From contig JAUHZC010000002.1 of the NCBI GenBank assembly GCA_030425805.1, positions 159,020 through 223,019 of the forward strand: a stretch of 64,000 nucleotides of DNA, in the 5' to 3' direction. Source of the stretch: Alphaproteobacteria bacterium (GTDB lineage: Bacteria; Pseudomonadota; Alphaproteobacteria; JAUHZC01). The translations under genes and the position numbers were made by a program. The notes beneath the pieces are model-generated. The model did not search any database. It saw nothing but the letters and a program-made list of their open reading frames with translations, and was not told the origin of the DNA. Shown one piece after another: positions 1 to 64,000 of this stretch. Position 1 is the stretch's first letter. Each line of letters begins with the position of its first letter.

Positions 1-224
1 ATCCAGAGATTCTCAAGCAATCCCTTGTTACACAAGTCACAGCTTCTGTGCGGTGGCGGGAGTCCATGTCATACCTTCGGGATGAAGAAGGCATTGAAAC
101 TTTTGTTGAAATCGGTTCTGGCGCTGTCCTTTCCGGCCTAATGAAGCGGATTGATCGCCAAGCCACAGCCGTTTCTATTAATTCTGTTGAGGCCATGAGT
201 GCCTTTTTAAAACAAGCAGCTTAG
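1..224 (+). CDS. fabD: malonyl-CoA:ACP transacylase, C-terminal fragment (5' end outside window)
   Basis: Frame 3 translates to ...VRWRESMSYLRDEEGIETFVEIGSGAVLSGLMKRIDRQATAVSINSVEAMSAFLKQAA*. The FabD C-terminal motif context is present, it sits immediately upstream of fabG, and the stop is at 222-224. Confidence 0.6.
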   Translation, partial: PEILKQSLVTQVTASVRWRESMSYLRDEEGIETFVEIGSGAVLSGLMKRIDRQATAVSINSVEAMSAFLKQAA

Positions 225-234
225 GAGAAAATAT

Positions 235-972
235 ATGCTGAACTTTGAGAACAAACGCGCTCTTGTGACGGGAGCTTCTGGAGCCATTGGACGCGCCATT
301 GTAAAAGCCCTTCATGCCCAAGGCGCAACTGTTGCCATTTCAGGAACACGGGTGGAAGCCCTTGAGTCTCTTGCCAAAGAACTCGGGGACCGCTGTCATA
401 TTGTACCCTGCAAACTCAGTGATCCTGAGGCCGTCGCGCAGCTTATTCCTCAAGCGATTGAAGCCATGGGGGGTATTGATATTCTCATTAACAATGCTGG
501 TATTACCCGAGACAACCTTCTCATGCGGATGAAGCCAGAAGAGCGCGGAGATGTATTAAATATTAACCTTGAAGCCCCTATGGCTCTTTCTCAGGCTGCG
601 CTGAAGCCCATGATGAAGAATCGCTGGGGCCGCATCATCAATGTTTGTTCTGTTGTGGGATATACAGGAAACCCTGGTCAAACAAATTATTGCGCCTCAA
701 AAGCTGGACTTGTTGGATTTTCTAAGGCCTTGGCACAAGAAGTTGCCACCCGAGGCATTACGGTGAACTGTATTGCTCCTGGTTTTATTGAAAGCCCTAT
801 GACAGATAAACTAAATGAAGATCAACATAAAGCGATCCTTACCAAAATCCCCGCACAAAAAATGGGCACCGCACAGGATATTGCTAATGCTTGCGTTTTT
901 GCGGCTTCTGATGAATCTCAATACATGACTGGCCAGACCTTACACATCAACGGTGGTATGGCAATGTATTAG
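235..972 (+). CDS. fabG: 3-oxoacyl-[ACP] reductase
   Basis: 245 aa. N-terminal Rossmann motif TGASGAIGRAI and the SDR catalytic motifs NAG...YCASKAG are present. AGGAGA RBS lies 8 bp upstream. Standard fabD-fabG linkage. Confidence 0.93.
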   Translation: MLNFENKRALVTGASGAIGRAIVKALHAQGATVAISGTRVEALESLAKELGDRCHIVPCKLSDPEAVAQLIPQAIEAMGGIDILINNAGITRDNLLMRMKPEERGDVLNINLEAPMALSQAALKPMMKNRWGRIINVCSVVGYTGNPGQTNYCASKAGLVGFSKALAQEVATRGITVNCIAPGFIESPMTDKLNEDQHKAILTKIPAQKMGTAQDIANACVFAASDESQYMTGQTLHINGGMAMY

Positions 973-1007
973 GGAGCGAGAGTCTCCTATTCCCTAACCA
1001 GTTATGT

Positions 1008-1253
1008 GTGGATTCCGGGTTAAACCCGGAATGATCTTCTTTATAGGAAGAGAGATCGAAATTCCAGCGCAGGCTGGAATCCAGGACTCATTTCTTCCCT
1101 GCGAAAGCAGAGGGCTTTTTTTCCTGGACCCCGGATCAAATCCGGGGTTTCGAGGTAAGTACTAGTTTTTTGTCTTTCTAAGTCATCGCGAGCCCTGAAA
1201 GGGCGTGGCGATCCATAAGGTGCTTAGATTCCGGGTCAGGGCCCGGAATGACT
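1008..1253. repeat. cluster of four short palindromic hairpin elements of the ATTCCGG...CCGGAAT family, plus one copy of the dispersed CGCGATGAC repeat
   Basis: Seen directly. ATTCCGGGTT-A-AACCCGGAAT at about 1011-1031. ATTCCAGC-GCAG-GCTGGAAT at about 1061-1080. CCCCGGAT-CAA-ATCCGGGG at about 1128-1146. ATTCCGGG-TCAGGG-CCCGGAAT at about 1230-1251. AGTCATCGCGAGCCCTGAAAGGGCGTGGCGATCC at about 1181-1214. Confidence 0.6.
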
Positions 1254-2926
1254 TACTTCCCAGATCCCTGCCTCCGATGGAGCCTCATTCTTTTTATTAC
1301 TTCTGTCGCAATTAGGCTTAATTGCGCATGCGAAACACTCACAGTAACATAGTGAACGCGATTGAGATGTGCTTGCCGCCTTAACAGTCTTGACTGTAAT
1401 AACCAAACATAGGGCATAACTCTGGGATAGAACTGAGCATCAAGTATTGCTTTATCATCAAATCCACGTGCGAGACCAATCAAAGGCTTTTCCATCTTGC
1501 CACCAATACCAGAAAATATTTTTCCAATACGTATAGAATGAGCTTGTTGAGAAATGGGCCAACGCCTCATAAAGGCTTCTAAACCATAGTATTCTGCGAG
1601 TGCATTCAACGCCTTTGCTCCTCTAGGCTGGCTTTTGAAAAAAGGACCAACTTCTTTTAGAATGACGCCTGCAATTGGAGGCGTTACTGCAAAAGCAGGC
1701 TTAATGAGAAGACTAAGAAGAATCTGTGGAGAGAGAGGGGCTGCCCCAGGTCTCACTCGATATTCTTCCCTGCCAATTCGGATGACTCCCTCTTCAGGGT
1801 CAGGGTAAGTCTTTAGAAGGCATGTTTTTGCAGCACCAGATAATGTTGAACTTTTTGTTATCAATCCCCGAAGGGCACGTATTAATGCGTTAGTCACTTG
1901 TGTTGTGAGAGGATCATACCCAGCCTTCAATTCTCTATTCCCATAATATTGGTGATGCACTGGTCTATATACTGATTTCCCTGCATGATCAGAAAAACAT
2001 GGAGCTAAAATAAAAATTGTTACTAAGAGAGGATCAATCCCACTATGTCTTTCGAGATCATCTGGAAGAGAAATATGGGGATATGGCCTTGCAAGTTCCT
2101 GAAAAGTCTCCAAAGTCACAGCCTGCCCGCTTGTAGTGAAAGAAACATGACGCTCTGGTCGATGAATTTCACAACATACAATTTGGGGGCAGCTCAGAGG
2201 TGTTACGCCTAACCTCCCAAGCGTACTGTGGGCATGCCGAGGCATGTGGTCTGCACCCACACTGCTGGCAGCAGCCTCCTCATCTCCAGGAGCATAAGGT
2301 GTGCCCGTTTTAGGATTACATCTGGAAGCATCGTCCTCTACTTCATCTTCATATGCCCAAGGAATGCCACGCCTTTCTAATTCTCGTGCAAAGTATGCAG
2401 CATCTGCATATTTCAGCCCCGCTGTGGGGGCATCATGGGAAAGGGGGTGGCTTTTATCAAGGTTTGGAGCAGGCCTCATGCTCCTGTTTATAAGCACAAA
2501 TGTTTTTGGACCTAGCGTGACAGGGCCCACAACCTTAACTTCATCCTGTGACAAAAACAAAACGTTGCTAGGGTCTACAGGATGTATGATGGTACAAGCA
2601 GTATTCCACCCATAACAAGGCCGGTCAAGGCACCAAAAACTGACACCTGGCTGATATCTAGAGTTTGGCACAACAAGATCACACTTAGGATCGGTCTCCC
2701 TTGGCTGCATCAGTGGAATTTCTTCTCCCTTGAAAGTGATGCTTTTTCCAGAACAAGAGCATCCTGGCCTACACTGAATGCATGGGTACCCTATGTGAAC
2801 AAAGCGATGTCGTCCAGAACCTAATACGGTGTCATATTCCCCATAAACAGCAGATGGCTTTTCATCCCCTGCTGCTGCTGCAAATAAACCGGTAGAAAAC
2901 AATAAGAATAAAAGAAAAATATTCAC
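1253..2926 (-). CDS. hypothetical secreted Cys-rich protein
   Basis: 557-aa ORF. N-terminal signal peptide MNIFLLFLLFSTGLFAAAAG. Multiple Cys in the N-terminal third (CIQCRPGCSC). No family recognised by eye. Confidence 0.55.
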   Translation of the reverse strand: MNIFLLFLLFSTGLFAAAAGDEKPSAVYGEYDTVLGSGRHRFVHIGYPCIQCRPGCSCSGKSITFKGEEIPLMQPRETDPKCDLVVPNSRYQPGVSFWCLDRPCYGWNTACTIIHPVDPSNVLFLSQDEVKVVGPVTLGPKTFVLINRSMRPAPNLDKSHPLSHDAPTAGLKYADAAYFARELERRGIPWAYEDEVEDDASRCNPKTGTPYAPGDEEAAASSVGADHMPRHAHSTLGRLGVTPLSCPQIVCCEIHRPERHVSFTTSGQAVTLETFQELARPYPHISLPDDLERHSGIDPLLVTIFILAPCFSDHAGKSVYRPVHHQYYGNRELKAGYDPLTTQVTNALIRALRGLITKSSTLSGAAKTCLLKTYPDPEEGVIRIGREEYRVRPGAAPLSPQILLSLLIKPAFAVTPPIAGVILKEVGPFFKSQPRGAKALNALAEYYGLEAFMRRWPISQQAHSIRIGKIFSGIGGKMEKPLIGLARGFDDKAILDAQFYPRVMPYVWLLQSRLLRRQAHLNRVHYVTVSVSHAQLSLIATEVIKRMRLHRRQGSGK

Positions 2927-3026
2927 CCTTAAAATTAAACCTCATAAAAACAAACATAAAGATAGCTCTATAGAAAAAAAATTCAATTATTTTCCATCGA
3001 ATTACAGTAAAAATATTAACCCTCCC

Positions 3027-3052
3027 ACAAAAAAACCCCGACAATGTCGGGG
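3027..3052 (-). terminator. rho-independent terminator downstream of rplY
   Basis: CCCCGACAATGTCGGGG hairpin. On the minus strand it is followed by a T-run (complement of AAAAAA at 3030-3035). Confidence 0.5.
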
Positions 3053-3088
3053 TTCTTAAAAATTCTCAAAACAAGAGAGGAAAGAGGC

Positions 3089-3748
3089 TTACGCGTCGCC
3101 TTCTGATGCGCCTTCACCTTCACCACCTTCTGCTTCTTCACCTTCACCTTCTTCGGCTTCTTCCGCAGCATTTTGTGACTTGACGCTAGAAGGCGCCACA
3201 ATCGTTGCCAAAGTTGCGGTTTCGGAAAGCTTCACTGGTGCTAACCCTTCAGGAAGGTCAACTTCATTCAAATGGAATGTTTTGTTCAAAGGTGCCCCAT
3301 CAAGATCAATCTCGATGTAAGGAGGGATATTTGCTGGATCGCACTTACAAAGCAGCTCATGAACAACGATGTTCAATACACCCCCACGCTTAAGCCCAGG
3401 AGACTTCATATCGTTGATGTAATGCACAGGCACGGCAACCTTAACAGAAACACCTTTTTCAACACGTTGAAAATCAACATGCATGGGTTGATCTGTCACA
3501 GGATGCGCCTGAATACCACGTGGCAAGACTTTCGTCACTTTGCCTTCAACATCCAAGTCAATGACTCTCGCCAAGAAACCTTCTTGGTGAAGTGCTTTTA
3601 AGGCATCACGTGCGTCAATAGCAACGGATTCAGGATCCTTGCCAGCCCCATAAACAGTCCCGGGGACCATAGCTTGGCGACGAACTTCCCGGGAAGCTCC
3701 AGTTCCTAATCTTTCCCGGCGTTGTGCAGCCATTGCTGAAATAGACAT
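3089..3748 (-). CDS. rplY: 50S ribosomal protein L25 / general stress protein Ctc
   Basis: 219 aa. L25 N-terminal domain (RRERLGTGASR...VPGTVYG) followed by an acidic Glu/Gly-rich tail typical of the Ctc form. Directly downstream of prs. Confidence 0.9.
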   Translation of the reverse strand: MSISAMAAQRRERLGTGASREVRRQAMVPGTVYGAGKDPESVAIDARDALKALHQEGFLARVIDLDVEGKVTKVLPRGIQAHPVTDQPMHVDFQRVEKGVSVKVAVPVHYINDMKSPGLKRGGVLNIVVHELLCKCDPANIPPYIEIDLDGAPLNKTFHLNEVDLPEGLAPVKLSETATLATIVAPSSVKSQNAAEEAEEGEGEEAEGGEGEGASEGDA

Positions 3749-3758
3749 AATAATACTC

Positions 3759-4700
3759 CTAGAACGGGTCTACAAAATTCAATAATGATTTCTCTTCGTG
3801 TATGCTTTTTATCCCGTTTGATAGGGTTTTTGCAACGGAAATTTTACCTATTTTGCCAAAAACTTCAATTTTTTTATCTATAGGCAGAGAATCTGTGATC
3901 CAAATTTGGTCAATTTTGGCCTGTGAAAGCCTCTCTAAGGCCCCATCTCCCAAGACGCCATGAGTCAAAAAGGCCTGAACCTGAGACGCGCCATTCTTCC
4001 TCAGCGCCTCCGCACAAGCAACAAGTGTACGCCCCGAATCCACAATATCATCGACAATCAAACAAGACCGATCTTGCACATCTCCCATCACATGCATCAC
4101 CTCAGGAGCATTTTGAGCGTTACGCCGCTTATCAATCACAGCAAGATCGAGTCCAAGCACCTCTGCAAAAGCCCGAGCGCGCTTTAATCCACCAACGTCT
4201 GGAGAAATAATCATGGGGTGAAACGATTCTAATTTTGCATCTGCAAGGAACTGCTGAAAAACCTGGCATCCTGAGAGGTTATCAAGGGGAATGTTAAAAA
4301 ATCCTTGAAGCTGCGGTGCATGAAGATCAACTGTCAGCACCCGGTCTGCCCCTGCTGCAGTGAGTAGGTCAGCAACAAGCTTGGCTGTAATGGGAGTTCC
4401 AGGCGCAGTTTTACGATCTTGTCGGGCATAGCCAAAATAGGGAATAACTGCTGTAATCCGCCGCGCAGATCCCCGCCGAGCTGCATCAATCAGAATCGCA
4501 AGCTCCATAATGCTGTCATTCACAGCCCCGCCAGTGGGTTGGATAATAAATACATCCTCACCTCGGAGATTTTCCTGGATTTGCACAAGAATTTCCCCAT
4601 CTGAAAATGTCTTGAAATCGACAGGGGTGAGGGTCACACCGCACTGCTGCGCAACTTCTTGGCTCAGTTGTGGATGAAGAGTTCCGGAGAGAAGTTTCAT
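3759..4700 (-). CDS. prs: ribose-phosphate pyrophosphokinase
   Basis: 313 aa. PRPP-binding motif DDIVDSGRT and the conserved HAPQLQGFF region. prs-rplY order is conserved. Confidence 0.93.
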   Translation of the reverse strand: MKLLSGTLHPQLSQEVAQQCGVTLTPVDFKTFSDGEILVQIQENLRGEDVFIIQPTGGAVNDSIMELAILIDAARRGSARRITAVIPYFGYARQDRKTAPGTPITAKLVADLLTAAGADRVLTVDLHAPQLQGFFNIPLDNLSGCQVFQQFLADAKLESFHPMIISPDVGGLKRARAFAEVLGLDLAVIDKRRNAQNAPEVMHVMGDVQDRSCLIVDDIVDSGRTLVACAEALRKNGASQVQAFLTHGVLGDGALERLSQAKIDQIWITDSLPIDKKIEVFGKIGKISVAKTLSNGIKSIHEEKSLLNFVDPF

Positions 4701-4780
4701 GGGATCTCCCTAAAAAAAGTCCTTGTTAGTGTGCCCCGAAACCTCTTAAATGGGAAGAGACTTTCCGGTGGGTTGAAAAA

Positions 4781-5524
4781 ATGAAATCTATCATTGGCTT
4801 ATGTGCACTTATTCTTACGCTTTGTGGATGTGAGGAAACACACCCCAGGGGAGAGCTCATTGTTCTCACATCTGCAGACAATCCCCCTTTTGAGTCTTTT
4901 GACACCCAAAACTACGGCTTTAAGGGATACGATGTTGATCTCGCCAGAGCCCTGGCCAAAAAATTGGGAAAAAAATTAGAAATCGTTGAGATGCCCTTTT
5001 CTGTTCTGATCCCCGCCTTAAAATCCGGACGGGGGGATATGATTTTTGCAGCTCTGACACCAAGTGATGAACGGGCAAAAAATATTGATTTTTCAACCCC
5101 CTACTTCAAAAACCCTGTTTATCTTTTAGCAAAAAAATCTCTGAATTATGCCCCTAAAACTGGTGTGCAGGGGCTCCGGATTGGCGTCCAGCAAGGCTCC
5201 ACCTATGAGTCATACTATATGGAACTGAGCAGCCCTGAACTCCAATTTGACCTCAGGGGCTTTTCTAAGATTGGCGAAGTCATCCAAGAGCTTCTCAACA
5301 ATCGGATTGATGTTGCCGTGATGGGAAGTAAAGCCGCAGAGACCTTTGCAAAGAACCACCCCACGTTAAAAATTATTCCACTTCCAGGAGCCACCACAAC
5401 CTTTGCCGCAGGCTTCCGGAAAGGCTCCCCTCTCAAGTCCGATGTTGACCAGGCACTGAAAGAACTTCGCAAAGAGGGGTTTTTTGACAGCTTAGAAAAA
5501 AAATGGCTGTCATCCAAGGTCTGA
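4781..5524 (+). CDS. polar amino-acid ABC transporter substrate-binding lipoprotein
   Basis: 247 aa. Lipobox LTLCGC. Family-3 SBP architecture. Followed by permease and ATPase genes. Confidence 0.85.
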   Translation: MKSIIGLCALILTLCGCEETHPRGELIVLTSADNPPFESFDTQNYGFKGYDVDLARALAKKLGKKLEIVEMPFSVLIPALKSGRGDMIFAALTPSDERAKNIDFSTPYFKNPVYLLAKKSLNYAPKTGVQGLRIGVQQGSTYESYYMELSSPELQFDLRGFSKIGEVIQELLNNRIDVAVMGSKAAETFAKNHPTLKIIPLPGATTTFAAGFRKGSPLKSDVDQALKELRKEGFFDSLEKKWLSSKV

Positions 5525-5542
5525 AACGTGTAGGTTTTAGGA

Positions 5543-6250
5543 ATGTTAGACGGATTTGTCACAACAATTGACCAGGCAATGGGGCTGAATTTTACAGCCG
5601 TCCTCCCTTCCCTGCCCTTTCTACTTGCAGGGATTGGGACAACGCTCCTGTACACGTTTATTCCCCTCACCATTGGTCTCTTCCTGGGTATGATTCTCAG
5701 TGGGATGCGGCTGACACGCCATCCTCTTCTAAGGGGGGTTGTCACTGTTTACGTCTCAATTTTCCGAGGCACGCCGATTCTGGTGCAGCTTGCCCTCATC
5801 TATTTTGCAACACCACAGCTCACGGGCTATGAGATTCCAGCTTTTCAGGCGGGTATTCTCTCTCTCAGTCTGAACTCTGCTGCTTATATCAGTGAGATCT
5901 TCCGCGGGGGCATTCGAGCAGTCCACAAGGGACAATGGGAAGCTGCTGCAACTTTAGGCCTGACCCGCACCCAAACCTTGAAGAAGGTGATTTTCCCTCA
6001 GGTTATCCCTCAGGTTATTCCCGCACTGGTGAATGAGTCTGTAGACCTTTTGAAAGAATCTGCCTTGGTTTCCACCATTGGCGCCTGGGACCTGATGCGG
6101 CGGGCAAATATGATTGCAGCTGAGAAATATGTCTTTTTTGAACCCTTACTGATTGTGGCGCTCATCTATTACATCCTTGTGATGATTCTCACGGCGACTG
6201 TCCATACCCTGGAGCAATGGCGTGCGAAGAAGAAAGGAGTTCGCCTATGA
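5543..6250 (+). CDS. amino-acid ABC transporter permease (His/Gln/Arg family)
   Basis: 235 aa. Multiple TM helices and the EAA-like loop region ATLGLTRTQTLKKVIFPQ. Confidence 0.85.
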   Translation: MLDGFVTTIDQAMGLNFTAVLPSLPFLLAGIGTTLLYTFIPLTIGLFLGMILSGMRLTRHPLLRGVVTVYVSIFRGTPILVQLALIYFATPQLTGYEIPAFQAGILSLSLNSAAYISEIFRGGIRAVHKGQWEAAATLGLTRTQTLKKVIFPQVIPQVIPALVNESVDLLKESALVSTIGAWDLMRRANMIAAEKYVFFEPLLIVALIYYILVMILTATVHTLEQWRAKKKGVRL

Positions 6251-6972
6251 GACTCCAAGCTTGCAGCCTTGAAAAATCCTTCGGAACAAAGCACGTCTTA
6301 AAAGGCGTTTCCCTAGATGTTCAGCAGGGAGAAAAAGTGACCCTCCTGGGACCTTCTGGATCTGGGAAGTCAACGTTACTTCGCTGCCTGAATGGGCTTG
6401 AGCATCCCTCTTCAGGAGAAATCCTTGTTGACGGTGAGACACTGCACTCCCCTCTCCAGGCGGCAACACGCGGTATTGGCATGGTCTTCCAGAGCTTTAA
6501 TCTTTTCCCGCATCTTAATGTTCTTGAGAATGTTGCCATGGGGTTGATTCATGCCTTTAAGAAGCCCCGGGAAGAAGCCTACAAAATTGCCAAAGAAAAG
6601 CTTGCAAAAGTGGGTTTGCAGGGCTTTGAGAAATCGTTTCCAGATGATATTTCTGGGGGGCAAAAGCAGAGAGTTGCGATTGCGAGAACCCTTGCCCTCT
6701 CCCCTCAAGCCATTTTATTTGATGAGCCTACCTCTGCCCTCGATCCAGAAAACGTTGGTGAAGTTTTGTCTGTCATTGAATCTCTTACTGCTGATAAAAT
6801 TACGATGGTGCTTGTCACCCATCAAATGGCTTTTGCCCGTAAGGTTTCTGACCGGATTGTCTTTATGGACGAGGGGAAGATTCTCCATATTCAGCCAGCA
6901 GAAGATTTCTTCAACACCCCTGCTAGCGATCGGGCTGCGCAATTCCTTGAAAAGGTCAAAAAATACGGCTAG
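6247..6972 (+). CDS. amino-acid ABC transporter ATP-binding protein
   Basis: Walker A GPSGSGKST, signature LSGGQKQR, Walker B ILFDEPTSALD. Start placed at the ATG at 6247 (MRLQACSL...), which forms an ATGA overlap with the permease stop. The longer ORF starting at 6217 is probably not used. Confidence 0.9.
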   Translation: MRLQACSLEKSFGTKHVLKGVSLDVQQGEKVTLLGPSGSGKSTLLRCLNGLEHPSSGEILVDGETLHSPLQAATRGIGMVFQSFNLFPHLNVLENVAMGLIHAFKKPREEAYKIAKEKLAKVGLQGFEKSFPDDISGGQKQRVAIARTLALSPQAILFDEPTSALDPENVGEVLSVIESLTADKITMVLVTHQMAFARKVSDRIVFMDEGKILHIQPAEDFFNTPASDRAAQFLEKVKKYG

Positions 6973-7006
6973 ACTCGTTCTCATAATGACTTTATGAGAC
7001 AGGGCT

Positions 7007-8305
7007 GTGCGACTAAACCTCCTTCTTTTTCTCTTTTCCCTTATATTTGTGACGGAAAACACATGGGCCCATAAATCAAAACCAAAGCCCAAGCCAGAGA
7101 CTTCCGGGCTCAAGCATGAAGACTACTTTACAGGCGCCAAAGAAGATCCTGACCTTCTTGCGCGCATCAAAGAGGCTATGGCTTTATTTAACCGGGAAGA
7201 ACCCCGGAATTTCTACCAGAAGCTTCAGGCAGACCGTGATCTTCGGGATGACTTCTTTGCGGGAAAGCTTTCTCCAGCATCCCTCAGACTAAATGATGAT
7301 GAGTTTACTCTTCTCCAAATCCTCGCAATTCAAAACCCCCGTATTTATGATGCAACATCTCATCCGGCCTTCCCTTTTGAAATTGACTTGAATGTATTCA
7401 ATCGGGAAATGATGGAGACTTTGGTTGACTTGCGCTTGCTCCCAAAAAAGGGACTCACTTATCTGATGACACCAAAGACGTTCGACCCTTTTGTTACATA
7501 CTTTGGGGGGAAGAAAGGAAAGCCGCCCCTCTCCCTTCACCTCATTGGGTTTGAGCAGGGCGTCCTTGTCCGAGCAACAACACTTCCCATGCTGCTCGAA
7601 AAATTCCAAGAACATGCTGAGGGGCTGCATCTGAAAGTAGAAGACGAACCCATCAGCCCCCCAAAAACCATTGCTGCTGTTCTTAAAACCTTGCAGCGGG
7701 GATTTGAAAAGAGGCATTTTACAAAACTTAAAACGCTCCACCTGACCTTTCCATTCAAAACTCAGGCAACAACACCCAAACTCCGTCTCTCCCATGAAGG
7801 AGCTTTAGTGGCAGCCCTTGTGATTCAGCTCTTGCGACAGATTAAGAGCATGGAGGATGTTTCTCTCTTCTTCCAGTTTGTGAATGATAAAGATATGACA
7901 CATGGTCAGCCCATTTGGTTTAAGCTTGAAAAATTCACTGTCTCTCCAGATCAGTATCTAGATCAAAAAGAAGTTGAGAAGCTAAAGCTCAAAGAAGACC
8001 CTATGCCGGCGCTTTACCATTACCGCCTTGCAAGCCCCATGGGATACATCGAGACAGAGAGTTTGAAAAAATTCCGCAGAAAAGCAGAAGGAACTATTCG
8101 TATGCTTGATGGAAAATCTTGGGCCTTTAAGCACCGCCGGGACCGTAAGCGTTCTCAAAAGAAAGCAAAGAAAAAAGAGAAACCTCTATCAAAAAAAGAA
8201 GTTTCAAAGCGCCCTGTCGCAACGGAAAAACCACAGAAGAAAATGCTTGATGAGGCCGAAGATCCCGGCGTCTTCATAGAACCCTATGAAGAGCCGGTGG
8301 AATAA
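7007..8305 (+). CDS. hypothetical secreted protein with Lys-rich basic C-terminal tail
   Basis: 432 aa. Apparent GTG start at 7007. Signal peptide MRLNLLLFLFSLIFVTENTWA. The C-terminal 70 aa are KRSQKKAKKKEKPLSKKE... Confidence 0.5.
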   Translation: MRLNLLLFLFSLIFVTENTWAHKSKPKPKPETSGLKHEDYFTGAKEDPDLLARIKEAMALFNREEPRNFYQKLQADRDLRDDFFAGKLSPASLRLNDDEFTLLQILAIQNPRIYDATSHPAFPFEIDLNVFNREMMETLVDLRLLPKKGLTYLMTPKTFDPFVTYFGGKKGKPPLSLHLIGFEQGVLVRATTLPMLLEKFQEHAEGLHLKVEDEPISPPKTIAAVLKTLQRGFEKRHFTKLKTLHLTFPFKTQATTPKLRLSHEGALVAALVIQLLRQIKSMEDVSLFFQFVNDKDMTHGQPIWFKLEKFTVSPDQYLDQKEVEKLKLKEDPMPALYHYRLASPMGYIETESLKKFRRKAEGTIRMLDGKSWAFKHRRDRKRSQKKAKKKEKPLSKKEVSKRPVATEKPQKKMLDEAEDPGVFIEPYEEPVE

Positions 8306-8399
8306 GTCTCCTGGCCACACTCAAAAAAATTATGCTCCTCTTCCTTTACTTTGCATTTCATTGACACTACTTTGAACAAAAAAGTTCAGGGAGCAGAGA

Positions 8400-20997: not shown

Positions 20998-21849
20998 TTA
21001 TCCTCTCGCGGCTGCTTTGGCTTTGAGGACCATCTCTTTCCAGAAAGCTGTGAAGGCCTCTGGCGTTGTTTTTTCCATATGGGCATTAGCACCGGTGTAA
21101 TGGATTCCAACAAATGTCACACCTTCAACATTTTCAAAGGCTTCTTGGGCAGAAGCGAGGTATTTCTCATTGTCATCAATGAGAACAATGACCTTTGGCT
21201 TTTGGCGCATGTGATCTACGAGAGCTTTTAAAGCACTTCCCTTTGTCACAGCACAGCCCTTCGTGTCCGCATTGCAGAACAAAATCCCATGTTTAAAAAC
21301 AGGAGAACGTTTCAGTGTTGAAACAAGCTCTGTCAGCACAATCCGACGCCGTCCAAGGGAAGATTGATCTTTAAAAGAAATCCCTTGGGCCTGCAGTTCA
21401 TCCCGACGATGATCTTCGATGGAGAGAATGTTCCCAACCTTCCCTGGCATTGTTCCCGTCACCGCCATGGTTTGAAATCCACGTTCTTGGAGGGCTTTCA
21501 CTTGTTTTGGTATGCTACCCTCGACAAGTTTGCTCTTCCCTTGCTTGGTGGATAAAACCTTGGCGAGAAAGCGAATTTCTTTGGGCTGGGGTTTGAGAAT
21601 TTTGTAAACAGTCTTCCGATGGGCCTTCAGATTATTCGGATAAACATTGATGTTTCCTGGCATTGTAAGCGTAAAGTCAACATCGAAACAAACCAGAATA
21701 TCCTGGGGATTGTGTCCTTTTGCTGCGACCTCAACAGCCGCTATAGCATCTGCCATTGTTGCGTAATGGGTATGAGTGCATTCTGCAGCGCTTGGGTCCG
21801 ACTGCAGCGCCATAAGCAATAAGGCCACAGTACTATATAATTTTTTCAT
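20998..21849 (-). CDS. secreted HAD-superfamily-like hydrolase
   Basis: 283 aa. Signal peptide MKKLYSTVALLLMALQSDPSAA. HAD motif I FDVDFTLT (DxDxT) and motif IV LIDDN. Its start overlaps the stop of the upstream MerR gene by 17 bp. Confidence 0.6.
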   Translation of the reverse strand: MKKLYSTVALLLMALQSDPSAAECTHTHYATMADAIAAVEVAAKGHNPQDILVCFDVDFTLTMPGNINVYPNNLKAHRKTVYKILKPQPKEIRFLAKVLSTKQGKSKLVEGSIPKQVKALQERGFQTMAVTGTMPGKVGNILSIEDHRRDELQAQGISFKDQSSLGRRRIVLTELVSTLKRSPVFKHGILFCNADTKGCAVTKGSALKALVDHMRQKPKVIVLIDDNEKYLASAQEAFENVEGVTFVGIHYTGANAHMEKTTPEAFTAFWKEMVLKAKAAARG

Positions 21850-22801
21850 TCTTTTCTCCTTTGGGATGAGGGGTGAAGTATTGGTTTTGCAACCATTCTC
21901 GTGCCATCGGACTCAGCTGTTCTCCATCTTGCAAAGAATGCAGAAAATTCTGGATGAGTTCCAGATTCCGACCACCGATTTCTGTCATGAGCGTCTGCCA
22001 CTCCTGCTTTTGTGCTGCTGTTTGAAAGGGAGCATGCTTCAATAACCTTAGGCAGCGTGTGGTGTAATACGCTTTAACCGCTTGATCCAACCACTTTGTG
22101 GTTTCCTGAGGAACAGGGCTTAGACCTGAGCGATGCCCTTTCTCCCAAGCCGCTTTGCGGGCAGCAATATGTTCTGGGGTATAGAGTTGATTGAGAATCT
22201 CCATCGCCTGCCCCGCAAGCTGATACCCTCTTTCCCCAGCTGGATCCTCACTCAAATGCTGGGAGACACCTGCAAGGACCTCTTTCCATTTTTCTTTAAA
22301 AGCCTCACGTTCTTCTTTTGAAAAGCGCTTTTTCTTATCCTCTTGGTAAGCAACATAGGCTGCTAATTCATCAGGTGTGAGGACTTGAACCATCCAACTT
22401 TTTTCGAGCGTTTCTGCCTTGTGATACAGGTGAGCCAGCTTTGTAATCTCTTCCCAGGTGAGCTCTTGGGCCGAGTCTATCTTTGTCGTTGTAGCCTCAA
22501 TCACCTTCGCAGCATTCAAAAGCTGCTGGGCTTTTTTCTCAAGAAGGATTTTTTGGGATTGAAGCCGCTGAGGCAGGGCTGTGTGAAGCTCCAGGATTTC
22601 TCGGATTTCCGAGAGCTTAAATCCAAAAAACTTTAGAGCAATGATTTGCTGAGCTTTCTCCAGGTCCTCTCGGCTATAGAGGCGATATCCGTTTTCGCAA
22701 CGGATCGAAGGCTTCAGTAAATCAATATGGTCATAATGGTGGAGGGTCTGGATGGAAACACCCAGCAAATCAGCGAATTTTTTCACATACCAACGAGACA
22801 T
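21833..22801 (-). CDS. MerR-family transcriptional regulator with extended all-helical C-terminal domain
   Basis: 322 aa. N-terminal MerR HTH VKKFADLLGVSIQTLHHYDHIDLLKP...GYRLYS. The long helical C-terminal domain is TipAS-like by composition only. Confidence 0.8.
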   Translation of the reverse strand: MSRWYVKKFADLLGVSIQTLHHYDHIDLLKPSIRCENGYRLYSREDLEKAQQIIALKFFGFKLSEIREILELHTALPQRLQSQKILLEKKAQQLLNAAKVIEATTTKIDSAQELTWEEITKLAHLYHKAETLEKSWMVQVLTPDELAAYVAYQEDKKKRFSKEEREAFKEKWKEVLAGVSQHLSEDPAGERGYQLAGQAMEILNQLYTPEHIAARKAAWEKGHRSGLSPVPQETTKWLDQAVKAYYTTRCLRLLKHAPFQTAAQKQEWQTLMTEIGGRNLELIQNFLHSLQDGEQLSPMAREWLQNQYFTPHPKGEKNEKII

Positions 22802-22912
22802 TTTTTTTCCTCTCTTGTCGTCGTTGTAAAGTATCTGGTTACCATAGGGTCAAATACTTTATGTCCCTTATATGGTACTTTTTTTATTTTTTTCAATGAG
22901 ACCCAAATATCT

Positions 22913-22941
22913 ATAAAAAAAAGGGGCCGAGGCCCCTTTCT
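22913..22941 (-). terminator. rho-independent terminator
   Basis: AAGGGGCCGAGGCCCCTT hairpin. On the minus strand it is followed by a T8 run. Lies just downstream of the gene ending at 22950. Confidence 0.6.
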
Positions 22942-22949
22942 ACATTTGA

Positions 22950-23681
22950 TTAAAACTCATCATCATCTGGGTGCTGAGCCTGTTGAGGGGTTTGACATCC
23001 TCTTTCCGACAAAGGATATTTCACTTTGCTGCGGGGTCTTTTTGAGGGCTCTTGAATATGATGCCGTTGAACAAGTATAGACTCTCCGGGCCGGCCTCTT
23101 TTTCCAACAAGAAGAAGATCTTTATCTGTTGTAGGAGATCCAGCAAGAACCTGTCTTGGCGGAGCAGAAAAATCCACTCCGTGCCATGATACAGCCGCAG
23201 CTGCAGCGCTAGAAGAGGAAGAAGAAGGCTGAGGTACTGCTGGCCTTGTCCTTCTTCTGGGAGGTTTTGAATAAACTTCCGTGGCAAGAGCAGCAGCGAA
23301 AGCTGCAGAAGAAGATGATGAGGATGGTGCTGTAGGCATTCTTCTTGGCTCAGGTCTGTAGGCACGGGCTGCAGTGGCGGCAGCAGCAGCTTCTTGGGCT
23401 TCACGAGCCTGCTCAAAGTTTTCCCCTTCATCATGCCCACGTTTCATGGGTTCGCTATTACTTTTTCCGACTGGTTGGGCAAGAGCCAAGGGTTCTGAAA
23501 ATCTGTGGGAACCTTCAGCAGGCTCACTCCTCACACTCCCAGTCTCTGGGCTTTCTGCAGTAGCAATTCCAGAATGATCAGTTCCTGTCTCCCACCCCTC
23601 TGATTCTGAAGCTTCTGCAGCTGAAAAGAGAGGAACAGTCATCAAAACAGACAGAACAAATAAAATATTTTCTTTTTTCAT
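22950..23681 (-). CDS. hypothetical secreted low-complexity (poly-Ser/Ala) protein
   Basis: Signal peptide MKKENILFVLSVLMTVPLFSAA. The start was chosen at the second Met. Runs SSSSSSAAFAAA and SSSSSSAAAAAV. Acidic C-terminus. Confidence 0.5.
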   Translation of the reverse strand: MKKENILFVLSVLMTVPLFSAAEASESEGWETGTDHSGIATAESPETGSVRSEPAEGSHRFSEPLALAQPVGKSNSEPMKRGHDEGENFEQAREAQEAAAAATAARAYRPEPRRMPTAPSSSSSSAAFAAALATEVYSKPPRRRTRPAVPQPSSSSSSAAAAAVSWHGVDFSAPPRQVLAGSPTTDKDLLLVGKRGRPGESILVQRHHIQEPSKRPRSKVKYPLSERGCQTPQQAQHPDDDEF

Positions 23682-23779
23682 AAAACAAACCATTTTTATT
23701 AAAAATAATTTGTTTTTTTATTTTTACAACAATTAAACTTTTAATGAATTTTTATAAATACTTAAAATGCTATTACAAT

Positions 23780-23806
23780 AAAAAAAGGGGGCCGAAGCCC
23801 CCCTTT
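23780..23806 (-). terminator. rho-independent terminator downstream of hppA
   Basis: GGGGGCCGAAGCCCCC hairpin plus T7 on the minus strand. Nearly identical to the 22913-22941 module. Confidence 0.6.
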
Positions 23807-23831
23807 CTAAAAACGCAGATTCAAAAGAATC

Positions 23832-25937
23832 TTACATGATGAACTGAGCCAAGATGGAGATCATCAACAATGCAACGATGTTTGTAATCTTGATCATTGG
23901 GTTCACGGCAGGACCAGCTGTATCCTTGTAAGGATCTCCCACTGTATCTCCTGTTACAGAAGCCTTGTGAGCCTCTGACCCTTTACCACCAAAGTGACCA
24001 TCTTCAATGTACTTCTTGGCGTTATCCCAAGCACCACCACCGGATGTCATGGAGATCGCAACGAAAAGTCCTGTTACGATTGTTCCCAAAAGCATCGCAC
24101 CAACAGTGATGAAAGCAGATTCTGCACCAGAGATTTGGTTGATCACAAGCCAAACCACAACAGGCGCAAATACAGGCAGCATGGAAGGCACGATCATTTC
24201 CCGAATCGCAGACTTCGTGAGAAGGTCTACAGCCCGGCTATAATCTGGCTTTGCTTTTCCTGTCATAATGCCTTTGATTTCTTTGAACTGGCGACGCACT
24301 TCAACAACAACCTCAGAACCAGCACGGCCAACAGCCATCATGCCCATCGCACCGAAAAGGTAAGGCAACAGGCCGCCAATAAAGAGACCGATCACGACAT
24401 AAGGATCTTCAAGACTAAAGGTAATGTTGAGCTTACCTGCAAAGAAGTGCTGAAGGTCTTGTGTGTATGCCGCAAAAAGAACAAGAGCTGCAAGACCAGC
24501 AGATCCAATCGCGTACCCTTTTGTCACAGCCTTTGTTGTGTTTCCAACAGCATCCAAAGCATCTGTCACTTTACGTACATCACTTGGAAGCTCAGCCATT
24601 TCAGCAATACCACCAGCATTGTCTGTGATTGGACCATAAGCATCCAAGGCCACAACCACACCAGCCAAAGCCAACATTGTTGTTGCTGCAATAGCAATTC
24701 CAAAGAGGCCAGCATTCATGAAGCTCACAAGGATTCCGGCACAGATTACAAGCACAGGCAGCGCACAAGCTTCCATGCTCACAGCCAATCCTTGGATAAT
24801 GTTTGTGGCATGACCTGTTGTGGAAGCCTCAGCCACACTCTTCACAGGACGATATTCCGTGGATGTGTAGTACTCAGTAATCCAAACAAGAGCTGCCGTC
24901 ACCAAAAGACCTGTGAGGGAACATACGAGGATGTTTGTGGAGCTCACAAGCTTCTCATCAATGACCAAATCATTTGGAATCATGTTCAGTGTGACGAGAA
25001 CAATCAGTCCTCCAGAGATCACAGCAGCTGTGATAAACCCTTTATAGAGGGCACCCATCACATTCTCAGACTTGCCAAGCTTGACAAAGAAAGTCCCGAT
25101 AATGGAGCCAATAATACAAACAGCCCCAATCACCAAAGGATACATCATCATTGTTGCCTGATAAGCCCCAGTCACGAACAGAGAGGCAAGAACCATTGTT
25201 GCAACAATCGTTACAGCATAAGTCTCAAACAAGTCAGCAGCCATTCCAGCACAGTCACCCACATTGTCACCAACGTTATCAGCAATCACACCAGGGTTAC
25301 GGGGGTCATCCTCAGGAATACCAGCTTCGATCTTTCCAACAAGGTCTGCACCAACGTCAGCACCTTTTGTGAAGATACCACCACCCAAGCGGGCAAAGAT
25401 GGAAATAAGAGATGCACCAAAGGACAAAGCCACAAGAGACTCTGTAAGAAGGCGATCTTCTGTCCCCATTGCAGAAAGCACATAGTAGTATCCTGTTACG
25501 CTGAGAAGACCAAGAGCCACAACCAACATTCCTGTGATGGCCCCACCCTTAAATGCGATATCAAGCGCAGGATGCATTCCTTTACGGGCAGCTTCAGCTG
25601 TACGCACATTAGACCGGACAGATACATTCATTCCAATATACCCTGCAAGCCCAGAGAGAACCGACCCAATGACAAAGCCAAGGGCAACTTCAAGGGAGAG
25701 CAAGAAGTAAAGGATAATCGCCACAACAGCTCCCACAGCCATAATTGTGGAATACTGGCGATTGAGGTAGGCACTTGCCCCCTCCTGAATCGCACCTGCA
25801 ATCTCTTGCATGCGCTTGTTACCTGTGCTGGCCTCACTAACCCGAGACCAGGCATAGGCACTGTAGGCCAAAGCCAAGAGGATCGATCCAAAAATCAACC
25901 CGTAACATAGTTCAAGTGACATTTCGTCATTCTCCAT
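23832..25937 (-). CDS. hppA: membrane-bound proton-translocating pyrophosphatase
   Basis: 701 aa. Conserved V-PPase motifs GGG(I/A)[14 protein letters not shown] and DNVGDNVGD. 15-16 TM helices. Confidence 0.95.
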
Positions 25938-25992
25938 TTTGTTTACATGAAATTTAAAATGACAGAATCTGCCACCCAGTGCAATCCTGAAA

Positions 25993-26325
25993 TCAGTTTT
26001 CAGCAGGGGCCATAGCGTTTTTTTCTTCTATGTCATAAAGGACAACTTCACCAGGGCGTTGAAAAACAATGTTTTTCTTTGATTCTTCTTCCAAAAGATC
26101 AAGCGAAAGAGAGTCCGTATGCAACCCCTTCACCTTACGCTCCATGGACATTTTTTCTGCCTGAAGTTGTGTCTTTTGTTCTTTAGCTTTATCAAGCATG
26201 TCATAGGTTTCAACAAGAGCCCGCACGCCCCGATTCCCCTCAATAAAGTGGTAGGAGAAGTACAGAATCCCAAGGGCTAAAAAGACCCAATAGAGAAATG
26301 AACGTGGGAGATTATTGATGATCAT
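25993..26325 (-). CDS. ftsB: septum formation initiator, FtsB/DivIC-like cell division protein
   Basis: 110 aa. Single N-terminal TM helix followed by a coiled coil ([22 protein letters not shown]). Confidence 0.65.
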
Positions 26326-26426
26326 GCTCCCTATTATAGATGAGCTTTGGCTAAAGTGGCAATATATGCAAAACTTGATTTTAGGATCTACGATTCCTAT
26401 ATGGCTTAAAATTTATGGAAAATAGA

Positions 26427-26999
26427 ATGAAGAACCTTGCATTAACGCTTTTAATAATCACTGCTTTATCCGCAAAAGCCCATGCTGCTAATAATGCTCA
26501 AGATGCTGCAATACCTCTTTCTGGGCAGACGGATCTCAATGCTGCCCCCTCTCTTTTTGCCTATGCTGCCCTTCGCGAACCACAAGCTGATGGCCTTACC
26601 AGAGCAATAGCCTCTTTGAGAAATGGCACAACACGTGGTGGAGGTGCTCTACGTGGAAATGTCACCATTTCAGTATGCCCCACAGATGCAGAAGATGGTC
26701 GTGTTCTTTTCTCTTTAGTTCCTGACCGAGAACATGCACCAGATCCTTTTCCACTCTCCTGGCATGCGACGAATGTTGAAACAGAAATAGGCCAGCTTGC
26801 TGAAGCCTTGGCCGCCAATACAACAATCACACACTTTTACTTTGAGAATATGGGAGTCCCTGGCAATATAGCTGCCCTTCGTGAAGCTGCAGAAAACAAC
26901 TCGCATATTATTGAAAGCACATTCCCCCAAATGGCAGGAGAAGAGCTAGCTGCAGAGACAGCAACAGCAGGTGGCGGAGCCGCCGCCGTTGAAGATTAA
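26427..26999 (+). CDS. hypothetical secreted protein
   Basis: Signal peptide MKNLALTLLIITALSAKAHA. Ala/Gly-rich C-terminus. An alternative start lies 12 bp upstream at 26415. Confidence 0.5.
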   Translation: MKNLALTLLIITALSAKAHAANNAQDAAIPLSGQTDLNAAPSLFAYAALREPQADGLTRAIASLRNGTTRGGGALRGNVTISVCPTDAEDGRVLFSLVPDREHAPDPFPLSWHATNVETEIGQLAEALAANTTITHFYFENMGVPGNIAALREAAENNSHIIESTFPQMAGEELAAETATAGGGAAAVED

Positions 27000-27026
27000 G
27001 GGAAGCAGCTGCTCTTTTTGCAGCTT

Positions 27027-27530
27027 TTACCCGACAGCTTTTTCTAATTCGAGCAACTGAGATTTTGTGGATAGACCTCCAGCATAGCCGCCTAATTGGC
27101 CGCCACTGTTAATCACGCGATGGCAAGGAATCAGGATGGGAACAGGGTTCAAGCCATTGGCCCGTCCCACAGCCCTTGAGGCTTTTGGGTTCCCAAGATT
27201 GATGGCCTGCTCTTTGTAGGAGGCAACTGCACCGTAAGGGATTTTCTTCAAAGCCTCCCAAGCCTTCTGTTGAAAAGCTGTTCCTTCTGCCTTCACAGGA
27301 GTTTGAAAAACCTTCAACTTTCCCTGGAAGTAGAGCGTTAATTCATTTCTCAAAGCTTCAGAGAGAGACGTCTGCTTCCGGACAAGATTTTCCCCATAAT
27401 TTTCTTTGAGCTTGGCAAGACAAGAAGACACCCCATCTTGTGCAAAAGCCAATCGACACAAGGCCTCTTCGTTAAAAACACCCACTAGAGACCCTAGGGG
27501 TGTTTCAAAAACGTCATATGTGTAAGACAT
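27027..27530 (-). CDS. ogt: methylated-DNA--protein-cysteine methyltransferase
   Basis: 167 aa. Active-site motif IPCHRVI and helix-turn-helix region YGAVASYKEQA. Confidence 0.85.
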   Translation of the reverse strand: MSYTYDVFETPLGSLVGVFNEEALCRLAFAQDGVSSCLAKLKENYGENLVRKQTSLSEALRNELTLYFQGKLKVFQTPVKAEGTAFQQKAWEALKKIPYGAVASYKEQAINLGNPKASRAVGRANGLNPVPILIPCHRVINSGGQLGGYAGGLSTKSQLLELEKAVG

Positions 27531-27532
27531 GA

Positions 27533-27808
27533 TTAATCAGGGCTACTTTCGTCACTTGAATCGGAGGTATCATAATTCCGTCCAAGATCCTGTTGGCCAC
27601 GAGGTAAGTCAAGAGACTGCAAACCAACTGTCCGCTCATCCTCAAGCCCCTCTGCCTTAGCCTTTTCACGGGCCTTGCGATCAGAAACGCACTTAATATA
27701 GTCACCACGCTCAGAAGAATAGTATTTCTGACAATCATCTCTCCAGTTATTGCTTGCGCAAGAACCAACAACCGTAAATACCGTTAATCCAAGGAAATAC
27801 TTATACAT
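27533..27808 (-). CDS. hypothetical small lipoprotein
   Basis: 91 aa. Signal peptide plus lipobox-like VVGSC. Acidic Ser/Asp-rich C-terminus. Separated by 2 bp from the ogt start, so it is the upstream gene of the operon. Confidence 0.45.
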   Translation of the reverse strand: MYKYFLGLTVFTVVGSCASNNWRDDCQKYYSSERGDYIKCVSDRKAREKAKAEGLEDERTVGLQSLDLPRGQQDLGRNYDTSDSSDESSPD

Positions 27809-27875
27809 GAGGACCTCACAATCTCCTTCAAGGTTAGCTTATTTTTCAAAACTTTCAAGAGGGTTTTTTATGATT

Positions 27876-28949
27876 TTAATCATCTTCTTTTTGAATTTGA
27901 ATTGTCTGTGTTGGATAAGCAAAAGGCACCTTATCCTTTTCAAACACATCCTTAATCTTGTACAAAACTTCCTCTTTAATACGCATATATTCGCGGTATA
28001 CAGAAGTTGTTGTATAAAATCGGCAGTAGATCAAAAGCGCACTATCTCCAAAACTATCGAAATAGACAAAGGGGGGAATCACTTTTTTGTCGACTTCTTC
28101 ATGTTCTTTAAGAATCTCTTTAATCCTATTTTCAAGCAAATGCATTTTCTTTGAGCTAATGCTGTAGGGCACCGTGAGCTTCATCCTGACTTCGCGTGTT
28201 GGGCGGCGGGAAAAGTTTGTAATTTCCTGATCTGCAAGTTTTGCATTTGGAACAACGACGAGGCCCTTATCAAACTGACGAATTGTGGTTGTGCGGAATC
28301 CAATTTCTTCAATTTCTCCTTCTACAGAAGGCGTACGGATCCAATCCCCACGGGAAAAAGCATCATCCAGCATAATGGCTACAGACCCAAAAAGATGCTT
28401 TAGGGTGTCCTGAGAAGCAAAAGCTAGCGCTGCAGTGATGATTCCGATTCCACCAACAAGCACAGAAACATCAACACCCCACGATCCTAAGAGCCCGATA
28501 AAGCCAAAAATGAAAATAACCACCCGGGCTATCCGTGCCATGAATTGAACCAAGTCTTTACTAATGGAAAAGTCTAACTTTGTTAGACTCCGCTGAGAAA
28601 TATCCGCAAGAGGTGTTGTCAGGTTATACCCCGCCCACAACAAGATGATAAAAATCATTGTTGAGTAAACTGCACCGATAAAAGGGAAATCTTGCTTTTT
28701 AAACCCAATGAGGACAACACCCATATAGACCCCCACAACAAAAATAAGCATGCCAATAGGGCCGGATAGGGCTGCAACAACTGAATCAACAGCGTCTGTC
28801 CGCTTTTCAGTTACAAGTCTTGCGCCATAGCGAATAATGGGCCGACGGATATAGTAAGCTCCACACATCACAAGGAAGCCTAAAGCAAGCCCCATGAGGC
28901 GCTCCAAACTAATGAGCTCAAGGAGAAAATCAAGGATTGAGTTTAGCAT
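27876..28949 (-). CDS. mscS: small-conductance mechanosensitive channel (MscS family)
   Basis: 357 aa. N-terminal TM helices and the conserved MscS beta domain (GDWIRTPSVEGEIEEIGFRTTTIRQFDKGLVVVPN). Confidence 0.85.
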   Translation of the reverse strand: MLNSILDFLLELISLERLMGLALGFLVMCGAYYIRRPIIRYGARLVTEKRTDAVDSVVAALSGPIGMLIFVVGVYMGVVLIGFKKQDFPFIGAVYSTMIFIILLWAGYNLTTPLADISQRSLTKLDFSISKDLVQFMARIARVVIFIFGFIGLLGSWGVDVSVLVGGIGIITAALAFASQDTLKHLFGSVAIMLDDAFSRGDWIRTPSVEGEIEEIGFRTTTIRQFDKGLVVVPNAKLADQEITNFSRRPTREVRMKLTVPYSISSKKMHLLENRIKEILKEHEEVDKKVIPPFVYFDSFGDSALLIYCRFYTTTSVYREYMRIKEEVLYKIKDVFEKDKVPFAYPTQTIQIQKEDD

Positions 28950-29097
28950 AGCGTCCCTTCTTTATGAGTTAGGACAAGTTATACTGTTTTAAGAAGCTTT
29001 TCAAGATAGAGCAAGGGGGCAAGCTGCTCTCAATGACAGAAAAACTTGAATCAGAACTGGATTTTTTCATTAAAGGTCCTTAGGTAACTCTATATAG

Positions 29098-32000
29098 TTG
29101 GGAAAGTACCGCATGGTCAAACAGAGCCCTCCTTTAAGCACAAAGCTGCTGCCCAGTTTTTATTCAAGCTTAAAAAACGAGAAAAACAGAATTCTCGTTG
29201 GGGACTTTGAAGCGACCTTCAGTGAGTTTGATTGCCTTGCAATTTTTCACCACATCAAAGAAAAGCCCCGAGAACAAACAGCTCAAATTCTTAACCTCTC
29301 CCCTAACAGTGTGGATACACACCTCAGAAACTTCAGAGCGGATAAAAATGGGTATCTCAAAATTCCAAATCTAGCCCGATACCTTAATAACTGTGATGAA
29401 GCCTCGCAAAATGCTTTACAACTTCATTATCGACGGTGGGAGGTGGAGGATGCTTTCCAGAAGGATTATCTCCAAAGCCTGAAGAGCAAGCACCTCCATC
29501 AACAAAAAGGCTTCTTGAGGGTAGACAGAGATATTGATCAAAGCCAGATCCCAATAAAGCAGTTTGAAAAGCACCTCAAACTCGCAGGTATTGATCTTAC
29601 TTTAGATGAAGACAAAGATGTGTCCTTTAGTTTTCACATCACCAAGGGGCAAGAGAATTATCTAAGCCCAGATGAGGCTCAAGAAGCATCCGGTATTGTC
29701 ATATTAATTGATGATCACATATCCAGGAATCATCATACATATGACCTCCCAAATCATGACGACTACTACATAGCATTGTTACGTATTTTACACACCCTTT
29801 ACCCCTCACAATTACCTGAAGAAAAAATTGAAGAGTTCAAAAAAAAGCAAGAAGCTCTTTTAAAGGGGTGTGTCAAAATCAAACAGAGAAAAATGTCTTC
29901 TCTAAAAAAAACACCCTCCCCTAAGCTCCTATACGTTCTTCTCGTTGCCACTGTGGCGTTTTGGGTAACAAAGGCAAGCTATGATATTCTCTATAGCGTT
30001 CCAAAAGTTCATTCAGAGCTCTCCTCTTTGCCGGAAAACCATGCATTCTTAGATCGCAGAGAGCTTATTAAAAAAATTGAAGAAAAGTTTAATGATGGAG
30101 GTGACATAAAAGTCGTTGGCATTGTTGGCATCGGAGGCGCGGGTAAAACAACACTTGCTTATCATTACGCACGCCTCCAAGAAACGCCTGTCATCTGGGC
30201 CATTAATGCTGAGACAAAGGAAAGCTTACTCCTCTCGTTTCAAAATTTGGCAAATAATTTGGCGAACACACCGCTCTTACGGGAACAGCTTAGATCCATC
30301 TCTGAATTGGGAGATTATGATAAAGAAAAAAGACTTTTCATGTTTATCACAAGACTCCTTAAAAGGTATCCAAATTGGATTCTAATTTACGATAACGTAG
30401 AGGACTACACCCAACTAAAGAGATATTTCCCGCACAGCAGCAGAGTCTGGGGAAAGGGAAGCGTCATCATCACATCCCAGGACATGCATATTTCTAACAC
30501 AAGTTATATCAAGCCAGATAAAATAGTGATCGTAGAGGGACTTAAACCCCGTGAAAGCCTGAGTCTTTTTAAAAAGATTTTTTTTAACTCTCCTGACCAC
30601 CCGTTAAGCGAGCCCCAGAAGGAAGAAATCACTAATTTCTTAAAGAAGATACCTCCCCTGCCTCTCGATGTTTCTCTTGCTGCCTATTATCTTAAAGAGA
30701 CTGGAATTTCCTTTAATTCATATTCACAGCACCTGAATAAAAAGCAGCTAGAATTTGAGAAAATGCAGAAGGAAGTTTTGGGAAATACGAGCTTTTATAA
30801 AGAGACTCGACTGAGCATTGCTGATTTAACATTTAAAAAAATTGTGCAAATCAATCAGGAATTCAAAGAGCTTTTATTTTTGGTAGGATTGCTAGACTCC
30901 CAAAACATTCCTCGGAATTTCCTATACATGTATAAAGATAGCCTCATTGTTGACAATTTCATTTACCAACTTAAAAAGTACTCGCTTATCACGAACGAAT
31001 CACACGGAACCCCTTTGGGAACAACTTTTTCGATTCATCGATTCATGCATACAGTGATGTTTTCAAATACCAGGGAAAGCCTAGAACCTAGCAAGCAAAA
31101 AGCCATTCTAGAGAAAGCAGCCGCCATATTTGAAAACTATGCAAACTCACTGCTCGAAAAAATTGATTTATCAGAGATGAAATTTTTTATACCGCATTGC
31201 GACATGTTTCTTAAACATACACACCTTATCTCCCCAAGAAGAAGCGCCCGAATATATAGAGAATTAGGGGACATGTATTATTATTTGAGGGACGATCGTA
31301 AGGCAAAAAAACTTCTGGAAGAAAGCTTGAAAATCAACCGAGATGATAATCCTAATGATATAGACAGGGCACATGTGCTTGTCTTCTTAAGCCATATTGA
31401 TGTCGTACTTGGCAAAAACAAAAAGGCCCAGCTTTTGCTAAAAAAAGTAGAGAAGAAATACAAAGAAGTTTTGAAAAAAAACACACTCGAAGTTGGAAGA
31501 CTGCTCGTTGCGATGGGGGAAATGTACGGATATTTAGGTAGATTTAAAAAAGCGAAGGAAGTTGTAGAAAGAGGATACAAGATCCATCAAAAATTCCATG
31601 ATCTCATAGGATTTGCAAGAACCATGGCCTATTTAGGAGTCTCTCTTGGTTGTTTAGGAGACTACGAAAAAGCCATACCGCTTATGGAAAAGAGTTTAGA
31701 AATTTACAAGAAGCATTACAAAAGTGACATAAACTATGCATGGCTATTGGTTCACCTTGGTGAATTTTATGGCAAAACGGGGAATTACAAAAAAGCCCTT
31801 CAGCTTATCAACCTTGGCACAAAATCATATAAAGACAATTTACCCCACCCTCATGCTGATATCGCTTGGGCTTTACTGTACCAAACAGGAGCTTATTTAA
31901 ACCTCAAAAACATTCCTAAAGCTCAAGAAGCGGCAGAAGAGGGAATGAAGGTACATAAGATGTTGTTTGATGAAAATAATGTCAGAATGGCTGAGGCAAA

Positions 32001-32403
32001 ATTAGAGCTTGCACGCGTTTATAAAGAAATCAGGAAGCTCGAGGAGGCGGAAAATTTACTCCATTCCGTACTTGAGAAATTCCAAGATAGTTTTGGTAAA
32101 AACAATTTGTGGACAGCCTCTGCACACTTTCACTTAGCAGAGGTTTACACTCTCAAAAGGAATTTTTCTGATGCTGAACCCCACTATGCAAAAGCCATTT
32201 CAATTTTGGAGGAATTCAAACATCCTGATTTAAAAATAGTCTTGCATAAGAAGAAAGACTTACGTTCCAGAATTACTCTTGAAGACTCAGAAAACAAACA
32301 AACTCCTCAAGGAAACTTTGGGGCGGTGATTAAAAAGATTTGGAATAAATTTAGTTCTTTTTTTCCAGACAAAACACGCGACAACGCGACTTCCCCCACA
32401 TGA
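29098..32403 (+). CDS. STAND NTPase: NB-ARC domain plus C-terminal TPR array, N-terminal LuxR-like HTH region and one hydrophobic segment
   Basis: 1101 aa. TTG at 29098 or ATG at 29113. NB-ARC motifs: P-loop GIVGIGGAGKTTLA, Walker B ILIYDNVED, RNBS-B-like GSVIITSQD, GLPL-like GLKPRESLSLFKK. At least 8 TPR-like repeats over residues about 700-1050. N-terminal TAQILNLSPNSVDTHLRNFRA resembles a LuxR/GerE HTH. Hydrophobic stretch LLYVLLVATVAFWVT. Confidence 0.8.
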   Translation: MGKYRMVKQSPPLSTKLLPSFYSSLKNEKNRILVGDFEATFSEFDCLAIFHHIKEKPREQTAQILNLSPNSVDTHLRNFRADKNGYLKIPNLARYLNNCDEASQNALQLHYRRWEVEDAFQKDYLQSLKSKHLHQQKGFLRVDRDIDQSQIPIKQFEKHLKLAGIDLTLDEDKDVSFSFHITKGQENYLSPDEAQEASGIVILIDDHISRNHHTYDLPNHDDYYIALLRILHTLYPSQLPEEKIEEFKKKQEALLKGCVKIKQRKMSSLKKTPSPKLLYVLLVATVAFWVTKASYDILYSVPKVHSELSSLPENHAFLDRRELIKKIEEKFNDGGDIKVVGIVGIGGAGKTTLAYHYARLQETPVIWAINAETKESLLLSFQNLANNLANTPLLREQLRSISELGDYDKEKRLFMFITRLLKRYPNWILIYDNVEDYTQLKRYFPHSSRVWGKGSVIITSQDMHISNTSYIKPDKIVIVEGLKPRESLSLFKKIFFNSPDHPLSEPQKEEITNFLKKIPPLPLDVSLAAYYLKETGISFNSYSQHLNKKQLEFEKMQKEVLGNTSFYKETRLSIADLTFKKIVQINQEFKELLFLVGLLDSQNIPRNFLYMYKDSLIVDNFIYQLKKYSLITNESHGTPLGTTFSIHRFMHTVMFSNTRESLEPSKQKAILEKAAAIFENYANSLLEKIDLSEMKFFIPHCDMFLKHTHLISPRRSARIYRELGDMYYYLRDDRKAKKLLEESLKINRDDNPNDIDRAHVLVFLSHIDVVLGKNKKAQLLLKKVEKKYKEVLKKNTLEVGRLLVAMGEMYGYLGRFKKAKEVVERGYKIHQKFHDLIGFARTMAYLGVSLGCLGDYEKAIPLMEKSLEIYKKHYKSDINYAWLLVHLGEFYGKTGNYKKALQLINLGTKSYKDNLPHPHADIAWALLYQTGAYLNLKNIPKAQEAAEEGMKVHKMLFDENNVRMAEAKLELARVYKEIRKLEEAENLLHSVLEKFQDSFGKNNLWTASAHFHLAEVYTLKRNFSDAEPHYAKAISILEEFKHPDLKIVLHKKKDLRSRITLEDSENKQTPQGNFGAVIKKIWNKFSSFFPDKTRDNATSPT

Positions 32404-32450
32404 GAATTTCTTCTGAGAGGAGCCACGTGCGCTCATAAGCAAGTATCAGA

Positions 32451-32708
32451 CTATCTCTTTTCCCAAGACTTTGAGAACAGCTCTGCATGGGTCATATAAA
32501 TATCTTCTAAAGACTCTTTCAGGTTTTGTTGAACTTTGCCAAACGGGGGGCCAAACTTCTTCTTTAGCTTCCTGAGAATATGCTCAGTTTCAGAGCCTTC
32601 AGAAGTCTTTTCTGCACCAACGTCCATAGCCTCAGTAATATCCCCTTGTTGCAAATAAGAAGTTGTAACGATAAAAATGATTAAAATTTTCAAATGATGA
32701 TTAGACAT
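32451..32708 (-). CDS. hypothetical small secreted protein
   Basis: Signal peptide MSNHHLKILIIFIVTTSYLQ. Start chosen at Met11 of the 95-aa ORF. Confidence 0.4.
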   Translation of the reverse strand: MSNHHLKILIIFIVTTSYLQQGDITEAMDVGAEKTSEGSETEHILRKLKKKFGPPFGKVQQNLKESLEDIYMTHAELFSKSWEKR

Positions 32709-32737
32709 GATTCTACCCTGTAACTCAGTTGTTAACA

Positions 32738-32754
32738 TTCAGAAATTTTCTGAA
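32738..32754. promoter_or_regulatory. perfect 8-bp inverted repeat TTCAGAAA-T-TTTCTGAA upstream of the small secreted-protein gene (candidate operator)
   Basis: Seen directly. Lies about 30 bp upstream of the preferred start codon of the minus-strand gene. Confidence 0.25.
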
Positions 32755-32863
32755 TAGACTGACCCGAAGCTAGCAGGAAAAATCATCCGAAAATATCACA
32801 AGCTATCCCTATAATGGGAGGCTAATGAAAATTCATTAGATGCTTTTATATCTCAGCATACGC

Positions 32864-33127
32864 CTAAAACAACCTCAATAATGGGGCGTCCTTGGGCTGA
32901 TCCAAAACAATCCATTTCTGAGAAAGCCCAATCTGTGTTAAGGCTAGGGCTAGAGTAGCCAAGACTGTTGTCCATAGGGCCTTACGCCGTAAATTTGGAT
33001 TTTCAGGAGCCCCAGAAGCATGGCCTTTTTCAACATGGTTGGGGCGGCGCACACCAAAAGGCAGCGCTGCTGCAAAAATCACCCACCAATACACAACGAA
33101 AAGGACTGTTCCCGTGACATAGCCCAT
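32864..33127 (-). CDS. small membrane protein (DUF1467-like)
   Basis: 87 aa. Two TM helices. 1 bp downstream of rnj. Confidence 0.55.
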   Translation of the reverse strand: MGYVTGTVLFVVYWWVIFAAALPFGVRRPNHVEKGHASGAPENPNLRRKALWTTVLATLALALTQIGLSQKWIVLDQPKDAPLLRLF

Positions 33128-33128
33128 A

Positions 33129-34790
33129 CTAGCTTTTCTTACCTTTGATTTTCACAATGTGAGCACTAATCATCGGTTTCTTGCCCGTATAAGATCCTAC
33201 AACCTGACGCACCTGATAGCGCACCATGTCCTGAATTTTATCACTATTATGAGCAGCATCCTGACTAGCAACAGCTTCAAGAGCTTCCTCAATTCCCTGA
33301 TTCACTGCATCAAGCAAACTTCCATGTTTCCCTCTTGCCTGAAGGCCGTAGGAAGTGATTTGGGGAGGCGCAATCGCTTTGGCCTGGTTATTCACTATCA
33401 GGGTGATAAAGATCGTTCCCATAGATTTGAGCATCTCCCGCTCTCCCAGATGATCACTGGTTAGCGGCACCAAGTCTTGTCCATCAAGAGCAAGAGCTCC
33501 AAAGTGAACTTCTTCAACAACAACAGGCGCCTTGCCCCGCTGCAGCCGAATCATTTGCCCATTGTGAGGCAAAATAGTGTGCGCGATTCCCTCTTCTTCC
33601 GCAAATTTACAATGCCCCCGGAGATGGTTGAATTCTCCATGTACAGGCACCAAAGATTTAGGTTTAAGCCAAGTGTAAAGATCCCGAAGATCATCTTGGC
33701 TTGGGTGACCAGAAACGTGGATAAAACCATCTTCTTCTGTGAGAACTTCAGCGCCTCGTTCCCCAAGGAGAATTTGCACCCGGTGAATATCGTCTTCATT
33801 TCCAGGAATCATCCGAGCAGAAAAGATGACCATATCATTGGGGCTGATACGCACATCTCGATGCTTTCCTCGGGCAATACGCGTCAGGGCTGCCCGTGAC
33901 TCTCCCTGGGACCCTGTACAAATCAGCATTACCTGGTCCTTTGGGAGTTTCATTGCTTCTTGTTCAGAAATAAATTCTGGCAAATCCGCAAGATAACCAC
34001 ATTCCCGAGCAACTTCCACCATACGGTGAAGAGAACGACCCACAAGGGCAACTTTTCGCCCAGCCTGTTCTGCTGCAAGAGCTGCTGTCTCAACACGTGC
34101 AACGTTACTTGCAAAGCAGGCAACAAAAACGCGATTTTTTTGTTGGGCAATAATATCAGCAAGGGACTCCCGCACATCAAGCTCAGACCCAGCACGCCCT
34201 GCAAGAAGAGCATTGGTAGAGTCACACACAAGTGTATCCACACCCTCTTTGCCAATCTCTTTTAAACGCTCAACATCAGTCGTTTCCCCAATCAGAGGAT
34301 TCTTGTCCAACTTCCAGTCTCCTGTATGGAATACTGAGCCTCCAGGGGTTTTGATGTAAAGGCCATTTGGCTCTGGAATAGAGTGAGTCATTGTCACAAA
34401 CTCCATCTCAAAAGGCCCTGCCTTGAAGGTGCCCTTAAGATCAATCTCATGAAGCTCTGCCATGGATTGCATCCCAGCGTCTTGAAGCTTACGTTTGACA
34501 AGACCCAGGGTAAAAGCCGTCCCATAGATGGGGCACTTAAATTTTGAATAAAGATGAGTGATTGCCCCGATATGGTCCTCATGCCCATGAGTTACCACAA
34601 GACCAACTAAGTTCTTACTCCGGCTTTCAATAAATTGAGGATCTGGTGTGAGAATTTCAATTCCCAGATCGTGATTAAAGGTAACGCCACAATCGACCAT
34701 GAGCCATTTCCCTCCATATTCGTAGAGGTTCATATTCATTCCGATTTCGCCACATCCTCCAAGCGGGAGGAAATGTAAATGTTCTGCCAT
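33129..34790 (-). CDS. rnj: ribonuclease J (metallo-beta-lactamase / beta-CASP RNase)
   Basis: 553 aa. MBL motif VTHGHEDHIGA plus beta-CASP and C-terminal domains. Confidence 0.9.
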   Translation of the reverse strand: MAEHLHFLPLGGCGEIGMNMNLYEYGGKWLMVDCGVTFNHDLGIEILTPDPQFIESRSKNLVGLVVTHGHEDHIGAITHLYSKFKCPIYGTAFTLGLVKRKLQDAGMQSMAELHEIDLKGTFKAGPFEMEFVTMTHSIPEPNGLYIKTPGGSVFHTGDWKLDKNPLIGETTDVERLKEIGKEGVDTLVCDSTNALLAGRAGSELDVRESLADIIAQQKNRVFVACFASNVARVETAALAAEQAGRKVALVGRSLHRMVEVARECGYLADLPEFISEQEAMKLPKDQVMLICTGSQGESRAALTRIARGKHRDVRISPNDMVIFSARMIPGNEDDIHRVQILLGERGAEVLTEEDGFIHVSGHPSQDDLRDLYTWLKPKSLVPVHGEFNHLRGHCKFAEEEGIAHTILPHNGQMIRLQRGKAPVVVEEVHFGALALDGQDLVPLTSDHLGEREMLKSMGTIFITLIVNNQAKAIAPPQITSYGLQARGKHGSLLDAVNQGIEEALEAVASQDAAHNSDKIQDMVRYQVRQVVGSYTGKKPMISAHIVKIKGKKS

Positions 34791-34820
34791 GTATTTTCCT
34801 TAAAGGTTAAATTAACGTCA

Positions 34821-35615
34821 TTAACTCAATTTTACGGGATTTTTTTCCAAAAACATATCCCCTGTTAAAAAAGTTTCTATTTTATCAAGTTGGGGCGTAT
34901 GAGAAAGCCGGAGATGTCCTTCGTTTGACACACCTGCAAAATACCCCTGCATGCGCTTTCCATCAACGTTGTGAAACTGAATCGGTGTTCCCTGCTCCAC
35001 CGTATTCCGCGTCCAGTATGAGAGAACACTTTCAAACCCACTCTCCAACCAGCGGTGTTTCCAAACCACCATATAATTCGTAATTGCTGCTAAAACCATT
35101 TCCAAGGGGAGATGAAATTTACTGTGATCATTCAAAGCTGTTGCAATTTCACAGACGTCAGGGTGGACTTGATTGATATTCATCCCAACCCCGCAAACAA
35201 GAGTCGGATATTCCCCCATATCTTTTGCCCCCCGTTCAATCAGGATGCCACAAACTTTTTTATCCTGCAGCAACAAATCGTTGGGCCATTTTAGGACCAA
35301 TGGACAGCTCATCACATGCTGTAAGGCATTATGGATTGCAACGCCAACAACAAAGGAAAATTCTCCCAAACGGGACACATCAACGGGGCATTCTATGGCA
35401 TAGCTTGCATAAAGCCCAACCTTTGGTGGCAACCACTTCCGCCCCTGTCGCCCCCGGCCTGAAGGTTGAGATTTCGCCCAAATAACCGTATCCTGCCCAA
35501 ACTCTCCTGCAAGTAAAGCTTTGTGGGCAATATCCATTGTGCTCGGAACTGATTCGTAAGCTCGGAGTGAAAAAAGTGGTGATATCGCGGAGACAAGCCA
35601 GTCTGAAGCAACCAA
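34821..35615 (-). CDS. birA: biotin--[acetyl-CoA-carboxylase] ligase
   Basis: 264 aa. Conserved KWPNDLL...GILIE core. No N-terminal HTH, so this is a class I BirA. Confidence 0.85.
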   Translation of the reverse strand: MVASDWLVSAISPLFSLRAYESVPSTMDIAHKALLAGEFGQDTVIWAKSQPSGRGRQGRKWLPPKVGLYASYAIECPVDVSRLGEFSFVVGVAIHNALQHVMSCPLVLKWPNDLLLQDKKVCGILIERGAKDMGEYPTLVCGVGMNINQVHPDVCEIATALNDHSKFHLPLEMVLAAITNYMVVWKHRWLESGFESVLSYWTRNTVEQGTPIQFHNVDGKRMQGYFAGVSNEGHLRLSHTPQLDKIETFLTGDMFLEKNPVKLS

Positions 35616-35644
35616 TATGAAACGCTTCCCTTTTCTTTTTTGTT

Positions 35645-37111
35645 TTAGAGAAAACTGAGCACAAAAGCAAATAAGATTGTAATTGCTGCAAGCCCAACAC
35701 TTGCTAAATTTGACAGTCGATAGACGAGAAAACTTTGACGCAGGGGTGTTTCTGCCACAAGACCTTCTGTCCCTTCTGGAAGAGCATCAAAGTAGAGGGC
35801 TTTTATGATTCGAAGATAATAGGCAGCACTTACAACACTCACGAAGATACCCGCAAAGACAGCAAAAGTATATCCATGTTGCAATGCGTGCTTAAAGACA
35901 ACGAACTTTCCAAAGAAACCCGCCAATGGCGGCACACCAGCAAGAGAAAACATGAGAAGCGCTAGCAAGAGACGGTAGGCCTCTGGGACTTGTCGGACAT
36001 AAACAAAGTCATCTACCGTCTCCAAGGAGAGGCCTTGGTTTTGTAGGTAGGCTACTAAACCGATCACCGCCACAAAGCCAATGCTATAGATCAAGAGGTA
36101 GTTCATCGAGGCCAAACTGATTTCATCTCCAGGCAGGAGGCCGATGGCAACAAAGCCCATATTGGCCACAGCGGAATATCCCATCAAACGTCGGAAATTT
36201 CTTTGTGTTAAAGCTCCAAGCGCTCCCCACCCCATGGAAAGGACCGCCAAGAATGTGATTGCCACGCCCAACTCCTCATACACGAGAGAGAAAGGCCCTT
36301 TCAACAGTAAGATTGAAAACCCTAAAGTTGCGAGCTTGGGCAAAACGCCAATCAACAATAAAGATTGTGTTGAAGCCCCCTGGTATACATCAGGAACCCA
36401 GAGGTGGAAGGGCGCAAGAGCCATCTTGAACCCAAGGCCTGCTAGTAAAAACCCAATACCAAGATACCAAAGCGGAGAAGACAAAAACGTCTCACTTTCA
36501 AGCTTCATCAAATTGGCAATTTCATCAAATTGACAAGCACCTGTGAGCCCGTAGATAAAGGCTACACCCATAAGGAAAAAGGAAGAACTGACAGCCCCCG
36601 TAATAAAATATTTCATGGCAGCTTCTTTTGCATTAGCCCCATCACTCCAGAAAGCCACATAAGCATAAAGGCTCAGGCTCATCATTTCCAAGGCCACAAA
36701 AGCCACAAAAAAATCATTTGCAGAAAGAAGAAGGGCTCCTCCTGTTATTGAGAAGAGGATGAGGGAATACCCTTCTGGGGCTGTCTTCTCTTTTTCAATG
36801 GTAATACTCCCCCCGACAAGAAGGACAAATGCAGCTAAAGCCAAGAAATATCCCCGGAAAGATTGGGAAAGGGGGGAAGCTTCAAGAGATGCAAAAAAGC
36901 CCTGCATCCCATCCACCGAATTCCAAGATCCTGACGGGATAAAGAGCACAGCAAAGGCCATGAGGATGATCCCTACTGAAAACAGAGGGAAAAATTCTTT
37001 TGATCGTTTCGGGAACAATGTCATGAGAAGCAAGATGAGCCCTCCTCCCAAAAGAACTAACTCACTTTGAACCAGCTTGAGATCCATCAAAAAATTATCC
37101 AGCATGAGCAT
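35645..37111 (-). CDS. nuoN: NADH-quinone oxidoreductase subunit N
   Basis: Start chosen at the internal Met (MLMLDNFLMDL) to avoid a 59-bp overlap with nuoM. Antiporter-like TM protein. Confidence 0.9.
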   Translation of the reverse strand: MLMLDNFLMDLKLVQSELVLLGGGLILLLMTLFPKRSKEFFPLFSVGIILMAFAVLFIPSGSWNSVDGMQGFFASLEASPLSQSFRGYFLALAAFVLLVGGSITIEKEKTAPEGYSLILFSITGGALLLSANDFFVAFVALEMMSLSLYAYVAFWSDGANAKEAAMKYFITGAVSSSFFLMGVAFIYGLTGACQFDEIANLMKLESETFLSSPLWYLGIGFLLAGLGFKMALAPFHLWVPDVYQGASTQSLLLIGVLPKLATLGFSILLLKGPFSLVYEELGVAITFLAVLSMGWGALGALTQRNFRRLMGYSAVANMGFVAIGLLPGDEISLASMNYLLIYSIGFVAVIGLVAYLQNQGLSLETVDDFVYVRQVPEAYRLLLALLMFSLAGVPPLAGFFGKFVVFKHALQHGYTFAVFAGIFVSVVSAAYYLRIIKALYFDALPEGTEGLVAETPLRQSFLVYRLSNLASVGLAAITILFAFVLSFL

Positions 37112-38693
37112 CTCCTTCCTGTGTCGTGAGTTCAGGGGTCCGTGATGCTGCAAGGACTACTTTTTCTTCTGATGGAGCGAGATCGATCATAGCAAGTTGA
37201 GGATCTTTCTGCTTCTCAAGTGCAGCATGCAAAGATTGTGTGACAGGCTCTATGGATGGAGCCATCACATTCATCAATGGCTGTGGCCAAACCCCCAGAC
37301 CAACGACACAAAGCGCAAGAGACGCAAGAACTCCTTTTTCTACGTTATTTAAAGGAGAAAGTTTTTCGCTCTCCTCCCCAAGCTTTCCAAAAATAACCCT
37401 GCGGTAAAGCCACAAGGCATAGGCCGCTCCTAGGAATAAAGAAGTTCCCAGTAAGAAGGCCAAAACACCCGAGACCTTGAAAAGACTGATAAGCACCAGG
37501 ACTTCTCCGACAAATCCTGCCGTTCCAGGAAGTCCTGTCGCAGCTAAGACAAAAATCATCATCATGGCAGAAAAGAAAGGAAGCTTGTTTGCCACGCCTC
37601 CATATGCTGCGAGAGAGCGTGTCCCCACACGGGCGTACAGAACGCCAACACAAATAAATAAAGCTCCAGAAATAAGGCCATGGCTAATCATTTGGAAAAG
37701 CCCTCCTTGGATCCCTATCGTTGAAAAAGTAAAAAAGCCTGCTGTGACAAAAGCCATATGGGCAACAGAGGAGTAGGCTACCAACTTCTTCATATCGTCC
37801 TGGACAAGAGCCACCATAGAGGTATACACAACCCCTACAATAGAGACACCAAAGACTAACCAAGTCAGATCAAGAGAAGCCTCAGGGAATAGGGGCAAAA
37901 GCAGGCGAATCATTCCATATCCCCCAACCTTAAGGAGAATCCCTGCCAACATCACGGATCCAGCTGTAGGAGCCTGGACGTGTGCATCTGGTAGCCAGGT
38001 ATGAAAAGGCCAAACAGGGAGCTTCACGGCAAACGCAATAAAGAATGCGACCCAGAGGAAAATCGTAATCTCAGGATTAAAATCACTTTGACCGAGGATA
38101 TCTAGGTGACTTTGACCTGCCTGGGTATAGATCAAGATCATGGCCGCCAACATCAACAAAGATCCCAAGAAGGTATACAAAAAAAGCTTGTACGATGCAT
38201 AGACCCGCTGGGCCCCTCCCCATACCCCAACAATAAGGAACATGGGAATCAAAATCATCTCAAAGAAAATGTAGAATAGGAACAAATCCCGCGCAGAAAA
38301 AACGCCGATTAAGGCCCCCTCAAGAACAAGAAAGGCCACCAGATAAGATCGACGCTGCTGAATCTCTTGCCCCCATCCCAGCAAAATTGACAAGAATGTG
38401 AGAAAAGTGGTGAGAACAATTAAGGGCAAAGCAATGCCATCAATTCCCACGGCATATTGAGGATCCATCATCTTGGACCACTCATAAATTTCCTGAAACT
38501 GATACCCTCCCAGAGGATCAAACTTTATTACCAGGTAAACACTTAAGATAAAGGAAACAAAGCTGACGAAAGAAGCCACATAAAAAGCATTCTCATCTTC
38601 ACTGGAGAGAAGAGAAACAAAAAGCCCCCCAATCAGTGGTAGAAAAATTAAAAAGCTTAGAAAAGGAAAACTATCCAAGACGCCCGCCTCCAA
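37095..38693 (-). CDS. nuoM: NADH-quinone oxidoreductase subunit M
   Basis: 532 aa. Antiporter-like subunit. Roughly 45-aa hydrophilic C-terminal extension. Confidence 0.9.
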   Translation of the reverse strand: MEAGVLDSFPFLSFLIFLPLIGGLFVSLLSSEDENAFYVASFVSFVSFILSVYLVIKFDPLGGYQFQEIYEWSKMMDPQYAVGIDGIALPLIVLTTFLTFLSILLGWGQEIQQRRSYLVAFLVLEGALIGVFSARDLFLFYIFFEMILIPMFLIVGVWGGAQRVYASYKLFLYTFLGSLLMLAAMILIYTQAGQSHLDILGQSDFNPEITIFLWVAFFIAFAVKLPVWPFHTWLPDAHVQAPTAGSVMLAGILLKVGGYGMIRLLLPLFPEASLDLTWLVFGVSIVGVVYTSMVALVQDDMKKLVAYSSVAHMAFVTAGFFTFSTIGIQGGLFQMISHGLISGALFICVGVLYARVGTRSLAAYGGVANKLPFFSAMMMIFVLAATGLPGTAGFVGEVLVLISLFKVSGVLAFLLGTSLFLGAAYALWLYRRVIFGKLGEESEKLSPLNNVEKGVLASLALCVVGLGVWPQPLMNVMAPSIEPVTQSLHAALEKQKDPQLAMIDLAPSEEKVVLAASRTPELTTQEGDAHAG

Positions 38694-40593
38694 ACAAAAT
38701 CAACACGATAAGAAGCAGAACCCCCATGACCAAGGCCGCTATATAGGTTGGCAGAAGGCCTGTATAACTCCGGCGCAGCTTGAGGGATCCTTCAACGGCT
38801 TTGTGGGTGAGGCCATCAGGACCAATTGCATCAATCCCTTTTTGATCTCCAAACACCCAGAACAATTGACCAAGCCACCATACTGGCTTCACAAACAGGG
38901 CCTGGTAAAGCGCATCAAAGTACCATTTATTTACTAAAAATCGTTCCATGAAACCAATGGACTTCGCGAGCTTCTTTTCTTTCCATTTTCGGAAAACCAC
39001 AAGAGCCAAAACGAAGACACAAATTCCCACAACTGTCGGAGCAAGTTCAACAATCCCCACATGGTGCGGTATGAGAGGAGCCACGATTTTATCACCCCAA
39101 AATCCCTTCCCTCCCATGAGGAATTTCTTGTACCCCAACATGCCAGACACAAGAGCCCCAAGCGCAAGAAGTGCAAGAGGAAAGTTCATCATTAAGCCTG
39201 GCTCATGAATCCGAGCTCGCAAAGCTTCGTCTGCGCGGCTACGACCCAAGAATGTCATTCCTAGCATCCGCCCGGTATAGGCCGCTGTTAAAACAAGAGA
39301 GATGATACTCAGCACCCAAGGCCCCAAGCCGTATTGATCTTGTGCTGCAAAGGCTGAGGCCAGGATTGCTTCTTTTGAATAAAACCCTGAGAACAAGGGG
39401 AATCCAACTAATGCCAAAGACCCAATCAGCATAAAGGCAAAAGTCATTTTCATGGGGCGATACAATCCCCCCATTTTGCGCATGTCTTGCTCGTTTGACA
39501 TACTGTGGATCACAGCTCCAGCCCCCAAAAACAGGAGTGCTTTAAAAAAACCGTGGGTAAAAAGGTGGAAGACTGCCCCATTGTAAGCCCCGACCCCTAA
39601 GCCGAGGAACATATATCCCAACTGACTACAGGTGGAATAGGCAATCACTTTTTTGATATCATTCTGGACCAAGGCAATCGTTCCTGCAGCAAAGGCTGTC
39701 AACGCTCCAACCCACACAACACAGGTACTTGCAAAGGTAGTATCAAGATAAAGAGGAGACAGCCGGGCAATCAAGTAAACACCTGCTGTGACCATTGTGG
39801 CTGCATGAATCAGGGCCGAAACAGGTGTTGGCCCCTCCATGGCATCAGGGAGCCATGTGTGGAGTCCCAATTGTGCTGATTTCCCCATGGCACCAATGAG
39901 AAATAGAATGCCAAGAACATCTAAAGCAGGAACAGGGGTACCCAGAACCACAAAAGGCTCAGGCACAGCACTTTGCAAAAGGGAGAGGCCTTTTCCAATT
40001 TCAAGGGTTTGTGTGAGGTAGAAGAAACCTGCCATTCCCATCACGAGGAAAAGGTCCCCTACCCGGTTCACGAGAAAAGCCTTCATCGCTGCCTGGTTTG
40101 CAGATTCCTTTTCATACCAATATCCAATGAGAAGATAGGAACAAACGCCCACCCCTTCCCAGCCAAAGAAGAGCTGGAGTAAATCCTGGGCTGAAACCAG
40201 CATCAACATCGCAAATGTGAAGAGACCAAGGTAGGCGTAGTAGCGGCTCAGATCTTCCTCACCTTCCATGTACTCATAAGAGTAAAGGTGAACAAGAAAA
40301 GACACGACTAGCACCAAAAAAATCATGACGACAGAGAGAGGATCTGCGCTCAAAGCCCAGGTTGCTGAAAAATCACCGATCTCAATCCACGTCATCAGTG
40401 GAACTGTAACAGCGAAAGCCCCCCCAGATTTCACCATTTTCATAAACAGTGTGGAGCCTGCCAGGGTTGCGATTCCCATGAAAAAACCACAAAAGCGAAT
40501 CAAGGCAGTCTTGCTAAGCTGTCGATGGAAAAGTCCGGCAAAGAGGCATGAAATGAGAGGGCCAAAGACAGCAAGTTTCAGAAAGAGTTTCAT
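38671..40593 (-). CDS. nuoL: NADH-quinone oxidoreductase subunit L
   Basis: 640 aa. Includes the long amphipathic lateral helix. Confidence 0.92.
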   Translation of the reverse strand: MKLFLKLAVFGPLISCLFAGLFHRQLSKTALIRFCGFFMGIATLAGSTLFMKMVKSGGAFAVTVPLMTWIEIGDFSATWALSADPLSVVMIFLVLVVSFLVHLYSYEYMEGEEDLSRYYAYLGLFTFAMLMLVSAQDLLQLFFGWEGVGVCSYLLIGYWYEKESANQAAMKAFLVNRVGDLFLVMGMAGFFYLTQTLEIGKGLSLLQSAVPEPFVVLGTPVPALDVLGILFLIGAMGKSAQLGLHTWLPDAMEGPTPVSALIHAATMVTAGVYLIARLSPLYLDTTFASTCVVWVGALTAFAAGTIALVQNDIKKVIAYSTCSQLGYMFLGLGVGAYNGAVFHLFTHGFFKALLFLGAGAVIHSMSNEQDMRKMGGLYRPMKMTFAFMLIGSLALVGFPLFSGFYSKEAILASAFAAQDQYGLGPWVLSIISLVLTAAYTGRMLGMTFLGRSRADEALRARIHEPGLMMNFPLALLALGALVSGMLGYKKFLMGGKGFWGDKIVAPLIPHHVGIVELAPTVVGICVFVLALVVFRKWKEKKLAKSIGFMERFLVNKWYFDALYQALFVKPVWWLGQLFWVFGDQKGIDAIGPDGLTHKAVEGSLKLRRSYTGLLPTYIAALVMGVLLLIVLILFGGGRLG

Positions 40594-40907
40594 TCGACTT
40601 TCTCCCCCAAACTCACCATATCTGTAATTTGAATCGTTCTCTTCTCCCGGAAATAGACGACGAGAATCGCAAGTCCAATGGCAGCTTCTGCTGCAGCGAC
40701 GGTGAGGATAAACAGGCTAAAGACCTGACCGGTGACTTCCCCATGAAAACGGCTAAAGGAAACAAATGTCAGATTGACACCCAATAGCATCAACTCAAGA
40801 GACATCAGAATATGGATGAGACTTTTTCGGGCCATCAAAACCCCGAAAACACCTACGGCAAACAAAGCCATACTCAAACACAAATAGTGCATTAACGTGA
40901 TGTCCAT
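40590..40907 (-). CDS. nuoK: NADH-quinone oxidoreductase subunit K
   Basis: 105 aa. 3 TM helices. Confidence 0.9.
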   Translation of the reverse strand: MDITLMHYLCLSMALFAVGVFGVLMARKSLIHILMSLELMLLGVNLTFVSFSRFHGEVTGQVFSLFILTVAAAEAAIGLAILVVYFREKRTIQITDMVSLGEKVE

Positions 40908-41749
40908 TCAACCCCCTTCCCAACTTTGGGTTGAGACAGTGATAAAACATCTTCTTTTGTTGTTTTCAATTGGTGTTGTACATCCTGACGCCGCACACCA
41001 GGGCGATGGCGAAGGCACAGAGCAATTGCGGCAACAATCGCCACAACCAGAATAACACCCACTCCTTGGAAAGGAATGACATAGACAGAATAAAGAAGGT
41101 GGCTAAGAGCATCTGTTGTACTCAATGGCGCACCCCCCGCATCGAAAACTTCTTTTTTAATTTCTAGCGAAGGCGCCCCGAAGAGAACGTACGTCATCAC
41201 ACCTGCGAAAATCAGAAATTGCAATGCTCCCTCAACCCAAGCCACTGTTTCTGCAGATTCTGACGGCAAAAGAAAACGCCACTTTGAAAGAGGCCAATAA
41301 AGAGCATAAGCCACAGCAAAACTCATTGCTGCAAGAATGAATGAATGTGTCAAAGGCCCCTCATCAGACAGGAAGACAACCTTATCGCCCCACAACTGTT
41401 TCGCCATGTAAAAAACACCGAGAAAAACGCCAGCCAGCACCCCAGACCGCAAGGCAGCTTTGAAAAAACTTTTCCAGGGATAATGGCGTAATTTCTCTAA
41501 GTGTTTTTGGTCTACATCCAACATCATCACCACAAAGAGAAAGAGAACAGCCACAGCACCAACATAGACAATGACCAAGACCATTGCCAAAAATTCTGCA
41601 TCTAGGAGAAGAAAAATTCCTGCAGAGGTAAAGAAGCTGAGGATCAAAAACAAAACGGCATACACAGGACTTCTGGCGAATACCACCGCCATTGCTGACA
41701 AAAGTGTCAGCCCCGCAAGTCCATAAAATACCAATCCTGCCATCATCAT
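40892..41749 (-). CDS. nuoJ: NADH-quinone oxidoreductase subunit J (unusually long, about 285 aa)
   Basis: N-terminal and C-terminal NuoJ TM helices. About 80 extra residues in the middle relative to typical 200-aa NuoJ. Confidence 0.85.
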   Translation of the reverse strand: MMMAGLVFYGLAGLTLLSAMAVVFARSPVYAVLFLILSFFTSAGIFLLLDAEFLAMVLVIVYVGAVAVLFLFVVMMLDVDQKHLEKLRHYPWKSFFKAALRSGVLAGVFLGVFYMAKQLWGDKVVFLSDEGPLTHSFILAAMSFAVAYALYWPLSKWRFLLPSESAETVAWVEGALQFLIFAGVMTYVLFGAPSLEIKKEVFDAGGAPLSTTDALSHLLYSVYVIPFQGVGVILVVAIVAAIALCLRHRPGVRRQDVQHQLKTTKEDVLSLSQPKVGKGVEWTSR

Positions 41750-41805
41750 TTAAATCAAATTTTACTCAGTATATCAGCCCCCTCTATGGGGAACAATGGA
41801 CAATC

Positions 41806-42294
41806 TCACCGCCGGGGATGACTGAGGCGTGCCTGGAGGGCAGCTTCCCATCGGTCACCATTATCTAGCAGCTTTTCCTTTTCATAAAAAAGCTCTTCCC
41901 GAGTCTCAGTCGCATACTCAAAATTGGGGCCTTCCACGATGGCATCTACGGGACAAGATTCCTCACACAAACCGCAATAAATACACTTGGTCATATCAAT
42001 GTCATAGCGTGTCGTCCGACGGCTACCATCATCCGTGCGGGGAGCCACATCAATCGTAATGGCCTGAGCCGGGCAAACAGCTTCACACAACTTACACCCA
42101 ATGCACCGCTCCTCTCCAGAGGCATAGCGCCGTAACGCATGCTGACCCCGGAAGCGAGGGCTGAGGTGCCCTTTCTCATGGGGATACGCCAAGGTGACCT
42201 TGCGCTTAAACATGTACTTCAAAGTCATCCACATCCCTTGAAGGAGATCTTTCATCAAAAAAGTTTCTGCATAGACCCGAAAGGTTGACTTCAT
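41806..42294 (-). CDS. nuoI: NADH-quinone oxidoreductase subunit I
   Basis: 162 aa. Two 4Fe-4S motifs [12 protein letters not shown] and [12 protein letters not shown]. Confidence 0.93.
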
Positions 42295-43316
42295 TTTATG
42301 ACCCCCAGTGTTTCAGGAAAGACGCCATAGGCAATGCAAAAAGACAGCCCCACAACATAAGCCAAGGTGATCGGCAAAAAGACCTTCCAACCAATCCGCA
42401 TCAACTGATCATAGCGATACCGGGGAAATGTCGCCCGCACCCAAAGGAAGAGGAAAAGCACAAAAGCAATCTTCAGTGCCATCCAGACAAAACCTGGAAT
42501 ATAAGCAAAAGGCCCCCATGATGTGAGGGGCAGCCAGCCGCCGAGGAAAAAGATGCTGGTCATCGCACTCATCAAAATCATATTGGCATATTCTCCAAGA
42601 AAGAACATGCCGAAGCTCATAGAGGAGTATTCCACATTATATCCAGCGACAAGCTCAGCCTCAGCCTCAGGCAAATCAAAAGGTGCCCGATTGGTCTCTG
42701 CCAGAGTCGCAATGAAAAAGATCACAAACATCGGAAAGAGAGGAATCACAAACCAAATTTTCTCCTGAGCCTCCACGATGGCTGACAAATTCAACGATCC
42801 TGCACACAAAATCACGCATATCAGGGCAAATCCAATTGCAAGCTCATAGGAAACCATTTGAGCCGCAGAGCGCAAAGCCCCGAGAAAAGCATACTTGGAG
42901 TTACTCGCCCATCCCGCAATGATGATGCCGTAAACACCAAGAGAGGAAATGGCAAACAGGTAGAGAACACCAACATTGATGTCAGCCATGACTAATCCCT
43001 CTCCCCAGGGAATGACAGCCCAAGCCATCAGGCTGAGGGTAAAGGTCAATACGGGCGCAATAATATAAAGGAGCGGGTTCGCTTTTGTAGGAATGATCGT
43101 TTCCTTATGCACAAGCTTCAGCGCATCTGCAATAGGCTGCAGAAGACCAAAAGGCCCCACAACTGTAGGCCCTTTCCTGAGCTGCATAGCGGCAATGACT
43201 TTCCGCTCTGCATACACGAGATAAGCGACACTTAAAATGAGGGGAATAATAATCAAGAAAGCCTGACCACACAGGATCAAAAATGTCAGGATTTCTTCAG
43301 GAATCCAATCAAGCAT
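42291..43316 (-). CDS. nuoH: NADH-quinone oxidoreductase subunit H
   Basis: Start chosen at MLDWIPEE (Met18 of the ORF) to avoid overlap with nuoG. Confidence 0.92.
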
Positions 43317-45393
43317 GTGTGACCTCCTGTTGTGCATCCTCAGGCTCCCATCCTCCTGCCACGGCACATTGGGCTAAGGTGAGAGAACTGCGGGCAATCA
43401 CGTTTGTCTTATAATAGTCTTCATCAAACCCTAAAATGTGATCTTGGGCAAGGAGTCCTTTCCGGCCAAATTGCCCCCAAGTATTTTGATGCAGAACTTC
43501 GCGATATTGATAATAAGGATTCTCTAAGGCCATGCCTTCCCGAAGCTCGTCTATTGTCTCGAAGGGAAGATCTAGGCTTAGTCTGCCTGCAAGTTCTTTC
43601 ACGATGCGCCAGTCTTCCCGAGCTTCTCCTGGTGGGGCAATTGCTGCTAAGGCCTGCTGAATTCGCCCTTCTGTGTTCACATAAGTCGCATTTTTTTCAC
43701 TAAAGGCAGCACCCGGCAAGATGACATCCGCAGCACTTGCACCTGCCTCACCATGGTGGCCTTGGTAAATCACTTTCACAGAATCAGGTAGATCTTTGAG
43801 GCTAGGATGATCAAAGCCCAGCAAGTAGAGCACGTCTAGTTTACCCTTCTCTGCAGCAGTTAAAATTCCCTGGGTATCGTATCCCTTTCCTTTTGGTACG
43901 AAGGCCATATCCAACCCGCCTACACGGCTTGCTTGGTTATGGAGAACATTGAACCCATTCCATCCCTCTCTCACAAGGTCATAAGTCTCAGCCACCTGTC
44001 GGACCAGAGCAAGAACCTTCATGGCATCCTGACCTTTGAGACTGCTTGCCGATAAAATCAGCATAGGTTTTTTGGCTTTTTTGAGAGTCTTTGCAAAGGT
44101 TCCCTTCTCATTCAACAGGTCTTCGAGAACCTTTGCACGCTCTCCCAGGTGCTGCACCGGATAGGTCAGGTCTCGTCCAGGCGTAAATTCTGGGCCCAAA
44201 TAAGCAATGGGGAAATCCCCTTTGAGGAAACGTTTACGCAAACGTGTATTCACAAGAGGAGCCTCAAACCGAGGGTTTCCTCCAATAATGAGGCAAGCAT
44301 CAGCCTGTTCAATCCCTGCAATAGAAGTATTAAATACATAGCCTGCACGGAAACGATGATCCAGATGCTGGCCTGGATCCCGGCAGTCCCGGTGATTCAC
44401 GCCCATCATATCAAGCATATGGCGGAACGTGTAAAAGGTCTCTGTATCTACCAATTCTCCCGCAAGCACACCAATTTTATCGGGATCTGTTTTTGACAAA
44501 AGCTCCTGGGCTTTCCCGAGAGCTCCCTGCCAATTCGTAGGCTGGAGCTTCCCCTTCACTTTTATATAGGGGCGATCCAAGCGCTGCGTTCGCAAGCCAT
44601 CCATGCAAAATCGTGCTTTGTCAGAGAGCCACTCTTCATTGATGTCATCATTCACCCGAGGCAAAATTCGAAAAACCTCATTTCCTTTTGAGTCCAAACG
44701 AATATGGGATCCTACAGCGTCCATCACATCAATACTCGGTGTTTTCGTGAGCTCCCAAGGCCGCCCCCGGAAAGCATAGGGTCGGGATGTCAAAGCCCCG
44801 ACAGGACACAGATCCAAGACATTTCCAGAGACTTCACTGGTCACCGCCTGATCAAGATAAGTCACTATCTCAGCATTTTCTCCCCGTCCAACAAGCCCCA
44901 TCTCTGGAACGCCTGCCACATCCTCCAAAAAGCGCACACACCGGGTACAGTGAATGCACCGGGTCATGTGTGTCTTGATCAACGGGCCCATATGCTTTTG
45001 TTCCACGGCCCGCTTAGGCTCATCATACCGACTTATGCCACGACCGTAGGACATGGCTATATCTTGAAGATCACACTCCCCCCCTTGATCACAAATGGGG
45101 CAATCCAGCGGATGGTTAATAAGGAGAAACTCCATCACGCCTTCTCGTGCCTTTTTCACCATAGGCGTTTTGGTATGGACAACCATGCCTTCACCAGCAG
45201 CCATGGCACAACTTGCCACAGGCTTACGGCTTCCCTCAACCTCAACAAGGCACATCCGGCAGTTCCCTGCGATCTCCAGCCGATTGTGATAGCAAAAAAC
45301 AGGAACCTCTTGCCCAGCCTGCTCCACAGCCTGAAGCACGGTCATACCTTCTTCAAAGATAACTTCTTTTCCATCTACTGTGAGCTTGGGCAT
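43309..45393 (-). CDS. nuoG: NADH-quinone oxidoreductase subunit G
   Basis: Start chosen at [12 protein letters not shown]-terminal 2Fe-2S and 4Fe-4S Cys motifs CRMC...C and CDQGGEC. Confidence 0.92.
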
Positions 45394-45410
45394 CGTGACC
45401 TCATCTCTCC

Positions 45411-46703
45411 TTAAGCTGCTTTTTTCAATCGCTGTTCCAGGAGGGGACGGAAATGGCGGATTAGACCCTGGATGGGCCAAGCCGCTGCATCTCCAAGAGC
45501 ACAGATCGTGTGCCCCTCAACTTGGTTTGCAATGTCTAAAAGCTTATCAATTTCTTCGGCCTCAGCTTCCCCTGCCACCATACGATCCAGGATCCGCATC
45601 ATCCACCCTGTACCTTCCCGACAAGGAGTACACTGACCACAGCTTTCGTGGTGGTAGAAATGTGCCAAGTTTGCAATCATGCCGATAGGATCTGTGCTCT
45701 GGTCCATAACCATGACAGCAGCTGTTCCCAATCCTGACTGCACAGCCGCCAAGCTGTCAAAATCCATCGTGACAGTCTCACAAATCTCTTTGGGCAAAAG
45801 TGACACTGACGACCCGCCAGGAATCACCGCCAAGAGATTGTCCCAACCGCCACGCACACCCCCGGCATAAGTTTCAATCAGTTCCTTCAGGGGAATCCCC
45901 ATCTCAAGTTCAATGTTGCAGGGGTGATTCACATGGCCCGAAATGCAGAAGATTTTTGTCCCTGTGCTGCCCTTCACACCAAGACTCGCAAACCAGTCTG
46001 CCCCACGTCTGAGGATCTCTGGCACAACAGCAATTGTCTCGACATTATTGATTGTTGTCGGGCATCCATACAGGCCTGCATTTGCAGGAAATGGGGGCTT
46101 CAGCCGGGGCATCCCACGACGCCCTTCCAAGCTCTCTAGCAAGGCTGTTTCTTCACCACAGATATATGCCCCTGCCCCACGATGGAGATGAATATCCATC
46201 TGCCACCCAGATCCGGCTGCATCAGGGCCAAGCAAACCATCTTCATAGGCCTCATCAATAGCTTTTTGCACCGCCTCTGCTTCCCGGAAATATTCTCCCC
46301 GAATGTAAATGTAAGCCGTATGGGCCTCCATGGCGAAACCAGCCAGCAAAATGCCCTCCAGCAATTTATGAGGCTCGTGACGAAGAATATCTCGATCTTT
46401 GCAAGTACCTGGCTCACTCTCATCCGCATTCACAACCAAATAGTTTGGGAGTTTGCCTCCCTTAGGCATAAAACTCCACTTCATGCCTGCAGAAAAACCT
46501 GCACCTCCCCGGCCACGCAAGCCTGAGGCTTTCACCTCATTAATAATCCAATCTGTCCCCTTCGCCATCAACGCCTTCGTGCCCTTCCAGTCACCACGCC
46601 GTTTTGAGCCTTTCAAGGAAGGCGTTGACTCACCATAGAGATTTGTGAAGATGCGATTTTTGCTAAGCACGACGCCCTCCCTTCTTCTCTGGTTTGGCTC
46701 CAT
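45411..46703 (-). CDS. nuoF: NADH-quinone oxidoreductase subunit F
   Basis: FMN and NADH-binding motifs GRGGAGF and GEET. 4Fe-4S motif [12 protein letters not shown]. The start is uncertain: the ATG at 46703 or the GTG at about 46670 just before NRIFTNLYG. Confidence 0.9.
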
Positions 46704-47274
46704 ATCCTGCAGGAGCTGTTGAGAGCTTTTGCCGAGTCTGGGACCCAGGCTTAACGCTCTCATCTGTTTCCAAAGCCTCAAGAACATCCTCTAAAGCTTC
46801 AGGGGAAAGATCCTCGTAATAGTCATCATTGATTTGAACCACGGGAGCATTCACACAAGCCCCCAGGCATTCCACTTCTTCCAGGCTAAACTTCCCATCT
46901 TCCCGAGTTTGGCCACAAGCAATCTTTAGCTTTTTCTCACACACTTTAGTCAGTTTACCCGCTCCCCGAAGGTAGCAGGATGCTGTTCGGCACACTTGAA
47001 CATGGTGTTGCCCCGTAGGGCGAAGATGAAACATTGTGTAAAAGGTTGCTATTTCCCAAACATAAAGAGGTGTCACGCCAAGGAGCTCTGCCACAGCCTC
47101 CATAGCCTCCCGGGGGAGCCATCCTCCGCATTGACGTTGTGCAAGATCAAGCACAGGCAATATGGCACTCACCTTGCGATCTTTTGGATAACGTGCCAAC
47201 AACTTTTCAATTTTCTCCTGATTTTCTTGGGAGAAGACAAAGGGCTCGTTCTGAAAGAGAGGCTTCACACTCAT
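46663..47274 (-). CDS. nuoE: NADH-quinone oxidoreductase subunit E
   Basis: 203 aa. 2Fe-2S thioredoxin-like Cys ligands (C...C...CLGAC). Confidence 0.9.
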
Positions 47275-48476
47275 CGGTCAATCTCCCCAAACACAACATC
47301 TAAAGACCCCAAAATTGAGGGTACGTCTGCCAATTGATGGCCTTTGGCTAAGTGATCAAAGGCTTGCATATAGGGATAAGATGAGGCACGAATCTTGCAC
47401 CGGTAGGGGCGATTGGATCCATCTGAAATGAGATACACCCCAAATTCTCCTTTCGGCGCTTCTACAGCCGTATAGATCTGCCCTGCAGGGACATGATACC
47501 CCTCTGTGTAGAGCTTGAAGTGATTAATCATCGCTTCCATACTCGTCTTCATCTCAGTCCGCTTGGGGGGAATGATCCGAGGGTCATCAGCAAGATGTGG
47601 TCCCTCGGGCATTTGGGCAATCGCTTGCTCTATAATTTTAAGAGATTCACGCATCTCCGCCATCCGAACTAAATAGCGGGCATAACCGTCCCCGGTTTTG
47701 CCAACAGGGACATCAAAGATCATCTGGTCATAAACGTCATAGGGCTGAGACTTACGCAAATCCCATGGTACGCCTGACGCTCGGAGCATTGGACCAGAAA
47801 AGCCCCAGTCCAAAGCCTCATCCGCCCGCATAACACCGATGTCCACAGTACGCTGTTTAAAAATCCGATTGTCTGTTAAAAGCGTCTCCAGATCATCAAG
47901 CACTGTTGGAAAGTTCTCTGTAAAGATTGAGATATCCTCCAGCAATCCTGGGGGGAGATCCTTCATCACACCACCGGGGCAAAAATAATTTGCATGCATC
48001 CGAGAGCCTGAAACACGCTCATAAAATTCGACTAGTTTCTCCCGCTCTTCAAATCCCCAGAGCAGAGGGGTCATAGCCCCCACATCCAAAGCGTATGTTG
48101 TGATATTCAGGAGATGATTCAGAATCCGGGTAATCTCTGAGAACAGCACCCGGATATACTGAGCCCGGAGTGGCGCTGTGATTCCCAAAAGCTTTTCTGT
48201 CGCCAGAGCAAAGGTATGCTCTTGGCACATAGGAGAAACATAATCCAGCCGATCGAAATACGGCATAGCCTGCATATAGGTCTTGTGCTCGATAAGCTTC
48301 TCAGTCCCGCGATGGAGAAGCCCGATATGAGGGTCTGCCCGGGTTACAACCTCCCCATCCATTTCCAAAACCAAGCGCAACACACCATGAGCCGCAGGAT
48401 GCTGAGGGCCAAAGTTAATGGTTGTTGTGCAACGCTCTTCTGGAGCTTGTGTCTGTGGGGCGGACATGGGCGTCAT
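47271..48476 (-). CDS. nuoD: NADH-quinone oxidoreductase subunit D
   Basis: 401 aa. Conserved 49-kDa subunit. Confidence 0.93.
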
Positions 48477-49126
48477 GAGGGTTCCTCCTCCAACTCGACA
48501 GGTGGGGTTGCTTTCTCATCCCCCGGCAACACAATAGGCTCCCTGTTCATTCCTTCCCAGGGACTCAGATTGTCAAAGTGACGATAAGCCTGAGGCAGAT
48601 TCACATCCTCGTACACAACTTGCTTTTGAACCTCATCATAACGAGGTTCAATATACCCACTGAGGGGGAAATCTTTCCGCAAAGGATGGCCTTCAAATTC
48701 GTAATCTGTCAAAAGACGATCCAAGTTGGGGTGCCCCTCAAAAGAAATCCCAAAAAGGTCATGAGTCTCTCGCTCATACCAATTTGCACAGCTGAAAACC
48801 TCAATAACAGAGGGAACAGATACGCCTTCTTCTGTAGAAACGATAATGCGCACCCGCTGATTCAGCCGATGAGAGAGGAGATGATAGACCACATCAAAAC
48901 GAGGAATGCGGCCAAGGTGATCCACGCCACAAAGATCAATGAGCTGTTTGAATTGAAAAGCCGGATGATCCCGCAACATGCGCAGGACCCGCAAAATGTC
49001 TCCTGCCATACAAGATACTGTTACCTCCCCAAAAGGAGAAATTTCTACTTGCTCTTCAGACACTCCTAATTGCTGGAGAAAGTCTTGTTTAAGCTGTTCG
49101 AGAGGAGCGTGTTGATCTGCCATCAT
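48473..49126 (-). CDS. nuoC: NADH-quinone oxidoreductase subunit C
   Basis: 217 aa. 30-kDa subunit. Confidence 0.9.
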
Positions 49127-49692
49127 GCCCTCTCAATCACTGTGTTTGAAGCCTGACGACGGATTTTTTCTTGAAGCTGCAAAATTCCATATAAGAGTGC
49201 TTCTGCTGTTGGGGGGCACCCAGGCACGTAGATATCGACAGGCACAATCTGATCACAGCCCCGGGTGACAGAGTAAGCATAGTGATAATACCCGCCTCCA
49301 TTGGCACAAGATCCCATGGAGATCACCCAGCGGGGCTCAGGCATTTGATCATAAACTTTTCTTAATGCAGGTGCCATTTTGTTGGTTAGTGTTCCTGCCA
49401 CAATCATCACATCTGATTGACGGGGACTGGCCCGATAAATCGCCCCATAGCGATCAAGATCATACCGACTTGCAGCTGTTTGCATCATCTCCACAGCACA
49501 ACAAGCCAGACCAAAAGTCATAGGCCAAAGAGAGTTCGACTGTGCCCATCCCACAAGCTTGTCAGCTTGGGTCACAATGAACCCCTTTTCAGAAACTTGC
49601 TGGGCCAAGTGCTGCAGCTCCTGGGTTTCTGTCTTTTCCATAGATCCTGCCTTTAGATGAGGTTCCTCTGATGAAGCGCCTTTTACTCCCAT
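49123..49692 (-). CDS. nuoB: NADH-quinone oxidoreductase subunit B
   Basis: CCAVEM and GSCANGGG Fe-S motifs. Start chosen at the MGVKG Met. The longer ORF to 49713 is possible. Confidence 0.92.
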
Positions 49693-50060
49693 TCCAAGGC
49701 TCCTTTCATCCATTCATACACAAAAGCAACTGTTAAAACTCCAAGAAAAACGATCATGGACCAAAAGCTATAGATCCCAATTTCCTTTAAATTTTTGGCC
49801 CATGGAAACAGAAAAGCAACTTCAATATCAAAAATAATAAAGAGGATTGCGACAAGGTAAAAGCGCACATCAAACTTTACCCGGGTATCACTAAACTCCT
49901 TAAAGCCACATTCGTAAGGTGCATTTTTCTCTGGATCAGGCCGGCTTTTCCCCCGCAAAAGAGACAAAACCAAGAGCACAAGAGACATAGTTAACCCCAT
50001 AGCCAAAAAGGCAACAATGGGTAAATAGCTTTGGAGATCGAGATGATTCACAATTGCCAC
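49683..50060 (-). CDS. nuoA: NADH-quinone oxidoreductase subunit A
   Basis: 125 aa. 3 TM helices. First gene of the nuo operon. Confidence 0.88.
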
Positions 50061-50184
50061 AAATTTTATAATTTATCTTAAGGGGAAAACGCCCTTCTTT
50101 CAAGGGGGAGTTTGACGTCCCTACAGATAGAGATCCAGGGGAAGAGTCATCACAAAAGTTGGAGACTTTAGCCCTCTATGTGCG

Positions 50185-50245
50185 GACTGCCGCGTCGCTT
50201 CGTTCCTCGCAGTGACTTCATACTGTCATCGCGAAAGTCTGTGAC
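50185..50245. repeat. dispersed intergenic repeat (same family as 20914-20990)
   Basis: Reverse complement: TTCGCGATGACAGTATGAAGTCACTGCGAGGAACGAAGCGACGCGGCAGTCC. The other copy is CTCGCGATGACTGTAAGGAGGTCATTGCGAGGAGCGGAGCATTGCTGCAATCC at 20930-20985. Confidence 0.5.
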
Positions 50246-50278
50246 GTAACTTTATTTTTAAGTAATGATAGAATGAAA

Positions 50279-50355
50279 TGGCGGGAGTGACGGGACTTGA
50301 ACCCGCGACCTCTGGCGTGACAGGCCAGCGCTCTAACCAACTGAGCTACACCCCC
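50279..50355 (-). tRNA. tRNA-Asp (anticodon GTC)
   Basis: Reverse complement is GGGGGTGTAGCTCAGTTGGTTAGAGCGCTGGCCTGTCACGCCAGAGGTCGCGGGTTCAAGTCCCGTCACTCCCGCCA. Cloverleaf folds with anticodon loop CUGUCAC. Encoded CCA. Close to E. coli tRNA-Asp. Confidence 0.9.
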
Positions 50356-50549
50356 TGGATGAAGTGATAATTATCCGTTTCCAGGGCTGCTGTCAATGGA
50401 AAAACGACTCTACATCGGTTCAAATACTTGCTTCAACATGATTTTTGAAAAAATTTACCAAAATTTTAGATTAATGGTTCAGAATAAATATATCTGGAGA
50501 TCTATTACTCGAATATTTGGTCTCAATTATTATTTTTGACGAGGAGTCT

Positions 50550-52493
50550 ATGAACGCAACTGCAAGACAACTCAAGACAATTTTTTTGATTGCCCTAGCA
50601 TATGTTATGTTAGGCGCTTCCCCTGCCCTTGCACAGAAAAGTGATGGCGGTGCACAGCTTGGACAAATCCTTGGTTCTGTTGCTGGAAAGCTCTTTGCTG
50701 GAGGCCAAAAGAAAACGCAGCAGCCTGCACAAGTGCAGCAGCAAACACAACCAGCTCAAGCACAAATGCCGCAAAGCCAAAGCTATGCTCAGCAAGCCCC
50801 TGTTATCCAGCCGCAAGCAACCGGAGGATACCAGCAACAAGATATGGGCCAATATCAACAACAGGGGTATCAACAGGGCTATCAGCAAAATTACCAACAA
50901 GGTTATCAATCAAGCTACCCTCAACAATACGCTCAACAAGGTGCTGCTTCATATCAACAGCAATATGATACCACAGCACAGCAACCCCAGGCTGCCTCCG
51001 TTGTACGGTTTGATCCGACAACAGGAAAGCCTCTCACAGGGCTGCCTAAATTTGATCCTGTAACTGGAAAGCCTATGATGCCTAAGTTTGATCCCTTCAC
51101 AGGGCTTCCCATTTCGGAAGAGCAAGCCGGCACTCTTTTTCCTGACTTTGCCAAGCGTCCTGAGATGACATCCTCTTCTGACGAAGATGAAGAAAAGGGC
51201 AAGGATGAAGACACTAAAGAAGAAAAAGATGAAAAAAAATCCGATGAAAAAACTTCAGAGGAAACTGAAGACAAGGCTAAGCCAGACGATGCCGACAAAA
51301 AGGGTGACGCCAATAAAAAAGACAACACTGATAAAGCAGAAACCCAAGATGAAGAGCAAAGCAAAAAAGATGATAACGGTGATGTAAAAGATGCTAAAAA
51401 GAAAGAAGAGCCTGCAAAAGAAGAAACGGCAAAAGAGGAAGCTGTAAAAGCAGAACCTGCTGAAAAAACCGAGAAGGATGAAGCTGCCCCCCAAGAGAAG
51501 CGGGAAGATAGAAAACGCCGTGATGCTCGGGAACGTCCACCCCTTGACCGTGACTATGGATATGATGATCGTCGTCCTGCCCCACGAGACCGATACTATG
51601 ATGACCGCCGTGATCCACTCCCTCCAAGAGACGATCGATACTACGATGATCGTCGCGATTCATACCCTCCTCGAGATGATCGATACTACGATGACCGTCG
51701 TGAGCCCCTTCCTCCAAGAGACGACCAATACTATGATGATCCACGAGGATCCTTCCCACCACAAGATGACCGCTACTATGATGAGGGAAGGTATCCTGAA
51801 GATGATCCCTACTACCGTGATGCTCCGGAGCGCCAACGGCCAGGGGATGATCGGAATTGGTCAGCCTCGGACAGGCCAGACTATGAAGCCGCTCTAAAAT
51901 CTCAACGTGCACAAACTCTACAAGCTGCGACATTGCCCTCTGTGCAGGATCTTGGAAAAGTCCACAAAGGCAAGGTCCAGCTCATCGGAAATCAGATTCA
52001 GCTTCTCCAACATGATGTAAAAAGCTTTCATAAACAAAATCGAGCCCTGGCTCGCCAAAAGGCATTTGAGAGAAAAAAATGGAACCAGCTCCTTATCCGC
52101 ATTGAAAATGAGCTCACGGCTTTGCAGAATGACTCCCGTGAGTTTCTCTCTCGCCTTCCTTATGAATCGTCTAACTCCCTCTCCCAAAATCAAATCCGCA
52201 TCCCAAGAACTTTCCTCAGTGCCCCTGCACTTGAAATTCAAGATGGTACTTCTGAAATTGCACGCATTGAATTACGCAAAGAGTTAATTGATCACGAGCT
52301 TGATAAAATCATGACAATGAACGTGATCTTCGAAGATCAGCTCCAGAATAGTAATCTTGAAGCTGAACACCTGATTCAAATTAAGAATGAACTGAATGCC
52401 TTAAAAGCAAGAGAAGGTAAAATCAAAAAACTCCTCAATCAGATTCCTGATAAGGCGAAGCAAATATTGCTTCAAACCGCCAACCAAACTTAA
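50550..52493 (+). CDS. hypothetical secreted low-complexity protein: Gln/Tyr-rich prion-like region, FDPxTGxP repeats, acidic K/E/D block, five RDDRYYDDRR tandem repeats, C-terminal coiled coil
   Basis: Start at ATG 50550, preceded by GAGGAG. Signal peptide MNATARQLKTIFLIALAYVMLGASPALA. Repeats read directly from the translation. Confidence 0.6.
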   Translation: MNATARQLKTIFLIALAYVMLGASPALAQKSDGGAQLGQILGSVAGKLFAGGQKKTQQPAQVQQQTQPAQAQMPQSQSYAQQAPVIQPQATGGYQQQDMGQYQQQGYQQGYQQNYQQGYQSSYPQQYAQQGAASYQQQYDTTAQQPQAASVVRFDPTTGKPLTGLPKFDPVTGKPMMPKFDPFTGLPISEEQAGTLFPDFAKRPEMTSSSDEDEEKGKDEDTKEEKDEKKSDEKTSEETEDKAKPDDADKKGDANKKDNTDKAETQDEEQSKKDDNGDVKDAKKKEEPAKEETAKEEAVKAEPAEKTEKDEAAPQEKREDRKRRDARERPPLDRDYGYDDRRPAPRDRYYDDRRDPLPPRDDRYYDDRRDSYPPRDDRYYDDRREPLPPRDDQYYDDPRGSFPPQDDRYYDEGRYPEDDPYYRDAPERQRPGDDRNWSASDRPDYEAALKSQRAQTLQAATLPSVQDLGKVHKGKVQLIGNQIQLLQHDVKSFHKQNRALARQKAFERKKWNQLLIRIENELTALQNDSREFLSRLPYESSNSLSQNQIRIPRTFLSAPALEIQDGTSEIARIELRKELIDHELDKIMTMNVIFEDQLQNSNLEAEHLIQIKNELNALKAREGKIKKLLNQIPDKAKQILLQTANQT

Positions 52494-52578
52494 TTTCTCC
52501 CTTTAACTCCTTTTTAACCAAAACATATCTTTTTGTTAAAAAATTCCTCGTACATTATTTTCAGGAAGGATCACAACT

Positions 52579-64000: not shown

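Follow-up and report, generated by a model that had tools for sequence, protein, structure and literature searches.

The fabG locus and its downstream spacer

The DNA analyzed here, a 64-kb stretch referred to as the window, opens within the 3' end of fabD; the rest of that gene lies upstream in a short-read contig (L001), where an amino-acid permease gene is located upstream of fabD on the opposite strand. Gene searches covered the window together with 9.7 kb of upstream sequence from this contig (73.8 kb). Two genes border the region of interest:

235 to 972, plus strand: fabG (3-oxoacyl-ACP reductase; Pfam adh_short_C2, 1e-60), the last gene of the truncated fabD-fabG pair.
1253 to 2926, minus strand: convergent orphan open reading frame (ORF) of 557 aa (485 aa in the NCBI call) with a hydrophobic N-terminus.

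An earlier sequence-only reading of this DNA had described fabG as being followed by 280 bp of non-coding DNA and then by a convergent secreted-protein gene. Indeed, fabG ends at 972 and the spacer (973-1252) contains no credible gene; its sole ORF is a 53-aa frame (1004-1165) that crosses the hairpins described below. A convergent ORF of 557 aa does end at 1253, but the proposed secreted protein is an orphan characterized only by its hydrophobic N-terminus: it belongs to no Pfam family, and a search of 5.8e9 proteins returned itself as the sole match. The composition of this ORF is not unusual. When the whole window was searched with Rfam at gathering score, tRNA-Asp alone was found. An E-value scan of 900-1350 for known RNA families gave one sub-threshold match to FtrB, which was rejected at 25 bits versus a gathering score of 66.

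Oriented hairpins in the spacer

A repeat finder identified four perfect inverted repeats in the spacer, at 1012-1032 (10 bp; arms ATTCCGGGTT/AACCCGGAAT), 1061-1080 (8 bp; ATTCCAGC/GCTGGAAT), 1128-1148 (9 bp; ACCCCGGAT/ATCCGGGGT) and 1228-1249 (8 bp; ATTCCGGG/CCCGGAAT), in agreement with the four perfect 8-10-bp stem hairpins initially reported after fabG. The arms ATTCCGG/CCGGAAT had been attributed to all four; they are present in two, while ATTCCAGC/GCTGGAAT and ACCCCGGAT/ATCCGGGGT make up the arms of the others. The pattern ATTCCGG-N-CCGGAAT has 2 matches, with 0 expected and 0 in 100 shuffles. A fifth, imperfect hairpin (1185-1212) and a terminator-like hairpin with a run of seven T residues (1097-1122) had been overlooked. 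The features of the spacer, with palindromes given in square brackets and SRM denoting the Ssn-related motifs introduced below, are:

1008 to 1036, minus strand: H1, gATC-[ ATTCCGGGTT T AACCCGGAAT ]-CCAC; SRM-like, with the head ATC and not GTC, and a 10-bp perfect stem.
1057 to 1084, plus strand: H2, CGAA-[ ATTCCAGC GCAG GCTGGAAT ]-CCAG; SRM-like tail, atypical GAA head, 8-bp perfect stem.
1097 to 1122, plus strand: terminator-like hairpin between H2 and H3, CCCTGC GAAA GCAGAGGG, followed by C and seven T; read from the sequence.
1124 to 1152, minus strand: H3, CGAA-[ ACCCCGGAT TTG ATCCGGGGT ]-CCAG; 9-bp perfect stem, predicted single-stranded DNA fold of -10.1 kcal/mol.
1181 to 1216, plus strand: H4, aGTC-[ ATCGCGAGCCC TGAA AGGGCGTGGCGAT ]-CCAT; imperfect 28-nt palindrome at 1185-1212.
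1224 to 1253, minus strand: H5, aGTC-[ ATTCCGGG CCCTGA CCCGGAAT ]-CTAA; canonical SRM frame, 8-bp perfect stem.

The five units H1-H5 display a common oriented frame, (3 bases)-[A...stem-loop...T]-C, in which a palindrome of 20-28 nt begins with A and ends with T. The C immediately 3' of the palindrome is present in all five, and the head is GTC in H4 and H5, ATC in H1 and GAA in H2 and H3, the last two thus lacking the GTC head. Orientation alternates from H1 to H5 (-,+,-,+,-), as seen for such repeats around real ssn genes. H2 and H3 share the CGAA head and the CCAG tail in inverted orientation, and the H3 palindrome resembles a hairpin flanking an ssn gene in Sphingobium, GTC-ACCCCGGG CTTGA CCCGGGGT-CC. 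H4, in abbreviated form GTC-[ATCGCG...GGCGAT]-CCAT, has a single-stranded DNA fold of -8.6 kcal/mol and conforms to the GTC...C frame. H4 and H5 form a tail-to-tail doublet containing a 20-nt inverted pair (1179-1198/1236-1255) that is 85% complementary, and H5 directly adjoins the stop codon (TAA) of the convergent ORF. The sequence CGCGATGAC, previously taken for a separate dispersed repeat, is present at 1182-1190 (minus strand), 20940 and 50225, giving three copies in the window versus 0.1 expected; it is, however, merely the reverse complement of GTCATCGCG, the 5' head of H4.

Chance palindromes are ruled out by shuffling: 5000 dinucleotide shuffles of 282 bp yielded a mean of 0.05 perfect hairpins with a stem of at least 8 bp and never reached four, and with the hairpin density seen in the remainder of the window the Poisson probability of four or more is 7e-6. 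Folding of the entire spacer gives z = -6.5 for single-stranded DNA and z of about -5 for RNA from either strand. As single-stranded DNA, H1-H5 are predicted to fold with energies of -7.8 to -10.1 kcal/mol (-9.0 kcal/mol, z = -4.4 for H1), leaving the head single-stranded in all five, and H2 and H3, together with the hairpin at 1097-1122 that they surround, are predicted to combine into a unit of 96 nt closed by a three-way junction. The central hairpin of this unit has a weak stem with one bulge (z = -0.6 as single-stranded DNA) and was not called by a consensus scan; it is probably the site at which the fabG transcript ends.

Related units elsewhere in the window

A structural scan for GTC-[A..>=5 bp..T]-C found the same frame at 20917-20948 (minus strand), 20958-20989 (plus strand) and 50185-50216 (minus strand), and 20949-20906 matches the 44-nt H4 unit (1181-1224) with 93% identity. 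The presence of related copies at 20882-20989 and 50185-50216 upholds the proposal that the spacer contains a family of small palindromic elements and is not an ordinary spacer. The units at these two further sites, B and C, are:

20882 to 20907, plus strand: site B, degenerate SRM-like hairpin, GCT-[ ATTCCAGGCCTGATGGGAT ]-CCAG, with one mismatch between the arms; a tentative assignment made by inspection of the sequence.
20914 to 20949, minus strand: site B, second copy of the H4 type, GTC-[ ATCGCGAGCCCTGAAAGGGCGCGGCGAT ]-CCAC; single-stranded DNA fold of -9.9 kcal/mol.
20957 to 20993, plus strand: site B, third repeat type, GTC-[ ATTGCGAGGAGCGGAGCATTGCTGCAAT ]-CCAC; conforms to the frame, with a 5-bp outer stem; tentative.
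50182 to 50217, minus strand: site C, third repeat type, GTC-[ ACTGCGAGGAACGAAGCGACGCGGCAGT ]-CCGC, between tRNA-Asp and nuoA; tentative.

Three intergenic sites in 64 kb hold about 10 units, all of them extragenic. At site C, GTCATCGCG is also found as a head-only remnant at 50225, and the element shares CGAGGAACGA with an ssn-flanking hairpin of Spirosoma. The third repeat type (20957-20993 and 50182-50217) folds no better than shuffled sequences. A BLAST search of plasmids with the H4/H5 doublet gave chance-level matches only. Site B, like the spacer array, lies between two convergent 3' ends.

Assignment to the NTS/dRS3/SRM family

The oriented frame of these hairpins is that of a recently described family. 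The Neisseria Transformation Sequence (NTS), CGTCATTCCCGCGMAVGCGGGAATCYRG, includes the classical dRS3 repeat ATTCCC-N8-GGGAAT and has the frame CGTC-ATTCCCGCG-MAV-GCGGGAAT-CYRG (Chenal et al. 2025, Nat Commun, PMC11893778). SRMs are oriented hairpins of many phyla that are spatially linked to SsnA, a 94-aa GIY-YIG protein (cd10448) that binds the hairpin only when the DNA is single-stranded and cleaves a few nucleotides upstream of it; cleavage depends most on the 3 nt preceding the palindrome and binding on the C that follows it directly, whereas loop identity is dispensable for cleavage (PMC11893778). SRMs are enriched in host-associated bacteria, including Wolbachia, Rickettsia and Neisseria, and no biological role is assigned to them outside Neisseria by their describers (PMC11893778).

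The published SRM search string, HGTCWYN(0-2)YYVSBRHN(0-5)WNVSBRGN(0-2)RNCYNB, matches none of the five spacer hairpins: H1, H2, H3 and H5 each depart from it by two substitutions and H4 by four. By manual alignment, H5 misses at one loop position and at the fourth base after the palindrome, while H2 and H3 miss through the TC-to-AA change in the head. The only match to the string in the window (2830-2861) lies in coding DNA and is at chance level. Family membership was also assessed with hairpins flanking ssn genes themselves. Loci were collected by tblastn against a plasmid collection, using a family consensus as query; the records found are annotated "GIY-YIG nuclease family protein". They include a N. 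gonorrhoeae chromosome whose protein carries Y6, Y17 and E64 at the positions mutated in PMC11893778 and whose ssn gene has 11 NTS copies around it, their orientation alternating strictly. GTC-[A..T]-C hairpins flank the ssn gene in 8 of 10 loci, usually alternating, as in Rhizobium (CGTCATCCCAGGGCTTGACCCTGGGATCCAC) and Sphingobium (CGTCACCCCGGGCTTGACCCGGGGTCCCG) and also in Shinella, Azospirillum, Photobacterium, Spirosoma and Planktothrix.

Only hairpins that flank ssn genes, 20 in all from 8 loci (N. gonorrhoeae, Azospirillum, Rhizobium, Shinella, Sphingobium, Spirosoma, Planktothrix and Photobacterium), went into a covariance model (R1), which was run without filters on both strands of the 64 kb. 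The three highest-scoring matches were H5 (27.2 bits, E = 2e-4), H2 (23.1 bits, E = 2e-3) and H1 (22.5 bits, E = 3e-3), all of them in the predicted orientation. The score of H3 was weak (9.6 bits, E = 4), and the length of H4 exceeds what the model covers. One extra match, at 25925-25972 (E = 0.5), was judged to be due to chance on reading its sequence.

The spread of the H5 stem type was examined by scanning the genomes of 185,579 species with the pattern GATTCCGGG-N(2-12)-CCCGGAATGA. Such hairpins occur in at least 119 loci from many phyla, including Bacteroidota, Nitrospirota, Firmicutes, Chloroflexota, Rickettsiales, Bradyrhizobium and many others. Among the matches listed, 74 of 141 copies combine the loop TCAAG with CTG...C flanks, which correspond to the NTS frame in reverse complement; 19 of the 141 have a hairpin matching the SRM string within 80 nt, the inspected examples being tail-to-tail. 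The string itself has 36 matches in those loci, versus about 4 expected, and other A[TC][TC]CC palindromes there carry GTC on one side in 51 of 62 cases, both counts again being among the matches listed. The pan-phylum ATTCCGGG consensus fails the string at one loop position (manual alignment), so that the most widespread form, ATTCCGGG-TCAAG-CCCGGAAT, found in at least 119 loci and many phyla, escapes it; since the published string misses so widespread a form, SRM counts are probably too low.

The hairpins of the spacer belong to the NTS/dRS3/SRM family already described and represent a new example of it, not a new kind of element. They share with NTS and SRM the GTC directly 5' and the C directly 3' of a palindrome starting with ATTCC, ATCCC or ACCCC, the arrangement in intergenic arrays of alternating orientation, and recognition by a model made from ssn-flanking copies. 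They differ in the stem (ATTCCGGG versus ATTCCCGCG, the published string missing every copy), in the coexistence of several sequence types, two with a CGAA head, and in that no ssn gene was found in the 73.8 kb. The core ATTCC...GGAAT and the clustered intergenic arrays with short spacers are also features of the Neisseria dRS3/NIME repeats (ATTCCC-N8-GGGAAT), although the organism and the inner stem bases differ and no 50-150-bp RS spacer units are repeated in the window. The dRS3 repeat serves as a phage integration site, and its neighbors in Neisseria are often surface or variable genes; the window hairpins adjoin orphan ORFs.

The identity first suggested for these elements, REP/RPE-like, does not hold. 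REP, BIME and REPIN elements of Enterobacteria and Pseudomonas are likewise extragenic palindromes of about 20-35 nt found as inverted pairs in the gaps between convergent genes, but the heads here are GTCA, ATCA or GAAA versus GTAG, and the enzyme linked to SRMs is of the GIY-YIG and not the HUH/Y1 type. RPEs are palindromic repeats that spread in the reduced genomes of intracellular alphaproteobacteria; they measure 100-150 bp and are often in-frame insertions in coding sequences, whereas the units described here are 25-35 nt long and extragenic, and are set apart from RPEs on the basis of these descriptions. What the units carry instead is the oriented GTC...C frame of NTS, dRS3 and SRM. 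A hairpin cluster that had been unexplained can be assigned to a repeat-and-nuclease system described only in 2025.

A search for a cognate nuclease gene, in which an HMM of 4 Ssn proteins was run against the six-frame translation of the 73.8 kb, revealed no ssn/GIY-YIG gene (best E = 2.2), and there was no match to the Ssn motif in the same DNA. A crude motif search of 8-kb blocks around ATTCCGGG hairpins (L002-L120) detected no ssn-like ORF in the 119 loci listed, which is a weak test because the blocks span only 8 kb.

A model for the array and its alternatives

These data demonstrate the anatomy of the array, its resemblance to a known family and its occurrence at several sites. They lead us to consider it likely that the 280-bp spacer as a whole consists of an array of NTS/dRS3/SRM-family hairpins, five in number and each oriented, together with a probable fabG terminator. 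In our model, each unit would fold into a hairpin whenever the DNA becomes single-stranded, during replication, repair or DNA uptake, and a small Ssn-family GIY-YIG nuclease would bind this structure, nicking the DNA a few bases 5' of GTC. H4 and H5 would be cleavable; as the TAA stop directly precedes GTC, the minus-strand cut at H5 would fall within the final codons of the orphan ORF. The GAA-headed H2 and H3 would form a pair enclosing the probable fabG terminator, to which the enzyme may bind with little or no cutting. The array may have been built up, as is usual for such repeats, in an insertion-tolerant gap between convergent 3' ends, at the place where the order fabD-fabG-acpP-fabF was lost.

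Alternatively, the hairpins could be dead relics of the SRM type in a genome without an Ssn nuclease, with no present function at the level of DNA and serving at most as stem-loops at transcript ends. The failure to find ssn in 73.8 kb would fit such a state, as would the change of the head from GTC to GAA in two of the five units and to ATC in a third, the degenerate and head-only copies at sites B and C, and the observation that 19% of SRM-rich genomes have no SsnA homolog (PMC11893778). We regard it as plausible but unlikely: no mismatch has arisen in four of the stems over 8-10 bp, and two sites share the 44-nt H4 unit at 93% identity, which argues for recent spread or for selection, and the altered CGAA...CCAG arrangement common to H2 and H3 has the appearance of a subfamily and not of random decay.

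Two other origins have far less to recommend them. Short extragenic palindromes that are clustered, alternating and located between convergent genes recall REP/BIME-type elements mobilized by RAYT, an IS200/IS605-like Y1 transposase, and this analogy is drawn in the Ssn paper itself (PMC11893778). Mobilization of this kind is very improbable here, where the head reads GTC-A and not GTAG or GTGG, the frame, loop and tail match those of ssn-flanking hairpins, and Pfam detects no Y1 transposase (Y1_Tnp, RAYT) domain among the 38 larger ORFs scanned. The position between two convergent 3' ends, the weak T-rich stretch after H1, the GAAA-loop hairpin with its T7 run at 1097-1122 and the RNA folds with z of about -5 could suggest terminators or RNA-stabilizing stem-loops that evolved locally for fabG and the convergent ORF and are unrelated to any repeat family. 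This, too, we hardly credit, as only the 1097-1122 hairpin has a true U-run and H2-H5 have none, the same sequences with their oriented flanks recur elsewhere in the window and in many phyla, and a role in RNA requires no conserved single-stranded GTC head. The array provides a test case in an undersampled, symbiont-like lineage: five neighboring units, with cleavage heads intact or altered, next to a lost acpP.

Loss of fab synteny

The gene order around the array was compared with that of metagenomic loci containing FabG relatives, the best at 62-66% identity, of which 56 had enough downstream sequence. An acpP ORF with the DSLD motif is located within about 500 nt downstream of fabG in 50 of these 56 loci, consistent with the original premise that acpP normally follows fabG. 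At the locus studied here, acpP is indeed missing from its expected place: the window and the 9.7 kb upstream contain no detectable acpP or fabF. The gene upstream of fabD is the opposite-strand amino-acid permease gene. Decayed copies of acpP or fabF in the spacer or elsewhere were sought by tblastn with the AcpP and FabF of a related locus, and none was found in the window or in L001. The loss of fab synteny at this locus is therefore real, since acpP follows fabG in 50 of 56 relatives but is undetectable in 73.8 kb here.

A second locus bears on the part played by the hairpins. In metagenomic locus L143, two of the same hairpins, arranged tail-to-tail (model scores of 32.4 and 27.9 bits; tails ATCCATAAG, as in H4), lie between fabD and fabG, and the two genes are still adjacent, indicating that the presence of hairpins alone does not split the operon. 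In this locus acpP is also missing downstream, within a sequence of only 906 bp. The suggestion that the hairpins invaded and broke the fab operon is unproven, two cases being an anecdote and not evidence. In a bolder version, the array would mark a rearrangement breakpoint in a host-associated, poorly sampled alphaproteobacterium, where recombination or Ssn-type cleavage at these hairpins would have split fabD-fabG off from acpP-fabF. The genome would carry several hairpin subfamilies, all missed by current SRM searches, including a CGAA-headed one that may bind the nuclease yet resist cleavage. We think this combination rather doubtful; were it true, such hairpins would take an active part in operon reshuffling and would be more widespread than current estimates suggest. 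A short-read (Logan) contig of the same DNA ends at window position 1082, inside H2, as fits a repeat that breaks assemblies.

The hairpin array 3' of fabG

A composite unit of 96 nt (window 1057–1152) lies within the array of SRM-like hairpins 3' of fabG. Its two CGAA-headed hairpins, H2 and H3, are inverted relative to each other and flank a third hairpin, which resembles a terminator and carries a T7 run. Folded as single-stranded DNA, the unit closes via TCGAAA/TTTCGA as a three-way junction. No second copy of it was found within the 64-kb window.

The sole public short-read contig carrying the window's fabG (Logan, ERR3420974) stops inside H2, at the equivalent of window 1082; ORF557, the convergent orphan ORF, sits on a separate 4.5-kb short-read contig. 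Therefore, the hairpin array interrupts short-read assembly.

Among the matches listed, the ATTCCGGG-TCAAG-CCCGGAAT hairpin occurs five times in a tandem array with a period of 47 nt in an Armatimonadota MAG (L055, 5494–5705) and six times in 1.8 kb in an Alphaproteobacteria MAG (L102, 146–1902). On the metagenomic contig L143, a tail-to-tail pair of SRM-like hairpins of the kind seen in the window (334–420) lies between fabD and fabG; its FabG is 62% identical to that of the window. As after the window's fabG, acpP is missing from the 906 bp downstream, which instead contain two minus-strand ORFs.

Orphan ORFs and duplicated sequence

Ten long ORFs without a Pfam family are interspersed among housekeeping operons (atp, nuo, H+-PPase). 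A search among 5.8e9 proteins returned only the self-match for ORF557 and no other homologs. Together with the NB-ARC/TPR and DUF2608 proteins, these ORFs suggest that the source is a host-associated, poorly sampled alphaproteobacterium.

Features of the window
1256–2926, ORF557, no Pfam family
Further long ORFs, no Pfam family:
7007–8302
11186–13330
18472–20439
22953–23693
26415–26996
50517–52490
53417–57025
57555–58277
62046–63944
Other genes:
21001–21849, DUF2608 protein
29098–32400, NB-ARC/TPR protein
58357–59775, minus strand, gltX

The orphan 658-aa ORF adjoining repeat site C, which carries a tentative related hairpin, contains a tandem repeat with 45/90-nt units (51588–51784) that encodes a DRYYDDRR-type peptide repeat. 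A direct repeat of 281 nt (97% identity) joins 57107–57387, within the spacer 3' of the orphan 1203-aa ORF, to 58357–58637. Since the latter copy is the gltX 3' end and the former sits in a spacer, the copy at 57107–57387 is a duplicated gltX tail.

Follow-up and report, generated by a model that had tools for sequence, protein, structure and literature searches.

The window analysed here, a 64,000-nucleotide stretch of alphaproteobacterial DNA, holds on its + strand an open frame (50517/50550..52493) that an earlier note, made from the letters of the DNA, described as a secreted protein built from eukaryote-like low-complexity modules. The locus raises the questions of whether this frame is a gene, where its product would go and what a protein of such composition might do there.

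Results

The likely start of the 647-aa protein is the ATG at 50550, favored because GAGGAG stands just 5' of it and because a canonical signal peptide results (Table 1). The mature protein predicted from this start (619 aa, ~71 kDa, pI 5.1) would be acidic and contains no Cys. GC3 of the gene is 0.37, against a range of 0.33-0.52 in the window, and the opposite strand of the coding sequence has overlapping ORFs, the longest of 179 aa. Over positions 50327-53992, the window matches a 3666-nt contig of an independent run (Logan ERR3420974) with 100% identity; the repeat region, in which the earlier note had considered a possible sequencing error, thus carries identical letters in both and is free of such an artefact. 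Codon alignment of the 15-aa repeat copies gave pS 0.72 and pN 0.22 (ratio 0.31): synonymous sites are saturated and non-synonymous sites constrained, so that purifying selection is visible within the internal repeats. Because of the Shine-Dalgarno-like site, the identical independent sequence, the low pN relative to pS and the in-range GC3, 50550-52493 looks like a real gene. It is specific to its species or lineage.

Table 1. Features of the locus, in window coordinates
Feature	Position	Strand	Residues	Description	Basis
Promoter-like TTGAAA-16-TAGATT	50445..50472	+		~78 nt 5' of ATG; 9/12 consensus match	weak evidence
Shine-Dalgarno-like GAGGAG	50541..50546	+		3 nt before ATG	read from sequence
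CDS	50550..52493	+		647 aa + stop	ORF list, translation
Sec-type signal peptide	50550..50633	+	1-28	predicted cut between ALA and QK, after A28	AxA rule
Gly/Ala-rich amphipathic helix	50643..50696	+	32-49	GGAQLGQILGSVAGKLFAGG	AF2 helix
Gln/Tyr-rich prion-like block	50712..51008	+	55-153	pLDDT <40	translation
Three (R/K)FDPxTGxP(L/M/I) motifs	51009..51113	+	154-188	predicted mini beta-hairpins	
Lys/Glu/Asp polyampholyte block	51150..51530	+	201-327	~65% charged, net negative; pLDDT <50	
Arg/Asp/Tyr/Pro repeat array	51531..51845	+	328-432		TRF, codon alignment
C-terminal helical domain	51942..52487	+	465-646	modelled as antiparallel bundle	

The signal peptide was read by rule, a Sec/signal peptidase I signal being defined by a positive n-region, an h-region of 10-15 residues, small residues at -3 and -1 and no lipobox Cys. 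The N terminus from ATG 50550, MNATARQLKTIFLIALAYVMLGASPALA followed by QK, shows each of these features, with R6 and K9 in the n-region, an h-region of 13-14 residues (about I11-A23) and A26-L27-A28 ahead of Q29; residues 8-29 are the sole hydrophobic segment in the protein. Predicted passage across the inner membrane via Sec, with processing by signal peptidase I, is well supported, and since the signal is of the textbook kind, the protein should leave the cytoplasm. That part of the description as secreted stands. Transfer past the periplasm does not follow from it, as an autotransporter barrel is absent and a protein of the same layout, RARP-1, proved periplasmic. A lipoprotein, for which the lipobox Cys is absent, and a pilin were rejected, as was the Pfam match to TrbC/VirB2 (E 0.25, residues 2-47), which covers only the signal peptide. 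For a type V autotransporter, the C-terminal beta-barrel is missing; the last 180 residues are predicted to be helical and have no Pfam match. A TolA/TonB-type periplasm-spanning protein was likewise discarded, the N terminus having an AxA cleavage site instead of an uncleaved anchor and Pfam giving no TolA_III or TonB_C match.

All of the modules listed in the earlier note are present in the translation, in the order stated there. In the structure models, which are single-sequence predictions, pLDDT is <50 over residues about 50-440; this region of about 390 residues is predicted to be disordered, so that about two-thirds of the protein would be disordered low-complexity sequence. It is preceded by the short helix at 32-49, whose amphipathic periodicity has p about 0.02. 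The block at residues 55-153 contains 39 Q (39% Gln), 11 Tyr and 4 charged residues, with (G)YQQ repeats. The Michelitsch-Weissman criterion for Q/N-rich, prion-like regions asks for at least 30 Gln plus Asn in 80 consecutive residues; the density peak here (residues 61-140) has 35, so that the prion-like label holds by composition. The Lys/Glu/Asp block (K22/E22/D16% over residues 201-330), whose DNA shows short 15-nt periodicities, was also confirmed, at a length of about 130 aa and not the 150 proposed.

Five tandem repeats of RDDRYYDDRR type had been claimed next, and five clean 15-aa units of the PPRDDRYYDDRRDPL type were found at 51576-51800 (starts at residues 343, 358, 373, 388 and 403), flanked by two further, degenerate units at residues 328 and 418. 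The units are in frame, and TRF returned two periods, 45 nt at 51591-51739 (score 186) and 90 nt at 51588-51784 (score 254). The block holds 23 Arg and 16 Tyr, and the earlier note had likened it to RNA-binding RD/RY motifs. That likeness proved compositional only: residues 328-440 contain no RGG, RS or SR and a single RG, and no RNA-binding domain (RRM, KH, zinc finger) was matched in Pfam or NCBIfam. Sec export would, in addition, separate the protein from bacterial RNA.

The FDPxTGxP triplet was found as described, in the copies RFDPTTGKPL, KFDPVTGKPM and KFDPFTGLPI, with FDP starting at residues 154, 168 and 180 (spacing 14 and 12 residues). When 1.36 Mb of alphaproteobacterial DNA was translated in six frames, FDPxTGxP occurred 0 times in the ORFs, against 3 times within 35 residues here. 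A tandem motif was defined as at least two FDPxTG, 10-16 residues apart, within Q/P/G-rich sequence, with flanks of K/R at -1, E/K/Q at +6, P at +7 and I/L at +8; the target copies show this tandem FDPxTGxP(I/L) pattern. The consensus from at least 125 metagenome instances has K/G/R at -1, E/K/Q at +6, P at +7 (48%) and I/L at +8 (69%). BLAST local similarity was restricted to residues 106-226. Among the matches listed, the metagenomic carriers of paired FDPxTG are unrelated, mostly bacterial proteins, including SPFH-SHOCT proteins, zinc-ribbon membrane proteins and small proteins in which the motif directly follows the signal peptide, so the motif could not be upheld as eukaryote-like. It is instead a widespread mini-motif of Q-rich linkers in such proteins. 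One carrier of the tandem motif is a eukaryote-type C2-domain protein. No description of the motif was found in the literature searched, and neither the target nor six carrier proteins gave a Pfam match to it.

Chignolin (GYDPETGTWG) is a designed peptide with a GB1-type DPxTG beta-hairpin, and the target copies, (K/R)FDPxTGxP(L/I/M), share its aromatic-DPxTG-x-x pattern. In the AF2 model each of the three copies has a beta-bridge from F(i) to i+7 (154/161, 168/175 and 180/187), with pLDDT locally raised. The natural motif differs in its Pro (+7) and aliphatic residue (+8), and in its tandem occurrence within Q-rich linkers.

For the C terminus, helices were predicted by AF2 at residues 465-535, 566-599, 605-630 and 634-646, and the last ~180 residues model as a generic intramolecular antiparallel helical bundle. 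Hydrophobic periodicity in helix 465-535 was stronger at 3.6 (p about 0.001) than at 3.5 (p about 0.07); for residues 465-646 as a whole, period 3.5 gave p about 0.02. The best Foldseek neighbors were three-helix coiled-coil bundles (best E 0.07, none <=0.001). The proposed C-terminal coiled coil of 170 aa is therefore retained as helical; its heptad signal is modest, a bundle is what is modelled, and a long coiled coil is not demonstrable.

Homologue searches returned the same result at every level. The full-length protein found only itself among 5.8 billion clustered proteins (word-indexed), and the C-terminal domain alone, run by exhaustive phmmer against 1.84 billion representatives, yielded no accepted homologue; the only other match, 33 residues of a filamentous-haemagglutinin-type repeat protein (P0002), was taken as chance. 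The Arg/Asp/Tyr repeat alone gave no homologue, nor did the FDP module alone, a weak negative in that this query did not recover the target itself either. No homologue was seen in GTDB genome contigs, metagenome contigs (241 million records) and viral contigs, in plasmids (tblastn) or among PDB sequences, no domain in Pfam and NCBIfam profiles, and no paralogue within the window. The protein is thus rare in the collections searched, and every module is an orphan.

All nine of the nine Pfam-less ORFs in the window, the target among them, start with a Sec-type signal peptide, and for this reason the target would belong to a lineage-specific exported set. Most of the nine carry low-complexity runs, which in the neighboring orphans are poly-E, poly-D and S/A. 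One neighboring orphan ends in the CaaX-like CTVC, and an NB-ARC/TPR protein is also encoded in the neighborhood. The locus itself lies between tRNA-Asp and a DJ-1 gene; in the nearest MAGs (L039, L009) the counterpart gene is absent, as is a tRNA-Asp next to nuoA. The source appears to be a deep-branching alphaproteobacterium, with best MAG matches of 55-65% identity for NuoC, 73% for NuoB and 76% for NuoD. An intracellular-symbiont context is plausible for this organism.

Discussion

We favor, at a probability of roughly 40%, a multivalent scaffold or matrix of the cell envelope, located in the periplasm or on the host-facing surface. After export via Sec and cleavage by signal peptidase I, the helical bundle would dock or oligomerise the protein, many weak contacts, mutual or with partner proteins, would come from the hairpin motifs and from the Tyr and Arg "stickers", and the Lys/Glu/Asp block would serve as a spacer. 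Of these stickers, 11 Tyr stand in the Q-rich block, which is nearly uncharged, and the repeat block contributes 16 Tyr and 23 Arg; in the "molecular grammar" of the FUS family, phase separation is driven mainly by contacts between Tyr and Arg. Both the place where the protein ends up and its action as a scaffold or condensate are inferred here. Retention would be favored over release, given a helical C terminus without a beta-barrel and the periplasmic precedent of RARP-1. Genera usually share the core components of their envelopes, and total orphan status is at least as much what one would expect of a fast-evolving host-interaction protein as of an envelope scaffold.

The closest precedent in layout is RARP-1 of Rickettsia parkeri, another alphaproteobacterial protein in which a signal peptide, a disordered region and a folded domain follow one another as in the target; once assumed to be a secreted effector, it was shown to be periplasmic and proposed as a periplasmic scaffold (bioRxiv 10.1101/2022.02.23.481736). 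Its C terminus consists of ankyrin repeats, whereas that of the target is an orphan helical bundle: no Ank family was matched in the target by Pfam at E up to 10, and the model has only long helices. Sequence similarity between the two is absent, and the order of Q/Y, FDP, K/E/D and R/D/Y blocks is unique to the target.

Delivery to a host is the strongest competitor of the envelope scaffold, and we consider it possible, if rather unlikely. Here, Sec export would be followed by release (type II system, vesicles or lysis) into a host cell, where the eukaryote-like disordered modules could engage host machinery: the Q/Y and R/D/Y blocks could, for example, act on RNP granules or the nucleolus, or acidic-flanked YY sites and RRxPLPP on kinase or SH3 signalling. 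Effectors and surface antigens in intracellular alphaproteobacteria, for example the Ehrlichia tandem-repeat proteins (TRPs), typically show complete orphan status and an acidic, repeat-rich composition. The TRPs resemble the target in being acidic, disordered and species-specific, with Tyr-containing tandem repeats; they lack a Sec signal and exit by type I secretion, in contrast to the target with its cleavable signal peptide and its helical, Lys-rich C terminus. The neighborhood, rich in signal-peptide orphans and including the CTVC end and the NB-ARC/TPR protein, also points toward an effector, and two RRxPLPP strings fit [RK]xxPxxP. The Rickettsia Srf proteins are described as lineage-specific effectors (PMC11258249). 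Holospora obtusa, an alphaproteobacterial endosymbiont, keeps a 63-kDa protein, PRP1, and an 89-kDa invasion-tip protein in a periplasmic store, exposed or released on host contact, and PRP1, which bears a signal peptide, is released into the host nucleus (PMC9866348). Both are lineage-specific and signal-peptide-bearing, as is the target; homology to them was not detected, and PRP1 has a D5_N DNA-binding domain where the target has no recognisable domain.

Several results weigh against delivery. Homology to RNA-binding or signalling proteins is absent (Pfam, NCBIfam, PDB), as are RGG, RS and SR, and short-motif matches are expected by chance in low-complexity sequence. The FDP motif recurs widely among bacterial proteins that have no connection with a host, the organism is only putatively host-associated, and the same inference failed before, for RARP-1.

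A free-living or loosely associated bacterium might instead use the protein as an extracellular adhesive or matrix, its Tyr/Gln and charged blocks forming a hydrogel or amyloid-like coat; this appears improbable. The signal peptide, a Q/N block above 30 per 80, the lack of Cys, the richness in Tyr and the acidity would all suit such a coat; set against them are a Gln-rich block poor in hydrophobic residues, the absence from Pfam matches of signatures of curli, chaplin and other amyloid families, no identified outer-membrane route and nothing similar in 241 million metagenome records.

A bolder reading is a bacterial protein with a FUS-like sticker layout that is exported by Sec and forms an extracytoplasmic condensate or gel (periplasm, symbiont-host interface) or, once released, joins host RNP condensates, as the founding example of a set of low-complexity orphans with signal peptides in a deep-branching alphaproteobacterium; this we regard as a distinctly long shot. 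Proteins of the FUS family are eukaryotic phase-separating RNA-binding proteins with a prion-like domain and an Arg-rich region, and the target likewise combines on one chain a near-uncharged Q/G/S/Y block with regularly spaced Tyr and an Arg/Tyr-rich block, a composition of stickers that drives condensation in the FUS family. It differs in having no RRM, zinc finger, RGG or RS, in carrying its Arg within Asp/Arg/Tyr repeats with PP, and in being Sec-exported; the resemblance is compositional, not homologous. Were the scaffold or condensate reading true, the target would be an extracytoplasmic bacterial protein with the Tyr/Arg grammar of eukaryotic phase-separating proteins and would open the way to a whole class of orphans exported by an alphaproteobacterial lineage so far unstudied.

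Finally, the frame could be non-functional: a gene of recent origin or in decay, a product of misassembly, or a shadow cast by a gene on the opposite strand. This would accord with the lack of homologues everywhere searched, the extremely biased composition and the overlapping antisense ORFs, but is highly improbable against 647 uninterrupted codons that follow an SD-like site and open with a perfect signal peptide, the identical sequence in an independent run, purifying selection among the repeat copies, FDP motifs that fit the consensus from unrelated proteins at positions not imposed by the search, and a C terminus confidently modelled as helical.

Gene model and module order

The 647-aa orphan protein is encoded by one long open frame on the + strand (50517/50550..52493). 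ATG 50550 was taken as the start, because GAGGAG lies 3 nt 5' of it and translation from this codon opens with a textbook signal peptide, MNATARQLKTIFLIALAYVMLGASPALA, followed at the predicted cleavage point by QKSD. This peptide has two positive charges, the sole hydrophobic stretch of the protein, and A-L-A at -3/-1. The protein contains no Cys. The modules follow in the order given in the earlier note, which was confirmed apart from two details that had to be softened. The Gln/Tyr-rich block (residues 55–153) comprises 39 Q, 11 Y, and 4 charged residues, with 35 Q/N in its richest 80-residue window, and is followed by RFDPTTGKPL, KFDPVTGKPM, and KFDPFTGLPI at residues 154, 168, and 180. 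The Lys/Glu/Asp-rich block (K22/E22/D16%) is present, but measures about 130 residues rather than 150. Residues 343–417 form a tandem array of five clean units, each 15 residues long and of the PPRDDRYYDDRRDPL type, with one degenerate unit on either side; Tandem Repeats Finder recovered the array as 45-nt and 90-nt periods. The resemblance of these Arg/Asp/Tyr repeats to RNA-binding motifs is compositional, and a role in RNA binding found no support: residues 328–440 contain 0 RGG, 0 RS, and 0 SR, and the protein has no RNA-binding domain by Pfam.

Four lines of evidence argue that the gene is real. A 3666-nt contig of Logan ERR3420974, a public and independent run, matches window 50327–53992 at 100% identity. 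This rules out misassembly of the repeats as well as a frameshift there, which the earlier note had named as a possible flaw. Among the five clean units, 72% of synonymous versus 22% of non-synonymous sites differ (pooled Nei–Gojobori counts); the array is thus old and its peptide has been kept by selection, and an origin by recent slippage was rejected. The third line is the fit of the FDPxTGxP triplet to a metagenome consensus, and the fourth is a GC3 of 0.37, within the range of the window's genes and at the low end common to other orphans.

The FDPxTGxP motif

A degenerate DNA pattern encoding paired FDPxTG motifs 10–16 residues apart was run against metagenomes and returned at least 120 stretches. 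Among the matches listed, 80 loci (L083–L162) were examined, and 90 of 95 paired matches were in frame. The carriers among these listed matches are mutually unrelated: SPFH/Band-7 proteins that carry (FDPMTGQPI)x4 in a Q-rich linker and end in a SHOCT tail, zinc-ribbon membrane proteins, short cytoplasmic tails preceding a transmembrane helix, small proteins with the motif immediately after a signal peptide, lipoprotein-like ORFs, and one eukaryote-type C2-domain protein. Across the 125 distinct instances in the listed matches, positions left free by the search were biased, with K/G/R at -1, E/K/Q at +6, Pro at +7 in 48%, and Ile/Leu at +8 in 69%; copy spacing peaked at 12–15 residues. All three copies in the orphan fit this consensus exactly at the free positions. 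BLAST similarity to the carrier ORFs was local and limited to residues 106–226, so the likeness reflects shared motif use and not homology.

The motif resembles in sequence the designed hairpin chignolin, GYDPETGTWG. AlphaFold models, which are single-sequence runs and call for caution, placed an isolated beta-bridge from F(i) to i+7 in 3/3 copies, with pLDDT locally raised. No Pfam model for the motif matched in the orphan or in six carrier proteins scanned, and no description of it was found in the searched literature. As the carriers among the matches listed are unrelated and mostly bacterial, the triplet is not eukaryote-like, contrary to what had been proposed. From sequence, (K/R)FDPxTG(E/K/Q)P(I/L) is a widespread, mostly bacterial, and uncharacterised tandem mini-motif of Q/P/G-rich linkers. 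Of the by-products of this analysis, the most useful are the class of FDPxTGxP(I/L) motifs and the clustered signal-peptide orphans described below.

C-terminal domain and search for relatives

For residues 441–647, AlphaFold predicted a 70-residue helix (465–535) onto which three shorter helices fold back (mean pLDDT 73, pTM 0.57). The full-length model agreed, with pLDDT below 50 over residues 50–440. The long helix is strongly amphipathic (period 3.6, p ~0.001), with a weak heptad signal (period 3.5, p ~0.07). Of the C-terminal coiled coil suggested in the earlier note, the predicted helicity stands; given the modest heptad signal, 'coiled coil' would suit the domain only loosely, as a name for a helical bundle.

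The whole protein recovered only itself from a word-indexed collection of 5.8 billion clusters, where the FDP module alone and the Arg/Asp/Tyr repeat array alone returned nothing, self included. Exhaustive phmmer with the C-terminal domain alone, a search that had been proposed, found no homologue among 1.84 billion representatives: besides self, a haemagglutinin-type repeat protein was rejected as a chance match over 33 residues. GTDB genomes, JGI metagenomes, and IMG/VR, scanned with the protein as guide, gave no match, nor did plasmids, PDB sequences, Pfam, or NCBIfam, and no paralogue was found within the 64-kb window. By sequence criteria, this is an orphan, compositionally striking, and real gene.

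The source genome is likewise isolated. At 90% identity, its NuoC clusters with no other sequence, and the best NuoC match in the GTDB scan is 65% identical; for NuoB and NuoD, the highest identities in the GTDB-scan loci (73 and 76%) come from two alphaproteobacterial MAGs, JAGONT010000001 and JAIESK010000032, the nearest relatives found. No counterpart of the orphan was found beside nuoA in either. The N-terminal extension of NuoB has counterparts at the MAG loci L039 (9381–9980) and L009, and NuoB residues 1–187, extension included, are 70–73% identical to the two MAGs. Upstream of nuoA, L039 carries signal-peptide orphans and TPR-like repeat proteins. A tRNA at the position of tRNA-Asp is absent in the nearest MAGs.

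Genomic neighbourhood

The orphan is transcribed divergently from tRNA-Asp and the nuoA–N operon, and a DJ-1/PfpI gene lies 3' of it. All nine Pfam-less ORFs of at least 180 aa in the window begin with a Sec-type signal peptide; their low-complexity content runs from 12% to 68%, and they are interspersed with housekeeping genes. In several, it takes the form of poly-Glu/poly-Asp runs, a Gly/Lys/Arg tract, or duplicated Ser/Ala blocks. The protein therefore belongs to a lineage-specific exported set, which fits a host-associated lifestyle, short of proof.

Features of the window around and including the orphan gene
Feature	Position	Strand	Remarks
Pfam-less signal-peptide ORF	1253-2926	-	
Pfam-less signal-peptide ORF	7007-8305	+	
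Transporter-like sensor histidine kinase	8400-11108	+	sodium:solute symporter (SSF) domain fused to HisKA + HATPase_c
Pfam-less signal-peptide ORF	11186-13333	+	
Pfam-less signal-peptide ORF	18472-20442	+	GKGKGRGRGKKKGKGRKG and Ala/Asp/Glu runs; basic tracts, putative nuclear-localisation-signal look
DUF2608-family protein	20998-21849	-	E 1.8e-25; signal peptide
Pfam-less signal-peptide ORF	26415-26999	+	
STAND-type NTPase architecture	29098-32403	+	1101 aa; NB-ARC domain (E 2.9e-15), then many TPR repeats
NuoB	49123-49713	-	N-terminal extension
nuoA to tRNA-Asp interval	50061-50278		218 nt; no listed ORF of at least 60 aa
tRNA-Asp (GTC)	50279-50355	-	between nuoA and the orphan gene
Pfam-less signal-peptide ORF	50550-52493	+	the orphan gene
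Pfam-less signal-peptide ORF	53417-57028	+	1203 aa
Pfam-less signal-peptide ORF	57552-58277	-	
Pfam-less signal-peptide ORF	62046-63947	+	runs of 13 Glu and 9 Asp, Arg-rich tracts; basic tracts, putative nuclear-localisation-signal look

The 1203-aa orphan carries near-duplicate Ser-run/AGQA/Ala-run blocks close to either end and terminates in ...KGCGMQGAVKCCTVC. Its final four residues, CTVC, resemble a CaaX prenylation box, which would be sensible only in a protein that gains access to the cytosol of a eukaryote.

Proposed location and mode of action

Export of the 647-aa protein across the inner membrane is shown at the level of its predicted signal peptide. Some 390 residues are predicted to be disordered and the C-terminus to be folded and helical, giving an exported-protein architecture of signal peptide, long disordered region, and folded C-terminal domain. 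RARP-1 of Rickettsia, which shares this layout, initially passed for an effector but was later found to be periplasmic (bioRxiv 10.1101/2022.02.23.481736). Because of this precedent, and because no route across the outer membrane was recognised in the window, retention is preferred to release. Both points also weigh against the main rival, a released, host-acting effector, which draws on the orphan status of the protein, its neighbourhood, and the precedent of PRP1, a 63-kDa Holospora obtusa protein (PMC9866348).

Retained in the envelope (periplasm or surface), the protein may act as a multivalent scaffold or matrix, in which the helical bundle would dock or oligomerise and the Lys/Glu/Asp block would serve as a charged spacer. 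Tyr/Arg sticky contacts drive condensation in FUS-family proteins. Weak contacts of this sort could come from the Tyr of the Q-rich block (11 Y) and the Arg and Tyr of the repeat block, which holds 23 R and 16 Y.
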